This document shows, piece by piece, positions 1 to 64,000 of a stretch of 64,000 nt of DNA. The notes below the pieces were generated by a model that had not been told where the DNA came from, did no database searches, and saw only the letters and a list, made by a program, of their open reading frames with translations. Location of the stretch: assembly GCA_002633005.1 (NCBI GenBank), contig NMRA01000022.1:1586485-1650484 (forward strand), read 5' to 3'. Source of the DNA: Phoronis australis (taxonomy: Eukaryota > Animalia > Phoronida). The position numbers and the translations under genes were made by a program. The stretch's first letter is position 1; the number at the start of each line of letters is the position of its first letter.

Positions 1-316
1 GACTACCCCCAAATACATGTACTGGTCATTAAAAGCAAAATTATAAGTCAATTCCTATTGTTTCACTGCAGCTTAAAAATTCTATATAATAATCCAATTG
101 GCTTCAGATTTTCTTTCAGACAAGTAGTACTGAACAGCCTCACTGTGAAAACAAAATCCGGTACAGTCAATCAAACTATAATATTTAAATATTTATCTTT
201 AAACACTAACTAGAAATTCTGAGACTTGACTCACTTAATGTTTGAGGCTTACAAAAAACACATCAAACCCAACCTTGTTTATCAACAATAGATTAAATCA
301 AACCAACGAAACATAC

Positions 317-421
317 TCCAGCAGAAGAATGTCTAGACCTCTTGGACTCCTGAGGTGAATCGACAGATGCTGCCCTCTTTAGACTTGATGTGGAAGCTTG
401 ACTGGCATCAGGCAAAGTAAC
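317..421 (-). CDS. TRRAP: TRRAP exon
   Basis: ag|VTLPDASQASTSSLKRAASVDSPQESKRSRHSSAG|gtatgt. Confidence 0.8.
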
Positions 422-3400
422 CTGCATAATTCATATTTTCGACAAAGGAAAATTACTCATTGCCTGCCAACAGGACTTTCCATTAAACAAATTTAAGTAT
501 CAATTAAGTGGTACTTAACTGAACACTTATAAATCATTGTCTGACACTACCTTTTATTAACCACTGCCAAGCTGAGACTTTTAATTTCCTACTTTGTAAA
601 ACACATACAGCTAATTAGTACATGACAGTTATCAACCATTAGAGCCTATTTGAATTAGGCTGTAGCATGTAATCATTTTGCGCAGTTTTCAAATATCCAA
701 TCATAACGTACCTCAGACATACTGGACTCAGCATCGTCCTTGATTCTCTGAACTTCCCAGTTAATCAATATCTCAGCCAGATCAACAGCCAACTTGCGAT
801 GCTCAATTGTAGCCTACAAATATTAAATAGTGATCATCATCATACTTGAGTTTAACAGTGAGGAGCTTAAAATTCGTGATGCTCTACACATCAGTTGGTG
901 CGAGCCCAATCTCAATAGGCAACTGGCACACCACAGGTTGTCATTGTTGGTCTAGTTCATTGTCACTCCCTGTAACTGACTGAATCTGTGCTTCATTACT
1001 TGTTGCTGGGCCTAGCTAGGTGGACACTGCATTCTCTCTTCTGATGATGGTGTTTGAACAAATGACACCAAAACATGTCAAGTCAACTTAAAACCGTTGT
1101 TGTTTTCTTTAATTGATATTTTTCTGCTTCGTGGAATAACGTCCATTATTCTTGAGAGTGTTCAATGGAATAACTACTTTCAATATAATGGCAACATGTG
1201 AAATACAACATCTGGCAATAGAGTACTTGCTGGACAATGTTCAACACCACCTACAGTAAGCTCCTAGGAATTAGATGAAATTCGAAGATAAGGGGATGAA
1301 CAAGTTTTTTATTACTATCCAACTCTTTGCGATCATCATGCAAATTATCACAGATTGTTTTCCTATGGGATGTAAATATAAAAAGTCCAGCGTGGCAAAA
1401 TATCTGTGAAAATTGTATTGTGTGTATTTCAATTGGGTGTGTCTAGCTCAGCAGAATTAGGAATTGGATCAAGCAAAAGAAGTTTTTGTGCTCTTACGAC
1501 ACAAAAGCGTTGTATGTCTGATGTTTACAACTAGGTTCATGTGAAAACACCAACTTGACCATGTGTCAAAGCTTTCACTTAAAGCAAAGGGATTGCTTAG
1601 CTTCATTAGGCCTGGCACCTGAATAGCTATAGAGTAGATCTGAATTGGTTAGAATGTCCGTATTCTTATCTTGCCTCACAAAAGTGACAACAACTGCAGA
1701 ATCAAGAGAGGTCATACTTACATTGGGAGTGAATCCGAGTCTCTGTATGGAGTTGACAATGTGTTGGATCAGATGATGTCTGACTGGGTAGTACACCTTC
1801 TGGTGACGAACTATCAGTTGTCTGCGGTGTTAGAAACAAGTGGTAACAACAACAGCAGCAACAGTAACAGCAACACCAACAACAACAGCAACACCAACAA
1901 CAACACCAACAACAACTTAACTCTAACTTGCATTTTGCATTAAACCACTTTCAAAAAAATTGAAGTTTAATAACTACACTAAATCGTAAGTTAAATTCCA
2001 AGAAGGATTTTCAAAATAATACTGATCACATCAGATGAAAAAATAAGGGGAAGTTAGCAGTAAAACTTTCTTAAAAGACTCAATTATAATGAAAGTCTTG
2101 ACTCATTGTACAATTAAGAGCAGTGTTGATTTGTACATTATAGAACAGAACTGCATTCAAGTTTTTCAAGTTCAAAGTTGAACAGCAGAATAGGAAAACT
2201 GAAGTTGAGGCAAATACTTACAAAATATGAACAAGCTGAACAACTGTGTGTCCCTCTTCAACAATTATCTTTTTGGTCCAATGAGTTAACATGCCCTAAA
2301 TGAAAAGAAAACTCATATTTTAAAATTGGCGACACCGAATGCATTAAAGGATGTTCTAAAATATAAGCTTTCCATCTGACAACTCGCAAATTCTGATTTA
2401 CCATCAGCTTACTGACAAAAGAAATTACAGGTCACATTAAAGGATGATGTGAAGTCATTCTGAAATCTCTTCAAGCTGTAAAATTCAAATTAAGCTGAAA
2501 GACTGCATCACTGCCTGAAGTACTAACAAAAGCAAGCCTAACTAGAGCTATGTATGCATCTATCAAGGCTATGTTTAATAGTAGAAATAGACTTACATTG
2601 CCATCCTCCATCCGTCCAGGCATGGCTGGTGTTAGTATCTCCAGAGCCTGACGCACCACGCTGCGTGCCTCAACAGCGTGCGCCTTTAACAAGCTGTAGA
2701 ACACCTGTACAGAAGTGATAAGAAGGCAGACTATCAGTAGAAATGATGATTGGCCGAAATGAAAAGAAGATCTCTGCAGAGATCTATTGTAAACGAGAAT
2801 TCAATAAGTTGTGAATACGTAGCGATGACTGAATTACGAAGCATTTCTCACACTCAAGCTGTCTTTAGTAACATCTCAGGGCAATACTTGAATAAGATAT
2901 CACAAATAGTCAACAATCCTTAAATTTCAAATAAGCCCAGAGTAGTCATCCAGCCAGTGGATAAGTAGTCATATATTCTAGAGATTATACCGAGAAATGC
3001 ACTAAGAACTGAATCACAAGTCAACAGTCGCGTCACGTTCCCTACCTATAGTAACGGTAACATCACGTTCCCTACCTGTAATCCAGACCACGTCGTGTTC
3101 CTACCTGTAATAACCACCGTGTCAAGCTCCCTACCTGTAGTACAATTCTTTTGTGTATGGCGAACTTAGCAATGATGTGTGACAGCAACAGATGTCCGTG
3201 ATACTTTGTGGCTGGATCAACACAGTTCTTGGCTAGAAGGCACGGCCAGGCAAACGTGAGCAGACGGCGCAGTTTGTTGCCTTGTTTTCTGTCAATAGAA
3301 CAGTATGGTAACAGCTTGTGAGCACAATCTAGTCAAAATGCCCTTTTTAATTTTTGATTTTTGAATTTCAGATACTTGTCGTTCTTAATTTTGGATTTTC

Positions 3401-6400
3401 CACGATTTATACATTGTGTTTAAATTGTGCCTAATGAGGATATCCGCATAAACTAGTCATTGATAACCTATTAATTACTATATGAAGTTGTTCACATTGT
3501 TATGGAATTCCGGATATTATTGACCAGCAATTATCAAATTATAAAAATTCGTACTTATTGGCAGCGTCGTGGATATGTGCCGCTGCCTGCTCCACCAACA
3601 ATGACGAGAACTGTAACAGCAGGATACGCACAGCGTCCGACGTGCCGAACGGATTGTCTGGGTCGATGACCTTATTGATGAATACGCTGATCACATTGTC
3701 AGAGTTATCCTGGTCAGGAGCGGGTGGGCCACCAATCACGCGCTCACCCTCGCCACGTTCGAAGGATACTTGGAAGCACGGGATGAGGATACACTGAAGG
3801 ATCTGAGAAAAGAGTGCTAACACTGTATGCTATGCCCTACAATAACCATCTTTAACTGATAGTGGGTAGATCTGAGAAGAGAGGGCGAACACTGTATGTC
3901 ACATCCTAGAATTGCACTCTTCGGAATGAGAGTCCTTTAGATCTAAGGAAACACATGACGCTGTACTGAACAATGGCCTCCATTGCAACTGTTAACAACA
4001 TTATGATTCCTGGTTTCCACACAAATCACACAAGCCGATCCTTATAGCAAAAATACACGACATACCGGAAAGAGGATGAATGTTCATTGATGTCAGGTAT
4101 TCTGAACACTTCATCGTTACATCCGCTGAAAATTAACCATACCTTGGCTTTGAGTTCCTGGGATTTGCTCTGGTCATGGAATATCTCTACAAACTTGAAA
4201 AAAGATTTTCTTTTCCATTCCACGCTGTACGTCTACAAAGAAAAATATCCACAACCAGCTTTTAAACACTATAGACCAGTAAATATCTAACTCAGGTTTT
4301 GTTTGTCAAAATAAAGGACAATCATGTACTTATAACTTCATTACAGTAGTGCAGCAGGGATCAAAGTATCTGAAGTTTGGTTTTGAATGATACAAACCCA
4401 TAACCACCCATTGATAACTATGCTAGCCTAAGCAGTTGATGACCACTGTCTTGCCACTGTGGCACAAAAAACACTTGTTGATAGAGTCACTTTATACAGT
4501 CACTAAATCAATGTTATACAGACATGGTAATAGAAATTTGACAGTCTGCGTGATCTTAAATTAACACGTCTAGGAGAACCAACCTGTGCTACAGTGTTGT
4601 CCAAAAACTCCTTAACAAACTGAAACTGCGGGATGAATCGACATGTGAAGCAGCGAAGCATTTGAAACAGCAGGTCAATATCATTGGGCTGGTGTCTGCA
4701 ATGAAATGTGTTTTCTTTAAGCAAAAATACAAGTCAACATGTAGAGCCTGGTCTTAGTGAATTTTTTGCAAGCCCAGTCCACTAAAGTAGAGTTTGAGAC
4801 AAACTTCATAACAGTAGATCTAAATCAAAAAATTTTCGGCGACAGAAGGCGGATTTATGGTATTTCACAAAATTGCGAATATGAGCACATCCCTGAATGG
4901 GCCCTTCAGAACAATGTCAGAACTGCACGTCTTTCTGAGATACTAACTCGAAGTAGTTCAGCAGACACTTCATCAACAACTTTGGCTCTTTCCAGTGGGC
5001 AAAGTCTGCGCTGTACTGAAAGGAGAAAGCAGACAAACATCATGAATGCACCTAGTGGGCAAAGTCTGCGCTGTACTGAAAGGAGAAAACAGACAAACAT
5101 CATGAATGCACCTAGTGGGCAAAGTCTGCACTGTACTGAAAGGAGAAAACATCTAGTCTAGCAGCTAGTGAATGGCCCTGAGTGGCTTTCATTTGACAAA
5201 GGTGAAGATGGTTGTGTAGAAGATGCCCTAGACATTAACTACCACTTGGGCAGCTGTCTTCAGTTTAGTGTATTAGTAGTGTGTAGTGTTATCACTATAC
5301 TGCTAATATCTCAAAGAACAGTTTGCTGGATAGTTCTGTGCAGAAATCAAAAATCCTATTGTTATATAGCCTTGTTTTATATTACATTTGTGCAGCGAAG
5401 TCAAATACTACGAAACAGTACATATACAACGTGTATGGCTGAACAAATGATAACCTAAACTATACACAGAATTGGAGAGCTTTTCACAACATTTGCCAAA
5501 CAAACTGAAGCCATATACCTATCCAGAGGACATTGAATTGCACATTAAAGAGTCACTTAACTTACAATTTTCTTATGTTTCTCCTTGAATGGTTCAGACA
5601 CCCATATCTTCAGCAGGTTGACCACAATCTGAGGGTTCTTGGACAGCCACGTTGGTTCAAACTTGGCGAGCACAGCGATGATCTCTATAGACAGGAACTG
5701 TAATTCAGACTTGAACATGGCGCTGCCAGGGCTCGCAGGTCGTACCCCTTGACCCTACAACAGAATTAGCATATTTAGCAGAATATAGTTTGCAGAGTTA
5801 AATGACAATTTTAATTTAACTTCCAAACGACAAGATTTTACAAACTAAACACTTTCAAGACTTAATTAAAACAACAGTGTACATAATCCAGAAAATCTGA
5901 AACTTTAAATCACAAGCACTGGATTCAATAGTTCTTTCATTTTCCACAAAATGCACCTTTGCAGCATTAACGCACATAATCCAAAAATGCAAAATTTCAT
6001 ACAGTCAAGTAGGCGTAATCTTCATCAACAACCAATATTTCTACATTATTAGTATTACACTTAATTAAAAATAATGACAAATAATACTTAACGGTCCCAT
6101 ATTTTCTTAAGATGACTTATTTTCTATCACTACAGAGGGGTCTATTGGCACATCAATCTGAAATTCTAAAATAAACGCTGACGTCTCATGACTCACTTGT
6201 AACTGGCCATAGGTCATTGGCACTAGTCGGCTGGGGTTGTTTTGCAGAACATCCCTGAATGGTTTACCCAGCTCATGTTTTAGTAAGAACTGGAAATACA
6301 GTAAGAACACAGATCAAATCCAGGCCACAAGCAAGGCCTTTATTTAATTGCACTTTAAAATAGAATTGTTACTCGGCCTCCAAAAATATCTGAATGTTGT

Positions 6401-9400
6401 GCCTTAACTCGAGTATGAATATAGATCAGTAAGAGACCACAACTCATTCAAGAAACTAAACTTAAGTTCACAAAAGACAGATGCAGTGCTCCTAACTGAA
6501 TTATGAGCTGCAATGACAGTTTCAACATTTTACTCAAACTTGTCCTTTAACCTTAAAGCCCAGAGCTTCCATATACAACAAATCCACACAAGATCTCTGG
6601 CTGAACTAGACTGACCACTAATGTCCTGTTCCAGTGTTGATCCTTAATGTTGTAGTCACAGAGGAACATATCAATGGTATGGACTGGATAGTTGACCAGG
6701 AACTTCAGTAGAGGTAAGCGGAATGGACTACCAGCCTAAGGAAGGAAGTACAAGAAGAGGCATGAGTTAATCATGATTGTGTCAACTTGCCATCAGGCCA
6801 GCGCTGCACAACTTCAGTAATAATTCGGCAGAGAAATACAACGCCTCACTCGTATGATAATGAGATCGTTCAACAGTGAGATATTGCCACTTTGCCACAG
6901 AAAAACCCGGTCAGTGATAGAAACTCACTTATCACAATATGCAAAAAACTGGGACAAGAATTCATTTGAAATAAAAAGTAAGTGATTAGAGAACAAGACT
7001 GAATATAAAACCAAGTCATAAAGACTTTACTACTTATAAGACTGGTGTCCAAGTGAACCCACACGGTTTATAATTCTGGCCAGTTAATGTTTACCTCAAT
7101 CAATAGAGACTTCTCTCCCTTCAAGGTAAGAGTTGTGAGTGGTTCAGCCATGTTCTGCGACGCAGCAGGAATCAAGTGGAAAATGTTGATAATGGCCGCG
7201 CACGTCTTTAACTCCTGTAAGGTTGTACATGGACATACACTTCTGGATAGTATTGTTATAGTAACTAAATCGCTTTACTGTATTATGTGAATATTTCAGC
7301 CTGTACACATGAATGCCTGAATGTTTCAGCCCACGCACCTGTATGCTATGTGAGTATTTCGGCCCATACACCTGTATAACTCTATGAATATTTCAGCCTA
7401 GTATACACTTGTACAAGTGAATATTTTGGCCCATGCACATGTATATGAAGCAGCTCTTATATCAGCAATAAAGTCCAAGGGCTAATGTGTGAAACAATTT
7501 CTTAAATATTCTATGGGGCGGTGAAACTTGACATGACCTTAAGAGCAGTAGACATTGGAAATGATTCCATTGTAACAGTGTGATGACAAGAATGAATGGA
7601 CAAAGACACACCAGCTTAAGCCAGGCTGAGAGTAATAATATCTTTATATGGTAACAAAATGAGACCCAATACTGACCCAGTAACCCCAATACATAATGAC
7701 TGTTCTGCAGAAGTGCAGTCACACCTTGCCTTCCAGTTGTGGCTATGGGTTACACAGGATCTTTTTAAATTTTAAACAAATTGATTTCAGTAACTTCGTA
7801 ATTTGTTACTTTCTCTCGTCAGTGTAGATTTGACATGCTTGGAACTTAACCATCATGCATCTCAGCAGGATAGCTTAGGATGACAACACAAAATTAATGA
7901 ATTAAGAAGTTCAAGAAACAAATCATCATCCATCATACCACTGAAGTCACCTGACCCGTGACCTTCTGTTGACCTCCTTTCTGAGCAATCACTGCCGCAT
8001 CCATCCACTTCTTTAGATGAGCCTGTAAACAACATACCATAGCTCAAGAAGGTTTGTCTAGCATTCAACAGTGTCTCCAACCACATTGTTCCCAATTTTC
8101 ACATCTCCAAAAAAATGAAATGCAAATTCGAAACAGGGACTTATAGAAAATGCAAATCAGACAATTCCCAATTTGGTTTTCTACTTTCTTGCTGGAGACT
8201 TTGCTAAGTTGACAATTAAAACACCTTTGTATTCTAAACTGCATTTAGTAAATGCCAAAAGCAAGACGGACAAAATTATGTTTCACCAGGCACTCTGGTG
8301 GTGAATTCCACATGCAATTGGTCGACCTGACAAAGCATTCTGGGTCAACATATCTGTTCATGTTTCATGCCTACTGTATAAGGCTGTAACAGATAGCAAC
8401 TAAAGATTAAGGTTCTAAAACCTACCAGTAACTGCTCACAAAGTTTCTCATTAAACGTGTGTGGGAATAGCTGTGTCAGGCTGGACAGACGTTGTATGAC
8501 ATTCAGATTCAACGTCCGATAGTCCCCTAACATCAACAACAGGGGGCGCATTGCCGTGTGCACCTGTTCCATGTCAATTTGGAAGCCCGATATAAACTGA
8601 AATATACAAGGATCAGCATATCAGACAAGCTACAACTCATTAAACATCAGCAATAATAAAATGTGGTACCCTCCTTCTTCTTAAGATAAAGTACATTTTT
8701 ATCACATAATTTGGTTGTTAAACACGCGTTTGTTTAATGACCATGCATACGTTGCAAGTTTGCTTAAGTTGGACTACATTAACAGCTAGTTATTTAAATT
8801 TTTGCCTTTTCATAAAGAAAGAGAGATGTTTCTAAGCAAGTTGGTTCACCTGGGTCAATAAATGCTCACTAGCTGAGACTATGTTCAAGACTGGGTATAC
8901 CTAAGTTATAATTAAAGCATGTTACACAGAATTATACACCAATCACTTCAAGAGTAAAGAAATTGGAAAATCAGGTAAGAGCCTACCTTTTTCATACATT
9001 CATGCGCCGCCTCTTGAAGTTCACTGTTATTAGCATTGAGGTTTTTGTAGAGAACGCTGAAGATCTTCTCACGGCATTGTGGGATGTAGTGACAAGCAGC
9101 GAGCGCCTCTGAAAGCAAATACACAAACTGTAGTTACACAACATAAAAACGTTGGACATTTTCTAACCACTATATGAAAGATACAGTATTGTGTTGCTAA
9201 GTGGGTTGACTATTTCTGCTATGTGTATTAATGTGCTATATAGTGCAGAAATAAGAACCATCATATGGTAGTTTTCAGAATAACATTTCTTTTCCATGTA
9301 CAAAACACCTTTCAATTCGGGCAAATTCTCAACAAAATCTCGGCAATTGTGTGTCGCCTCGCGCGTTGTCGAAATTGCGCAACAACTTGCCTTGCAAGTC

Positions 9401-12400
9401 TTTTTTATAAAATAATAAACAACTAGTGGTTAGGTACAATAATAGCACAGTAAACTCTAACAGCGAATGTTTGACTAAATTGGCAAAAAACTCTGGCAAG
9501 ATTCGTCCAAGTGTGGCAGAGTTCGACTGACAGAATCCTACCTAAGTCTGTCCAATTTAGTTTGAAAACTATTACACCTTCTTTACATGAAGTTCGCATA
9601 AATTGCAGTACTTACACAGAGAAGTGCTCGCACAGTATAATATTCTTGCACAGCAGTACTTGCACACAGTAGTACTCATAAAGGCAATACTCACACACAT
9701 CAGTACTCACACACAGCAGTACTCACACACAGCAGTATTTACACAAAGTAGTACTTGCACACAGCAGTACCTACACACAGCAGTACGTTACTTACTGAGG
9801 CCACTTTTTCTCAGAGGTACCAGGTTAGTAACAGACTTGTAACATGGCAGCTTCAGTAACACAGAGTCCTCAGCCTCACACAGGCTCAACAACTGAAATA
9901 TTGATGGAGGCGCATTAATTACCTCTCACCAACTATACCAAACCACCAGGTATGTCTTTGTTGAATGTACTTCAAAATTCATTTCACGTTTAGCTAATCA
10001 CGAAACATATGCGAGGTGAAAATCTGTCGTGCTTTCAAAATTTAGCAGTGAGTATTTTTTATATGAAAACTAATTTATGCTAAATGTTAAATGAACAAAG
10101 TCTGACTCAATACATTCCTCTATGAAGTTTATATTAGAAACGGAATATGTTAACTGTTAACTGATCTAAATCAAGATATACCTCCGTGAAGAAGACTTTA
10201 TGCTCCACAATAGTCAAGTCTATAGTGAACAGTCGAGGCTGGAGAGTGGTACAGAAGGTATTACCATCCTGGAATAAACACTTAACAAATCAACGTACAT
10301 ACCTTCAAAACAGACGTGATTTCTTTTTCACAAAGAAACAAAAAATCTGATATCCATGAAAGCTTTTTTTTCAGCAAAGGTATTATTACGTACTTTTCAA
10401 ATAGTCTTTAGCAGTGGAAGTGTTCACGATCAAATGCACATAACTATTAATTCATAGATATTGCATCTACGTAAGATAACACAGTCACTAAGAGTTGTGG
10501 ATAATTGCCATACAGCCTACAGCATGTGACTTACCATAAGCCCTATCTGTGCATTGGCAGGCTGGTGACGCAGGAGGTGCTTCTTGGGAGGGATCATATC
10601 CTGTAGTACATCACGGTGAGGCTCCATGATCTCAGTAATCGTTTTACCCGTCGTTTTGGCCACAACCTCCAGGCTGTGCATTGCCTAGGAAACAGACAGT
10701 TACAATTAGGTTAGGTGAGAACATAGAATAACAATCATCCATCAAGTAATATGAGGATTGAATTGTAACGCAGCATCGGTTGCTTATAATTGCCATACTA
10801 ACAGCAGTTGTCACATTACTAATAGCAGTTGTAACATCACGTGCAGGCCTAAGTTAGTGGTGTATAGGTCCCTGTGACCCATTTCTATTGACTGTGATGG
10901 ATAATTTTGCTACATGTGGCTGAAGCTGCTTCATGTGCAGGGCATGTGTGTTTGATTGCACACACGATATGTGGTAGTGTGTAGTCGCATTATGGCTATT
11001 TTTGGAATCAGCTGATCATTTGAAGCTGGCTCAGCTTAGTGACCCCCTTTATCAACTGTAAGGGAATGCTTGACATCAAAAGACTGGAGGTCCTCACACT
11101 ATGCAGAGGTTCACACTTTTTCTGAAGCAAAAATTTACAGCAAATCTTTGTGTTCATTGCAGCAGCACATTCATCGCTTTGTCAACTGAAGTATGGAATT
11201 AACAGTAAAGAAGAATCTGCTATTTATTGTTGACATAAAAATAAGTGTCAATTTTTGTTTGAAGGGCAACTGTCCTACATGACACAGCAATGTCTGGTCA
11301 CACATCAAAATTTTTAACACATGATGACCAAAAGAGAATGAATGTGAACTTGATTGCATTGGGGAAATGAAGGAAAGGAAAAGGAGAGAGAATACATTTC
11401 ATTATCACCGTGTTTTACCTGTTCTCTGACCAGAGTGTTGGTGGATGTCACCTGTCTCACTAATTCATGAGTGATGTCATGGAATGACTTTCTCTGGACA
11501 GTGATCAGTGCCTCGTTGCCGTCGGCGATGGGTTTGGCACACATGGTCAACATCACCTCGAGATTTACCTTAGCCATGTCCACAGCACCACTAGACACCT
11601 GGATGAAGGAAGATGAAAGAATATTCAGCTGTTTACCTAATATACAAACTGTATTTACTATCTTTTTAAAAGCACCTTGCCACGTGACACATACACACAA
11701 ATGAAAACATTTCAGTCTGAGCAACTTAAAAATTTCAGTTGCCCGACAAAAGTACCAACAAACTAAAAAACCGCACTGGTGTCACCTGTGCAGGTAAGTC
11801 ATACCTCGCCAGTCAGATCCATCATAACAAACAGAAGAGCTTTCAAGAACAGGAACTGATGGTCGAGGACCCAGAGTAGAGACATCCTCTCAAACAGGAA
11901 CTTGATGGCGATACATCTACAGGGGAGAGACAGGGACATAGGAACAGGTTAAGTTTACGTAGAGCTTAGAGCATAACGGACTTATAATTCATTGAATGAT
12001 TGCAAATGGTGAGATGATTGGAACAGAAATCATACGGACAATTTCGTATCAAGCAAAAATTTAAGTTTTGGCTTATAATACTTTGAAAGTGATTAGAAAA
12101 GTTTCTTACCCTCCAAGTTTGGCGTACCACGCACGCTCATAACAGAGAGAACACATCCTGTCCACAAGGTACTCGAACATTGGAAGTTGCGACGCCTAAA
12201 TAGAAAAGATGACATGCAAATTAGAAAACTCAATAACAGTAACTATATTGAATTAAGAGTCTCACTAATCGCCCACTCCCCTCCCACTTTATAATGTTAC
12301 TCACCCTCTCCTTATCACCAAGTATAGTCTTGGTCGTCTCCAGTATCAACACAAGAGCCAAGTGACCTGGTTTACACAGCTCCTTCTCCTCGTGACCCAT

Positions 12401-15400
12401 AATGGTTGCCAGAGCGTCAATCAACACATTTGTGTCCATACCGTGTAGTTTAGACTGCTTATCGCCCAAGACAGGAAATGGACCTAGAATGGGTCAAGAA
12501 AAAGATGAAGGAGATTCAGAAGCCGAAACAGCAATAGAAGAATTTACAGTTAGTTTTCAAAATAAACTTGACAGCGTCAAAATTTGACAAAGTTCCGATG
12601 CACAAAATTGCAATTAAGTTATACTCATTACTGTTGGTCTAAAATCCGTTTCAATGCTGACTAAATCTCGACACGTGTCTCTATAGGCACTTTGTCGAAA
12701 TTGCCGCAACTTAATGCGCAAGTCCATTCACAAATGAACAATTAGTGGCCAGGTACAATAATTTTACATTAAACTATGACTCAATTTAGACAAAAACTTT
12801 TATTTTATTGTGACAAAACAGCAGGAAACCACAAGACCTTGCATCCAGCACTGAGGTTCACTTTCACGACTTCTTAACCTTCATACAACGAATTTAATAC
12901 ACGGTAAACTTGGAAAACAATTTACCCCCTGGACAAGAACTTATTTGATTTTCAATTTCACAATTGTTGACAGTTCACATTTAAAACAATTTAGATAAAA
13001 TGTTGGTAAAGAAAATGTCTCTAAAATACGATTGGCAATGTTTTAAAAAATAATGCCAATGCAAGACACAATAGTCATGATGACAATACAGAACATGTGG
13101 TACAATAGAAGCAAAGTATACTGTGGCTTCACATTGCTTCAAACTCACCGCACTGCTGAGCTATAGCCACCATAGTGAAGTGTTTCACCATTGATGCCAT
13201 ATATGGTAGTACATGTGGTCGTAGCTCTTTAATGGCGGCAGCAACTGAAAGATAAACACAGATGTAAAAATTCTAGATATTGCAAAAATAGACATTTTAC
13301 TACTCAGCAATATGAACCAAAAAGGAAATGAAATGTAATTAATTAATTTTTAGTTGGCTACGACGATTAGTAGTGACGCAAACTGACACTGGCACAGAGG
13401 CTTTGTGAATAATCTAGTAAAAGACAAAGCTCTAAGTATAAAAGAATTTCAGACACCTTCACCGGTCAGCACTAAAGTAACACAATTCAAAGATTTCCTT
13501 ACTTCGAAACACAAAAAACGCACACTGCATACCCTGCAGCAATGTGGAGACATAATATGGATGGAAAGAGTGATGACCTATTCCAGAGCTTTAGACAATG
13601 GTTGCATAGTGTGCTGCAGGACTCACTAACAGAACTTACCAAACATTCCAGTCAGAGCTTGTTCTTGTACTTTCCTAGCGTGTTGATCCTGTGTCTTGTA
13701 CTGGACACTGTTGGAGCAGGGGATCTCACCATGGAAGAAACTGGTGGAGTAGGAATTAGAATAATATCAGGAGACGAGAAAGCATAGTGGTATGTCTCAT
13801 GAAAAGTGATATTTGGTTATTTATGAGACAACAACCATCCCACAATGCACGTGAACAATGTCGCATCGCAACAGATGAAATATACAACAAAGGATAATTA
13901 AGAGAGTGCCCCTACCTGCTGTGAGTGAAAAGATGGGTCAACATCTGTTTGTCATCGTCCAGGGACAGCGTGGAGACTAGGTAACATTTGATCACCTCCC
14001 ACGACTGCTTGCGGAAGTACGACTCAGTCGAGCTTGACTTCAGCAAGTTCAGAGCATGCTCAATAGCCTGGAATGATAGAAGGTAAAATAAAAAAGTATC
14101 AAATGATGTGGCCTGCATCGCCTGCAAAGTTGTTCGAAGGAATCATAATTACATATAAGAATGTCTAGCAAATAATGTGGTTACAGGGAAATTTCAATAA
14201 AAAAATAATTTATATAAAAATGTGCTCCAGTAAAAAAATATCCTTTAATTGCATTGAGATAATTAATACCAAGTACCTTTTCAACCGGGAATTGGATAGG
14301 CATCTTGCAATCTTGGAAATGGAGGGAAACACAGGGGCCGACTGACTCTTTTTCGTTGTAAGTCAGCTGAAATTAACAAAACAAATGCTTAACAGAACAG
14401 AACTCAAGCTACTCAACAGGAATAATCATTTCTCTTCAAACCCATGAATGTCCTAACAATGACAGTAGACCTTTTGGGATAACATTTTCTGATAAGAAAC
14501 CGCAAAAGTTGTCATGCAGTTATTGACCATCGGCCGACACAACAATCCTGCAAAGTGCTTAGCTGAATAGGGTCTTCTACAATATTATCCAGAAATGACC
14601 AGTTAAGTAAGTGAAGGCCATTCCATCCACTACTGAACGCTCATTTGTAGCCAAACATGCACACATTAACGTACTGCATGTAATGTTTCAAAGCACAAGA
14701 ACAGACAAGAGCTTACTGCTGACAAGAACATCGACAACAAATCCAAGCTGTAACACCGTGACAGCTAATGTTCACTTTAATCAGTTTCTAAACTTGACAG
14801 CACATCATACAACCATCATGAAACCATTACCTTCTGAGGTTCTCGCAGCATTTTACGGTTGCCGCCACCAAACTTGCCGAGTACTCTGAAGGCCACATGA
14901 GCGATGCTGTCATTAGGGTTACGTAGAGTCTTCCACAAGGCCTGCATCAGCTCTGCCCTAACTGGCTGAATATGGTCGTACAGGAAGTCAGGCTGGAGGT
15001 TGTCAACACACAGCTCAAGTGTCCTCAGGCCCTGGTAGAACACAAAGTATTGACAAAGTGAAAGGAGCCAATGTCTTCAATGTTATCTGTACTAGAATAA
15101 CTACACTTAATTACTTACAGGCATATTTCAGCTTCAGTTACAACTCTCCTGGTCCTCAGTAACAGTCAAAGAAACAAGTAAATGACAGACAGCCCAACGT
15201 ATAAAATTAAGTGAATGACGTAGTTGGCTTAACAATGAGGTGCATGTATTTTGTTTCCAAATTCTCTTTCATTGAACAAAGTCTGTGTTCTACGAGTCAT
15301 TGTGCTTGTTCAATGAACAGTATCAGTGAATCAATGAATGTTGGAAACTGGTTATTGGGCCACCTACACCAGTGCTATTTTTCTTTTGGCTAGTTTACCT

Positions 15401-18400
15401 TTAACTAAGGACGGGTTCAATAGAAACCAACTGTAAGATAGTTTTATCTCATGTACATTACAGGATTGTACCTGACTGACTAGTGTCTGTGACCCGTTCA
15501 GTGCTGACACCAGGGGGTCCATGAGCATAGGTAAGTAGGGCAACAACGAACTCAGTCTTACAGGTACAGTAAGACAAAGTTCAACGAACAGATCCTTCAT
15601 GTGTTGTTTGTGAAGACCGCTCTGCAGGCTGTTCAGACCTGCAAGTTAAAGACTATATTGAACACCACAACACAGCCTTTAAAGAAAGGTGAAGCTGAGC
15701 TTAACAAATAAATCTCACACAAGTTTGTTATTATGGTTACTTTAAACACTATGCATCGGTCAAATTCCAGTTAAGAATGATTCGAGTATCATTTGCATTT
15801 CACCTCTCGTTCACATACGGGCATATGTCATGACGTGATGTTCGAGATAACCAAGACAAAATGTGCCAAAATTTGTTAAAAATAACAATTTAATTCATGT
15901 TTGAGCTAATTTGATGATTAATTCAATTTAGTTTAACATTTGGTTGACGTACCAGTTGCACTATAAACACAACATGTAACAGTGACCAATTCGTAAAATT
16001 AATACCTTGCAATAGATTAGGAAGCAGGGGAAGAAATTCCTGATAGAGCAAGTCATGACTACCACCACCTATTGACCTGAAGAGAGCTCTCAACAACAGG
16101 AAATAGTTGTAGGGTTCCTTGGCCGACATAGCTAGTTCCATCGATTTGTTGACGATTGTGTGAAGGTGAGGCTTCAACATGGGTTCATTTTCCGCAGCAA
16201 ACAGCGAAACGGAGCCAAATACCAGCTTGAACAGCTTCAAGTAAAGGTTCGAACGATCCATGTTTGCTAAAATGAAGCACAGTCATTCATTGCATTAAAT
16301 TTGACTAATTGAAAACTTAGCATGGTTATGATGATAGAGAATTTAAAATTGAAACTGAATAATACACATTGACAAGCGTACTACACAAGATGATGCATTA
16401 GATATTAAACCAAATTTACTAAGTGCACACTGCCTTTTCTAAAACCTCAAATCTTGAGAATCGACATTTTTTGGTCAGTGGAGAATAAAAACTAGACTTC
16501 ATCGTCAGATTCTTCGAAAAGTCTTTAAATAAGGAATAAAATAACGTAAAAACGACTGCGCTGTGACTGTGACTCACACTACCTATGAGTGTACTGTGAC
16601 CCACACTACCTATGAGTGTACTGTGACCCACACTACCTATGACTGTACTGTGACCCACACTACCTATGACTGTAGTGTGACCCAACATTACATATGAAAG
16701 CACTGTGACCCCACACTACTTACACCCCATCTCTTCAAGTCGCTCCAGTAAGTACTCAACCAAAATTGTGGCAAACGTGGCAGAAGTGGTAGGATTGGCC
16801 AAAAAGGAGTTGGCCACAATCTGGAGTGCGTAGTTGTTGTGGATCCTTTCAACCATGTAATCGACGGTCGTGGAAAAGATCTCTTTGAACGTCAATGCAT
16901 TCATCATTGTGAACTGAAATGATATACGTTTTCCAAATACTAAAAGTAAATATTAAGTAAACCTCGTCCCTAAGTATATGTAAACATAAGCATAGTTCAT
17001 TAAAATGACTTTTTTGCTCATTAGTTTTTAAATCGTATGAGCCCTAACCAGTAATATGCCAACACCACAGCACCATAATATGCAGTCTTTAATGTTGTTC
17101 ACCAGACAACAGAGAGCTAACTTACCACACCAGCGAAATGTTCAAGAACTTCCTTCTCTTCTTTAGTACGCACGTTTTGCACACTACAAAATGAACCCAA
17201 GAATACAACACACACCACGAGGAGGTCAAGAAACACTTTAACATTCCAACAAATGGTCATTACAAACACATCTAGAACCCTTAAGTACAATAAAATATAC
17301 CACAAAGGTTAAAATAATTAAAACTTTTTGAAACAATTCCTCACACACACACAAATCACACAACATGATGAATAAAGGAAAACCTTTAGTTTCTGGTATC
17401 CGTGCTGCTTTGCGTTAAACCCTCCCAATTTATCTGTAGCAAGTCATATTTTACCATGATGATCTAAATTACTAAAGTTCACTAATCAGTGATGACACCC
17501 TCATTACCATGGGAACGTAATCCTATTCCTAACCCAAGAAAAGACAAATCACGACCTGCTCAAGCGTGACAAATGATACCTATCAAATCTAAGTTTTTTA
17601 TTTGGAAATGAAATGCATCCTACAAACAGAAATGACTCACACTGCGGGTCTAACATAGGTCTGTCCTGATGTGGTGATGTTGATGGTGAATATATCCAGG
17701 GCCTTCAACGCATACTTGACGAGTCTAACAAAGACTAGAGTTTCCTTAGGATGGAACTGTTTGTTTTGAACCAGTGTGGCATCTGAAGGACATAAAGGAC
17801 ACGGCAGGAGTAAAGGCTAAGTTCATGAAATTGATCTTCCTACTAATTGTTGGCAACATGTTGATCGGGAGCTGTGAGATTTGGAAAGTGTTGCAGAGTC
17901 AGAGCGATTGTTCAAAATACGCTCAATATCAAAGACAGGTTGAAATAAATTATAAGATACTGGCGAATCCAGAGACTTCGCATTAGAACAGATCTGGAAT
18001 TTTTCAGGCCAGATTCTGTAGTGTTACTCATGACACCTTTGTAGTTGTTATCAACCATTACTCAAATGACCTACAGAGACGAGATTAACAAAATTCCAAA
18101 AAAGATCTGAAGATGAAAATATCAAACGTGGCAATTCTTTAACTGAGAATGACAAGTGGGTCATGACTGTTTGCTACACAGTGCCAAAAGTAAACAGCGA
18201 GTTCACCTCATCCACTACCACTCACCTCCATTGGGACTCTTACACGTCGCAGTGCCCCAAGTGATAGTCTTTACACCACACACTAATGTACGGACCAGAC
18301 TACGGCAGTCAGCCACTGAGTATGTACCAGCCTGGAGAACAGTTGATGCATATATTTAACAGGACTGACCAGTCTTAGTAATTACACAGCATATATTCTG

Positions 18401-21400
18401 TCTTGGTATTAAGGGCCCTGAGTGCATACAAGTTTTACTTTGGATAGCAACCATGATGTTGCATTATTGCACTTCATGTTGACATTGTTGAATGACATCT
18501 TAAAACATTCTAACTTATCCAGTCCATAAGTTTTAAACAAACAGCCCTAGTATACCAATGGAAATTATTATTTGACTAGTTCATCCAATGGTTTCAACTT
18601 CTGATGAATAATCGACCTTGTGCATGTAATTAAACCCTGTGAAAAGCAAACATTAATTACAAATTGGTCCTTAGAAGTCTCCAACACAACAATTAATGGA
18701 ACATTTAAGTTTTCAATTTCTAGACACAAGGAACAAAATATTTGGAAAAAAGTGCTTCTGTGCTCACTTTTCAACAAACTTGTTTAGATTTTGCCTCCAG
18801 CAAATTCCAAATGTGACATAAGATAAACATACTTCTCAACTACTCAAAAAAATTCGCAGATATCAGGATTTTCATGACTGTACAACAAAAAAATCTTTCC
18901 CCTCATTCTGATAGAGTACAAAATTTTCAAGGCAAACTAACACATAACAGCAAGCATCCATCTCATACCTCCTTAAAGCACTCATTTTGAACACTAATCA
19001 AAATAGGAATAATTGTGAACAGGCAGCAAACAGTAAACTAAGAAATCCATTTATGTCCAATATGTCTTAAGCTTTACCTTATCTTCTATCTTGTCAACAT
19101 TGACTGAATTTGACGGAGCTGACGTAGTGGGAGTGGGAGGAGCTAATGATGGTGTGGACACGCTGGGCGTTTTGGGTTCTTCCTTGGCTGGTAAGTCCAC
19201 AGACTTACTATCAGACTTGGAGTCATGCGGTTTACTGGAAGAAGAGGAGACATTCTATTTACGGGATGTAGGCTGAAGTTCTGATGGACTTATTTACTAT
19301 CAAATGCTCAGTGCAACCAGTACGGACACATCACAACAATTAGCCTGGCAAACTATAACAAGTGCAAAGCAAACATGGCGGAAGTCTACTGCAGGCATAA
19401 TACAACAACAGATGTTTTCAAGTATTCATGACGATATTTCACTAAATGTTACTGCATGGAGCCAAACAATCACAAAAGGTCCCACTGTGCATGTTACAGT
19501 ATATCCATGATTCCATGTCCACTCATAGATTGCTACTTCATTCACATCAACAGAGCTTCATACAGAAGTTAGACAAATCAAACACCTAGGCATCATGCCT
19601 GCCAGTATATTGTGTTACACTGCTGTGACTTGATAAGGTGCCTTGGTAAGCTATTACATAGCACAACCAATGATGAGAAAAAATGACTTATAGTGATTTA
19701 GCACTTTATGTTTCTTTGGTGGCCACTGGTGGTCTGGTGATGTTATTAAGAATACGCGAGTACTTCGGAAAAGTCACATTACTGTAAGTCACATTACAGT
19801 TCAGCCATATTACTGTTCTGCCACATTACTGTAAGTCACATTACTGTAAGTCACATTACTGTAAGTCACATTAGTATAAGTCACATTACTGTAAGTCACA
19901 TTACTGTAAGTCACATTACTGTAAGTCACATTACTGTAAGTCACATTACTGTAAGTCACATTACTGTAAGTCACATTACTGTAAGTCACATTACTGTAAG
20001 TCACATTACTGTAAGTCACATTACTGTAAGTCACATTACTCTTAAGTCACATTTACTGCCATCTACATAATATTATGTTCCGCATATTTTACTGTTAGCT
20101 TAACTCAGATTATATACTAGAAAAAGAAAATGTACTTTGCAAAACGTTATGGAGGTGAAATTATTTCACTTTGAGCTAATTGTAAAATTTCGACGTATAT
20201 TCCAAGGTGAATATTCAGCTGATGTGGGGTCTTACTACAGCAATGGTTTTATATCCCGCAAACTTGTAAATTGTTGATTTGCAATATAAGTCTCCCCTGC
20301 TCATAGAAAAACCATCTTTCTGCTTTCATTGGCAATGAATATTTGTGGGACAAGGTGGAGGGCGATCATAATGTTTACATTTTCCCGTGCCTTGACTGGC
20401 TGGAGCTGATAGTTTGATGGACATGATAGAACTGTCTGTTCTGGTGCTTTAACCACTAAATCACTGTGAACCTGTAATGATGCTTACAACAGACTGATCA
20501 ATCACATAAAGGTTCACTCAGTAGGAACCTTCAAGACTCTGATGTAAACATGTTGTGAGGAATAGTCTAGAGAAGGCAGGTCCCATACAAGGTGGTGGTA
20601 AATATGTCCTATCTCTGTGTAACAACACTGCTAATTCCATACCACTTCGTCAGGATGACCGGCAGCTGGTGCTTAGCGATCACTTTGAATTTCAACACAA
20701 ACACTTCTAACATTCGCATCAGCAGTTGTCTCCCCTGCAACATGAAGCACCCTTGTCATATCAAGACTTCAGAGAATTTTAAAGGAATGAAAAAGATAAA
20801 ACATTTGCAATGCGTGAACAATATTTTACTGATAACACATTTGTTTAGTAATTCTCACAAGTTATCACATACAGTGGTTTCTAACATTATTCTTGAAATT
20901 TCAATAATCCTGTTTCATGGAGAAACCAACAATTAAGCCCTCATGATATGAACATTGGGTGTATCAAGATATAACAATCATTTGTCACAGAATGACCAAA
21001 ATGTCCCCCACCCAAATGGAAGAATGCATGGATATTAAAAAAGACGTCAAAGTCTCCAATATTAACTTCCTTTTCATGATATCACGCCAACACTTTCTGT
21101 GGAAAAATAATTTCTCGCTGGGACCTTGAAAATGAGGTCAAGGTCACCAAAATCGACTGGTGTCTGGAAATGCCCCAACTACACTTAAAGATTAACAAAT
21201 GAGATATCGCATCAACATCGTGTGACGTATGTACATTGAGTCACGAATACTGTATCTCTTGCTTCGCGATACCATGCAGCAGGGGACAATCAGAGATAGT
21301 GTACAAAATATAATAACAACTGCACTCAATCACCATCTCACGTTGGTGATATAAATAACTATCTTGAGTACTTGGACTGGGCCACGAGTAGTAATCTATT

Positions 21401-24400
21401 AAGTTAGTGTGAAAGCCATCACTTACGTTTCCATTGTCTTGCTCACTGCGTTGACTAATACACTCGACCAAGTTGAGCAGCAGTTTACACGACATGGTCT
21501 GTATACTACTGGGTAAGGAGTCGTCGTGCACATTCTTAGAGAAGACGTTAACAGCTAGCGACAGATCATTGAGCGGGAGGGTGGTGCGTACATGGTGTAC
21601 AAGATCAGCCAGGGTACTGTATGCTAATGGTCTGCAAAATGCCAGTTAAGAACAAAATTGTTGATTTATCAAATCCAAAGTTTGAATTACACTGCTCAGT
21701 CCACTATGTGACTTCAGTGAACTACAAAAATAACCCAACCCCAACGTATTTAAAACAGATGAAGAAAATTGTTAAGCGCTAACGATCAACTTGGGCAAAA
21801 TTAAGAAAAGGAAATCTGAAAATAAATGGAGGCAAATAAGAAGGGATGTAGACACCTCTACCAATTCTTGTGCAGCTGGACATCATCAATGATACTTACC
21901 TAAGTGATTCGTATGTAGTCCATCCGGAACCAATTAATGTATTCTCATCAAACAGTCTCTCAATATGAGGGGCAAACCCTATACAAATTGTAAAGAAATG
22001 TTTAAGATGGCAAACATCTCTCGACTAGTTAGACACAGATATATTTTTAACCAATGTCTATTAGTCTCACTAGGTTAAAGAATTTAGGGGATTTCATCGA
22101 GGGCACTGAAGACAATTTTCAAATGTATTGGGGAGGGGAGGGCAGTTGTCAACCCTTAAACATCTGATGACAATCCAGACAACTTAATAGTGACCTGACT
22201 CGTGATTTGCACTTGGAGAGATTTGCCTTCAGCGTGATCACACGGCAAATGTCTCAAGAATCTCCGACTTATTAAAAGAATTGGTGATCAATGTATTTAT
22301 TTGATGCAATTTGAGGTGCACCTTCGATCTTTTATTTTTCTATAATGGTTGATGTGTCGTACTCACAACAAAAAGTAAGTTGCAGTTGACTCATGCTTTC
22401 AATGCTGGTGCATGCAAGTGACAAGTGTTGTATTGTTTAAATGTCACTAAGTTATTTCTAATGTCACCAGATGTTTACAAGCAGACAAAAATCATACAAT
22501 CCATCTGAAAAATGTCAGCAGTGCCGAAAACAAAATCCCAGAATTACATGAAAATAATATTTAAGGTAATCATGTCGCTACTGGTACACAATCCTGCACA
22601 TCATGTCACTGCCACTGCGTCATGACTTATCTGAAAATTTTAAAACTTAATGGAAATGTAAGCTCTCATTTTCATAAGTTTGAGGGAAACTAGCTTCATC
22701 ATTGGTTGAAATGACCAGTCTATACTGAGACACATTAAATGACTATCTAAGCACCAAATGATGCAAGAAACTGATAGTTGGAAAAACGGCTGCTTCACTT
22801 TAGGACTGTTTCATGCATTACGAATGAGGGTCAAAGGAACAGCTGGCTCATAAGCAATGAAATGTACTAGAGCTATAAGTAAAAATGGCCGAGTCTATAA
22901 TTAAATTAAACTGTCCAGCAAATGATAAAGAAATGCTTACTGTTTCTTAGCTCTGTTGGGAAAATATGTCTCGCAGCAATTAAGAGTTCTTTTCTCAAGT
23001 GTGCCACTTCCTGGGGACACAGCGACAACAGTCCCAGCATGCCTTTCACCAACTGCTGCGAGTGCTGATTGACTTGCTCCTGGTAAGAGGAAGAGGAATT
23101 AAGACCATAATTTTCATCGTTTAGTATAAAGTAGGAAAATAAATGCAAAATAAACTGCAATATCCACGGATAGAACAGATTTTGGCTTTATTTGAAGCCA
23201 TCTGGACAGGATACTTTCTTTGAATTCAATGACAGTTTAGTACATAGTATATTGTATGAGCCGTCATTAATTTTGATTTGCACCAGGAAGTTATGGAAGT
23301 CCAGTTCAATTGACTTACAGTAAATTAGCTAATGACTATAAAAATAAGTCTATTTTTGAGACAACCGACACCGAAATCACAATGAAAAGCAATCGATCAA
23401 AAATTTAGACAACCTAATTACAGAATACAGTAAAGTTCAGAAAGCACGCCACTCACCTGATAAATTTTAATGATATACGCCAAGAATGATAGCGTTTTGA
23501 TCTGGGTAGCGATAAAGTCCACAAAAACTTCTTTGTTGAAGGATGGGCTTTGTCTGCAAAATAAAAATCACACCTGCGGTGTCATCAAAACTTCAGGAAA
23601 GTACAAAAAATCTCGTCAAAAACCGCCACAAAAGGGAAATTGTTGAAACTGGAATTAAGCAGCTATCAATGAATCTGAAACACAATACAACTGCAAGTCT
23701 ACATACTGCAAAGATTTCCGATTCCTACATTTTAAGTTATAACAAAAGTTGCAATTGCATTTGAGAACACTCTACTTTACAAAGTCTTAACACTAACATT
23801 TCCCTCATTGCTTAAAGGATTCTAATAATTAACAAAAAATATACTGAAATTTCTGCAGGTGAACCCAAGAACTTAGGCAGTGAACAGGACTGGATGAGCA
23901 TACAGCCAAATTGGTGCTGGATGAACACAGAATGTTACCCACACCATGGGTGTGTCTGTGAGAAGAAATGCTATCACAGTAATGCCATCTGTTGGAGAAA
24001 AAATTAAAGTCTCAGAACACATTACAGTTCTGTGAAAAGTAACTCCATAACGCCACATATCAAATTTCAAATAACAATGATTTAAAACACTCAAATGATG
24101 TGTAATATGAAATCAATGCAGATGGTATGGTATACATTGTGTTTTGAATATGAAAGCAAAGGAAATGATGCATCTTAAATACAGGATTAGGAAGATTTCC
24201 AACACAAATAGCATTGATTTCAGCACAAATGAAAAGTCACACTTGCTCTATTTAAACATACAATGGAGTAAAAGCAGGATACAACAAACTCAAGTGTATT
24301 AAAAATTATTGCTAAAGTTTTGTGTTTTCGTTAAAAAGCATAGATCGTGCATACTTAATGCCAATCTGCTTTACTTTGATAACAAATCAAAAACCCTCTT

Positions 24401-27400
24401 TGACTATTCTAATAAAATAACGCGTCACATAAAATTGAAAAACACGTTTTCATGTAATGTAACAAGAGCAACGCAGAGCGTTGAAATGCGCCCACAATTG
24501 CACCGTATATGGTATCCTTCTAGGGTCGTTTATTGGTACCATAAAGTGGCCAGTTGAGGGCATATATGTAGTATGTTGTACTTTGCAAAATGGAAAGGCA
24601 TGGTCATTGTCTACTCAATAGGCTAGGGGCAAAATGTTTGGTCGATAGAGGGGTGGACGCCAAAAAACAGACTCAAAAACAGTAAAAATGGCCACTGGGT
24701 GTCGCAAACTAGGTCGAATCCATCCGAAAACGGGAGGATAGCGTCATCGCACTAATAGGTGCCTACACACAAAATTTCATGAAAATCCGTTAAGGACTTG
24801 TTAAGATACAGACTGAGGTAAACGTAAAAAAATAAAATTGCCACTCGGGGGCACACTGGTAGGCGGATCCGTCCAAAAGTCGTCATCGTCTGTTGTTAAC
24901 ATCATATAAATACACATATTAAATTTCGTAAAGATCCTGCGAACGGTTTAGGAGAAACAGCCATAGGCGCAAAAAAAACTGCCACTAGGAGGCGCCACAG
25001 TAGTCCAAATCGTCTGAAAATCATTGTCAGCTGTCCTCTTTATAGTAAGCACATACATGCCAATTTTCACAATCATCCTTTGAGCGGTTTGGTTGATAGA
25101 GAGGTGGACGCAAAAATAGACTCAAAAATAGTAAAAATGGCCACTAGGTGGCGCAAACTAAGCCGAATCCATCTGAAAACGGGAGGATAGCGTCATCTCA
25201 CTAATAGGTGCCAACATACCAAATTTCATGAAAATTCGTTCAGGACTTTTGAAGATACAAAGGTAAGCGTAAAAAACTAAAATTGCCACTAGGGGGCACA
25301 CCGGTAGTCGGATCCGTCCAAAAGTCGTCATCTTCCGTTGTTAACATCATATAAATATACTTACACAATTTCGTAAAGATCCTGCGAACAGTTTAGGAGA
25401 TACAGCCCTAGGCGCAAAAAAACAAAACTGCCACTAGGAGGCGCCACAGTAGTCAAAATCGTCGGAAAGTCATCGTCAATCATCCTCTACATAGTAAGCA
25501 TATACATGCCAATTTTCACAATCATCCTTTGAGCGGTTTGGTTGATAGAGGGGTGGACGCACAAAAACAGACTCGAAAACACTAAAAATGGCCACTAGGT
25601 GGCGCAAACTATGTCGAATCCATCTGAAAACGGGAGGATAGCGTCATCTCACTAATAGGTGCCTACATACCAAATTTCATGAAAATCCAATAAGGACTTG
25701 TGAAGATACAAAGGTAAGCGTAAAAAAATTAAAATTGCCACTAGGGGGCACACCGGTAGTCGGATCCGTCCAAAAGTCGTCATCTTCCGTTGTTAACATC
25801 ATATAAATATACTTACACANNNNNNNNNNNNNNNNNNNNNNNNNNNNNNNNNNNNNNNNNNNNNNNNNNNNNNNNNNNNNNNNNNNNNNNNNNNNNNNNN
25901 NNNNNNNNNNNNNNNNNNNNNNNNNNNNNNNNNNNNNNNNNNNNNNNNNNNNNNNNNNNNNNNNNNNNNNNNNNNNNNNNNNNNNNNNNNNNNNNNNNNN
26001 NNNNNNNNNNNNNNNNNNNNNNNNNNNNNNNNNNNNNNNNNNNNNNNNNNNNNNNNNNNNNNNNNNNNNNNNNNNNNNNNNNNNNNNNNNNNNNNNNNNN
26101 NNNNNNNNNNNNNNNNNNNNNNNNNNNNNNNNNNNNNNNNNNNNNNNNNNNNNNNNNNNNNNNNNNNNNNNNNNNNNNNNNNNNNNNNNNNNNNNNNNNN
26201 NNNNNNNNNNNNNNNNNNNNNNNNNNNNNNNNNNNNNNNNNNNNNNNNNNNNNNNNNNNNNNNNNNNNNNNNNNNNNNNNNNNNNNNNNNNNNNNNNNNN
26301 NNNNNNNNNNNNNNNNNNNNNNNNNNNNNNNNNNNNNNNNNNNNNNNNNNNNNNNNNNNNNNNNNNNNNNNNNNNNNNNNNNNNNNNNNNNNNNNNNNNN
26401 NNNNNNNNNNNNNNNNNNNNNNNNNNNNNNNNNNNNNNNNNNNNNNNNNNNNNCTTACAACAGGGTGGGGGGTGGGGTGGTTTTGATGATCGGGAGGTAG
26501 AATTTCTCCCTCAACCGAAAAAATGTCCCTCACAGAAGGCACAGGCACCTTTTCCCTCAGATGAACGAGGGCCCTGTATATCACCCTGTATAACTTTGAA
26601 TACAACTATTATCATATATCGCTCCTACTCTGTTACTTTAAGACTAGGCAAGTAAGAAACAGTAAAATCAGAATGTGGCAAAAGTATTCACACAAAATGA
26701 AGATAGGAATTCCTTTATGATGACACATGGGCAGAAATAAAATTCATCGCCAGTGTAACCTTCCCTCATGACCAAGAATGAAAGTGAATTATCAGGAAGT
26801 TAGTAAGGTAAAAAATAAGCCACCCTGTAATTAGAACTTTGGCTGTCGTAATTTTGCTGTTAACAGAAAAAGTAGTCATGATGAAAAACAGTGGTTTGTT
26901 TGGCGATTACTTTCGTCATAGCGATACAATCAATACCAAATTACAAAATCCACACTCTAAAACTAACCGTGATTGGCTGTCCATCGTTATTCTTCTTTTC
27001 TGTCATAATTGTCGTGATCGTGTATGTCGACGATAACATCTCCTCCATGTTAATATCAGAGGGGTCACGAACCTTCTCCTGTGTCCGCGGTTCAAAAATC
27101 TTGGACACGTGATTAGGCAGGTCTTTGTAGATGCTTTTGACAAACTGAAGGAAACTCTGAATCTGACAACGTAGAAAATTGCTCATTATTAGCTAGTTGA
27201 AATATGACGGTTATGCAAATTGCATGATGTGAAAATGTTAGAAAGACACAAAAATCAACACAAAAAATAAGTTTCATAGTAAAAAATTCAAGCACCTTAT
27301 TCTGCCCTTTGGTTGAGATGGTATATTTTGTTAGGCGATACCCAGACACTTATTCAGGGAGTCACACATTGTGGTTAGGCTATACCAGTCCATTAAATTG

Positions 27401-30206
27401 CTTATTCACCATTCACATTTAGTAATACAACCATTACATTAAGCTCAATACTAGAATCAGTTCCCTGAGTCTTGTGTTCCGTAAATGCAAAAACTTGCGA
27501 AAATGTAAGATCACGCAAGTTATTACGAGATATCTCCAAGCATAACAATCGCAGAATTTGATCACACCAAGCTTTAATCGTGAAACTAGTTTGTTTAATG
27601 AACGCAGCTGTGGACCATCAAATTTTACTAAAAATTGACCAAACGGAGTGCTAACTTTAAAGTAAACTTTGATTATCACAATGTGATTGGACAACTTTCG
27701 AGTCAAATTGCCAGTAAAATCTGTTCATCTCAGGCCATGGAGATAATTCACTTTGAAAAGAGTTAACCAATTGTTCATAACGTCAAACTGATGTCATGTA
27801 CCTCAGGGTTCATCTGTGGTCGGTACTGCTTGTGCAACTCAATGATGATACGTAAGCAGACGAGAACATTTTCTTCATTATCCGTCTGCAACAACTTGAA
27901 CATAAGATTGAGCACCTGCTTCACATACGGCTTCAAATGATCATTGGTCGGGATACGGTGGATGATCTCGAGCAGCAGCTTGCGCAGTTGCTGAAAATTC
28001 ACATATTACAGTAAAATGTAAAGTACATAACATTCTCATTTTTATAGTCTCTGCTCACACCTGTGAAGTAAAGTCCTTAATATGAACAAGTGCTGCACAA
28101 TAATTTGAAAAGTTCTGAGCTGAGTTTGAAAGACTTGCTGAGCTTTTTCTGCTTTGCAAGACAAAAATATAACTGTGTAACATACTGGTACATATTTTAT
28201 GATTTTGACAGTCCTAATACTTCAACCAATAGAATACCTTGAACACGATATAAAGAGTGTTCATGAGTAACTTATACGTCTCTGTTTTTAACAACCAACA
28301 CGAAAAACCAGTGTAACTAAATGCCCAAATATTATTTGTTAAGGCCTAGAACCAGCTGGAACACAAAATGTGTTCTCTACAAACAGAAATAAGACTTGAC
28401 AAGACATACTTGAACAGTCTGCTCTGAGATAAATACAGGGTCACCGTCTTGGAGAATTTTAATGAATGAGCGCATCAACTCCTGCAGGAACTGTGGGTAT
28501 TGTGGGGAGGAAACAACAGTCTGAAATGGATAACATAGAGGTGGTACACAGAAGGACGTTAATGGATAACATAGAGGTGCACAGGACATTCAAGGATAAT
28601 TCTATCAAAATGAGTACTTTCTGTTTTACACCATTATACTTTTGTCTTTAAAAACATTAGAAGGATACAATTTGTACAAAAATCTAAAACTTTGGCAGAA
28701 AACTGTCTATTTTTCATAAAACAAAAACCTTTAAACTGGCTATGGTCACATTTTACACTGTTTAAGTGCGTAAATTGTGACTAAAACCAAAATAGCATAA
28801 TCTAGGTATACACACAAAAAGAAACGAAAAATGCTTCCCATGCCAAATGATGTTGTATGGATTTCGCAAGCTATTGTCTGTTCAACTTACGAGATCCATA
28901 CGACGGGCGTAAGCGCATCACATGGTTACTGCCTATGATACACTACCATTGTTTTCCTTTGTTGCGTCTTTGTTGGATATAACAATACAGGTAGCACGGA
29001 TATCGTACCTTGGGCGACCATCAGCGGGTTACCGATAAATGCTTACCATTATCTTTATTATAAGAAAGAAAAACAAAGTGAACAATAGATTACGCCTATC
29101 TACCGATATCTATGCCACGAGCTTGCACCCTAGTTTCCCGTGGGTTCAGACTTGTAACGTATGTATGACAAATGAGTTACTAATTGGATAATTGAAAGCA
29201 ATGAACTATCTTCCAGAACAAACATAACTCATTACCTCAAAGTTCTCACTAAGCTCTTGAGCAGCCTTCTGCTTCTTCTCCACAACTGTAATTGAGTATA
29301 ACACAAATGTTGAATGAACCAGTCAATCTGATTCAGTGAATGGATAAGTCAAATTCATCAAGCTATATTGTAATGATAGTGGAGTAGTCAGATCTTATCA
29401 GCTAGAAAGTCATGGAGACCTGCAGCTCAACTCAGTCAGAGGAGCACAGACCCTCTGGTGTATCCACAGTTAACATCACTCTACCCACAAGATGCTTTCT
29501 AATGTACACTGGCATGAAAAATCCTGAACACAAAAACGGCTGATAATTTAGACAAACTGCAACCAGGGTTTAAAATGCTTTGACCTGTATATGATAAAGC
29601 GTGGGAATTTTGTTTTAGGAGGAATAATCATGAAAAACAAATAATTAGCTTTACATGAAATGAGTAACTTTGTTAAAGGGCTCTAAGACAGATTACAGCA
29701 ATAGGGGTCTCTCAAGGTAATCAAGGCAGAAAGACAAGTATTTCAGCCAATGCTACCTTTAACTACCTTTACTGTAGGTACATAATGTTGCCAAGGGATT
29801 ATCCAAATTGTTATACAAGCTAATAATAAGCTATGAAGCATGATCTAGTTATCAGAAACCTTCAGTGGTTACAGCCAGCTCTTTGCTTGACAACCAAGAC
29901 CTCAACATGTGATCTGTATCTGATCTCAAAGTTTTTGCACCTTAAAAGTGAATGAATGTTTTCTTATCCTTTGACTACAAATAGACATGCAGACCCCTAA
30001 ATTTAAACTTTTAGCAAAAGGGGTGTTCACATTTTCTCTAATAGAAAAACAGAAGAAAACTTTGCATTTAAAGCACTAATCAGAAATGCACTCATCCAGT
30101 CAATGTGATACATACTACCAGGTGAAGGATCAGCAATCAAGGCCACGTAGGACTTGAACGTCTGCAGTTGAGTCGCCACATCCTGCGGACTCATAGGTGG
30201 CGCCAT
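317..30206 (-). CDS. TRRAP: TRRAP (transformation/transcription domain-associated protein, Tra1 orthologue); N-terminal HEAT-repeat half, multi-exon, continues beyond the left edge of the window
   Basis: 46 GT-AG exons join in frame except across the N gap. Peptides are diagnostic of TRRAP/Tra1, e.g. [133 protein letters not shown]. Confidence 0.97.
712..813 (-). CDS. TRRAP: TRRAP exon
   Basis: ag|ATIEHRKLAVDLAEILINWEVQRIKDDAESSMSE|gtacgt. Confidence 0.92.
833..1140 (+). mobile_element. Penelope-like retroelement 3' remnant (GIY-YIG endonuclease C-terminus plus 3' region)
   Basis: 833-955 translates IIILEFNSEELKIRDALHISWCEPNLNRQLAHHRLSLLV*, matching the LKIxEALxIxxxxPxLNxQ tail of PLE GIY-YIG domains. 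A hammerhead-like motif follows. Confidence 0.75.
1035..1085 (+). ncRNA. Degenerate minimal hammerhead ribozyme (Penelope-associated)
   Basis: CTT-CTGATGA-T-GGTGT..ACACC-AAAAC-ATGTC-AAG: core, stem II, palindromic ACATGT stem III and GUC site are present. The conserved GAAA reads AAAA. Confidence 0.65.
1722..1821 (-). CDS. TRRAP: TRRAP exon
   Basis: QLIVRHQKVYYPVRHHLIQHIVNSIQRLGFTPN|gtaagt. Confidence 0.95.
1845..1916 (+). repeat. (AAC)n-type trinucleotide microsatellite, imperfect
   Basis: aacaacaacagcagcaacagtaacagcaacaccaacaac... in a TRRAP intron. Confidence 0.9.
2222..2295 (-). CDS. TRRAP: TRRAP exon
   Basis: GMLTHWTKKIIVEEGHTVVQLVHI|gtaagt. Confidence 0.93.
2597..2704 (-). CDS. TRRAP: TRRAP exon
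   Basis: VFYSLLKAHAVEARSVVRQALEILTPAMPGRMEDGN|gtaagt. Confidence 0.95.
3031..3140 (-). repeat. Four ~30-bp tandem units, each containing a copy of the adjacent splice donor
   Basis: ctacct(g/a)ta at 3042, 3072, 3101 and 3131 (TA(C/T)AG|GTAGG on the minus strand). Confidence 0.8.
3135..3288 (-). CDS. TRRAP: TRRAP exon
   Basis: KQGNKLRRLLTFAWPCLLAKNCVDPATKYHGHLLLSHIIAKFAIHKRIVLQ|gt. Confidence 0.95.
3555..3802 (-). CDS. TRRAP: TRRAP exon
   Basis: ILQCILIPCFQVSFERGEGERVIGGPPAP...AHIHDAAN|gt. Confidence 0.95.
4143..4232 (-). CDS. TRRAP: TRRAP exon
   Basis: TYSVEWKRKSFFKFVEIFHDQSKSQELKAK|gtatgg. Confidence 0.93.
4584..4695 (-). CDS. TRRAP: TRRAP exon
   Basis: HQPNDIDLLFQMLRCFTCRFIPQFQFVKEFLDNTVAQ|gt. 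Confidence 0.93.
4948..5015 (-). CDS. TRRAP: TRRAP exon
   Basis: ag|YSADFAHWKEPKLLMKCLLNYF|gttagt. Confidence 0.92.
4993..5150 (-). repeat. 60-bp tandem triplication spanning a TRRAP splice acceptor
   Basis: agtgggcaaagtctgc(g/a)ctgtactgaaaggagaaa at 4994, 5054 and 5114. Confidence 0.92.
5566..5754 (-). CDS. TRRAP: TRRAP exon
   Basis: GQGVRPASPGSAMFKSELQFLSIEIIAVLAKFEPTWL...FKEKHKKI|gtaagt. Confidence 0.9.
6197..6289 (-). CDS. TRRAP: TRRAP exon
   Basis: FLLKHELGKPFRDVLQNNPSRLVPMTYGQLQ|gtgagt. Confidence 0.9.
6616..6735 (-). CDS. TRRAP: TRRAP exon
   Basis: AGSPFRLPLLKFLVNYPVHTIDMFLCDYNIKDQHWNRTLV|gtcagt. Confidence 0.9.
7095..7214 (-). CDS. TRRAP: TRRAP exon
   Basis: ELKTCAAIINIFHLIPAASQNMAEPLTTLTLKGEKSLLIE|gt. 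Confidence 0.92.
7285..7445. repeat. Degenerate ~30-bp tandem minisatellite
   Basis: About five copies of gaatatttcagcc...cac(a/c)tgta. Confidence 0.65.
7951..8022 (-). CDS. TRRAP: TRRAP exon
   Basis: AHLKKWMDAAVIAQKGGQQKVTGQ|gtgact. Confidence 0.85.
8426..8596 (-). CDS. TRRAP: TRRAP exon
   Basis: FISGFQIDMEQVHTAMRPLLLMLGDYRTL...FNEKLCEQLL|gt. Confidence 0.95.
8987..9108 (-). CDS. TRRAP: TRRAP exon
   Basis: ALAACHYIPQCREKIFSVLYKNLNANNSELQEAAHECMKK|gt. Confidence 0.93.
9310..9580 (+). mobile_element. Old dispersed repeat (MITE-like); related copies at ~12545-12790, ~33735-34050 and inverted at ~46180-46550
   Basis: Shared blocks such as gtcgaaattg..caac..gcaagtc and aacaa(c/t)tagtgg..aggtacaataat, plus termini resembling tacagt(t)agttttcaaa / tttgaaa(a)cta(c/t)t. 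Confidence 0.55.
9605..9786. repeat. Degenerate cacacagcagtact tandem array next to a TRRAP donor
   Basis: About 10 imperfect 15-16-bp units. Confidence 0.75.
9796..9892 (-). CDS. TRRAP: TRRAP exon
   Basis: LLSLCEAEDSVLLKLPCYKSVTNLVPLRKSGL|gtaagt. Confidence 0.93.
10182..10268 (-). CDS. TRRAP: TRRAP exon
   Basis: DGNTFCTTLQPRLFTIDLTIVEHKVFFTE|gt. Confidence 0.94.
10535..10684 (-). CDS. TRRAP: TRRAP exon
   Basis: AMHSLEVVAKTTGKTITEIMEPHRDVLQDMIPPKKHLLRHQPANAQIGLM|gtaagt. Confidence 0.95.
11419..11598 (-). CDS. TRRAP: TRRAP exon
   Basis: VSSGAVDMAKVNLEVMLTMCA...ELVRQVTSTNTLVREQ|gt. Confidence 0.95.
11805..11916 (-). CDS. TRRAP: TRRAP exon
   Basis: CIAIKFLFERMSLLWVLDHQFLFLKALLFVMMDLTGE|gt. 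Confidence 0.95.
12110..12195 (-). CDS. TRRAP: TRRAP exon
   Basis: ASQLPMFEYLVDRMCSLCYERAWYAKLG|gtaaga. Confidence 0.95.
12305..12483 (-). CDS. TRRAP: TRRAP exon
   Basis: PFPVLGDKQSKLHGMDTNVLIDALATIMGHEEKELCKPG...GDKER|gtgagt. Confidence 0.95.
13149..13244 (-). CDS. TRRAP: TRRAP exon
   Basis: AAAIKELRPHVLPYMASMVKHFTMVAIAQQC|gtgagt. Confidence 0.93.
13640..13740 (-). CDS. TRRAP: TRRAP exon
   Basis: FFHGEIPCSNSVQYKTQDQHARKVQEQALTGMF|gtaagt. Confidence 0.9.
13916..14067 (-). CDS. TRRAP: TRRAP exon
   Basis: AIEHALNLLKSSSTESYFRKQSWEVIKCYLV...LFTHS|gt. Confidence 0.93.
14277..14366 (-). CDS. TRRAP: TRRAP exon
   Basis: LTYNEKESVGPCVSLHFQDCKMPIQFPVEK|gt. Confidence 0.92.
14831..15031 (-). CDS. 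TRRAP: TRRAP exon
   Basis: [33 protein letters not shown]...GGGNRKMLREPQK|gt. Confidence 0.96.
15472..15638 (-). CDS. TRRAP: TRRAP exon
   Basis: [55 protein letters not shown]|gt. Confidence 0.96.
16006..16266 (-). CDS. TRRAP: TRRAP exon
   Basis: [22 protein letters not shown]...[11 protein letters not shown]|gt. Confidence 0.96.
16568..16720. repeat. 27-bp tandem repeat derived from donor-proximal intron sequence
   Basis: gtgacccacactacctatga(g/c)tgtact, about 5 copies, next to the donor at 16723. Confidence 0.85.
16724..16913 (-). CDS. TRRAP: TRRAP exon
   Basis: FTMMNALTFKEIFSTTVDYMVERIHNNYALQIVANSFLAN...LEEMG|gtaagt. Confidence 0.96.
17126..17183 (-). CDS. TRRAP: TRRAP exon
   Basis: VQNVRTKEEKEVLEHFAGV|gtaagt. 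Confidence 0.93.
17641..17782 (-). CDS. TRRAP: TRRAP exon
   Basis: ATLVQNKQFHPKETLVFVRLVKYALKALDIFTINITTSGQTYVRPA|gtgagt. Confidence 0.93.
18226..18331 (-). CDS. TRRAP: TRRAP exon
   Basis: AGTYSVADCRSLVRTLVCGVKTITWGTATCKSPNG|gtgagt. Confidence 0.94.
19078..19234 (-). CDS. TRRAP: TRRAP exon (low-complexity Pro/Ser/Thr insertion)
   Basis: KPHDSKSDSKSVDLPAKEEPKTPSVSTPSLAPPTPTTSAPSNSVNVDKIEDK|gt; phases match the neighbouring exons. Confidence 0.85.
19771..20053. repeat. 15-bp minisatellite (gtaagtcacattact)n
   Basis: About 15 near-identical contiguous copies plus 2 upstream copies; source of the spurious (VTYSN)n ORF. Confidence 0.97.
20643..20734 (-). CDS. TRRAP: TRRAP exon
   Basis: GRQLLMRMLEVFVLKFKVIAKHQLPVILTK|gt. 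Confidence 0.94.
20965..21240 (+). mobile_element. Fragment of a non-autonomous interspersed repeat
   Basis: Contains gaccttgaaaatgaggtcaaggtcaccaaaatc, a motif typical of abundant mollusc-type non-autonomous elements. Confidence 0.45.
21427..21631 (-). CDS. TRRAP: TRRAP exon
   Basis: PLAYSTLADLVHHVR...IQTMSCKLLLNLVECISQRSEQDNGN|gtaagt. Confidence 0.95.
21900..21978 (-). CDS. TRRAP: TRRAP exon
   Basis: FAPHIERLFDENTLIGSGWTTYESL|gtaagt. Confidence 0.94.
22941..23079 (-). CDS. TRRAP: TRRAP exon
   Basis: EQVNQHSQQLVKGMLGLLSLCPQEVAHLRKELLIAARHIFPTELRN|gtaagc. Confidence 0.95.
23457..23553 (-). CDS. TRRAP: TRRAP exon
   Basis: QSPSFNKEVFVDFIATQIKTLSFLAYIIKIYQ|gtgagt. Confidence 0.95.
24461..25819 (+). 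mobile_element. Non-autonomous element with internal ~450-bp tandem repeats (Pearl/HINE-like), running into the assembly gap
   Basis: Head AACAAGAGCAAC...GTTGAAATGCGCCCA shared with 49586 and 49757. Equivalent positions recur at 24691, 25140 and 25591 (period about 450). Confidence 0.75.
25820..26453. other. Assembly gap (634 N)
   Basis: Run of N. Confidence 1.
26737..26840 (+). repeat. Dispersed repeat fragment; second copy at ~35858-35960
   Basis: gtaaccttccctcatgac..agaatgaa..gaa.t and taattagaa are shared by both loci. Confidence 0.7.
26968..27162 (-). CDS. TRRAP: TRRAP exon
   Basis: IQSFLQFVKSIYKDLPNHVSKIFEPR...NNDGQPIT|gttagt. Confidence 0.93.
27802..27990 (-). CDS. TRRAP: TRRAP exon
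   Basis: [25 protein letters not shown]...DNEENVLVCLRIIIELHKQYRPQMNPE|gt. Confidence 0.96.
28410..28520 (-). CDS. TRRAP: TRRAP exon
   Basis: TVVSSPQYPQFLQELMRSFIKILQDGDPVFISEQTVQ|gtatgt. Confidence 0.94.
29236..29285 (-). CDS. TRRAP: TRRAP exon
   Basis: ag|(V/I)VEKKQKAAQELSENFE|gtaat. Confidence 0.92.
29382..29486 (-). ncRNA. SCARNA28: Intronic box C/D guide RNA predicted to methylate U2 snRNA U47 (SCARNA28/mgU2-47-like)
   Basis: Terminal stem GGGTAG/CTACTC; C box GTGATGT (29479-29473); putative D' CAGA; internal hairpin; putative C' CCATGAC; guide AGCTGATAAGA (29403-29393) pairing with U2 nt 44-54; D box CTGA (29391-29388). The D+5 position pairs with U47. Confidence 0.8.
30119..30206 (-). 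CDS. TRRAP: TRRAP first coding exon (exon begins 30228)
   Basis: ATG at 30206: MAPPMSPQDVATQLQTFKSYVALIADPSP; acceptor ttcag|30228; exon ends at 30119, or 30116 with the alternative donor. Confidence 0.85.
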
Positions 30207-30914
30207 ATTCAGTTGTTTACACTTTAACCTGAATCAAAAGAGAATGATACAAATCTAAAGAAGATAGCTTCCCAACACTTATTTGTAAAAATTAGATTTT
30301 GGTCGCTCTTTTTTCAAAAAATGTGAGTGAACAAAAAAGTCACATTATTTTGCTGATAAGCAAGGAAAAATGGTAAAAATGTAGCTAAGTAACGAGGCCC
30401 TCATCAAAATGGCTGCCCAGGACTTGTTTGTTTTCACTGAGTACCATTGTTCAGTAAAAACTGGGTCCCAACAGCCATTTTCAAGAAGGACCCGTTTCCT
30501 TGACTATTAATAATACTTGAAGCATGCGTTAGCCAGAGAGCACCTACTTTACAAATTCATCAGAAAACCTGGGATGCATTAGATATCTGCAAAACACTGT
30601 TGCTACATATATTCGCTCACATAACAGAAAACATGGTAGTGTACGCATGCAAGCTCCAAGTACATGTGATTCCGCATGATCTTGTAAAACTTGCTCAAAA
30701 GACAAAACTCAGAAACTTAGTCTTAGAAGTTAGAATTAGCACTCAGCTTTTATCTTGGAAATATTAATACAATATGACTGCTATATCCGACGCAGGGCCA
30801 ACGGATCTTCAAAAATGTGTAATATTCAATGAAATATGATGGAAAATGTGCCAAATGTCCGATATTTCGATGGCTTGACTGTAGCTTATATAAAACTTAT
30901 TTCCCCGACCGCGA

Positions 30915-30924
30915 CCGCCATTTT
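30915..30924 (-). promoter_or_regulatory. YY1-like motif AAAATGGCGG in TRRAP intron 1
   Basis: ccgccatttt on the + strand, close to the inferred TRRAP start; motif match only. Confidence 0.35.
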
Positions 30925-31198
30925 TCATTGTGTGAATTACCACGGCACAGGTAATTTTGTAGATTAAGTTATACATAATATCCCACAGTTGTGCAACACT
31001 GGTGCATCTTTGTGGAATCCCAAAGCAATTTGGAATAATTTGGCATAACGAATTAGTGCATACCAACCGACAACTCTGTAATTTGAAGCATTATTTTGAA
31101 CCACGTCTTCCTCGCTACCAAAATGGATATTCCTCAAATCTGGGGACTTGGAACTTTGGGGGAAATTTTCATACGGGCACTTAATGGTGTTTTCTTAC

Positions 31199-31750
31199 CT
31201 CCCGGCATAAAGATAGATGGTCTCGTTTATCTGGTTCCGGTTCGAATGTGGACGCACTAGTTGTTGTTGCTACGATAATTATCTAAAATAATGTCTCAAA
31301 AGTATGTTAAACGTTGATAATGTCTTGTAGGTGATCTTTTAATTCACATAACCTTTAAGAAGCAGTTGCATTTGTTCACCGTGTTGTGTATTCGGCGTCC
31401 ACAGACATGACTGAGGCAATAGAAATTCAGCCCGAGGGCCCAAGCGGGCATGACCATGGGGTAGTGTTGTTGCTGCAGTAGCGCCAGAAAATGTCATTGT
31501 CTCTATCATGAGGGACTGGAGGGTTCTTCCGTGAAATGTTTAAATGTGAACATCGAACTTTAACCGGCATTTATCGTACCCAAGAAGTATGGTTTGAAAG
31601 TAGCCTTGGCTTGGTGCAAAGCTGTATTTATACTACAGCTTTGCACCATGCGGGTTAAAAACTGGCCAAATAAAATCGGACTCAAAATTAGTGTCATTAA
31701 AAACTAGACTTCACCGTGAGTACATGAAATGATTTACTTATGTTAGAAAA
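31199..31750. promoter_or_regulatory. Probable bidirectional promoter and non-coding first exons of TRRAP (-) and RPP25L (+)
   Basis: Minus-strand donor GAG|gtaaga at 31199/31198. Plus-strand donors AA|gtatgg at 31586 and AA|gtaagc at 31750. Locally CpG-richer; the two genes diverge from here. Confidence 0.55.
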
Positions 31751-32220
31751 GTAAGCATTCTACCGTTATTGTGCTGCTAACGTTGTGGAGCGATCCTATG
31801 TATCGATGTCTTTCGGTGCCATGAAATATAGCATCGCCTATTGGACAGTTTCTTTTTCGTTAATTCTTCAATCTACTGTTCTTCTTCCAAAAGGTTGTGT
31901 CATTGTCACAGAAACCATCGCTACTGGTTTCACGTCGTTACAAGTTTCAATTCCAGCAAACCGAATTTCAGAACAAATTTTGCTTGGCTGCTGCTAAATG
32001 CATTGATTGTAATTTTTTTATGCTTTGAACTGCTTGAACACAAATTTTAAATGTTTCAATGATATGTTTGGATGGTCGCACAGTTTCCTAGGCTGTGGTG
32101 TCCTTGGACACATGATTTTGTTGACCAAATTTGGAAGGTGTGTATTATAGCCAACAATGAGTGTGTTGGCCACACTGCCTCCTCTCCGTACTTGGAGCAT
32201 TGACCATGGTTATATTTCAG

Positions 32221-32366
32221 TGGACCACTATACTAAAGGTGAAGTGAAAGAACTTGAAGATGCTGAGCCACCTTTCCCTTTCATGAGTGAAAAGGTCGTT
32301 CACATGAAGGTCAACTCGGGAAGTAAAATAAGGAATCTCATGGGATTTGCTGTTAAAAAGATGAAG
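32221..32366 (+). CDS. RPP25L: RPP25L exon
   Basis: ttcag|TG GAC CAC TAT ... ATG AAG|gttaat. Confidence 0.9.
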
Positions 32367-35300
32367 GTTAATGAGTTTTAACCATAATATCTGTCCTTGG
32401 TCTCTAGTGCCTATGCATGATTAAACAATTTGCTCGAGTAAGAATTGGTTCTATCTGATTTTCTTCTGGTTTTCTTGCACTAACAACCAGGGCGTGATTC
32501 AAAGGGAAAGGGCAGTTTGGTTAATTTGCAGATTTCGCAGTGTAGATTTTGAAACACCGAGTACAGAAATTTCATTTAACAGTATTGATTTAATCTGCTG
32601 AATTTTAAAATTTTTTAAACTTTTCACTTCTTGGCTTTGATTCAAACTAATTCAAACATTAGCAGACATATTTAGAATTGATAATGTCAGTGGTGTTTGT
32701 TAGATCATGAAAAGCTATTTGATGGCCTATCAGTTAACATGCTGCATATTCATTCTGGTTATACCTGAATACAGGAGGCTGATATCGACCAACTCACCTG
32801 GAACGGTAGTGGCACGGCTGTGACGAAGACAATCACATGTGCTGAGATTATGAAGAGAAAGATAAAAGATCTACACCAAGTCAACAGTATTCACTACAAA
32901 AGGTTTGACATTATTGCCTGCAGTTAATCAGTTTATCTATCTTTTGATTAAGAGATAGCAAACGAAAATGTCTTCATGGAATCATTTTTGTTAATTGTCC
33001 TAGAACAATTCAGTATCAAGGCACCTGGCTCATAGAATGTGAGGGTGTATAATGAGCTGCAGAGATTCGTCTTCATCAAACTTTCTAGTTGTAACATCCT
33101 CCTAGTGTTCCTTTATTGATGAGTGAAACTGAGAATTAGTCACATGTATCTCGACTGGAAACATTTTGCAGGAAGCATAAAAGATGTGAGTGACACTTGA
33201 CTTCCACGATCATTACAAAATGGTTTTACACTATTTTTTCAGGAAAGTACTGAAAGTTCATGAAAACGTAATAGGACAGCCAGTTTAAGACATGCACAAA
33301 ATGGAATTTGTTACCTTTACCTGTACTTGAAGTTTGGGCAAGTGCAACCGGGCTATTATCAAAACTCTGCACTCAATGTATTTCCTCAAAAATGAGTTAT
33401 TTTGGTGCACGGATAACAAAAGTACTATGCACTCTGTACTCTTATTTAGGTGAGTGAGTGTTGTTTGTCTAGCTGTGACTTCCAATCTCAGTGTTGTTTA
33501 TCTGCCTATGACTTCCAATCTCAGTGTTGTTTATCTTGTAACTTTCAACCTCAGTGTTACATTTTCTTTTAATCAGGACTGAAGAATACTGGGATCCCAA
33601 AGAAGAAGGGTTAGACAGGTAGGTGGACGAATTCACTGCAGCTGAATTTGATCTACAAACTAATTTAATTAATTTTGAGTCAGATGTTGGATGTGCCATT
33701 TAATAATAATTTTGTCACATTTAGCTGAAAATACATGAATCTTGCATTAATTTCAGTGCACAAAACCTTGATATCTGTTTCTCTTGTTACATTAGTAAAA
33801 CCAGTTCCAGTTATTGCTCGATCTCAAAAAAATCTTGACAGGTGTTGCAATAGTCGAAGTTGCAATACGTTACCTCGCAAGTCCGTTTTTAAATTACAAA
33901 ACTATCTGCTAGGCATGATAACATCTTGTTAAACACTGACATTAGTTTGACAAAAACGCGAGCTTTTTATTCCTATAAACTGCCAAAAAATCCTGGCAAG
34001 ACAGAATTCTGCTGAAGTTTGTCTGCTATATTTTGAAACTACTGTACACTTGTTTAGTATTTTGTTATAGGCTGAAAGTGAACAGAGATGTGCCTTGTAT
34101 AAGTATCCTACTCTCCAAGACTCCTCTTAGCGAAGCACTGCCAGGGTAAGTAACTATGCACTTTTCTGCACTGTCAGAATATAGTCTGACAGTATTATTA
34201 GTTGTATTGTTCTGTTTTGTTTTGGTATTCAGTTTGATTGGCATGATCCCTGAGTTCAGTACAATGATGATGTAATTTGTTTACTACAGAATAGTATGGA
34301 ACTTTTTAGTAGACTGAGTTCAGTAGTGATGATGTAATTTGTTTACTACAAAATAGTGTGGAACTTTCTAGAAGAGTGAGGTCAGAACAGTGATGATGTA
34401 ATTTGTTTACTACAGTATAGTGTGGAACTTTCTAGAAGACTCTAGCATGACAGTGATTACTGCAGTCCGGAATATTCTAGAGAGTAGTACATGTTTGTAG
34501 AATGGTTGGGTAGATTCTGGAAAGTTCTAGAATGTGCTTGAATTGATGAAAAGTTCCAGAACAATACATTAGGCTATAAATACGCAAGCACAGGTTTCTG
34601 TTAGTCAGATCAAGTCAGTTCAAGAGAAGATCAAGTCAGTTCAAGAAAGTTAATCAGGAGAACTACAGTTGAGTTGCAGTGAAGAGAATCAGCAGTTACA
34701 GCGATAGTCAATAGAGAGCCAGCTATAGAGACAGCAGGTTATTGAATCGACGAGTGTTCATCACAAGTCAAGGCTTCGCAGCACTGGCTGGAGCATAAAC
34801 AGACCTTACGTCGGACGTTTTGTTTGAGTAGGCTTGTGAACGTACGGTCGGGATTAATAAAGGATTAACTCGAACCAGCCTTCAGTCTATCATCGCACCG
34901 AAAGCTATTAGCACCAGTCTGTAACAACCTGCGCCCAACCACACACGGGGAAAAACGTGACATGCACTCATTCACATCGGCACAAGTATACGCTCTATGA
35001 GTAACTGCTTGAATTTAGGACCATTCGTTTTTTACATGTGGCATGCCGTAAAGGGATGTGCTGTGATATGAGCTGAAAAAGAACTTGATAATAAAAATCA
35101 TAATAATTATCAATTATTAACTGTTTTATGTAATTGGTGCCTTTGTTTAATATTCCCTTGACTCATCTACAGTGAGTACCATAATGATAGACCGTGTGAT
35201 ACCATGGTGACCCACTGGAGTAATAGTCTTGAACCTTATAGCTTTGTGGCTCACTGATGTGGTATTTTAAACTATTAAATAATGTCCAATCATATCAGTG

Positions 35301-37006
35301 GGTCTCCTGCCTTGTCTTGTCTTGTTTCTAACTTCAAGTAAATTCATCAGTTTATGGTGAAATAGGAGGAATTATGCAGAGTACTGAATTATTTTTTCCG
35401 TACAATGTAAATTTATTTTACATTACATGCATTAGTTTTTAGGAATAGTTTTTACTTTTGAAATAATTGTTCGGTATTTGGCAACTGAGCTACTGTTGTC
35501 TTTGGCCAGGATCAGGATTGATATACTTTTTCATAGAGAATGGCTGCCATGAGTTAATTTGTGATGATGATTTAAGAGATTCAGTTTAAATGGTGCTGAC
35601 CAGTGACACTAAAACTACTTTATGTGTGTAAGAAAATTCTCGTTACCAGTTTATGTATTTGACTGTGATATCACTTGTACGTTAAATTAAGGTGCGTGTG
35701 TCATATTTGGCTGTGATAACACACACCTTAACTTAACGTACAAAGAGTTCTGCACATGCGCCAGCCACTCAAACTATGGTGCATTACTGTTTACAGTACA
35801 TGCCAAAAGTGTCCAGACAGTGTGTCACGGAATTCCCATCATGATGGCTGAGCAGAAATCAAATTTGTCGTCGGAGTAACCTTCCCTCATGACTGAGAAT
35901 GAAGGGAAATTAACAAGAAACATAGTATAAAGGTGGCTAAGACAATCTTTAATTAGAAATTTACCCCCAAATTAGTTATCACCAAGCATGTTTGCTACTT
36001 AACAGAATCAGCCAACGTGACAGAAAACAGTATTTTGTCTGTCAGTGATAACTTCAGTCAGGTACTGTACATATCACAAGAGTGTATCTTCAATGTTATC
36101 GATGGGCATGTAGTTTTTGTTGTACCTTGGATTGTACGGTAATTTTCCACGTATTTAGCACCAAATGTAATTGGGCAAAATTGTCAGTTTTCCATTTTTC
36201 AAAAGGTGACGACTTTGCTTCACGTAGAGTAGAAACTTGACCAAATGTTGTTTTATGACAACTACACAGTACAAACCATGTTAGTAATAGACTAAACTTT
36301 TCTTAATTTTTATTTTTGTGGGGAAATTTGACAACGTGGAATTTCAGCCATATTGTAAGTTATTATGTGAAGAATTGCCCAGCTGACTACATCATTTGCC
36401 TTTCTTGATGCATTCTTAGACTGTTCACTTATTTGTTATTTTGGAGTCTTGCACTGTGAACTTAATTGCAAAATGTGCTAAAATCCTCAAATAGGGTAAT
36501 TGTTTTTGATGAACTCAAAGATTTCTTTTTTTTCCTATAGTAGGTAGAGTGTATTCGCAAAGTCTAGAAAATTTGTATCCCTTACTTAAAGTATAGTATT
36601 ACATTGTACTGGTTTCAGCTATCAAGCACCAGGCTCATTTGATGCATTTTGGAAAACCGTTGTTGAGAAGGACGTCAAATCATCTAACCAGAGAAGAAAG
36701 CAGAAACAACAGAGTTCCGGCAAAACTGCGATGGACCCTTCAAAAATTGAAGTCAAAAACAATAAAAAGCTGAAAAAAGAAGAGAGAGGTAGTATCAATG
36801 CCAAAGATTCACGTTCAAAAAATCAGAGAAAACAAAAGACTGTTCAGGATGTAGGATGTAAAACTACAGTGACTGAAAGTAAGAGTAACAAAGACTTGGT
36901 ACAACCTGCTTCAAGTGCAGGTGGTGATACTTCTGAACGTAAAGACTATAAGAGAACTGGTATTGATGGAGGGACTGCGCATGAGGGGAGCCTTGTGGAC
37001 AAGTGA
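32221..37006 (+). CDS. RPP25L: Ribonuclease P/MRP subunit p25-like protein (Alba family); 5 coding exons plus the A of a split ATG
   Basis: Exons 32221-32366, 32775-32902, 33577-33618, 34071-34145 and 36619-37006 join in frame: (M)DHYTKGEV...HMKVNSGSKIRNLMGFAVKKMK-EADIDQLTWNGSGTAVTKTITCAEIMKRKIKDLHQ...-TEEYWDPKEEGLDR-LKVNRDVPCISILLSKTPL..PGYQAPG. These are Rpp25 motifs (GSKIRN, GxAVTKTITCAEI, EEYWxP, ILLSKxPL, GYQxP). Confidence 0.92.
32775..32902 (+). CDS. RPP25L: RPP25L exon
   Basis: EADIDQLTWNGSGTAVTKTITCAEIMKRKIKDLHQVNSIHYK. Confidence 0.92.
33478..33558 (+). repeat. ~30-bp tandem triplication just upstream of an RPP25L acceptor
   Basis: (g/a)acttccaatctcagtgttgtttatct, 3 copies. Confidence 0.75.
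33577..33618 (+). CDS. RPP25L: RPP25L exon
   Basis: TEEYWDPKEEGLD|gtaggt. Confidence 0.9.
34071..34145 (+). CDS. RPP25L: RPP25L exon
   Basis: LKVNRDVPCISILLSKTPLSEALP|gtaagt. Confidence 0.92.
34251..34440 (+). repeat. ~62-bp tandem triplication covering the left junction of the LTR-like element
   Basis: tgag(t/g)tcag..tgatgatgtaatttgtttactaca..atagt(a/g)tggaactt, 3 copies. Confidence 0.9.
34361..34582 (+). promoter_or_regulatory. Cluster of heat-shock elements (nGAAn arrays) upstream of a TATA box
   Basis: GAActTTCtaGAA at 34361 and 34425; GAAtaTTCtaGAG at 34470; TTCtgGAAagTTCtaGAAtgTGCttGAA at 34515-34542; TTCcaGAA at 34554; TATAAATA at 34575. Confidence 0.75.
34391..34962 (+). mobile_element. 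Solo-LTR-like element in RPP25L intron
   Basis: TG...CA ends (tgatgatg ... cgtgaca), TATAAATA at 34575, Inr-like TTAGTC/TCAGTT about 26-41 nt downstream, AATAAA at 34856, no ORF. TSD not resolved. Confidence 0.6.
36619..37006 (+). CDS. RPP25L: RPP25L last coding exon (Lys/Arg-rich tail)
   Basis: ag|YQAPGSFDAFWKTVVEK...HEGSLVDK*; AATAAA at 37138. Confidence 0.88.
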
Positions 37007-37239
37007 GCCAGGCTGTAGGAGTCACTTAGGCTGGTGGAGTGAAGTCCAATATAAGTCTGTTTGTGATAGAGTCACTGGGGGGAGATAGAGATGAAAGCCT
37101 AGGATCAGAGTACTAAATGTGTTTGATGTCCAGTAAAAATAAACTAGTATGCCAAAAGCAAGACACACATGAGCTATAAGTTACATATGATTTAGACAGA
37201 TTATGAACTCTCCGGTGGTCAATATTTCTGTGGCAATGC

Positions 37240-37800
37240 CATTTTTATGCGTCCACATATTTATATGTGGTCGCATATTGCTGTCATCTCTCTCCAGGTG
37301 TCTGATGTCCATAGCTGTATCTCCTATACCCCATGCAGGGTCTTGATGAAATTTGGCAGATGTGATGTTTCTATGAAGGTGACAACAGATGACAACCGCT
37401 GTGTCCCCCTAGTGGCAATTTAGTTTTGTTTGGTTGCTTCTGTATCTTCTTAACTCTTGGATGGATTTTCATGAAATTTGGCAAATAGGTTTCTATTATG
37501 AAGGCGACGACACCTTTACATTTTCGGACGTCTTTGACGACTTTGCACCAGCTAGTAGCTATAAGTTTCTCTATCTGTGAAACTAATTGGAGGATCATTG
37601 TGCAAATTAGAAGATGTGTTTCTGATTAGAAGGCCGCAGCTGAGGTTAATATTTGGATGGGGTTCCACTACTTTGGCATTTTTTTACCATCTACAGCTGC
37701 GTCTCCTTAACCTTTTGTGGGATCTGTGTGAAATTTGGTGGAAATTTTCTTGTGGAGTTGACAACATATTATGACGCTTTTCAGACCCATTTAACTACTG
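37240..37800 (-). mobile_element. Inverted, diverged copy of the Pearl/HINE-like family, including its 3' palindrome
   Basis: Reverse complement contains aaaactaaattgccactagggggacac, ccaaatttcatgaaaatcc and ggagatacagcta; subterminal hairpin atgcgtccacatat/atatgtggtcgcat at ~37247-37276. Confidence 0.7.
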
Positions 37801-39372
37801 CTGTGCCAGGGGCAGATCTAGGATTTTGAGTTAGTGGGGGGCCAGGGCAGAGTATTAAAATCACTCTGTTTGCGTTGCTGCCGTGGGTGCATTTCAATGC
37901 TCTGCGTTGCTCTAGTAATTCATTAATACACTATGTTTGTGAAGTAATGGAGATGTCATGATTCCATCCCAGAATCTTTCTGTTCTCAAGCCACTACTTG
38001 ACCACTGTGCCACCAGCACATAACAGAAATCGGAAGTCGCCTTTTTTATACCCAGAATTGTATGATGACACTTTTCTTTCATCAATTTCCAGTTGCTGCT
38101 TTTATGATGCTTTGTAATTGACACATCACCCAACAGAAATAATAAAGCAGAATACTGGCTGTGGACTACTTTCTAGTTTTACGATAAAAGTCATATTACA
38201 GTTTTCAAAAATTCAAAACATAACGATGTGTTCTCTTTACGAACTTTTCAATTATGCTAGTTAAACAGTTTCCAAATTGAAAATCTCAAAAATATAATCG
38301 TCGCCCCCAGTGTTTACAGCCGTGTTTATGATTGGCAATTTTGCACCTGATTACCCAAGTAAATCTCCAGAGAATAACGTCAGCTGAAGCTGGGTGGTTT
38401 CTTTGAAGATAGCGGCAGCTTTAAGGTTAGCGAACCGGTTTAGTTCGTATGTCATCCGGATTCTGTCATGTTTGTTTTCAAGTCACCGTAAAATATACCC
38501 CAGTGAACACAAACATTCATTAAGTCATCGCAGTCCCCTCCATGACTAAATAGCACAAAAGGCTAAAATGTTCACTTGAGACTTTCAATACACATCATTT
38601 GTGTGGACATAAGCATGTGCACACTTGACGTGCAGACATGAAAAAATTTAAAATTACCAAGAGAAATTATTTGGCTCGATTATTTTGCATTATAAACAAC
38701 CGTTGTGTAACAGGAAATTACAGATTTTTTCGAAATATAATTGTTTCCCCATTACCAGCATCTGCTGAAGTTTTACTGAAATCTCAAGGTTTTAGGTTAA
38801 AACTGTCTTGTAGCTTACCAACCGAATGAGTACTACCTTGACCATAGACATTTTGCAATGAATACAGCAGAATAAAAACAAAACCTGTTGTATATCTTCA
38901 TGGTGGCTATTGACATGGGTAAATTGCACTTCCTTGCTTCAAAACCTGGATTAATCACCATATCATTACAGCTTTGTAAATTATAATAATCATGATGTTT
39001 TTAAACATCTTATTAAAATAAGTCAGCTGTTGAGCTGCATCATCATATATAAACGACAGTTACTCTATGAATAGTTTGAAACTGGGAGATGTCTTGTTTT
39101 TGGATAACACAGTCACGGTCAGATTTAGTGCCCCTTTCAGACACAACGAAACATTCCATCGTCATGCCATTTATAGGACTTCAGAAGCCAGAAATTCTTG
39201 AAGAATTTTACTTCACCCACCATGAAACATCCTAGAATCCCCAATGAATGAAATCGACCTGCCAAATAGTCTAGCACTGACCATCTTACATAAGCTGACA
39301 AAGACATGTGAGCACTAAATTTGCTTCGTTACATCTAGTCTGTTCAGTCTCGCAATTAATATCAGTCTGATA

Positions 39373-39620
39373 CCTGCGCGCACCCAGCCTTGAAAATGGG
39401 TTGGCTCGAATTTCTGTCGATGTGACCTTTTGCTGACAAAAAATCTTGAGGACTAAAAAAACAGTAACACCCTTCAGGACTGTGCACTGTGCGTCTTTTT
39501 TAGTGAACATTTGTCTCGTTTTGTCGGACTTTTTGCTTCTTTGCGGTGGACCTTTTTGCCCACTTCGCCAAATGGGGGGGGCTCATTTGAGCCCCCCAAG
39601 CCCCCCTGGGTGCGCGCATG
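39373..39620. mobile_element. 248-bp MITE with 15-bp TIRs and a 5-bp TSD
   Basis: TGATA-[cctgcgcgcacccag ... ctgggtgcgcgcatg]-TGATA; internal ggggggctca/tgagcccccc hairpin. Confidence 0.8.
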
Positions 39621-40920
39621 TGATAGGATCAACATTAGATTGCTCTGCACTTCGGAATTCCATAATTTTTATGTTTTAACACGAGGAGTCTTACCTTTTT
39701 TAAAAACTTAAAAATTTTGGTACCTTTTCCAATTTACAATAAGAATTTCACCATTGGCTCAATTCATTTTGTGAAACACTGTGACGGTAGCTTGACAACC
39801 AGCATGTTTTTAGCAGCTGACAAGCCTTCGACATGTAGAATAAAAGGATCAACAACTTGATGTGTTTATTATGAAGGTTACCAATTGTTAAACAGATTAA
39901 CTTTAGAAACTGGTAGACAGTTATTTTAACAAATTTAAACAATAATAACAAAAATAAAACTTGCACAACCACAAACTAGTGCCAACTCTGCTGAGGTCAA
40001 CTAAACCAGTCCTTCATAGCATTAGCAGTACTAAAACAGTGTGTTACAATCACCTCATTACAACAAACTACTATCCTTAAAAGTGACAAAAAATCAAATT
40101 TGTTTAAATTATAAATACATCACATACTAAATATAGTAATTGTTAACTAACTGATTTGAAGAGCAGAGTTTGTCTTGTATTTAAAGCAGTAGTCAACACT
40201 AACTCTTACCACAGACTATAGTACATGGACCGCCAACTGCGTACAACATAAATTGAACTTTCAATGGACGAAATCTGTGCTCTTTTGAACAACAATACGT
40301 CATTTTTCACTGGCGACATCTGGCCCGATTATCTGGTGTTATTTCCGGCAAGTACACCCTCTGCTGATCTTTATTAGCTGTTGTGTGGTTGGTGGTAGTT
40401 GCATTGCTAAAAGTACTCACGAGACCAACAGTTCTACTATTTTAAAGATTTTGAACGGCGTTTCAAAGCCGAAATTATTATTTTGTTTTCGTTGTACTGG
40501 GCAGTAATTAAAAATAGATGCGAGAGTTTCCGTCACAATACACTTACCGGAAAATGAACCAGTTAATTTAGGAAAGCGGCACCTCTAGGATAGTACAGAA
40601 GAAAATGTCAGAGTTGCGAATCTGTTGTCTATAATCTATGCTCTTACTTAATATGTAATACTTCACTTATCTAGCAAACAACACGACAAATAAGTGATGT
40701 TCTATTTTGTCAAATTTCTTCTCAAAAAATAAAAAGTAAGAAAATTTTAGTCAATTACTAACATGGTTTGTGTAGATATCACAAAACAACATTTAGTAAC
40801 TAAGGTTTCCATTATTTGTATCAAAGTTATCAGCCTTTGAATAACGGAAAATTAGAATTTTGGTGATTAGTTTTGTGCGAAATAGTGAAGTATTTTCTAT
40901 TAAAAGTAACTGAAACACCA

Positions 40921-41061
40921 ACAACTACCTGTAGATTCTCAGGACGGTTCAGCACATGAGATGATACAACTACCTGTAGACCCTCACGACGGTTCAGCAC
41001 ATGAGATGATACAACTACCTGTAGACCCTCAGGACGGTTAGCACATGACATGACACAACTA
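40921..41061. repeat. 45-bp tandem repeat, 3 copies
   Basis: acaactacctgtaga..ctca.gacggtt.agcacatga at 40921, 40966 and 41011. Confidence 0.92.
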
Positions 41062-42190
41062 ACAGTTAGCAATGTTTTTGTTGATCAGTTTATGCATACT
41101 ATAAATCCATTCTTTCAGCAAATGACCAGTCATCTTCAAGGTACGCACTCTGTAAGATGATTTGAGACATCTGAGCTCTGTTGAACCAACGTAAGCTCTG
41201 TACGTACAATAAGAAAACGTGACAAAAGTGACTGACTGAGCAATGCGCAATCTGGGTAAAAACTCAGTGGACGGGGATGCATTCAAGGTGTGTTTTCGGT
41301 TCATTTTCACCAGTCCCCAGGATGTTTCGTGAAGATGAGATCAGTTAAGAGCGATACGGCCTTTCGCTGAAAAGTTAAATGAACAATGTACTAAGCATAA
41401 GTTTCACAATCAAAACATTGCTACGAATTATTCTCTGTCATTAAATTGGACCAAAACTTATCACACTTTATGACTACTATAAAACCTCACCAATTTCGAG
41501 CAAAAATAATAACTAATTTTTTACAAGGGCTTCTAGCACTACTGTGAATGCCCATAATTTCTTACACTGTCTGGCAGTAGCTCCACCAACGAACTTGAAC
41601 ATGGAAAACTTTGAATTTGATGATACATATCTTCCATCAAAAACTGGCAGAATAAAATTTCACTTGTCCACCTACCATATTGTGCCGTAAATGGGTGAGG
41701 CTTTAATGTACTAAGGTCAGCTGTTAAGAACCCTTCAGAAATGATACAACATGCACAAATAAAATACTAGAGAAACAGAATATTTTGATAAAATTCTGGG
41801 TTCAGAACATCTAATTGTCAACAGGAATTCATCCTTACCTATCTACATACTCGACTACTGAAAATGACTATTAATATAGAGCTCGTAAGTAGATCACACG
41901 AGCTGCTTTACTCAAAACTGCACCTAAAAGATAATCCAAGATTTGACTATAACACTGGAAATACCATGGAGAAAGTGAACTAATTGTTGTCCATTTTGTT
42001 GATGAGAAAACTTACTATTATGATCCTATACAGTCTTGTAGTTGCTAGTAGCAAGCAATGTTAGAAAAAGTTTTTCAAAATGAGCTTATACCAAGAATGT
42101 AACATACTCATTTGGTTAACTTGACATTGAAATTATTACACAATACAGTTTTTTGTCTATTTCAATCAAATGAGAGAACATTACACAACC

Positions 42191-42523
42191 TCATGTGTAG
42201 ACACTGTTATAGTTATTAGTCCAATGGCGAGAGCTATTGGAAACAGTATTATTTACATGCCTCCTATCACCATGGCTACTGCGTTTTGTGTTGCCAGGGC
42301 AACTGTGTCTCTCATAAGTGCTCTTGGCATCACTGAGATCAATGCTATTTCTAGACGTCTGATTGAGTTTGAGAATTTTCGTCCGGCAAACGACGCATCG
42401 TAACGGCAAGTTCCGCTGGCAGAGGGCAGCTTGGATGGTTTTTACAAAACAGCGTCGACAAACAACGCAGTGATTGCATGGAAAGGTGGTCATTAATGCA
42501 GGAGCATCCATACAGACGACACA
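42191..42523 (-). CDS. Last exon of an uncharacterised C3HC4-type RING finger protein
   Basis: cttccag|CVVCMDAPALMTTFPCNHCVVCRRCFVKTIQAALCQRNLPLRCVVCRTKILKL...SVYT*; C-x2-C, C-x-H, C-x2-C, C-x2-C spacing. Confidence 0.88.
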   Translation of the reverse strand, partial: CVVCMDAPALMTTFPCNHCVVCRRCFVKTIQAALCQRNLPLRCVVCRTKILKLNQTSRNSIDLSDAKSTYERHSCPGNTKRSSHGDRRHVNNTVSNSSRHWTNNYNSVYT

Positions 42524-42689
42524 CTGGAAGAAAAGAACATACTCAATTACACAAGTTGTGTTAAATATGATATCACCCACTATCTATATTGAGTTGTCAT
42601 GGGTGGATCAACAAAAGCTTACAACTATGTTTAACTTGTTTTTATTTACAAAGTTTCCAGTAAAGAGAACTATTGTAAGAATCGTATTA

Positions 42690-43260
42690 ATTGCGAGTAA
42701 ATTAATATACAAACATGGATCGATCCCCAAGTTGATAACAAGTCCTTTGGACCCAAGGGAGAGCAATGTCGCCCGAGGTGCTTACGACATGATAGGCTTA
42801 AGGGATCAGTTTATTCTGTTTTATTACATGACCACTAAAGGCTTCTTTTGCCATGATTTTTGTACTTTTATTGGATTAGCATGTTATAAACCTGCTTTCA
42901 TGTATTTCGACATTGTCAGGTTTGTGGTTTCTACATCTGACAACCATGGGACATGAACGAAAAGTGATATCCATTACTTGCTTGGGCAGTAAGTATACTA
43001 ATATGGACCAATCCCGTAGATGATATCAGGTCACTGAACTGAAGGAGAGCAACATTGCACTAGGCCGAATGCCAAGGACAATGTTGCCCTCCTAAGGCCC
43101 ACATGATTTGATATGCCCAAATGACCAGTTTAAGATTTGTTTTATTACACGACCACTATTACTTTTTCCTTTGACTTTTTCATCACATTAAATTAGCTCG
43201 TTCTCACCTGTTTTGATGCACTGACATCGTCTGCTTACTCTGACGTCATGGTTTATAGTT
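42690..43260. repeat. Two diverged ~320-bp copies of an interspersed or tandem element
   Basis: caatgt(c/t)gccc...ga(t/c)cagttta..tgttttattaca(t/c)gaccacta...attagc..gtt..acctg at ~42760-42900 and ~43078-43220. Confidence 0.6.
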
Positions 43261-44905
43261 TATACAGCATCTGATTGATCAGATCACAACTAGGCTGCAT
43301 GAATGAAGAGATATTCCACACTATGTTGGTCAATATTACGCTATATCGGAAGTTGCCGTGCCGTATAGTATTTCAGTGAATCAGACGACAGAAGTATCAG
43401 TAGTAATGTGTACTAATACGGTAGATCGGAATTCGTTATGCATCTAAGCCATCAGAAGACCGGAATATCAGTGAACGTGAAATAACGGTAGGTATTAATA
43501 CTATAAATCATGACCATACACTTTCCACAATAAGAACTACCCTTAACAACAAATGCAAGAACTGCTGCTCATTTCCTACTTCACAACGTCAACCAGTCTG
43601 AACAATACCCCTGGCTGAAATTGGACCTTAAAAAATAACAAGTACGTACTAGTACCCCTGTTTAGCCATACCTGACTCGGACTTCTCCAATAGGCCTAAA
43701 GCTTCATTACTGTCACATGACCTGTGGCTAATTAGCGTTACAATTTTTGGTAGGAAAACTTGCTAGAGAAAAATGACAGTGAAAGTTTGCTTCATTTCTG
43801 AAAAAAGGGAATCAAATGATTGCAAGAATGGAATTTGTGGAAACTTCGGATAAGCTAAATACAGCTCTGTAAAAAGATGAATTCCAGAGCTACGTAAAGC
43901 TCCACCTGTATTTACACTTCAACATATACTTTAGAGGCTTACATGCAGTTCACTGACTGTATCTGAGGAATACATTTTATGCGGAGTGGCTGATTTTGAC
44001 TAGAGCGACTTACTTATTGCCATATGTATCAGCAAATCTAAGGCATTCATTCTTAGTGTGCAGTATCTAATCAGTACAATAAGAACTAATTAATAAAAGA
44101 AAAACAGCTTTCAAGTCACCCAGGACACAAAGGCAAGTTAATTTACTCATTACCCAGGCAGGCTTTGTTGCCAGGAAATGCAACTGAACCTACAGCAGTG
44201 TTATTGATCCAAAGTAAGTGAGTGAGAACTATGCGAAGAAACAATTGAATTTACTGTAAAAAAGAAGAATAGCAAAGAGAAGATTGAAAAAAAAACAACA
44301 ATAAGACGCACTGTCTACTACCTTAATGCCTCAAGGAATGAGCAATTGTACAGATAATTTGCACGCAAACCAATTAAAAACTGATCGCTGTGAGCTCTAT
44401 TGGAAGCAAGACACTCACGAAAATGCAAGATTATGCAGTCTTCACTCAATTTCCTCTACATCGCCATAATTCCATACTGTCTTCATCTATGAAATGGGTT
44501 CTGGAAATGTCCAACCAATTCCACATATTTGCCATTATGATTGAGGACGGTATAGCCCATTATATTCCCTCCACTAAAACGTGAACATTTATCAACTGCC
44601 TGAACAGGACATACCTGGTTACATGATTATGTTTCTGTCCAAGCTTGCTCAATTTCTGACACAACAAATAGATAAAATTCATTTTCAAAGGCTTGACACA
44701 TTACTACAAAAGCTCAACATTGTATAACGATTGTCAGTTTAAGGTAAAAACCAAAGTAACTCATAGAAAAATAATGGACAGTTTTCAAAGGCTGATTAAC
44801 TTAATGCAAATACTGGGAGCTTTAAATTACTAAATATTGTTATATGACATCCGTCTACACAGTTCAAACCAAGCTAATGATACATTAATATTTTCTTATT
44901 CTTTA

Positions 44906-44975
44906 TTTTTGCGGAATATATAGCAGAGTAGAATTTCACCCGTCTTCCATATTGTGTGCTAAACAGGTGAATATT
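44906..44975 (+). repeat. Short dispersed repeat; related copies at ~36312, ~41645 and ~54937
   Basis: ttttg(c/t)gg...gt(a/g)gaatttca...ccatattgt...tgaa shared across copies. Confidence 0.55.
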
Positions 44976-46057
44976 TGTTTTAAAATAGGCGACAAAATAT
45001 TATCCGCATTTTTCTGCACGTGTTCTGAAAAACATTCACCATAAAGAACGGAAAAACCAATTTCTCTCCTTTAAGAGCCAAAAAATTATGTTTATCCAAG
45101 AGGATAGAATGAACATGCACAGCTTGAAATTATTTATTTTATAAATGAAAAGCGAATAAATTCAACATTTAAACTCATATCAAAGGATAAAATAGTGAGC
45201 ATTGGTAGAGAAATCAATTACCCATAAGGTTTAGACTTTCCTTATTTGAAAAAGTTAAGTTGAGCATGAGATCAGCAAATCCATAAATTCAGTTTCAAAC
45301 CTCAGTAAATGACACATCAATATATGAAAATACATTTTATCTCTAATCAGCCTTATGGATGAATTGATAAGGGACTCATATTTACTTCTCATTCACCACC
45401 TACATTACTAATCATAAATCACTTACTAGGTTATTCAACCACACAAAATAAGTTTTTAATCAGACAATGCCCTGGTAAATACCTTGATCATTCAGAACAC
45501 TTGCAAAGCCTCTACACAACACACACATGATGCCTAGCCATAAATACGGTGCACCAGCGTTCGTGTAAATGAGTAAGGGTACACTGATAATTACTTCCGC
45601 CTTGTCCTCAAGTTTGCGCCCACACTACAAGTTGCACTGGGGCAAGTTACCTCAGAACAAGTTATCCTACCTCGATAAGGCGGGGCAAGTTGTCACTGCC
45701 ACTGAGTCAAGTCGACCCAGCACAAACAGCATCTACACTGTTGTTAAACCTAAACAACTCATTCTAGGAGTAACTTGTTCAAGGCTACTGAACTTGTCAT
45801 GCGGGCAGTATCAAATGAGCTCCTGCTTTTGACAGGGTAGACGGAGTTCTTCTCAAAGTAAGGATGCTTCACATCAACTGTAGACAAACACTAGGTGAAA
45901 TACAAGGCTTCCACGACAAAGAAAACTTTCAGGCCCAACTGCTGTCGCAGCAAGCAAGATAGATATGCCAGTTAGAGTTAACAATACTTGTGAATCTCGG
46001 AGTAATCAGGCTGTGAGAAGTAGGAAGGAAATCTTTCTTCAAAAAATATCTGTTGTC

Positions 46058-46150
46058 TGAAGCCAAATGTCATACATGTGAAGCCAAATGTCTTGTACCT
46101 GAAGCCAAATATCTTATACTGGAAGTCAAATATCTTATACTCGAAGTCAA
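46058..46150. repeat. 21-bp tandem repeat, about 5 copies
   Basis: gaag(c/t)caaat(g/a)tc(a/t)t(a/g)(t/c)ac. Confidence 0.8.
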
Positions 46151-46899
46151 AGGCAATCGTGCATATCCTGTGCATACAGAAGAATTAGATTTCAACACCA
46201 CTCTGTCACATTCTGCCATTAACTTGGACAAACCTCTTGCTAGAATTATTTGTCAGCTTAATTGAATTTTTGTCATAATAAAATACGGTTATGGGGTTTT
46301 TGGTTGAACATGAGTCACAGTTTTGATATATCCTAATTTTATTGCACCGTTTGTTTAATTATTTATTTACTTACGCATTCATAAAGTTGTCATGACGCAA
46401 CACCTGTGGAGACTCTGTCCAGATTTAGTTATAATTGATGTGCCATTTACTTGAAAAATGATAAGTAGTCCTGGTTTTGTGCATCGAAACTTTGCCATCT
46501 ACTCTGTCTACGACAATTATGGAAAAGTACAGAAATCACTGACACTGTAGAACACAAGAGCCACATTAATGTGTGCAACAGATTACTGACAGGAGCTTCA
46601 CATTCTTTGGCAATGCTTATGATGTTCTTACCACTTTAAATCTTGAACACAATTTCACTATCCAGAAATTGGTGGTCAGGGATGATGAATCTCACTGACA
46701 AAAAGTCCGTCTGTTATACTGATGACTACAAACTTGATAGTTAGGATCAAGAAATCACTTTCCTGACCACATAGATAATGATAAACAGGTCTGGATATCA
46801 CTGGGCAACATTGCAAAAAGTTTTCAGGCTAAAATTATCACCATCCATGCTGTAAACATCCCTTTTAAACAAGATAAAATGGACATGGAGAAATCTTTT

Positions 46900-48250
46900 G
46901 AATTTCTCCACTTAACATGGTCACCAGGACAAGGTTCTGTCCACACTACAATCTCACTAGGGGGCTACCCATCAATGCAGTGACTCTATTCACTATACAT
47001 GTAGATCAGTAGTGAGGGTAAGGACTGTTTCCCATCGGAGCATGCCTAAATAGAAGGCTTGTCAGCTAATTAGATGCATCACTAACTCACAATAGAAGCT
47101 GAGTCAGCAGAAATGAGTATAAAACCAGTTGTGATGGCAGGTTCTTTTTCACCACATTATCCATAAGGCTGCTGTGCTGGCTAGAGAACATTGGGCAATT
47201 CTCAGTAACAAGCTCTTTGTACTCACCAATAGTCAAGCAGCCATTAAGGCTCTACCAAGCTTAAAGTGTTCATAAACAGATGTCTGCATCAGATCCTGCA
47301 AATCAAGTGGTCTGACAGAGTAACAAATAAAAGTGTGTGGAACTGAGTCAGGCAAGAAGCCACAAAGATCCAGATTAAGAGGGTGAAGTGGAGGTAGACT
47401 GGTCACAAGCTACGAAAGCCAAATGCAAATACCACCAAGCTTGCTCTCATAACTGGAACCCCAAAGGAGATGGAAGCGAGGCAGAACTGTACAAAATTGG
47501 AGAAGAGCTGTGTCATCTGAACACCTCTCTATTGCCATGTCAGAACGAGATCCTGCAAACAAAGGCTACCAGTACCGGACCAGATGGCAAGCAGTCACAG
47601 AGGCCTTATATACCTCAAGGTACCCAGAGGCATAAGTCAAGTAACTCAAGCCTAAAATCAGCTCATGTTGTGTTCAGGCTTGCTGGATTCAAGCTCAATC
47701 GCTTGGCAACCAAATGTACTGTGCATGTCAACTGGGACAAAGGTCATGATGGCATAATGAAACAGCCAATTACCTTGCAAAGCAAGGAGCAAGTGCAACC
47801 TGTTTAGTACCAGAACTCTGCATACCAATCTCGTACAAGTATTGGGGGGCAAAGGAAAAACAGTAGGTGCATGTATAAATTGTAAGCGGATGCACGGAAG
47901 ATTGGCTCCATCTCATCTGCAGACAAAGAAAACTTATTTTCCCAAGTCTTATTGAGCCAAGAGATTCCAAAGACTAGCTATTCAGCAGGTGACCCAAGTA
48001 CTTACTGGGCACTACAACTTATTTCGTCACCAAAACATAACAGGTCACATGGCTTCTTCAAACTCCCCTAAGTGTGGCTCAGAAGCTGAGACTCCTCAAC
48101 ATTTAGTATAAATTTGCCCAGCTTATCAGAGTTTTTGCAATCTTCTACTAGATGGACGTATAACTTGCCTGGTAAAAATCGCCAGATCCTACAGGCTCAT
48201 ATTCTTTTTAATTTCCCGAGAAAAAACGGGTAGATTAGAAGACTATTCAT
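46900..48250 (+). mobile_element. Degraded 3' end of an RNase H-containing non-LTR retrotransposon (I/R1/Loa/Nimb-type architecture)
   Basis: Frameshifted RNase H motifs FVLTNSQAAIKAL (~47217) and VHVNWDKGHDGI/NETANYLAKQGA (~47720-47790), then the degenerate C-terminal CCHC region QVLTGHYNLFRH...PKCGSEAETPQHLV*ICPAY (47995-48126). Confidence 0.8.
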
Positions 48251-49585
48251 GAGGAACCCCATACTGAGGGATTCCCTTGAGTCTTAAACACGTGACTAGT
48301 GCAATGGGTCCATTGCGTGGCCTAAGCACGCCTGTCACAGAAAGCACCAAGCTACCTGCCAGTTTATTTTTAAAATAACTGTTTGTCACAGAAAAATCCT
48401 GATAATGGTAATTGCTCCAAAACACAATTTAGTTTCAACAACATCACGGTATACCCGTTTTTGTATTCAGTTTTCATGAGACACAAAACATCTTGGCATA
48501 ACAGTACAAACACCACATGTTTCACTAATTCAGCCACATTAGACACAAACTGTAGCTCTAAAAGTCACAAATAAATGTTTATTAACTTTATAAATCAAAG
48601 TGTATACTTTCCACCAGATTGATGGATACAAGTTAACAACGAAGAGGCAATTTAATTAACTAACTACAGTCTCAGCCATTTTTACTGCTCAGGTCAAATC
48701 CCTTTGCAGTGTAACTTCTTAAAATAGATCCATCAAATATCTCTAATATAATCAAATCTAAGAGAAGCTGCAGCCTCATCAATCACTCAAACTTTGATAT
48801 CCTTTGAGTCCTAAATACCTCAACACTGAGATCTGCCCACATGTAATTCAGAAAACAGTTTAAAAAAAACTGCAATGATTATTACTTTTTGAATAACGCA
48901 ATGAATTTTCAGCAACTCTTGAAAAAATTACCTTAGTTTGCTGAGTTTTAATCTGTAACTAATATTTTCAATTAAATGAAATCATTTTTCAGAATTGCAT
49001 ATGGTAGATAGATGACCAGCCACAGTGCACTTCACAGTGCACTTCAATGAATCTGCCGCATTGGACCAATCACAGCTACACAGCTTGCGTTTTCTTAGCA
49101 ATACTGAATATTCAGTTTTACAAGCCAAAAAACGACAACCTGTCACATCATATTGTCTACAGATAGTGAAGGCTGTCTGGAAGACTTGCTCTAATTAAGT
49201 TAACACTGAATCGGAAGACAAATATGAAAGCAGATGTCATGTTGAATACTCTTCTTGAACATCAAATTAGTTGTTCATGAAATCACAGCAAAAACTTCAA
49301 AATAATGCATTAAAACTAAACTAAGATTAACAGGACTTTCCCACTAGAGGCAAAACTTCACTTTTAATAGTTTCAGTAAGTGGAAAAGTTAACTCCGGTA
49401 TTAATCTGCAATTAGTAAAAATTCACTGAAAATAGTAGGATTTAAAAGCAAAGCTTCGGTACTCACCGAAACTTCGATGCAGTTAGAAAAGTCATCGGTA
49501 GAGGTTGCGGCAACGATATAGGAGTGTGGTAGAATCAATGGGAAATCCCTCAAAATGTGTTATTGAAGAGTTCGTTTACATAGGT

Positions 49586-50930
49586 AACAAGAGCAACACC
49601 GAGCATTGAACTGTGCCCATGAATGCACCGCTAACTGTGTGCTTCTAGGGGTGTTTATTCGGAATATAAAAATGGCAACTAGGTGGCGCAAAATATGTTG
49701 AATCCATCCGAGAACTTGTATGTGTCATCAAAGCTATTTACACATTTAAATTTCTTAACAAGAGCAACGTGGAGCGTTGAAATGTGCCCATGAATGCACC
49801 GCAAATGGTGTGCTTCAACTGGGTTGTTTATTTCATAAAAATAGCCACTAGATGGCGCAAAAACAGTCAATCCACCTGAAAACGGGAAAATGCCATCGCT
49901 TCTTTAAGAGAAAGCTATTTACCAAATTTCATAAAAATCTGTCAAGGAACTTCAGAGAAACAAAGGAAAACGGAAAAAATGAAATTGCCACTGTGCACAG
50001 CGTTCATTGCATCGGCCTGAAAGACGTCGTCTGCTGTTAGCTTCATATAAATACAATAATTGCTAAATTTAATAAAGATCATGAAATGTGTTAAGGAGAT
50101 GCAGCTAAGGTGGCTAAACGAAACAAAAATATCACTAGGAGGCGCCACAGTACTTGAATTTGCTATAGTCAACTGCCCTCTTCATACTGAGAACATACAC
50201 GCCAATTTTAAAAATCATCCTTAAAATAGTTTGGTTGATCGAGGGGTGGATGTCAAAAAACAAACTCGAAAACAGGGAAAATGACCACTAGGTGGTGCAA
50301 ATACCTCGATTCCTCCCAAAATGGGAGGACAGCATCATCTCACCAATAGATGCCTATATTCCAAATTTTATGAAAATCTGTTGAGGACCTTTGAAGATAC
50401 ACTCTGAGGTAAACCTAAAAACTAAAATTGCCACTAGGGGGTACACTGGTAGCCAGATCCATCCGAAAGTAGTTGTCATTCGTTGTGAACATAATATAAA
50501 TATACCAGTCGCCCTCTTCACAGTAGGAACATGCTAATTTTCAAAATCATCGCTAGAGCAGTTTGATTGATAGAATGGCGGACGCCAAAAAACAGACTTA
50601 AAAACAGTAAAAAGGCCACTAGGTGGCGTAAAGTACCTCGAATCCGTCCGAAAACAAGAGGATGGCATCATCTCACTGATAGATGTCTAATTGACAAATT
50701 TATGAAAATCCGTTGAACACCTCGGAAATTACAAGCGTAAAAAACTAAAATTGCCACTTGGGGGCACACCGGTAGTCGGAAAGGCTTGAAATTTATCGTC
50801 GTCCATCATAAACTTCATTTAGGAACAAATCTGCCAAATCTCATCAAGATCCTGTGAGGGTTTAGGAGATACAGCTACGGACGCCGGATGCCCAGACAGA
50901 GATGACGGCAATTTATGCACATAAAAATCA
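49586..50930 (+). mobile_element. Near-complete Pearl/HINE-like element with duplicated head, about 2.5 internal units and tail
   Basis: Heads aacaagagcaac at 49586 and 49757; units homologous to the 24.5-25.8 kb array; tail ttaggagatacagctacggacgccgga...cagacagagatgacggca..ataaaaa. Confidence 0.75.
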
Positions 50931-53078
50931 GTTTGTCATTCCCATTTCTTATTTCTGTTCGAGGACCATGCCTGGAAGTCAAAGAATGACACTGATCATT
51001 TTCATAAACAAAGATTGGTAAATGGCGGGAGAACAGTTTTCAGTTAGCCTCAAACCACCACTCAATATTCGTTTGAGAGTACGAAGTGAACTGCGCCGTC
51101 TGGTGTTTACTCCGATGACTGAATCGTCGTCTAGCGATAACTTTTATATCACTGTCTGTTGGGAAAGGTACGCAAAGTTTCAGCAAAGCTTCGGTATACC
51201 GAATTTCCCCTAATGGGAAAGCACCTAAGGTACAAGAAGATGACTCCATGATGTTGGACATATTTAAGTTCTTGTCAGACTCAACCTCGCCTGTAAGTTA
51301 CCATAAACAAAATCTATTTATAAATCATGGCTCGTGATGTCAAAAGCAATTTCTTGGAATACCAAAGTGCAATCTACAATTCCACAGTATTTACCCCCCA
51401 ATGCTGTGAAACCCCCATAGGGCACTTGATGTACTGTTGCCATGCCGATCCCTGTTTTGCATTAAAATTAGTTTACCATTAATTTGTAATTCAGATGCTA
51501 ATAAGATTCTTACTGTTGCATAGCATGTCAAATTTATGCAGACATAAAAAAGTGTGTTAGTGGATCAATCATTCTAAACCTAGGTCATCAAACAACACAC
51601 TATTGTACCTCCAAAAAAGGAGAGTTGAATTCAGGATACATGTAAGTCGATTCTTTGCACTTACTCATTTCAGACAAGCGGTGCTGCTGACAAAAGTACC
51701 TCACACAATTTCTCCCTCCTCCCATTCATTGCACTCATTGATTTGGGACACAGCAAACAACAACGTCTCCATAAATCTGTCCAATAACCAGGCTAATCTC
51801 TCTAAGTTTGTTCTTTCTGAAGACATAACATGTCACCGTAGACAGTGTAATGTGATGGGAGTGATTAATTGGTCAATCAAGCAAGCATTTTGGTGCTTCC
51901 TTAATGCTCAATTCAATAAGTCTTCCTTTTGATGTTAACAGACTGCCAACTCTTGATAAACGCTTGATGACCATAGAAAATGCTGGAAAACAATCTAGGT
52001 GGCCCCTGTTGGCAACAATTTGAACTCTGTTAGATGTACCAGGCTGATGGGTGAAATGTGGATAGCATATCAATGATGCTATGCCATAGCACACAAGAGT
52101 CAGACAACGGTTTTCCTGTCTCCAGTGTACAACGTTGCATGTTTCCCAGACGCCTCAGGCTGGCAACTCAAGGTCTTGAAGAAAAATGATATAAAAACAA
52201 GGAGTTTGATAGGATGAGAAGTGTTAATCAATACAAACCGATAAAGAACAACATAAACAAAGTCAGAGTTTGGGTGGGCTAAAAACTGCTACAAACCTGT
52301 ATTTTGTTAAAAAAAGAACAGTACAACTTTTGATTTAGACCATTTTCCACTATAAAGCTGATCGCAACTTAGTGTTCCTAACTCAAGATGAGCTTAGGGG
52401 TTTCCGAACTTTAAAAACCTGATACTCTGTTGGGCCTCGAGACCATACTTGGCGCATAAAAGGACCCGCCTCAATGGCAAGCCAACTTATCGAGCCATGT
52501 TTCGAGCAATAACAAATTGTCACCTTTTTCCAAGTCAAGAAATCACCTCTAATGAGAATGTGAGTAAGAAACAAGCTGAGATCAAATGCCATTTTTTGAC
52601 AGAATACAAGTTTACAGCAACTAAAGTAAATGACAGCAGTCAGTCTTGATCACCCAATGTGAAACTAATGGAGAAGGCGGGCCTTTCAATTGGAAATGGA
52701 AAGAATGAGGTCATGAAAGTTAAGCATCTTTTGTTTCATTCATCATCACGCAATTAAAACTTGTAACAGAGGATATCACTTTTTGAAGTGTAAGGTAACA
52801 TGGTGATGGTAACTGTGTCAAGTGAGGCATACATTTTCAGGACTGGAATCTATTTCTTAGATCAAAGCTAATTTGCTAGATAATTGTGAATGGACTGTGA
52901 CAAATTTATGATAATATAGTACCCTACTCAGCGATTTGTCCTGGTATTGTTGAAGAATAACTGATGAGGCATTTAATGTAAAGTGAAGGATTAAATCAAT
53001 AAACAGGAACTTTGCCTGGTGAAACAAAGTTCACCCTTGAAATTGTTCAGAATAAACAAAATGTAGTTTTCCATCCAG

Positions 53079-53309
53079 GAGGAGAATGGGACGAGCATTA
53101 TAAGAAGGAAGACAGAGCAGGAGAATAGGAAAAGCATTGTAAGAAGGAAGACAGCGCAAGAGAATAGGGCAAGCATTATAAGAAGGAAGACAGCACAGGA
53201 GAATAAGGGCAAGCATTATAAGAAGGAAGACAGCGCAGGAGAATAGGGCAAGCATTATAAGAATGAAGACAGCGCAGGAGAATAGGGCAAGCATTATAAG
53301 AAGGAAGAC
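53079..53309. repeat. 39-bp tandem repeat, about 6 copies
   Basis: gcaagcattataagaaggaagacagcgcaggagaatagg. Confidence 0.95.
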
Positions 53310-53599
53310 TGGAACTTAAAGCAGTTATAAAACCACCTTCCCCGCTGACCAAAAGTCAAATTTTGATCTAGACCACTTGTAATTATGAAATTATTTGCAA
53401 ATTGATCCCTCAAGGTTAAAATAATGATCTCAAGGAATGTCAAACAGTCAGTCTTTGCAGGCACATAAATCACTTCTTGTCTGAGTAAGGAACAGGTTGA
53501 GAACACTATTTTATAGTCATGGTACCAGTGCTCCACACTACTTAGCTTCATCAATGGAGGTGTGTTTATTGTCACTTTAAGTAAACAATAATTAAGTAC

Positions 53600-53662
53600 C
53601 TCTTCATCAGGCCTATGGACATCTTCCCTCGGTTGATCATCAATCATTTCCAGCAACTTGCC
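53600..53662 (-). CDS. Probable penultimate coding exon of the RING finger gene
   Basis: tttttgtacag|GKLLEMIDDQPREDVHRPDEE|gtactt; 63 nt, phase 0/0, joins directly to CVVC giving the usual acidic pre-RING ..EEC. Confidence 0.7.
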
Positions 53663-56585
53663 CTGTACAAAAATAATAGTGACATGGATTACATAAAAGA
53701 CAAGCACCTCTACAACAATTAAACACTAATACCCTGTTTCCAATATAGCTCGGGATTGACTTACTTTTATCCGAATGATGAATACATCTCTATAGGCTCA
53801 AGTCACTACGCCTCGGCATTTACACTACATGGGTGATTTAACCCGACCAGCTCAAATCGCTTCACCATCCCAATTACTGAGTTAGTTTAGATGCTGCGTC
53901 ATCTGTTGGAAGAATCCCATCTATGTGCTGTTCTCTTCTGCCTGTCAAGAACTCCCTTAATAAAATGGCGGGTAACTGCATTTTGTTTGGGCATAATAGT
54001 TACTTGCCACAGAATTTCAAATGTGTATCACCAGCATGGGAAATCATGGACGATAATAGACACAGGACCAATATCTGCGCATGCACTTCTAGCATACGTC
54101 ACCTCCCCCATGTGAGTCAAAATGATTGGATAACCTGTTCACACTGGCCAGGTTAACCTCAGCTTGAAGCCACCTCCTCATGTGGGTCTCGCTTAAGCCA
54201 ATTGAACTGCAGCTAATCCAGTAGCGTTTAGACACGCACTGCAAACGGGGTATAAATGTTGTTCTGTTCACAGAGGGTGTCACACTAGTACGGTAAATTA
54301 CTGACACTTTGGTTCAAGTCATTCTAAAACAATAGCTGAAACCCAGGAGATACTTGGCACAGTCATGGATAAAGGAAACCAGAGACATTAGGATCATAGT
54401 GTTTACCCTATTAAAAATCCCTTCCAACATTACTAACATGGCATAATCTTATTTGATGGTGTTTCATGGCTTTGATTCCCCAAACTCTACTGTGTAGGTA
54501 ACTGACAAGACAAACATTTGTATGGGGTTTTCAAATCAAAAATATAACCAGATTTTTCAGTACAACTTCCTCTGGGAGAGCCTGTAGAGTAAAATTACTA
54601 CTTGAACTATATCATTATTGGCAGAGAACCAAACCAATATAAGCTAACGAAGAGTGAGTCTCTATAAACTTTGCCAGACAGTTCATTTGTGACTCTCGTT
54701 CCCTGGGCAACACAGAGGGAGGGAGAAACATCAAATAAAACAACAAGATTACATGATTCTGCAAAAGCACCGAGGTCGCTTGCACGCTTACTCTCCACTT
54801 ACTTTGCACAAAAATAATTGCCAGAACGGTCTTATTTCCATTTTTCCTGGGGCTGGTTACCAGTTTGCAAATAATGGGATTTTAGAACACACTTCAAACC
54901 ATGCTTGTAACAGACTAATGCTCTTCAGTGATGTTTATTTTTGTGGAGAAATTTAACAAAGTAGAATTTCACTAGTCAGCCATATTGTGCGCTAAATAAA
55001 TGAAGAATTATCGGAGTTGACCACCAACAAAATATAAAAAATTATGTATATAAATAATAACAATAAAGAGTTATTAACATCAATAAATAATACAATATGA
55101 TAAATATGATACAGAACACTATAATATAATACAGGTGGAGAAAAGGCATTTCTTTTAAACAGCAGAGCCAATTAACATAAAAAGAACATTTTGTGAACTA
55201 AAGACAACACATGTAACTAAGGTAGGCCCCAGGCAGCCAATCCAAATGACTTCTAGTGGAGCTCTTAGCCATTCAATAGAAACCAATTTGTAACTGCACT
55301 ATCAGATATAGTCATCAAATTACTTAATACTTAATCAATGAAAAGAATCAATTCCTAGTACAGGAGTACAGTACTACTGAAGGTACATTGACACTGAATA
55401 GCAGAACAAGTTGTAAATCCAACATGAACCCTGGCAGTTACTCCCACACAGTGCAGGACACGATGCTCAGATTGAGGACTTTTCACAACCAGTCTCCCTA
55501 CCAAAGAGTTACCTTTTCTGACAAAAATCCCTATGGTCTGACACCTTTTCGGACAACATTCTCAAAATAGGGTGACTTCTCTGAAAATTTTTCCAACAGA
55601 ATGTCATTGATTTTTCCAAGAAATTCCCATGAAAAGGTGGCTTTTTTATTAACGTCTCTACTGCAGAGTGATTTTTACAACCAAAGTCCCTATGAAATGG
55701 TGAATTTTCAAAAATTAACAGTTTTTCTACATCAGGGTGCCTTTTCTGAAGAATTCCTCTATCTGCTTCAATTCCTTATTTTAGGAGTTCAAAACTCTAT
55801 ACAACTGAGGTTCCTTTTCCAAATACCCAAGCCTATAGGATTAAAAATATAAACTTAACTTAGGTTAGGTTGCAAAAGATATATATTCATGTTTGCCAAC
55901 ATGACGAGACATTTTGAATCCAACTTTCTTTATTGAAAGAGTTAAGTGTATGGAATAAACCCTAACAAATGTGTTCCTGGTTTTTCAGTACCCCATACCT
56001 CCTCCCTGCACATGCACACACAACACTGCCTAACACCACTGCCAGCATCTTAATCATCTTGCATAAACCAAAACATGTGCATGCATGCATTACTGATGAG
56101 TGTTATCTGTAAGGCATATCAACATAAAAACAGTGGGCCAATAGAAGCAATGGATTGCATGTGTTTGTCCCCACCTTTTGTGTATTCTCTGGTAATACAC
56201 CTCAGTCTGACAAGGAAACCCATACAACTGCCTTGGCTGATTGATAGAATAATGCATTTGTCATAGTGAGCCAGTCTCCCTCAAGAGAACCACATATCAC
56301 TAAGAAACATAATCTGAAAGTTTTATGTGAATCCGATAATCCATTTTTTATGAGATGTAATGGTCTAAAGTTGGACAAATTTGGACATTTTTCTAGGGTT
56401 CTCCATATGTTAAAGGAGAATGCCACCAGAAAAACAACGTATTTCATATCAATTTAGATAGAGTAGTTCCACTCTATAATAGCAAGTTCAGTTGTTATAC
56501 CTGACACCAGACAGAGGTGCTGAAATGAACCGATGACGCCACAGATTCTAACATAGTATGTTCAGCAGTTCACAAGACGCTCACA

Positions 56586-56640
56586 AGGGCGGCGCACCAT
56601 AGGAGGCTGGGGGGCTACAGCCCCCCTACTTTTTTCAGTG
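56586..56640 (+). mobile_element. Terminal fragment of a MITE-like DNA element
   Basis: agggcggcgcacc...ggggggctacagcccccc hairpin typical of non-autonomous DNA transposon ends; the opposite end was not found. Confidence 0.4.
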
Positions 56641-59600
56641 CTACGCCACACGTGGTCTAAAGGCGGTGCCTACAAAGTTCGGTAGGCCAACTTACCAAGG
56701 TTGGTCATGGGAAGTTTGTATCTGTTCAGTGATAAATTAGATTTATTCTTCTGTGAAATATAGAAAAGAGAGCACAGCATAGAAATATTAGACATGCGAA
56801 CATTTTCAATTCTAAACACACAAAACGCTCGTTATAACCCAGTGGCTCAGAAGTCGATCAGGTCTGTCGCAGACTGGAGATATCACGAACATAAACCAGC
56901 TGGGCTAGTCGGCTGCCAAAGTTGAAAACTAAACTTCCAGTCACGAAAAGACTAGACTAATGAACCAAAGAAATAATGCATGTGAATATTTTGGTGAATT
57001 GGACGTGAAATTGCAAATCTGCTTACTCGCCGGAGGCCGCAAAATCAGGTTCCCCTTCTACAGAACCGTCAGGGCAAAAGTTGTATTAATAACAACATTG
57101 ACTCAAATAATGCATCCATAAAAATTCCCCTAACATCTGACCACAGCATATAAAATCGAGTTACTGTTTCACAACAGTTTTTTGTCAGCAAACACTGAAT
57201 TAGCATGCACTCACATGGCCTCGGTACCATTGCATCTGATGCTGATAATGCAGTTTGAATCTTAAAACATTTGCATTCACCAACACTCCAAAGGCATTAC
57301 AAGTTGTATCTACTGAGACAGACTTTGACAATTCGTTTCAGTTTTATATAAACATTGGTTAGGGTGAGAATAATTCATTTTGAAACAGAAGCACTATAAT
57401 AAAAGTCAACATAGCAACTTACAATCAGACAGGGAGTTATTTCACTGCCTCATTACTTGGTATTGACGGCATACTTTTCATTCTTTAATGCCGTGAACCA
57501 CTTACGAAGCATTGCAGGTTCTCATGGAAATCGAAAAAACGATATACCCACTTTCCTCGCAGCTTTATGGTTCGCACATAGCGACACACACTCAGATTAA
57601 AAACCACTGACAATGCTGTATTGTGTACTCATCTTCCTCACAGGTTAACCCAAAACCTGTTGGCGAGGTGAGATTGACCAGATACGAGGTGATGTGGAAT
57701 TCGACTGATTAACTGTCATTCGACGTGAGCACCAAAAGTTCAACTCTAGGGCCACCGACTCAGATCTTGAAAAAAATTGTGTGTTCAGACATCCCGGTGA
57801 GATACGTTCCAAATGTTTATTTGAAATTTTTGGGCCATTATTTTTAAGTTAGAGCATCATGAATATTTTCGCCTAAAATAGCCCATTTTTCATTCAAGCT
57901 TCAGTTAGTGAAGTTAAAACGCCTTAAAAGCACAGGAAAGAAAAAAAACTTTATAATGTTTATGTAGACAATGAATCTCTCTTCCGGAAGACAGTCAAAA
58001 GGGTTTCTGTTAACCTTCATGGGAGTGCCAAAATAAGGTAAATTTTGCCCAATTTTGTGTATTTGAGTTTTAGCTATTTTTGAGGTGCTCTGGGGGCCAG
58101 TTTGTGGGGTGTTGGTGATTTCCAATATGAGATAATTTTATCACGCTTTTTGTTTATTTCAAGCAACAGCCGATAGAAGACATTCCATCGCCTATTTTAA
58201 AGTGCCTGACTATGGCAGTATGCAGCTGTATCTCATAAATCTCATAAAGAGGCTTCATTACTTTTTGCAAATATGTTTCTATGGTGATCAAATCAGTCGA
58301 TGTCAACTTTTAGATACTTTGACTACTGCTGGCAGTTTCTATTGACTATATTTAGTAGGTGAAATTTCATGAAATTAGGTCAAAAAATTTTCATGAAAAG
58401 AAATGATGGCACATGCATATTTGAGAACGACTTTTCAATATTAATCTAATATTCTGTTACGATATTTTGTTTTCTGTCTACTATAATTGTACCTGAGGAT
58501 GACTTGATAATATTGAAATATCATTTACATGCTGCACTTTAGCATGGCTTTTGTTTTCCGCATCTTACTTCTAATTTGGCCAACAGTAATATCATTTATA
58601 TGCATGTTTTCAAATGATTCTAACCTGTACCACACCCCCTCCCCCCCCCATCAGCTGCTTACTTATGCTGTGCAATGGTAATGACCACCTCATAATCATT
58701 ACATAGAATGTATAAAGTCATTTTACTGAGTATTGTCCTTCTTACAGGATGCTAATCGTTAGATTCCACACAAATCTGATTTTCTCATTTGTTGTCACAC
58801 TCCATGAGAGATAAAATGACATCTCTTAAAATATTGAAATATTGGATGTACCGGTTCCTAAATTTCATTGTAGCTAAGACTTAAACCTAACAAAGTGATC
58901 TCAGTAAAAATAAATACGCAAACAAAAATGACGATACATGTAACAGCCTTTTGCCACTGAGTAATCTTATGTACTTTGGAAAATTTCAGCAATACAGGCT
59001 GAACCAAGCTCACCATGAAAGTAGACATGCATAATTGTCACCATGGCGACTGAGTACCACAAAAGCTAGAATTTTACAAGCATGATAATAAAAAATATGA
59101 AGCTAAGAGACACAAGGATTCGAGTAAGCTTCACACTTCATGATCCAAATGTAAACCATTTCTGTAAATCAAATAAGATTTTTCACACAATTGTTGCTTT
59201 GATATATTTTGAAGTAGAAAGTAACTAGTTACAAAACATAAATCAAAAGCACAATTTATGCATAACATTAAGAAAAATATGTCATGTTGTGACACACTCA
59301 TACATTGAACAAAAGTTGACTTCCAAACGAAGCATTTCAACACAACTTCATTGTGTTCATATCTTTCGTTAGAATTAAAATTACTATCACTAAATTTCAG
59401 GGGACAGATTGTCTACTGCAACTGAAACTAACACACAAGATAACATAGAGTTCCTGGTCTGAATTAAGTAATAAGGACCTATAACAGACTCCAAAGACCT
59501 TGAAATCATTCCTATTCCGAGCAAGGTACAACATGAGACAAGACCAATATAGGCCTGTAATAGTGTCTGAAATCAAAAGTTGGTTTTTGACAGAAGGTGC

Positions 59601-61149
59601 CCGCTTATTGCCTGTTTAATAACATTTCTAGAAAATCTTGCAAATCAATTCAACAAACACTTAAAAAATATGCTTAGTTGATCAAAATCACCTTGAAAAG
59701 GGAAACTTATCCTTTTGAGGAGTTACTATATATGGTAATAATAACTTGAAGTATTTCAGAAATCATAACATTACAAGAAACAATCGATAACGCTATATTA
59801 ATTGTTAAAATATGTCCTACTTAATGACTCAGCACAATGCTGTCATTCGGGACATGACAATGAAGCACCATGCACGCAATTCATTCTATCATTGTTGGAA
59901 AAAAAGAAAAATATTGATTGCTGCAAGCTCCCAGGGTCTGGTATGTTCTGATGACATTCAATGTCAGTCAACAGGCGATACTGCCGTAGGTGTAATGTCA
60001 GAGTCAACAGGCGATATTGCCACCGACTTAATTATCAACCAGTCAAAACAAGATGATACTGCCTTTAGATTTCCAAGAGATCATCCATGTATAAAAAATG
60101 TTTGTAACTGTGCCTTTGGTAGGAACTGTACTTGGGTCCAATGGCCTTAATAACTGAAATAAATAGTTATGCTGGGTGTTGATATGGATCCACTGTGTGC
60201 AGCATGGTGGCATACAGCAAAGACACAAATTTAAAGATGAGCCTTATTCTGAACATCACTGCAAGTCGATTAGCTAGGCTACCAATTAGTTCAGTGAAAA
60301 AAAAGAAACAAGTTTTCTATTGGGATTTCCTTCCAGTCTCATGGCAGACAATTAAATCCTTGTTTCAATAGTGTCCCTTCGCCAACCACTGAATTAACAT
60401 ATGATTGACAGTCCTTCAATTATAAGGTGATTTTACATGAGGAGTTGTAGTCACGGGGCGGGGGGGGGGTTGGGGGTGTGAGTTGTCATGGCATGATTTG
60501 CTCCACTTTAGTTGCATTTACATGACATTAGATCGCAAACTGAGTCATTTACAAGAAGACTGTCTGTCCATGCTTGCATAAACAATAGTGGATGTCCAAA
60601 CCATGTGGAATGCCAGCAGATCATCCATCATCCGTACCAACGATATTGCGCAAGCATAACAGAGAGGATCCCTTCCACCTTGACCCAGTTATGTTAGACA
60701 TGTGGTCGACAACGGAGCAACTGATCAAGTGCAACTTGCTCTACCTCCCAGTGTCAAAAATGGCTGCCGCAGTGTCAACTTGCTCCGCGTAACTCGCGTT
60801 TGCACACACTCTTTTACCTGATCAGCTGTTCAGTGTTAGTTGTTCCGTGACAATTGTCTCCCATGTATATATGCGGCTATAGCCCGATTGCACCTGAAAA
60901 GCTGGGCATGAATTACATATTCATTCAAGGGTTTCTGAAAACATTAGCAGTCATTAACACCGCACATCTGTCACTACAAGGAGTGGCTACATTAAGCAGC
61001 AAGAAAGCTATGGCACTTCTTTATATGCATGACTCCATTGTCAGAAATAGCAGCACACACACATCGCAAGATCGTCAAAACTCTGTGTCAGATCAAAACT
61101 TTTCTGTACATAGCACGCAGTTAATCCATCAATCCATTCTCTACATATC

Positions 61150-61420
61150 CTGCAGAAATGCTCTAATCCCCCACAGAATAATGAAAAACCCACCAGGGGC
61201 ACCAGGGGGCGAGGTAGATTAAAAGTGGCATGAACCGTTTTAGTGATGTTCTACACCCTTGTATCAAATTTCATCCAAATGCTATCAGGGTTTTTCGACA
61301 AATGAAGCAGAGAACCGTACAACTGTACAACCTGATACCTGGACAAAGTGACGACAATATGCGACCAAATATATACATTATGAATATGTATGTGTATATG
61401 TATGTCATGTGGTCACATGA
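61150..61420 (+). mobile_element. Short diverged relative of the Pearl/HINE-like family
   Basis: caccagggggcga, caaatttcatccaaat, and tail gacgacaatatgcgacca...tgtggtcacat with a (TATG)-like insertion in the hairpin loop. Confidence 0.5.
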
Positions 61421-62390
61421 ACATTACCGACAAAGGATTTTGATGTTTGATAGCTGACTAGTCTAAAGCTAAATGCTAACAAAAGGCCTTTCCCACTGCC
61501 TCCCAGGCTTTGGTATTACCAAAGCTTCAGTCAGTGGGAACACTTAACTTTGGTCTTTTATCAAAGTTAACAGCACTAGTTAAATCCAGAGTTAAGAGGT
61601 GGATTTAACAGCGAAGCGTTGACGCTTCTTTAAAATGAGAACACTTAACTTCAATGCCATCAGACTTATTGGCAGGTGTCACTGCATTTGCCAGTAATGT
61701 GGCAATTAGTTAATATTTCCAGCATTTGTTATTTTGGCAGTATAAGCATTCTGTTTCAATTTGTCCAAATGCTTGCTGGATTCTTCGCTTAAGAAATAAT
61801 AAGAAGTCATTGAATGTTTTGCGTACACAAAACCAGTTCCAGCCAAACCTCATACCGCCTTTACACAGATCTGCTGCAACCTACAAGACTCCAATTTTCT
61901 GTTAAAAAGTCGTCGCCTTCTGAAGTTGACGTCTTCCTGTGTGTGTGGGGAGAAGGGGAGGTCCTTGCCATTTTTGATGGCAATGACAAAAACAGTAAGG
62001 CATAAAAACGTATACAGACCCAATGAGATAATTTAATTATATATAGCTGATTGTACAGACCAAGGTGATACAGGTGTCGCCGTGCCGATAACTTCGCTTA
62101 ACTATAACTCTGAAGTTGATGTGAACACTCACGGTCTCAACTTCAGAGCAAACCACAGTAACTATCTTATCTTCGATTGTAGTGAAATTATCTGTATGAG
62201 AAATGACCTAATGGATCGTCATCTTAAATTTACCTATTGCAAAACTACAAAATATCACAAATCAGATGGTAGGCAAAGCCAAATCTCAGGTGGATCTAGA
62301 TAATTGTCATGAACACCATGTACTATGACAGTTAATCCACATAATCAATTCTCCCCATGGAACCACACAGTTAATTAGAGCCAACAGTAT

Positions 62391-62522
62391 ACACAAGTGA
62401 TTCCATACCCATCACTACACAAGTGATTCCATACCCATCACTACACAAGTGATTCCATACCCATCACTACACAAGTGATTCCATACCCATCACTACACAA
62501 GTGATTCCATACCCATCACTAC
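62391..62522. repeat. 26-bp perfect tandem repeat, 5 copies
   Basis: acacaagtgattccatacccatcact. Confidence 0.97.
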
Positions 62523-63074
62523 CTCCATCTAGGCAGTACTTAATGCGATCTCAACAGAATGTCAACATACCATGCACTTCTGAAATTATAGCCACACTGA
62601 TGGATTGTCTGATTTAAAAAGTTTGTGACAGTTCACAAATGCATCCTTTATAATATATGCACTTAACAAAAATGCTCTCAAAATTTTGAGTTGCTTTGAT
62701 ATTTCAGTTTCAAAACACAGATACGCTCAATCCATTTGTCTCAACAGTCACAAGCAGCGCTATTGAAGACTATTTCTTCGGTTCACATTGTTTTGAGGTG
62801 AAATCTTTTGTCGGGTTTCTCGACTGTGTAGGATCACAGCCAAGGATGCTCAGGTGAAGGGTTAACTCATCTCTCTGTAACTATCAGGCATTAAACCACC
62901 AGGACCAAAATGCTCCGGGCTCTGACCACCCACCCACACCCTTTCAATGTTCCATAAACCCAATTCATGGCAGATTGACATAAAGTGAAATTGCAGGCTT
63001 TCAACTTTCAGAATACATACTTTTACTGAGTTGAAATCTATAGTTTTGGAGATATTTGGCTAAATTCAGAGACC

Positions 63075-63340
63075 TTTACAGTACAGCCACTGAATTTTTA
63101 GACTTCGTCTGGGCTACCTCACGCCTGGCCAGACCGGAGCGCAACCAGAACACAGGCGTGACAGAAATCAGTCACAGTCGCCTCACGCCTACTCTCCGGT
63201 TAGTCCTCACGCTTACCTCTGGTTTAGTTAACGCCTTCCTCACGCCTCATTCACGCTTTCTTCACGCATCCGTCACGCTTACCTCACACGTTCTTCACGA
63301 TTTCGGTAGCTGTGGTAACCATGGTAGGGCACCGGGCTAA
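63075..63340 (+). repeat. TCACGC-rich segment, probably a transposon subterminal region
   Basis: About 8 TCACGC/TCACG motifs in 200 bp, GC-richer than the flanks. Confidence 0.45.
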
Positions 63341-64000
63341 TCAGTAAAAATACATGTCAAGTCTTGATTGCCTGTCGTTTCGGTCAAGTTGCAAAGACAT
63401 TATAGTATATTATAGAGTATCTTTGCAAGCGGTCATCTATCACACTTGGGTTCCCACTAACTCTGTAATTCCACGTGTTGTTCATACAAACGTCTTCCTT
63501 CAGCTTGTGTTACACTTACATGTACATGTTCAATTTACGACTTAAGAGCCAGTCCCATCAACGACAAACATGTTCAGTAGCCACAGTTAGTAAATACGAA
63601 TAAACGCGACCCTGTGCCCAGAGTCATCTTTACATGGCTGTGGACTCCTTGAAACTTGTCACAGGTGGATACAGTTAATTCGCCCTAAAAATAGCCTACG
63701 CATCTTGTGAAGTATTGTGTCACTCCGTAAATTTTTGCACCACACTGGCGTACAGAAAATTTCAATAGGCCGCCCTTCTGACATACCCATCCCTTACTGC
63801 AAGCAAATGTTTTGACTTAAAAGTCCTGAATCCGTAGTGCAGTTCAATTATTTGTAGCCCCCTCCCCGTAGTACATGCATTCCGACTGAGTACACAGTAT
63901 CCCCGGGGTACTTCTTCACTAAAATAATAATAGCGGTCATCTGTTTGACTCGTCAAATGCATGGGCATGATCAGTTTTCTCCGCATGATGCCGGAACTTG

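Follow-up and report, generated by a model that had tools for sequence, protein, structure and literature searches.

A likely lophotrochozoan orthologue of the U2 guide RNA SCARNA28/mgU2-47 in TRRAP intron 2 of Phoronis australis

Introduction

The human RNA known as SCARNA28, mgU2-47 or ZL1 is a box C/D RNA with a single D-box guide to U47 of the spliceosomal U2 snRNA (PMC4041459, PMC4053766, PMC12150615, PMC6412121), and its knockdown in human cells is reported to reduce U2 methylation, 47U included (PMC6412121). Its host is intron 2 of TRRAP (PMC4041459; PMC12150615), and in the minigene the human TRRAP intron follows base 100 (PMC12150615). The vertebrate RNA carries a GU/UG repeat stem, the element defined in box C/D scaRNAs of vertebrates (PMC4041459), and published tracing of SCARNA28 reaches only lamprey (PMC4041459, PMC4053766, PMC12150615, PMC6412121).

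An invertebrate guide for U2-47 per se is already known in the form of Drosophila mgU2-48, an intronic box C/D guide with a CAB-like motif and WDR79 binding that methylates U2 position 48 when assayed in yeast (PMC3884663). Since fly U2 numbering runs one above the human (fly Cm41 is human Cm40; PMC5733568), this site is likely the equivalent of U2 U47, a comparison made by site and motif. Here we describe a candidate guide of the same kind on the minus strand of a 64-kb stretch of the Phoronis australis genome (the window), which an earlier note, made from the DNA letters, had proposed to be an invertebrate SCARNA28 nested in TRRAP.

Results

Host intron and anatomy of the candidate RNA

The proposed host gene was confirmed, and spliced reads define the surrounding intron as TRRAP intron 2 (Table 1). 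The note's placing of vertebrate SCARNA28 in an early TRRAP intron also proved correct, the human intron being intron 2 (PMC4041459, PMC12150615). Intron phase and the length of the next exon are identical in Phoronis and in a fish locus recovered from metagenome data (coding exons of 100 and 50 nt, phase 1); the 50-nt exon 3 is common to this fish and a bivalve-like animal, and the alignment of TRRAP exon 4 begins at human residue 51. The candidate lies in sense orientation within the intron, as expected of an orthologue, with the end of box D 102 nt from the 3′ splice site. The end of its stem was measured at 96 nt from that site, where about 95 nt had been claimed.

Table 1. Features of the candidate guide RNA and its TRRAP host, in window positions
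Feature	Position	Strand	Details
TRRAP exon 2, first coding exon	30116..30228	-	91 nt coding, from the ATG at 30206; 5′ edge near 30228, +/- up to 4 nt
TRRAP intron 2, host	29286..30115	-	830 nt, GT-AG, phase 1; splice joint in 7 RNA reads, 2 of 3 RNA runs
Predicted box C/D guide RNA	29382..29486	-	boxes C to D, 92 nt; terminal stem included, about 105 nt
Terminal stem, 5′ arm GGGTAG	29486-29481	-	MFE and centroid folds pair it with 29387-29382
Box C GTGATGT	29479-29473	-	6/7 of consensus; seventh base T, consensus A
Candidate box D′ CAGA	29457-29454	-	assigned from its position
Predicted internal hairpin, D′-C′ interval	29415..29453	-	without GU repeat
Box C′ region CCATGAC	29409..29415	-	C′-like ATGA at 29413-29410
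Guide AGCTGATAAGA	29403-29393	-	antisense to U2 nt 44-54 over 11 nt
Spacer T	29392	-	between guide and box D
Box D CTGA	29391-29388	-
Terminal stem, 3′ arm CTACTC	29387-29382	-	6-bp stem with GGGTAG
TRRAP exon 3	29236..29285	-	50 nt; 3′ edge from sequence, not from a listed splice joint

All of the elements that the earlier note had placed here (box C, D′, C′, guide, box D and the flanking arms) are present as placed, so that the RNA has a box C of the RUGAUGA type, a CUGA box D and a terminal stem. The seventh base of box C is variable in related loci (A, G, C or T), and no conserved guide was seen upstream of the candidate box D′.

Pairing with U2 snRNA

Guide and U2 form 11 contiguous pairs in all 16 of the U2 genes tested, which are from other species, and the base opposite the fifth nucleotide before box D is U47, or U48 in the two U2 genes with one extra 5′ base. 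This agrees with the pairing that had been put forward and with the arrangement of box C/D antisense elements, which span 10-21 nt before box D or D′ with the target opposite the fifth base; when the whole RNA was compared with U2, the best match was this same 11-mer at nt 44. The single G-U pair claimed for the duplex, however, is probably a G-C pair, because, among 19 U2 genes that Rfam confirmed, 11 have C at position 53.

Statistical support

The 14-mer formed by the guide and box D occurs once in the window with one mismatch allowed (0.08 occurrences expected). It is the same as the last 14 nt of the fish SCARNA28 locus, and 4.7e-6 exact matches to it would be expected in the 830-nt intron. 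A profile built from eight other loci, with the Phoronis locus left out, scores the candidate at 32.3 bits (E 3.9e-9) and the next site in the window at 8.7 bits; this profile has the search motif built in, and motif matches outside its training set peak at 24.7 bits. Folding of the whole RNA gave no gain in stability over shuffled sequences (z −0.19), nor was the internal hairpin stabler than its shuffles (z −0.33).

The candidate RNA has no Rfam match at the gathering threshold. The lowest-E Rfam match across a 2-kb region is nevertheless to sno_ZL1 (RF02723) and spans exactly 29381-29489, with 18.4 bits (E 0.12) against a gathering score of 64, and the fish copy likewise falls below that score (25.9 bits). 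Reads over the candidate amount to about one pair in one run, on the strand opposite the mRNA reads, from libraries that are unlikely to retain RNAs of 100 nt.

Related loci in other animals

A motif scan of metagenomes gave 77 loci, the majority of which are chance matches; the box C pattern RTGATGN is found 60-200 nt upstream in only 20. Four of the 77 are within TRRAP introns, sense to the gene, and each has a box C. Two of them, from the bivalve-like animal and the fish, are in intron 2, and the other two are from chelicerate-like animals in which intron 2 is absent and the guide is in a later TRRAP intron. Elsewhere the guide is hosted by introns of NUDC in corals and of PUF60, USO1 and RALGAPB in other animals. 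The same-intron comparison of lophotrochozoans with vertebrates that had been suggested finds the guide in both; our tree places Phoronis among the lophotrochozoans, with an annelid as its sister. The distance from box D to the 3′ splice site is similar in Phoronis (102 nt), the bivalve-like animal (82 nt) and the fish (95 nt), and the box C′-to-guide spacing is common to the Phoronis locus, human mgU2-47 and the bivalve-like copy.

Comparison with known guides

With human SCARNA28 the Phoronis RNA shares the single D-box guide to U2 U47, an identical last 14 nt (guide core and box D), the 8-nt spacing from TGA to guide, and a sense position near the 3′ end of TRRAP intron 2. It differs at guide position −11 (G, where human has A), in having 11 rather than 12 pairs with U2, in the T that ends box C and in its sub-gathering RF02723 score. 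It is also about half as long, its boxes C to D spanning 92 nt compared with a full length of 137-207 nt in 11 vertebrates, and the wobble stem of GU/UG repeats that a long apical hairpin would bear was sought in it and is absent: TG/GT steps number at most 9 per 30 nt (17 in the fish locus) and the longest TG run is 2. Nor does the RNA match the fly CAB consensus cgaGUUAnUg (PMC4041459), the nearest sequence being GAGTTGAGC. Its length, terminal stem, C/D and C′/D′ boxes, fifth-base rule and location near the 3′ end of the host intron are those of canonical intronic box C/D snoRNAs (~90-100 nt); these target rRNA, whereas the Phoronis RNA is predicted to target a Pol II spliceosomal snRNA. 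Of the identity proposed for it, SCARNA28/mgU2-47, the guide, boxes and intron 2 thus hold, but the designation scaRNA is not established, given the missing GU repeat and the roughly halved length.

Discussion

Our analysis establishes the boxes, stem and guide of the RNA, its host gene and the identity of its intron, as well as its conservation in other animals, and we consider the RNA to be the likely lophotrochozoan orthologue of SCARNA28/mgU2-47, predicted to guide 2′-O-methylation of U2 U47 (probability about 90%). It is a genuine short variant of a known guide and extends a known system with no new mechanism. By analogy with other box C/D RNAs, it would be co-transcribed with TRRAP, and exonucleases would trim it free once the intron had been spliced out and debranched, while boxes C and D would fold into a kink-turn, the binding site of 15.5K/Snu13, NOP56, NOP58 and fibrillarin. 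The guide would then pair with U2 nt 44-54, and fibrillarin would methylate the ribose opposite the fifth base before box D. With one guide only and without the GU wobble stem used for Cajal-body targeting in vertebrates, the RNA would likely act in the nucleoplasm or nucleolus, or depend on another signal.

That the locus is orthologous yet a relic, its expression or activity lost and another copy doing the job, seems unlikely. The non-consensus box C and the lack of mature reads would fit such a loss, as would the guides in other host genes, which show that replacement copies do arise. However, related loci also differ from one another at the seventh base of box C, and the stem, box D and the C′ spacing, like every one of the 11 guide bases, are intact, while the internal part is very unlike that of the bivalve-like copy. 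Even less probable is that a functional U2-47 guide came into TRRAP intron 2 separately in lophotrochozoans and in vertebrates, so that the pairing of host and guide would not be ancestral. The family is certainly mobile, as its NUDC, PUF60, USO1 and RALGAPB hosts and the other TRRAP intron of the chelicerate-like loci attest, but gene, intron and 3′-splice-site distance are alike in Phoronis, the bivalve-like animal and the fish, TRRAP residence extends to two ecdysozoan loci, and one ancestral insertion is far simpler. A chance motif, or a C/D RNA whose true target is different, is scarcely credible: most metagenome matches do arise by chance, but conservation in the orthologous intron, the minute expectation for an exact 14-mer and the location of the best U2 match all speak against it.

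The pairing of TRRAP with this guide likely arose before vertebrates parted from molluscs and worms, because the Phoronis guide shares the intron of human SCARNA28; the ancient pairing supposed in the earlier note gains support from the bivalve-like animal, which has the guide in the orthologous intron. Taking the loci together, we lean towards a history in which the U2-U47 guide is ancient in animals (corals have one), resided in TRRAP intron 2 before the protostome-deuterostome split, was faithful to its host gene rather than to the intron, and, in the chelicerates that lost intron 2, moved to a later TRRAP intron. Changes in the guide would track those at U2 position 53, G going with C53 and A with U53. 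The short GU-less form would be ancestral, and the GU repeat to which TDP-43/WDR79 bind in human SCARNA28 a vertebrate addition.

Since Rfam misses the Phoronis copy, invertebrate annotations lack such guides. One host intron kept in vertebrates, Phoronis and a bivalve is a clear instance of deep positional conservation in an RNA class known for its mobility, and the chelicerate-like loci suggest selection to remain in TRRAP despite intron loss. The short form also offers a natural way to test if U2 methylation needs the GU-repeat Cajal-body signal.

Host gene and host intron

Judged by sequence, the exons around the candidate encode TRRAP: Pfam Tra1_central was found in two of the four surrounding exons tested and human TRRAP was their best PDB match (E 8e-27), while the 62-aa exon as a query for homologues and exon 2 alone against PDB sequences gave no match. 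Of the 120 full-length TRRAP proteins used for comparison, those of a nemertean, an annelid and gastropods were closest to the window exons (73–75%). In a 26-row FastTree analysis (24 of the 120 proteins, the window and L018, a contig locus described below), from which brachiopod, phoronid and vertebrate comparison rows were absent, the window TRRAP was sister to Owenia (97) within a lophotrochozoan clade (100), a placement that describes the animal as an annelid-like lophotrochozoan and no more closely.

Raw RNA reads from three runs of the same species label contain two GT-AG splice joints, 30225|31065 (6 reads, from all three runs) and 29285|30116 (7 reads, from two of the three), and the order is therefore an upstream exon, the exon with the ATG (phase 1; 91 coding nt), an 830-nt intron 2 that holds the candidate, and a 50-nt exon. 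The earlier claim that the candidate is nested in TRRAP is borne out. In humans, mgU2-47/SCARNA28 is encoded in TRRAP intron 2 (PMC4041459; PMC12150615), and the intron in a human TRRAP minigene begins at base 101 (PMC12150615). The first residue of the next exon in the window aligns with human residue 51, and a fish locus has 100 and 50 coding nt flanking the same phase-1 intron. Since the human, fish and window exon boundaries agree, the host intron is orthologous, and the earlier note, which had put the vertebrate guide in an early TRRAP intron, was right on this point.

Guide RNA gene

The candidate is a real box C/D gene whose form is short and lacks the Cajal-body signal found in vertebrates. 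The stem arms, boxes C and D and guide that had been claimed for it are all present, and the two arms of the terminal stem are paired alike in the MFE and centroid folds. The folding of the candidate is no more stable than that of shuffles (z −0.19), RNAalifold gave zero consensus pairs, no second (D′) guide against U2 was found in it, and the window contains no further canonical C/D element under a strict requirement for a 5-bp stem.

Coordinates of guide RNA features (window positions unless a locus is named)
Feature	Position	Strand	Remarks
5′ stem arm GGGTAG, then A	starts 29486	minus	read from sequence
Box C GTGATGT	29479–29473	minus	read from sequence
CAGA	29457	minus	read from sequence
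CCATGAC	29415–29409	minus	read from sequence
Guide AGCTGATAAGA	29403–29393	minus	read from sequence; then single T
Box D CTGA	29391–29388	minus	read from sequence
3′ stem arm CTACTC	ends 29382	minus	read from sequence
NUDC-hosted guide of L013	4490–4570		

No Rfam family matched the window at the gathering threshold. A permissive scan of 28500–30500 gave six weak matches, of which sno_ZL1 (RF02723; 29381–29489, minus strand) had the lowest E-value (0.12) with a score of 18.4 bits, below the cut-off of 64 at which membership of this family would be assigned. ZL1 is an RNA predicted as a guide for U2 U47 (PMC4053766). A sequence-only profile built from eight related loci, with the window left out, gives the candidate 32.3 bits (E 3.9e-9), against 8.7 for the second-best match in the window. 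The shared motif makes this test partly circular, though matches to the motif alone reach at most 24.7 bits. Of the haplotype differences, six fall in intron 2 and none in the 105-nt guide gene, which is uninformative because only ~0.8 would be expected there.

The three RNA runs gave no usable signal for the candidate: a single run has roughly one read pair there, antisense to the mRNA reads, in libraries of a kind expected to lose an RNA of 100 nt. By analogy with established C/D biology, the RNA would be released from the intron, assemble into a C/D RNP and direct formation of Um47 on U2.

Pairing with U2

The U2 sequences were genes of other species, taken from a U2-motif scan of prokaryote assemblies that gave 57 loci, mostly eukaryotic contaminants; 19 of the 20 loci tested were identified as U2 by Rfam. 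With each of 16 full-length U2 genes the guide forms 11 contiguous pairs over nt 44–54. In these duplexes U47 is the U2 residue opposite the fifth base upstream of box D, as had been predicted from the sequence; in two genes that have an additional 5′ base it is numbered U48. At U2 position 53, 11 of the 19 Rfam-confirmed genes have C and eight have U, and the duplex is fully Watson–Crick with C53 (duplexfold −16.1 vs −13.7). The facing guide position, −11 from box D, is G in the window, in the TRRAP-hosted loci L004, L001 and L018, in six coral loci and in L036, L044, L048 and L049; the 11 published vertebrates all have A, as does the fish locus L054. Fragments of human U2 in the supplement of PMC6412121 have U53. 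This suggests covariation of guide and target, in guides and U2 genes that are not species-matched and with a guide-scan motif that allowed only A or G at position −11. A literature search for the C53-type U2 string found only an unrelated paper. In human cells, methylation loss at sites including 47U matched knockdown of scaRNA28, scaRNA2 or scaRNA9 (PMC6412121).

Eukaryotic U2 genes, frequently arrayed in tandem with 5S or U1, occur in many prokaryote assemblies and represent host contamination. The same U2 motif gave one match among viral contigs, which was not U2 by Rfam.

Relationship to vertebrate SCARNA28

In a published alignment of 11 vertebrates, including lamprey, the guide and box D are invariant at the 3′ end (PMC4041459). 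The candidate and vertebrate SCARNA28 have in common their last 14 nt, and in both these lie 8 nt from the TGA of box C′; this 14-mer would be expected about 5e-6 times by chance as an exact match in the host intron, and occurs once in the window even when one mismatch is allowed. The vertebrate RNA is 137–207 nt long, and its targeting to Cajal bodies depends on a GU-repeat wobble stem (PMC4041459), whereas the candidate is 92 nt long from C to D, lacks such a repeat, with no more than 9 TG/GT steps in any 30 nt compared to 17 in the fish locus, and was not placed in the GU-repeat scaRNA class; it is also without a match to the CAB consensus of fly box C/D scaRNAs. Guide activity does not depend on localisation to Cajal bodies (PMC6298559). 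The shared host intron and guide sequence make the candidate a likely orthologue of SCARNA28.

SCARNA28 is followed back no further than lamprey in PMC4053766 and PMC4041459, and a TRRAP-hosted guide in invertebrates was not found in literature searches that covered few of the subscription papers. The names of this RNA are absent from the main texts of PMC6984369, PMC4914119 and PMC5733568, and the supplement of PMC11014333 does not list it. A fly guide, mgU2-48, has been published and is active in yeast (PMC3884663), fly U2 numbering being one higher (PMC5733568). Its host gene, given in a table of PMC3884663 and not found in literature text, may bear on the novelty of a TRRAP-hosted invertebrate guide.

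Related loci in metagenome contigs

A scan of metagenome contigs for the C′-guide-D motif gave 77 loci, not all independent, of which 20 have RTGATGN 60–200 nt upstream; most of the 77 are chance matches. Viral contigs gave none. TRRAP exons were found by tblastn in four of the loci, and in all four the guide lies in a sense intron. In L004, whose TRRAP is bivalve-like (81–84% to Mya and Mercenaria), this is the phase-1 intron 2, followed by a 50-nt exon, and 25 of 32 bases at the 3′ end are identical to the candidate. L054, taken to be a fish because of its vertebrate-type TRRAP sequence, also has the guide in intron 2 (Rfam ZL1 E 0.018). The comparison across lophotrochozoans and vertebrates that the earlier note had called for places the guide in intron 2 in the window, L004 and L054. 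The TRRAP of L018 clusters with acariform mites (FastTree) and that of L001 best matches chelicerates. Both read through the intron-2 site, the intron being absent, and have the guide in an intron after TRRAP residue ~147 (locus positions 1432–1605 in L018; after locus position 803 in L001), which in L018 is the only intron across ~2,100 TRRAP codons of the locus.

Other hosts, in animals (corals included) that may carry a TRRAP copy as well, are NUDC, PUF60 (L036), a USO1-like gene (L044; weak Pfam match) and RALGAPB (L049 1467–1556; L048 2991–3015), the last apparently with the same intron in two distant animals. In six loci (L010, L013, L027, L039, L069 and L077) the guide has a 10-bp terminal stem and lies in an intron of NUDC, the named relatives of which are stony corals. 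The presence of a U2-47 guide in these coral-like loci dates the family to before the bilaterians.

Seven loci were rejected as homologues, none with a visible host gene: L009, L071, L060 and the termite-like L019, L021, L033 and L066, the last five also without a canonical box C within 200 nt. The termite-like loci share a conserved non-coding stretch whose 3′ end is the guide (A at −11) and box D.

Other features near the host gene

TRRAP intron 3 contains a high-copy repeat (window 28840–29130) with a DNA depth of 860–1640 vs ~9 nearby, and a 634-nt assembly gap (25820–26453) and a tandem repeat of 15-nt units (19813–20046) also lie within TRRAP introns. A plus-strand gene at 31250–37000 is arranged head-to-head with TRRAP, starting from about 31250, and its exons are presumably Alba/RPP25-like.
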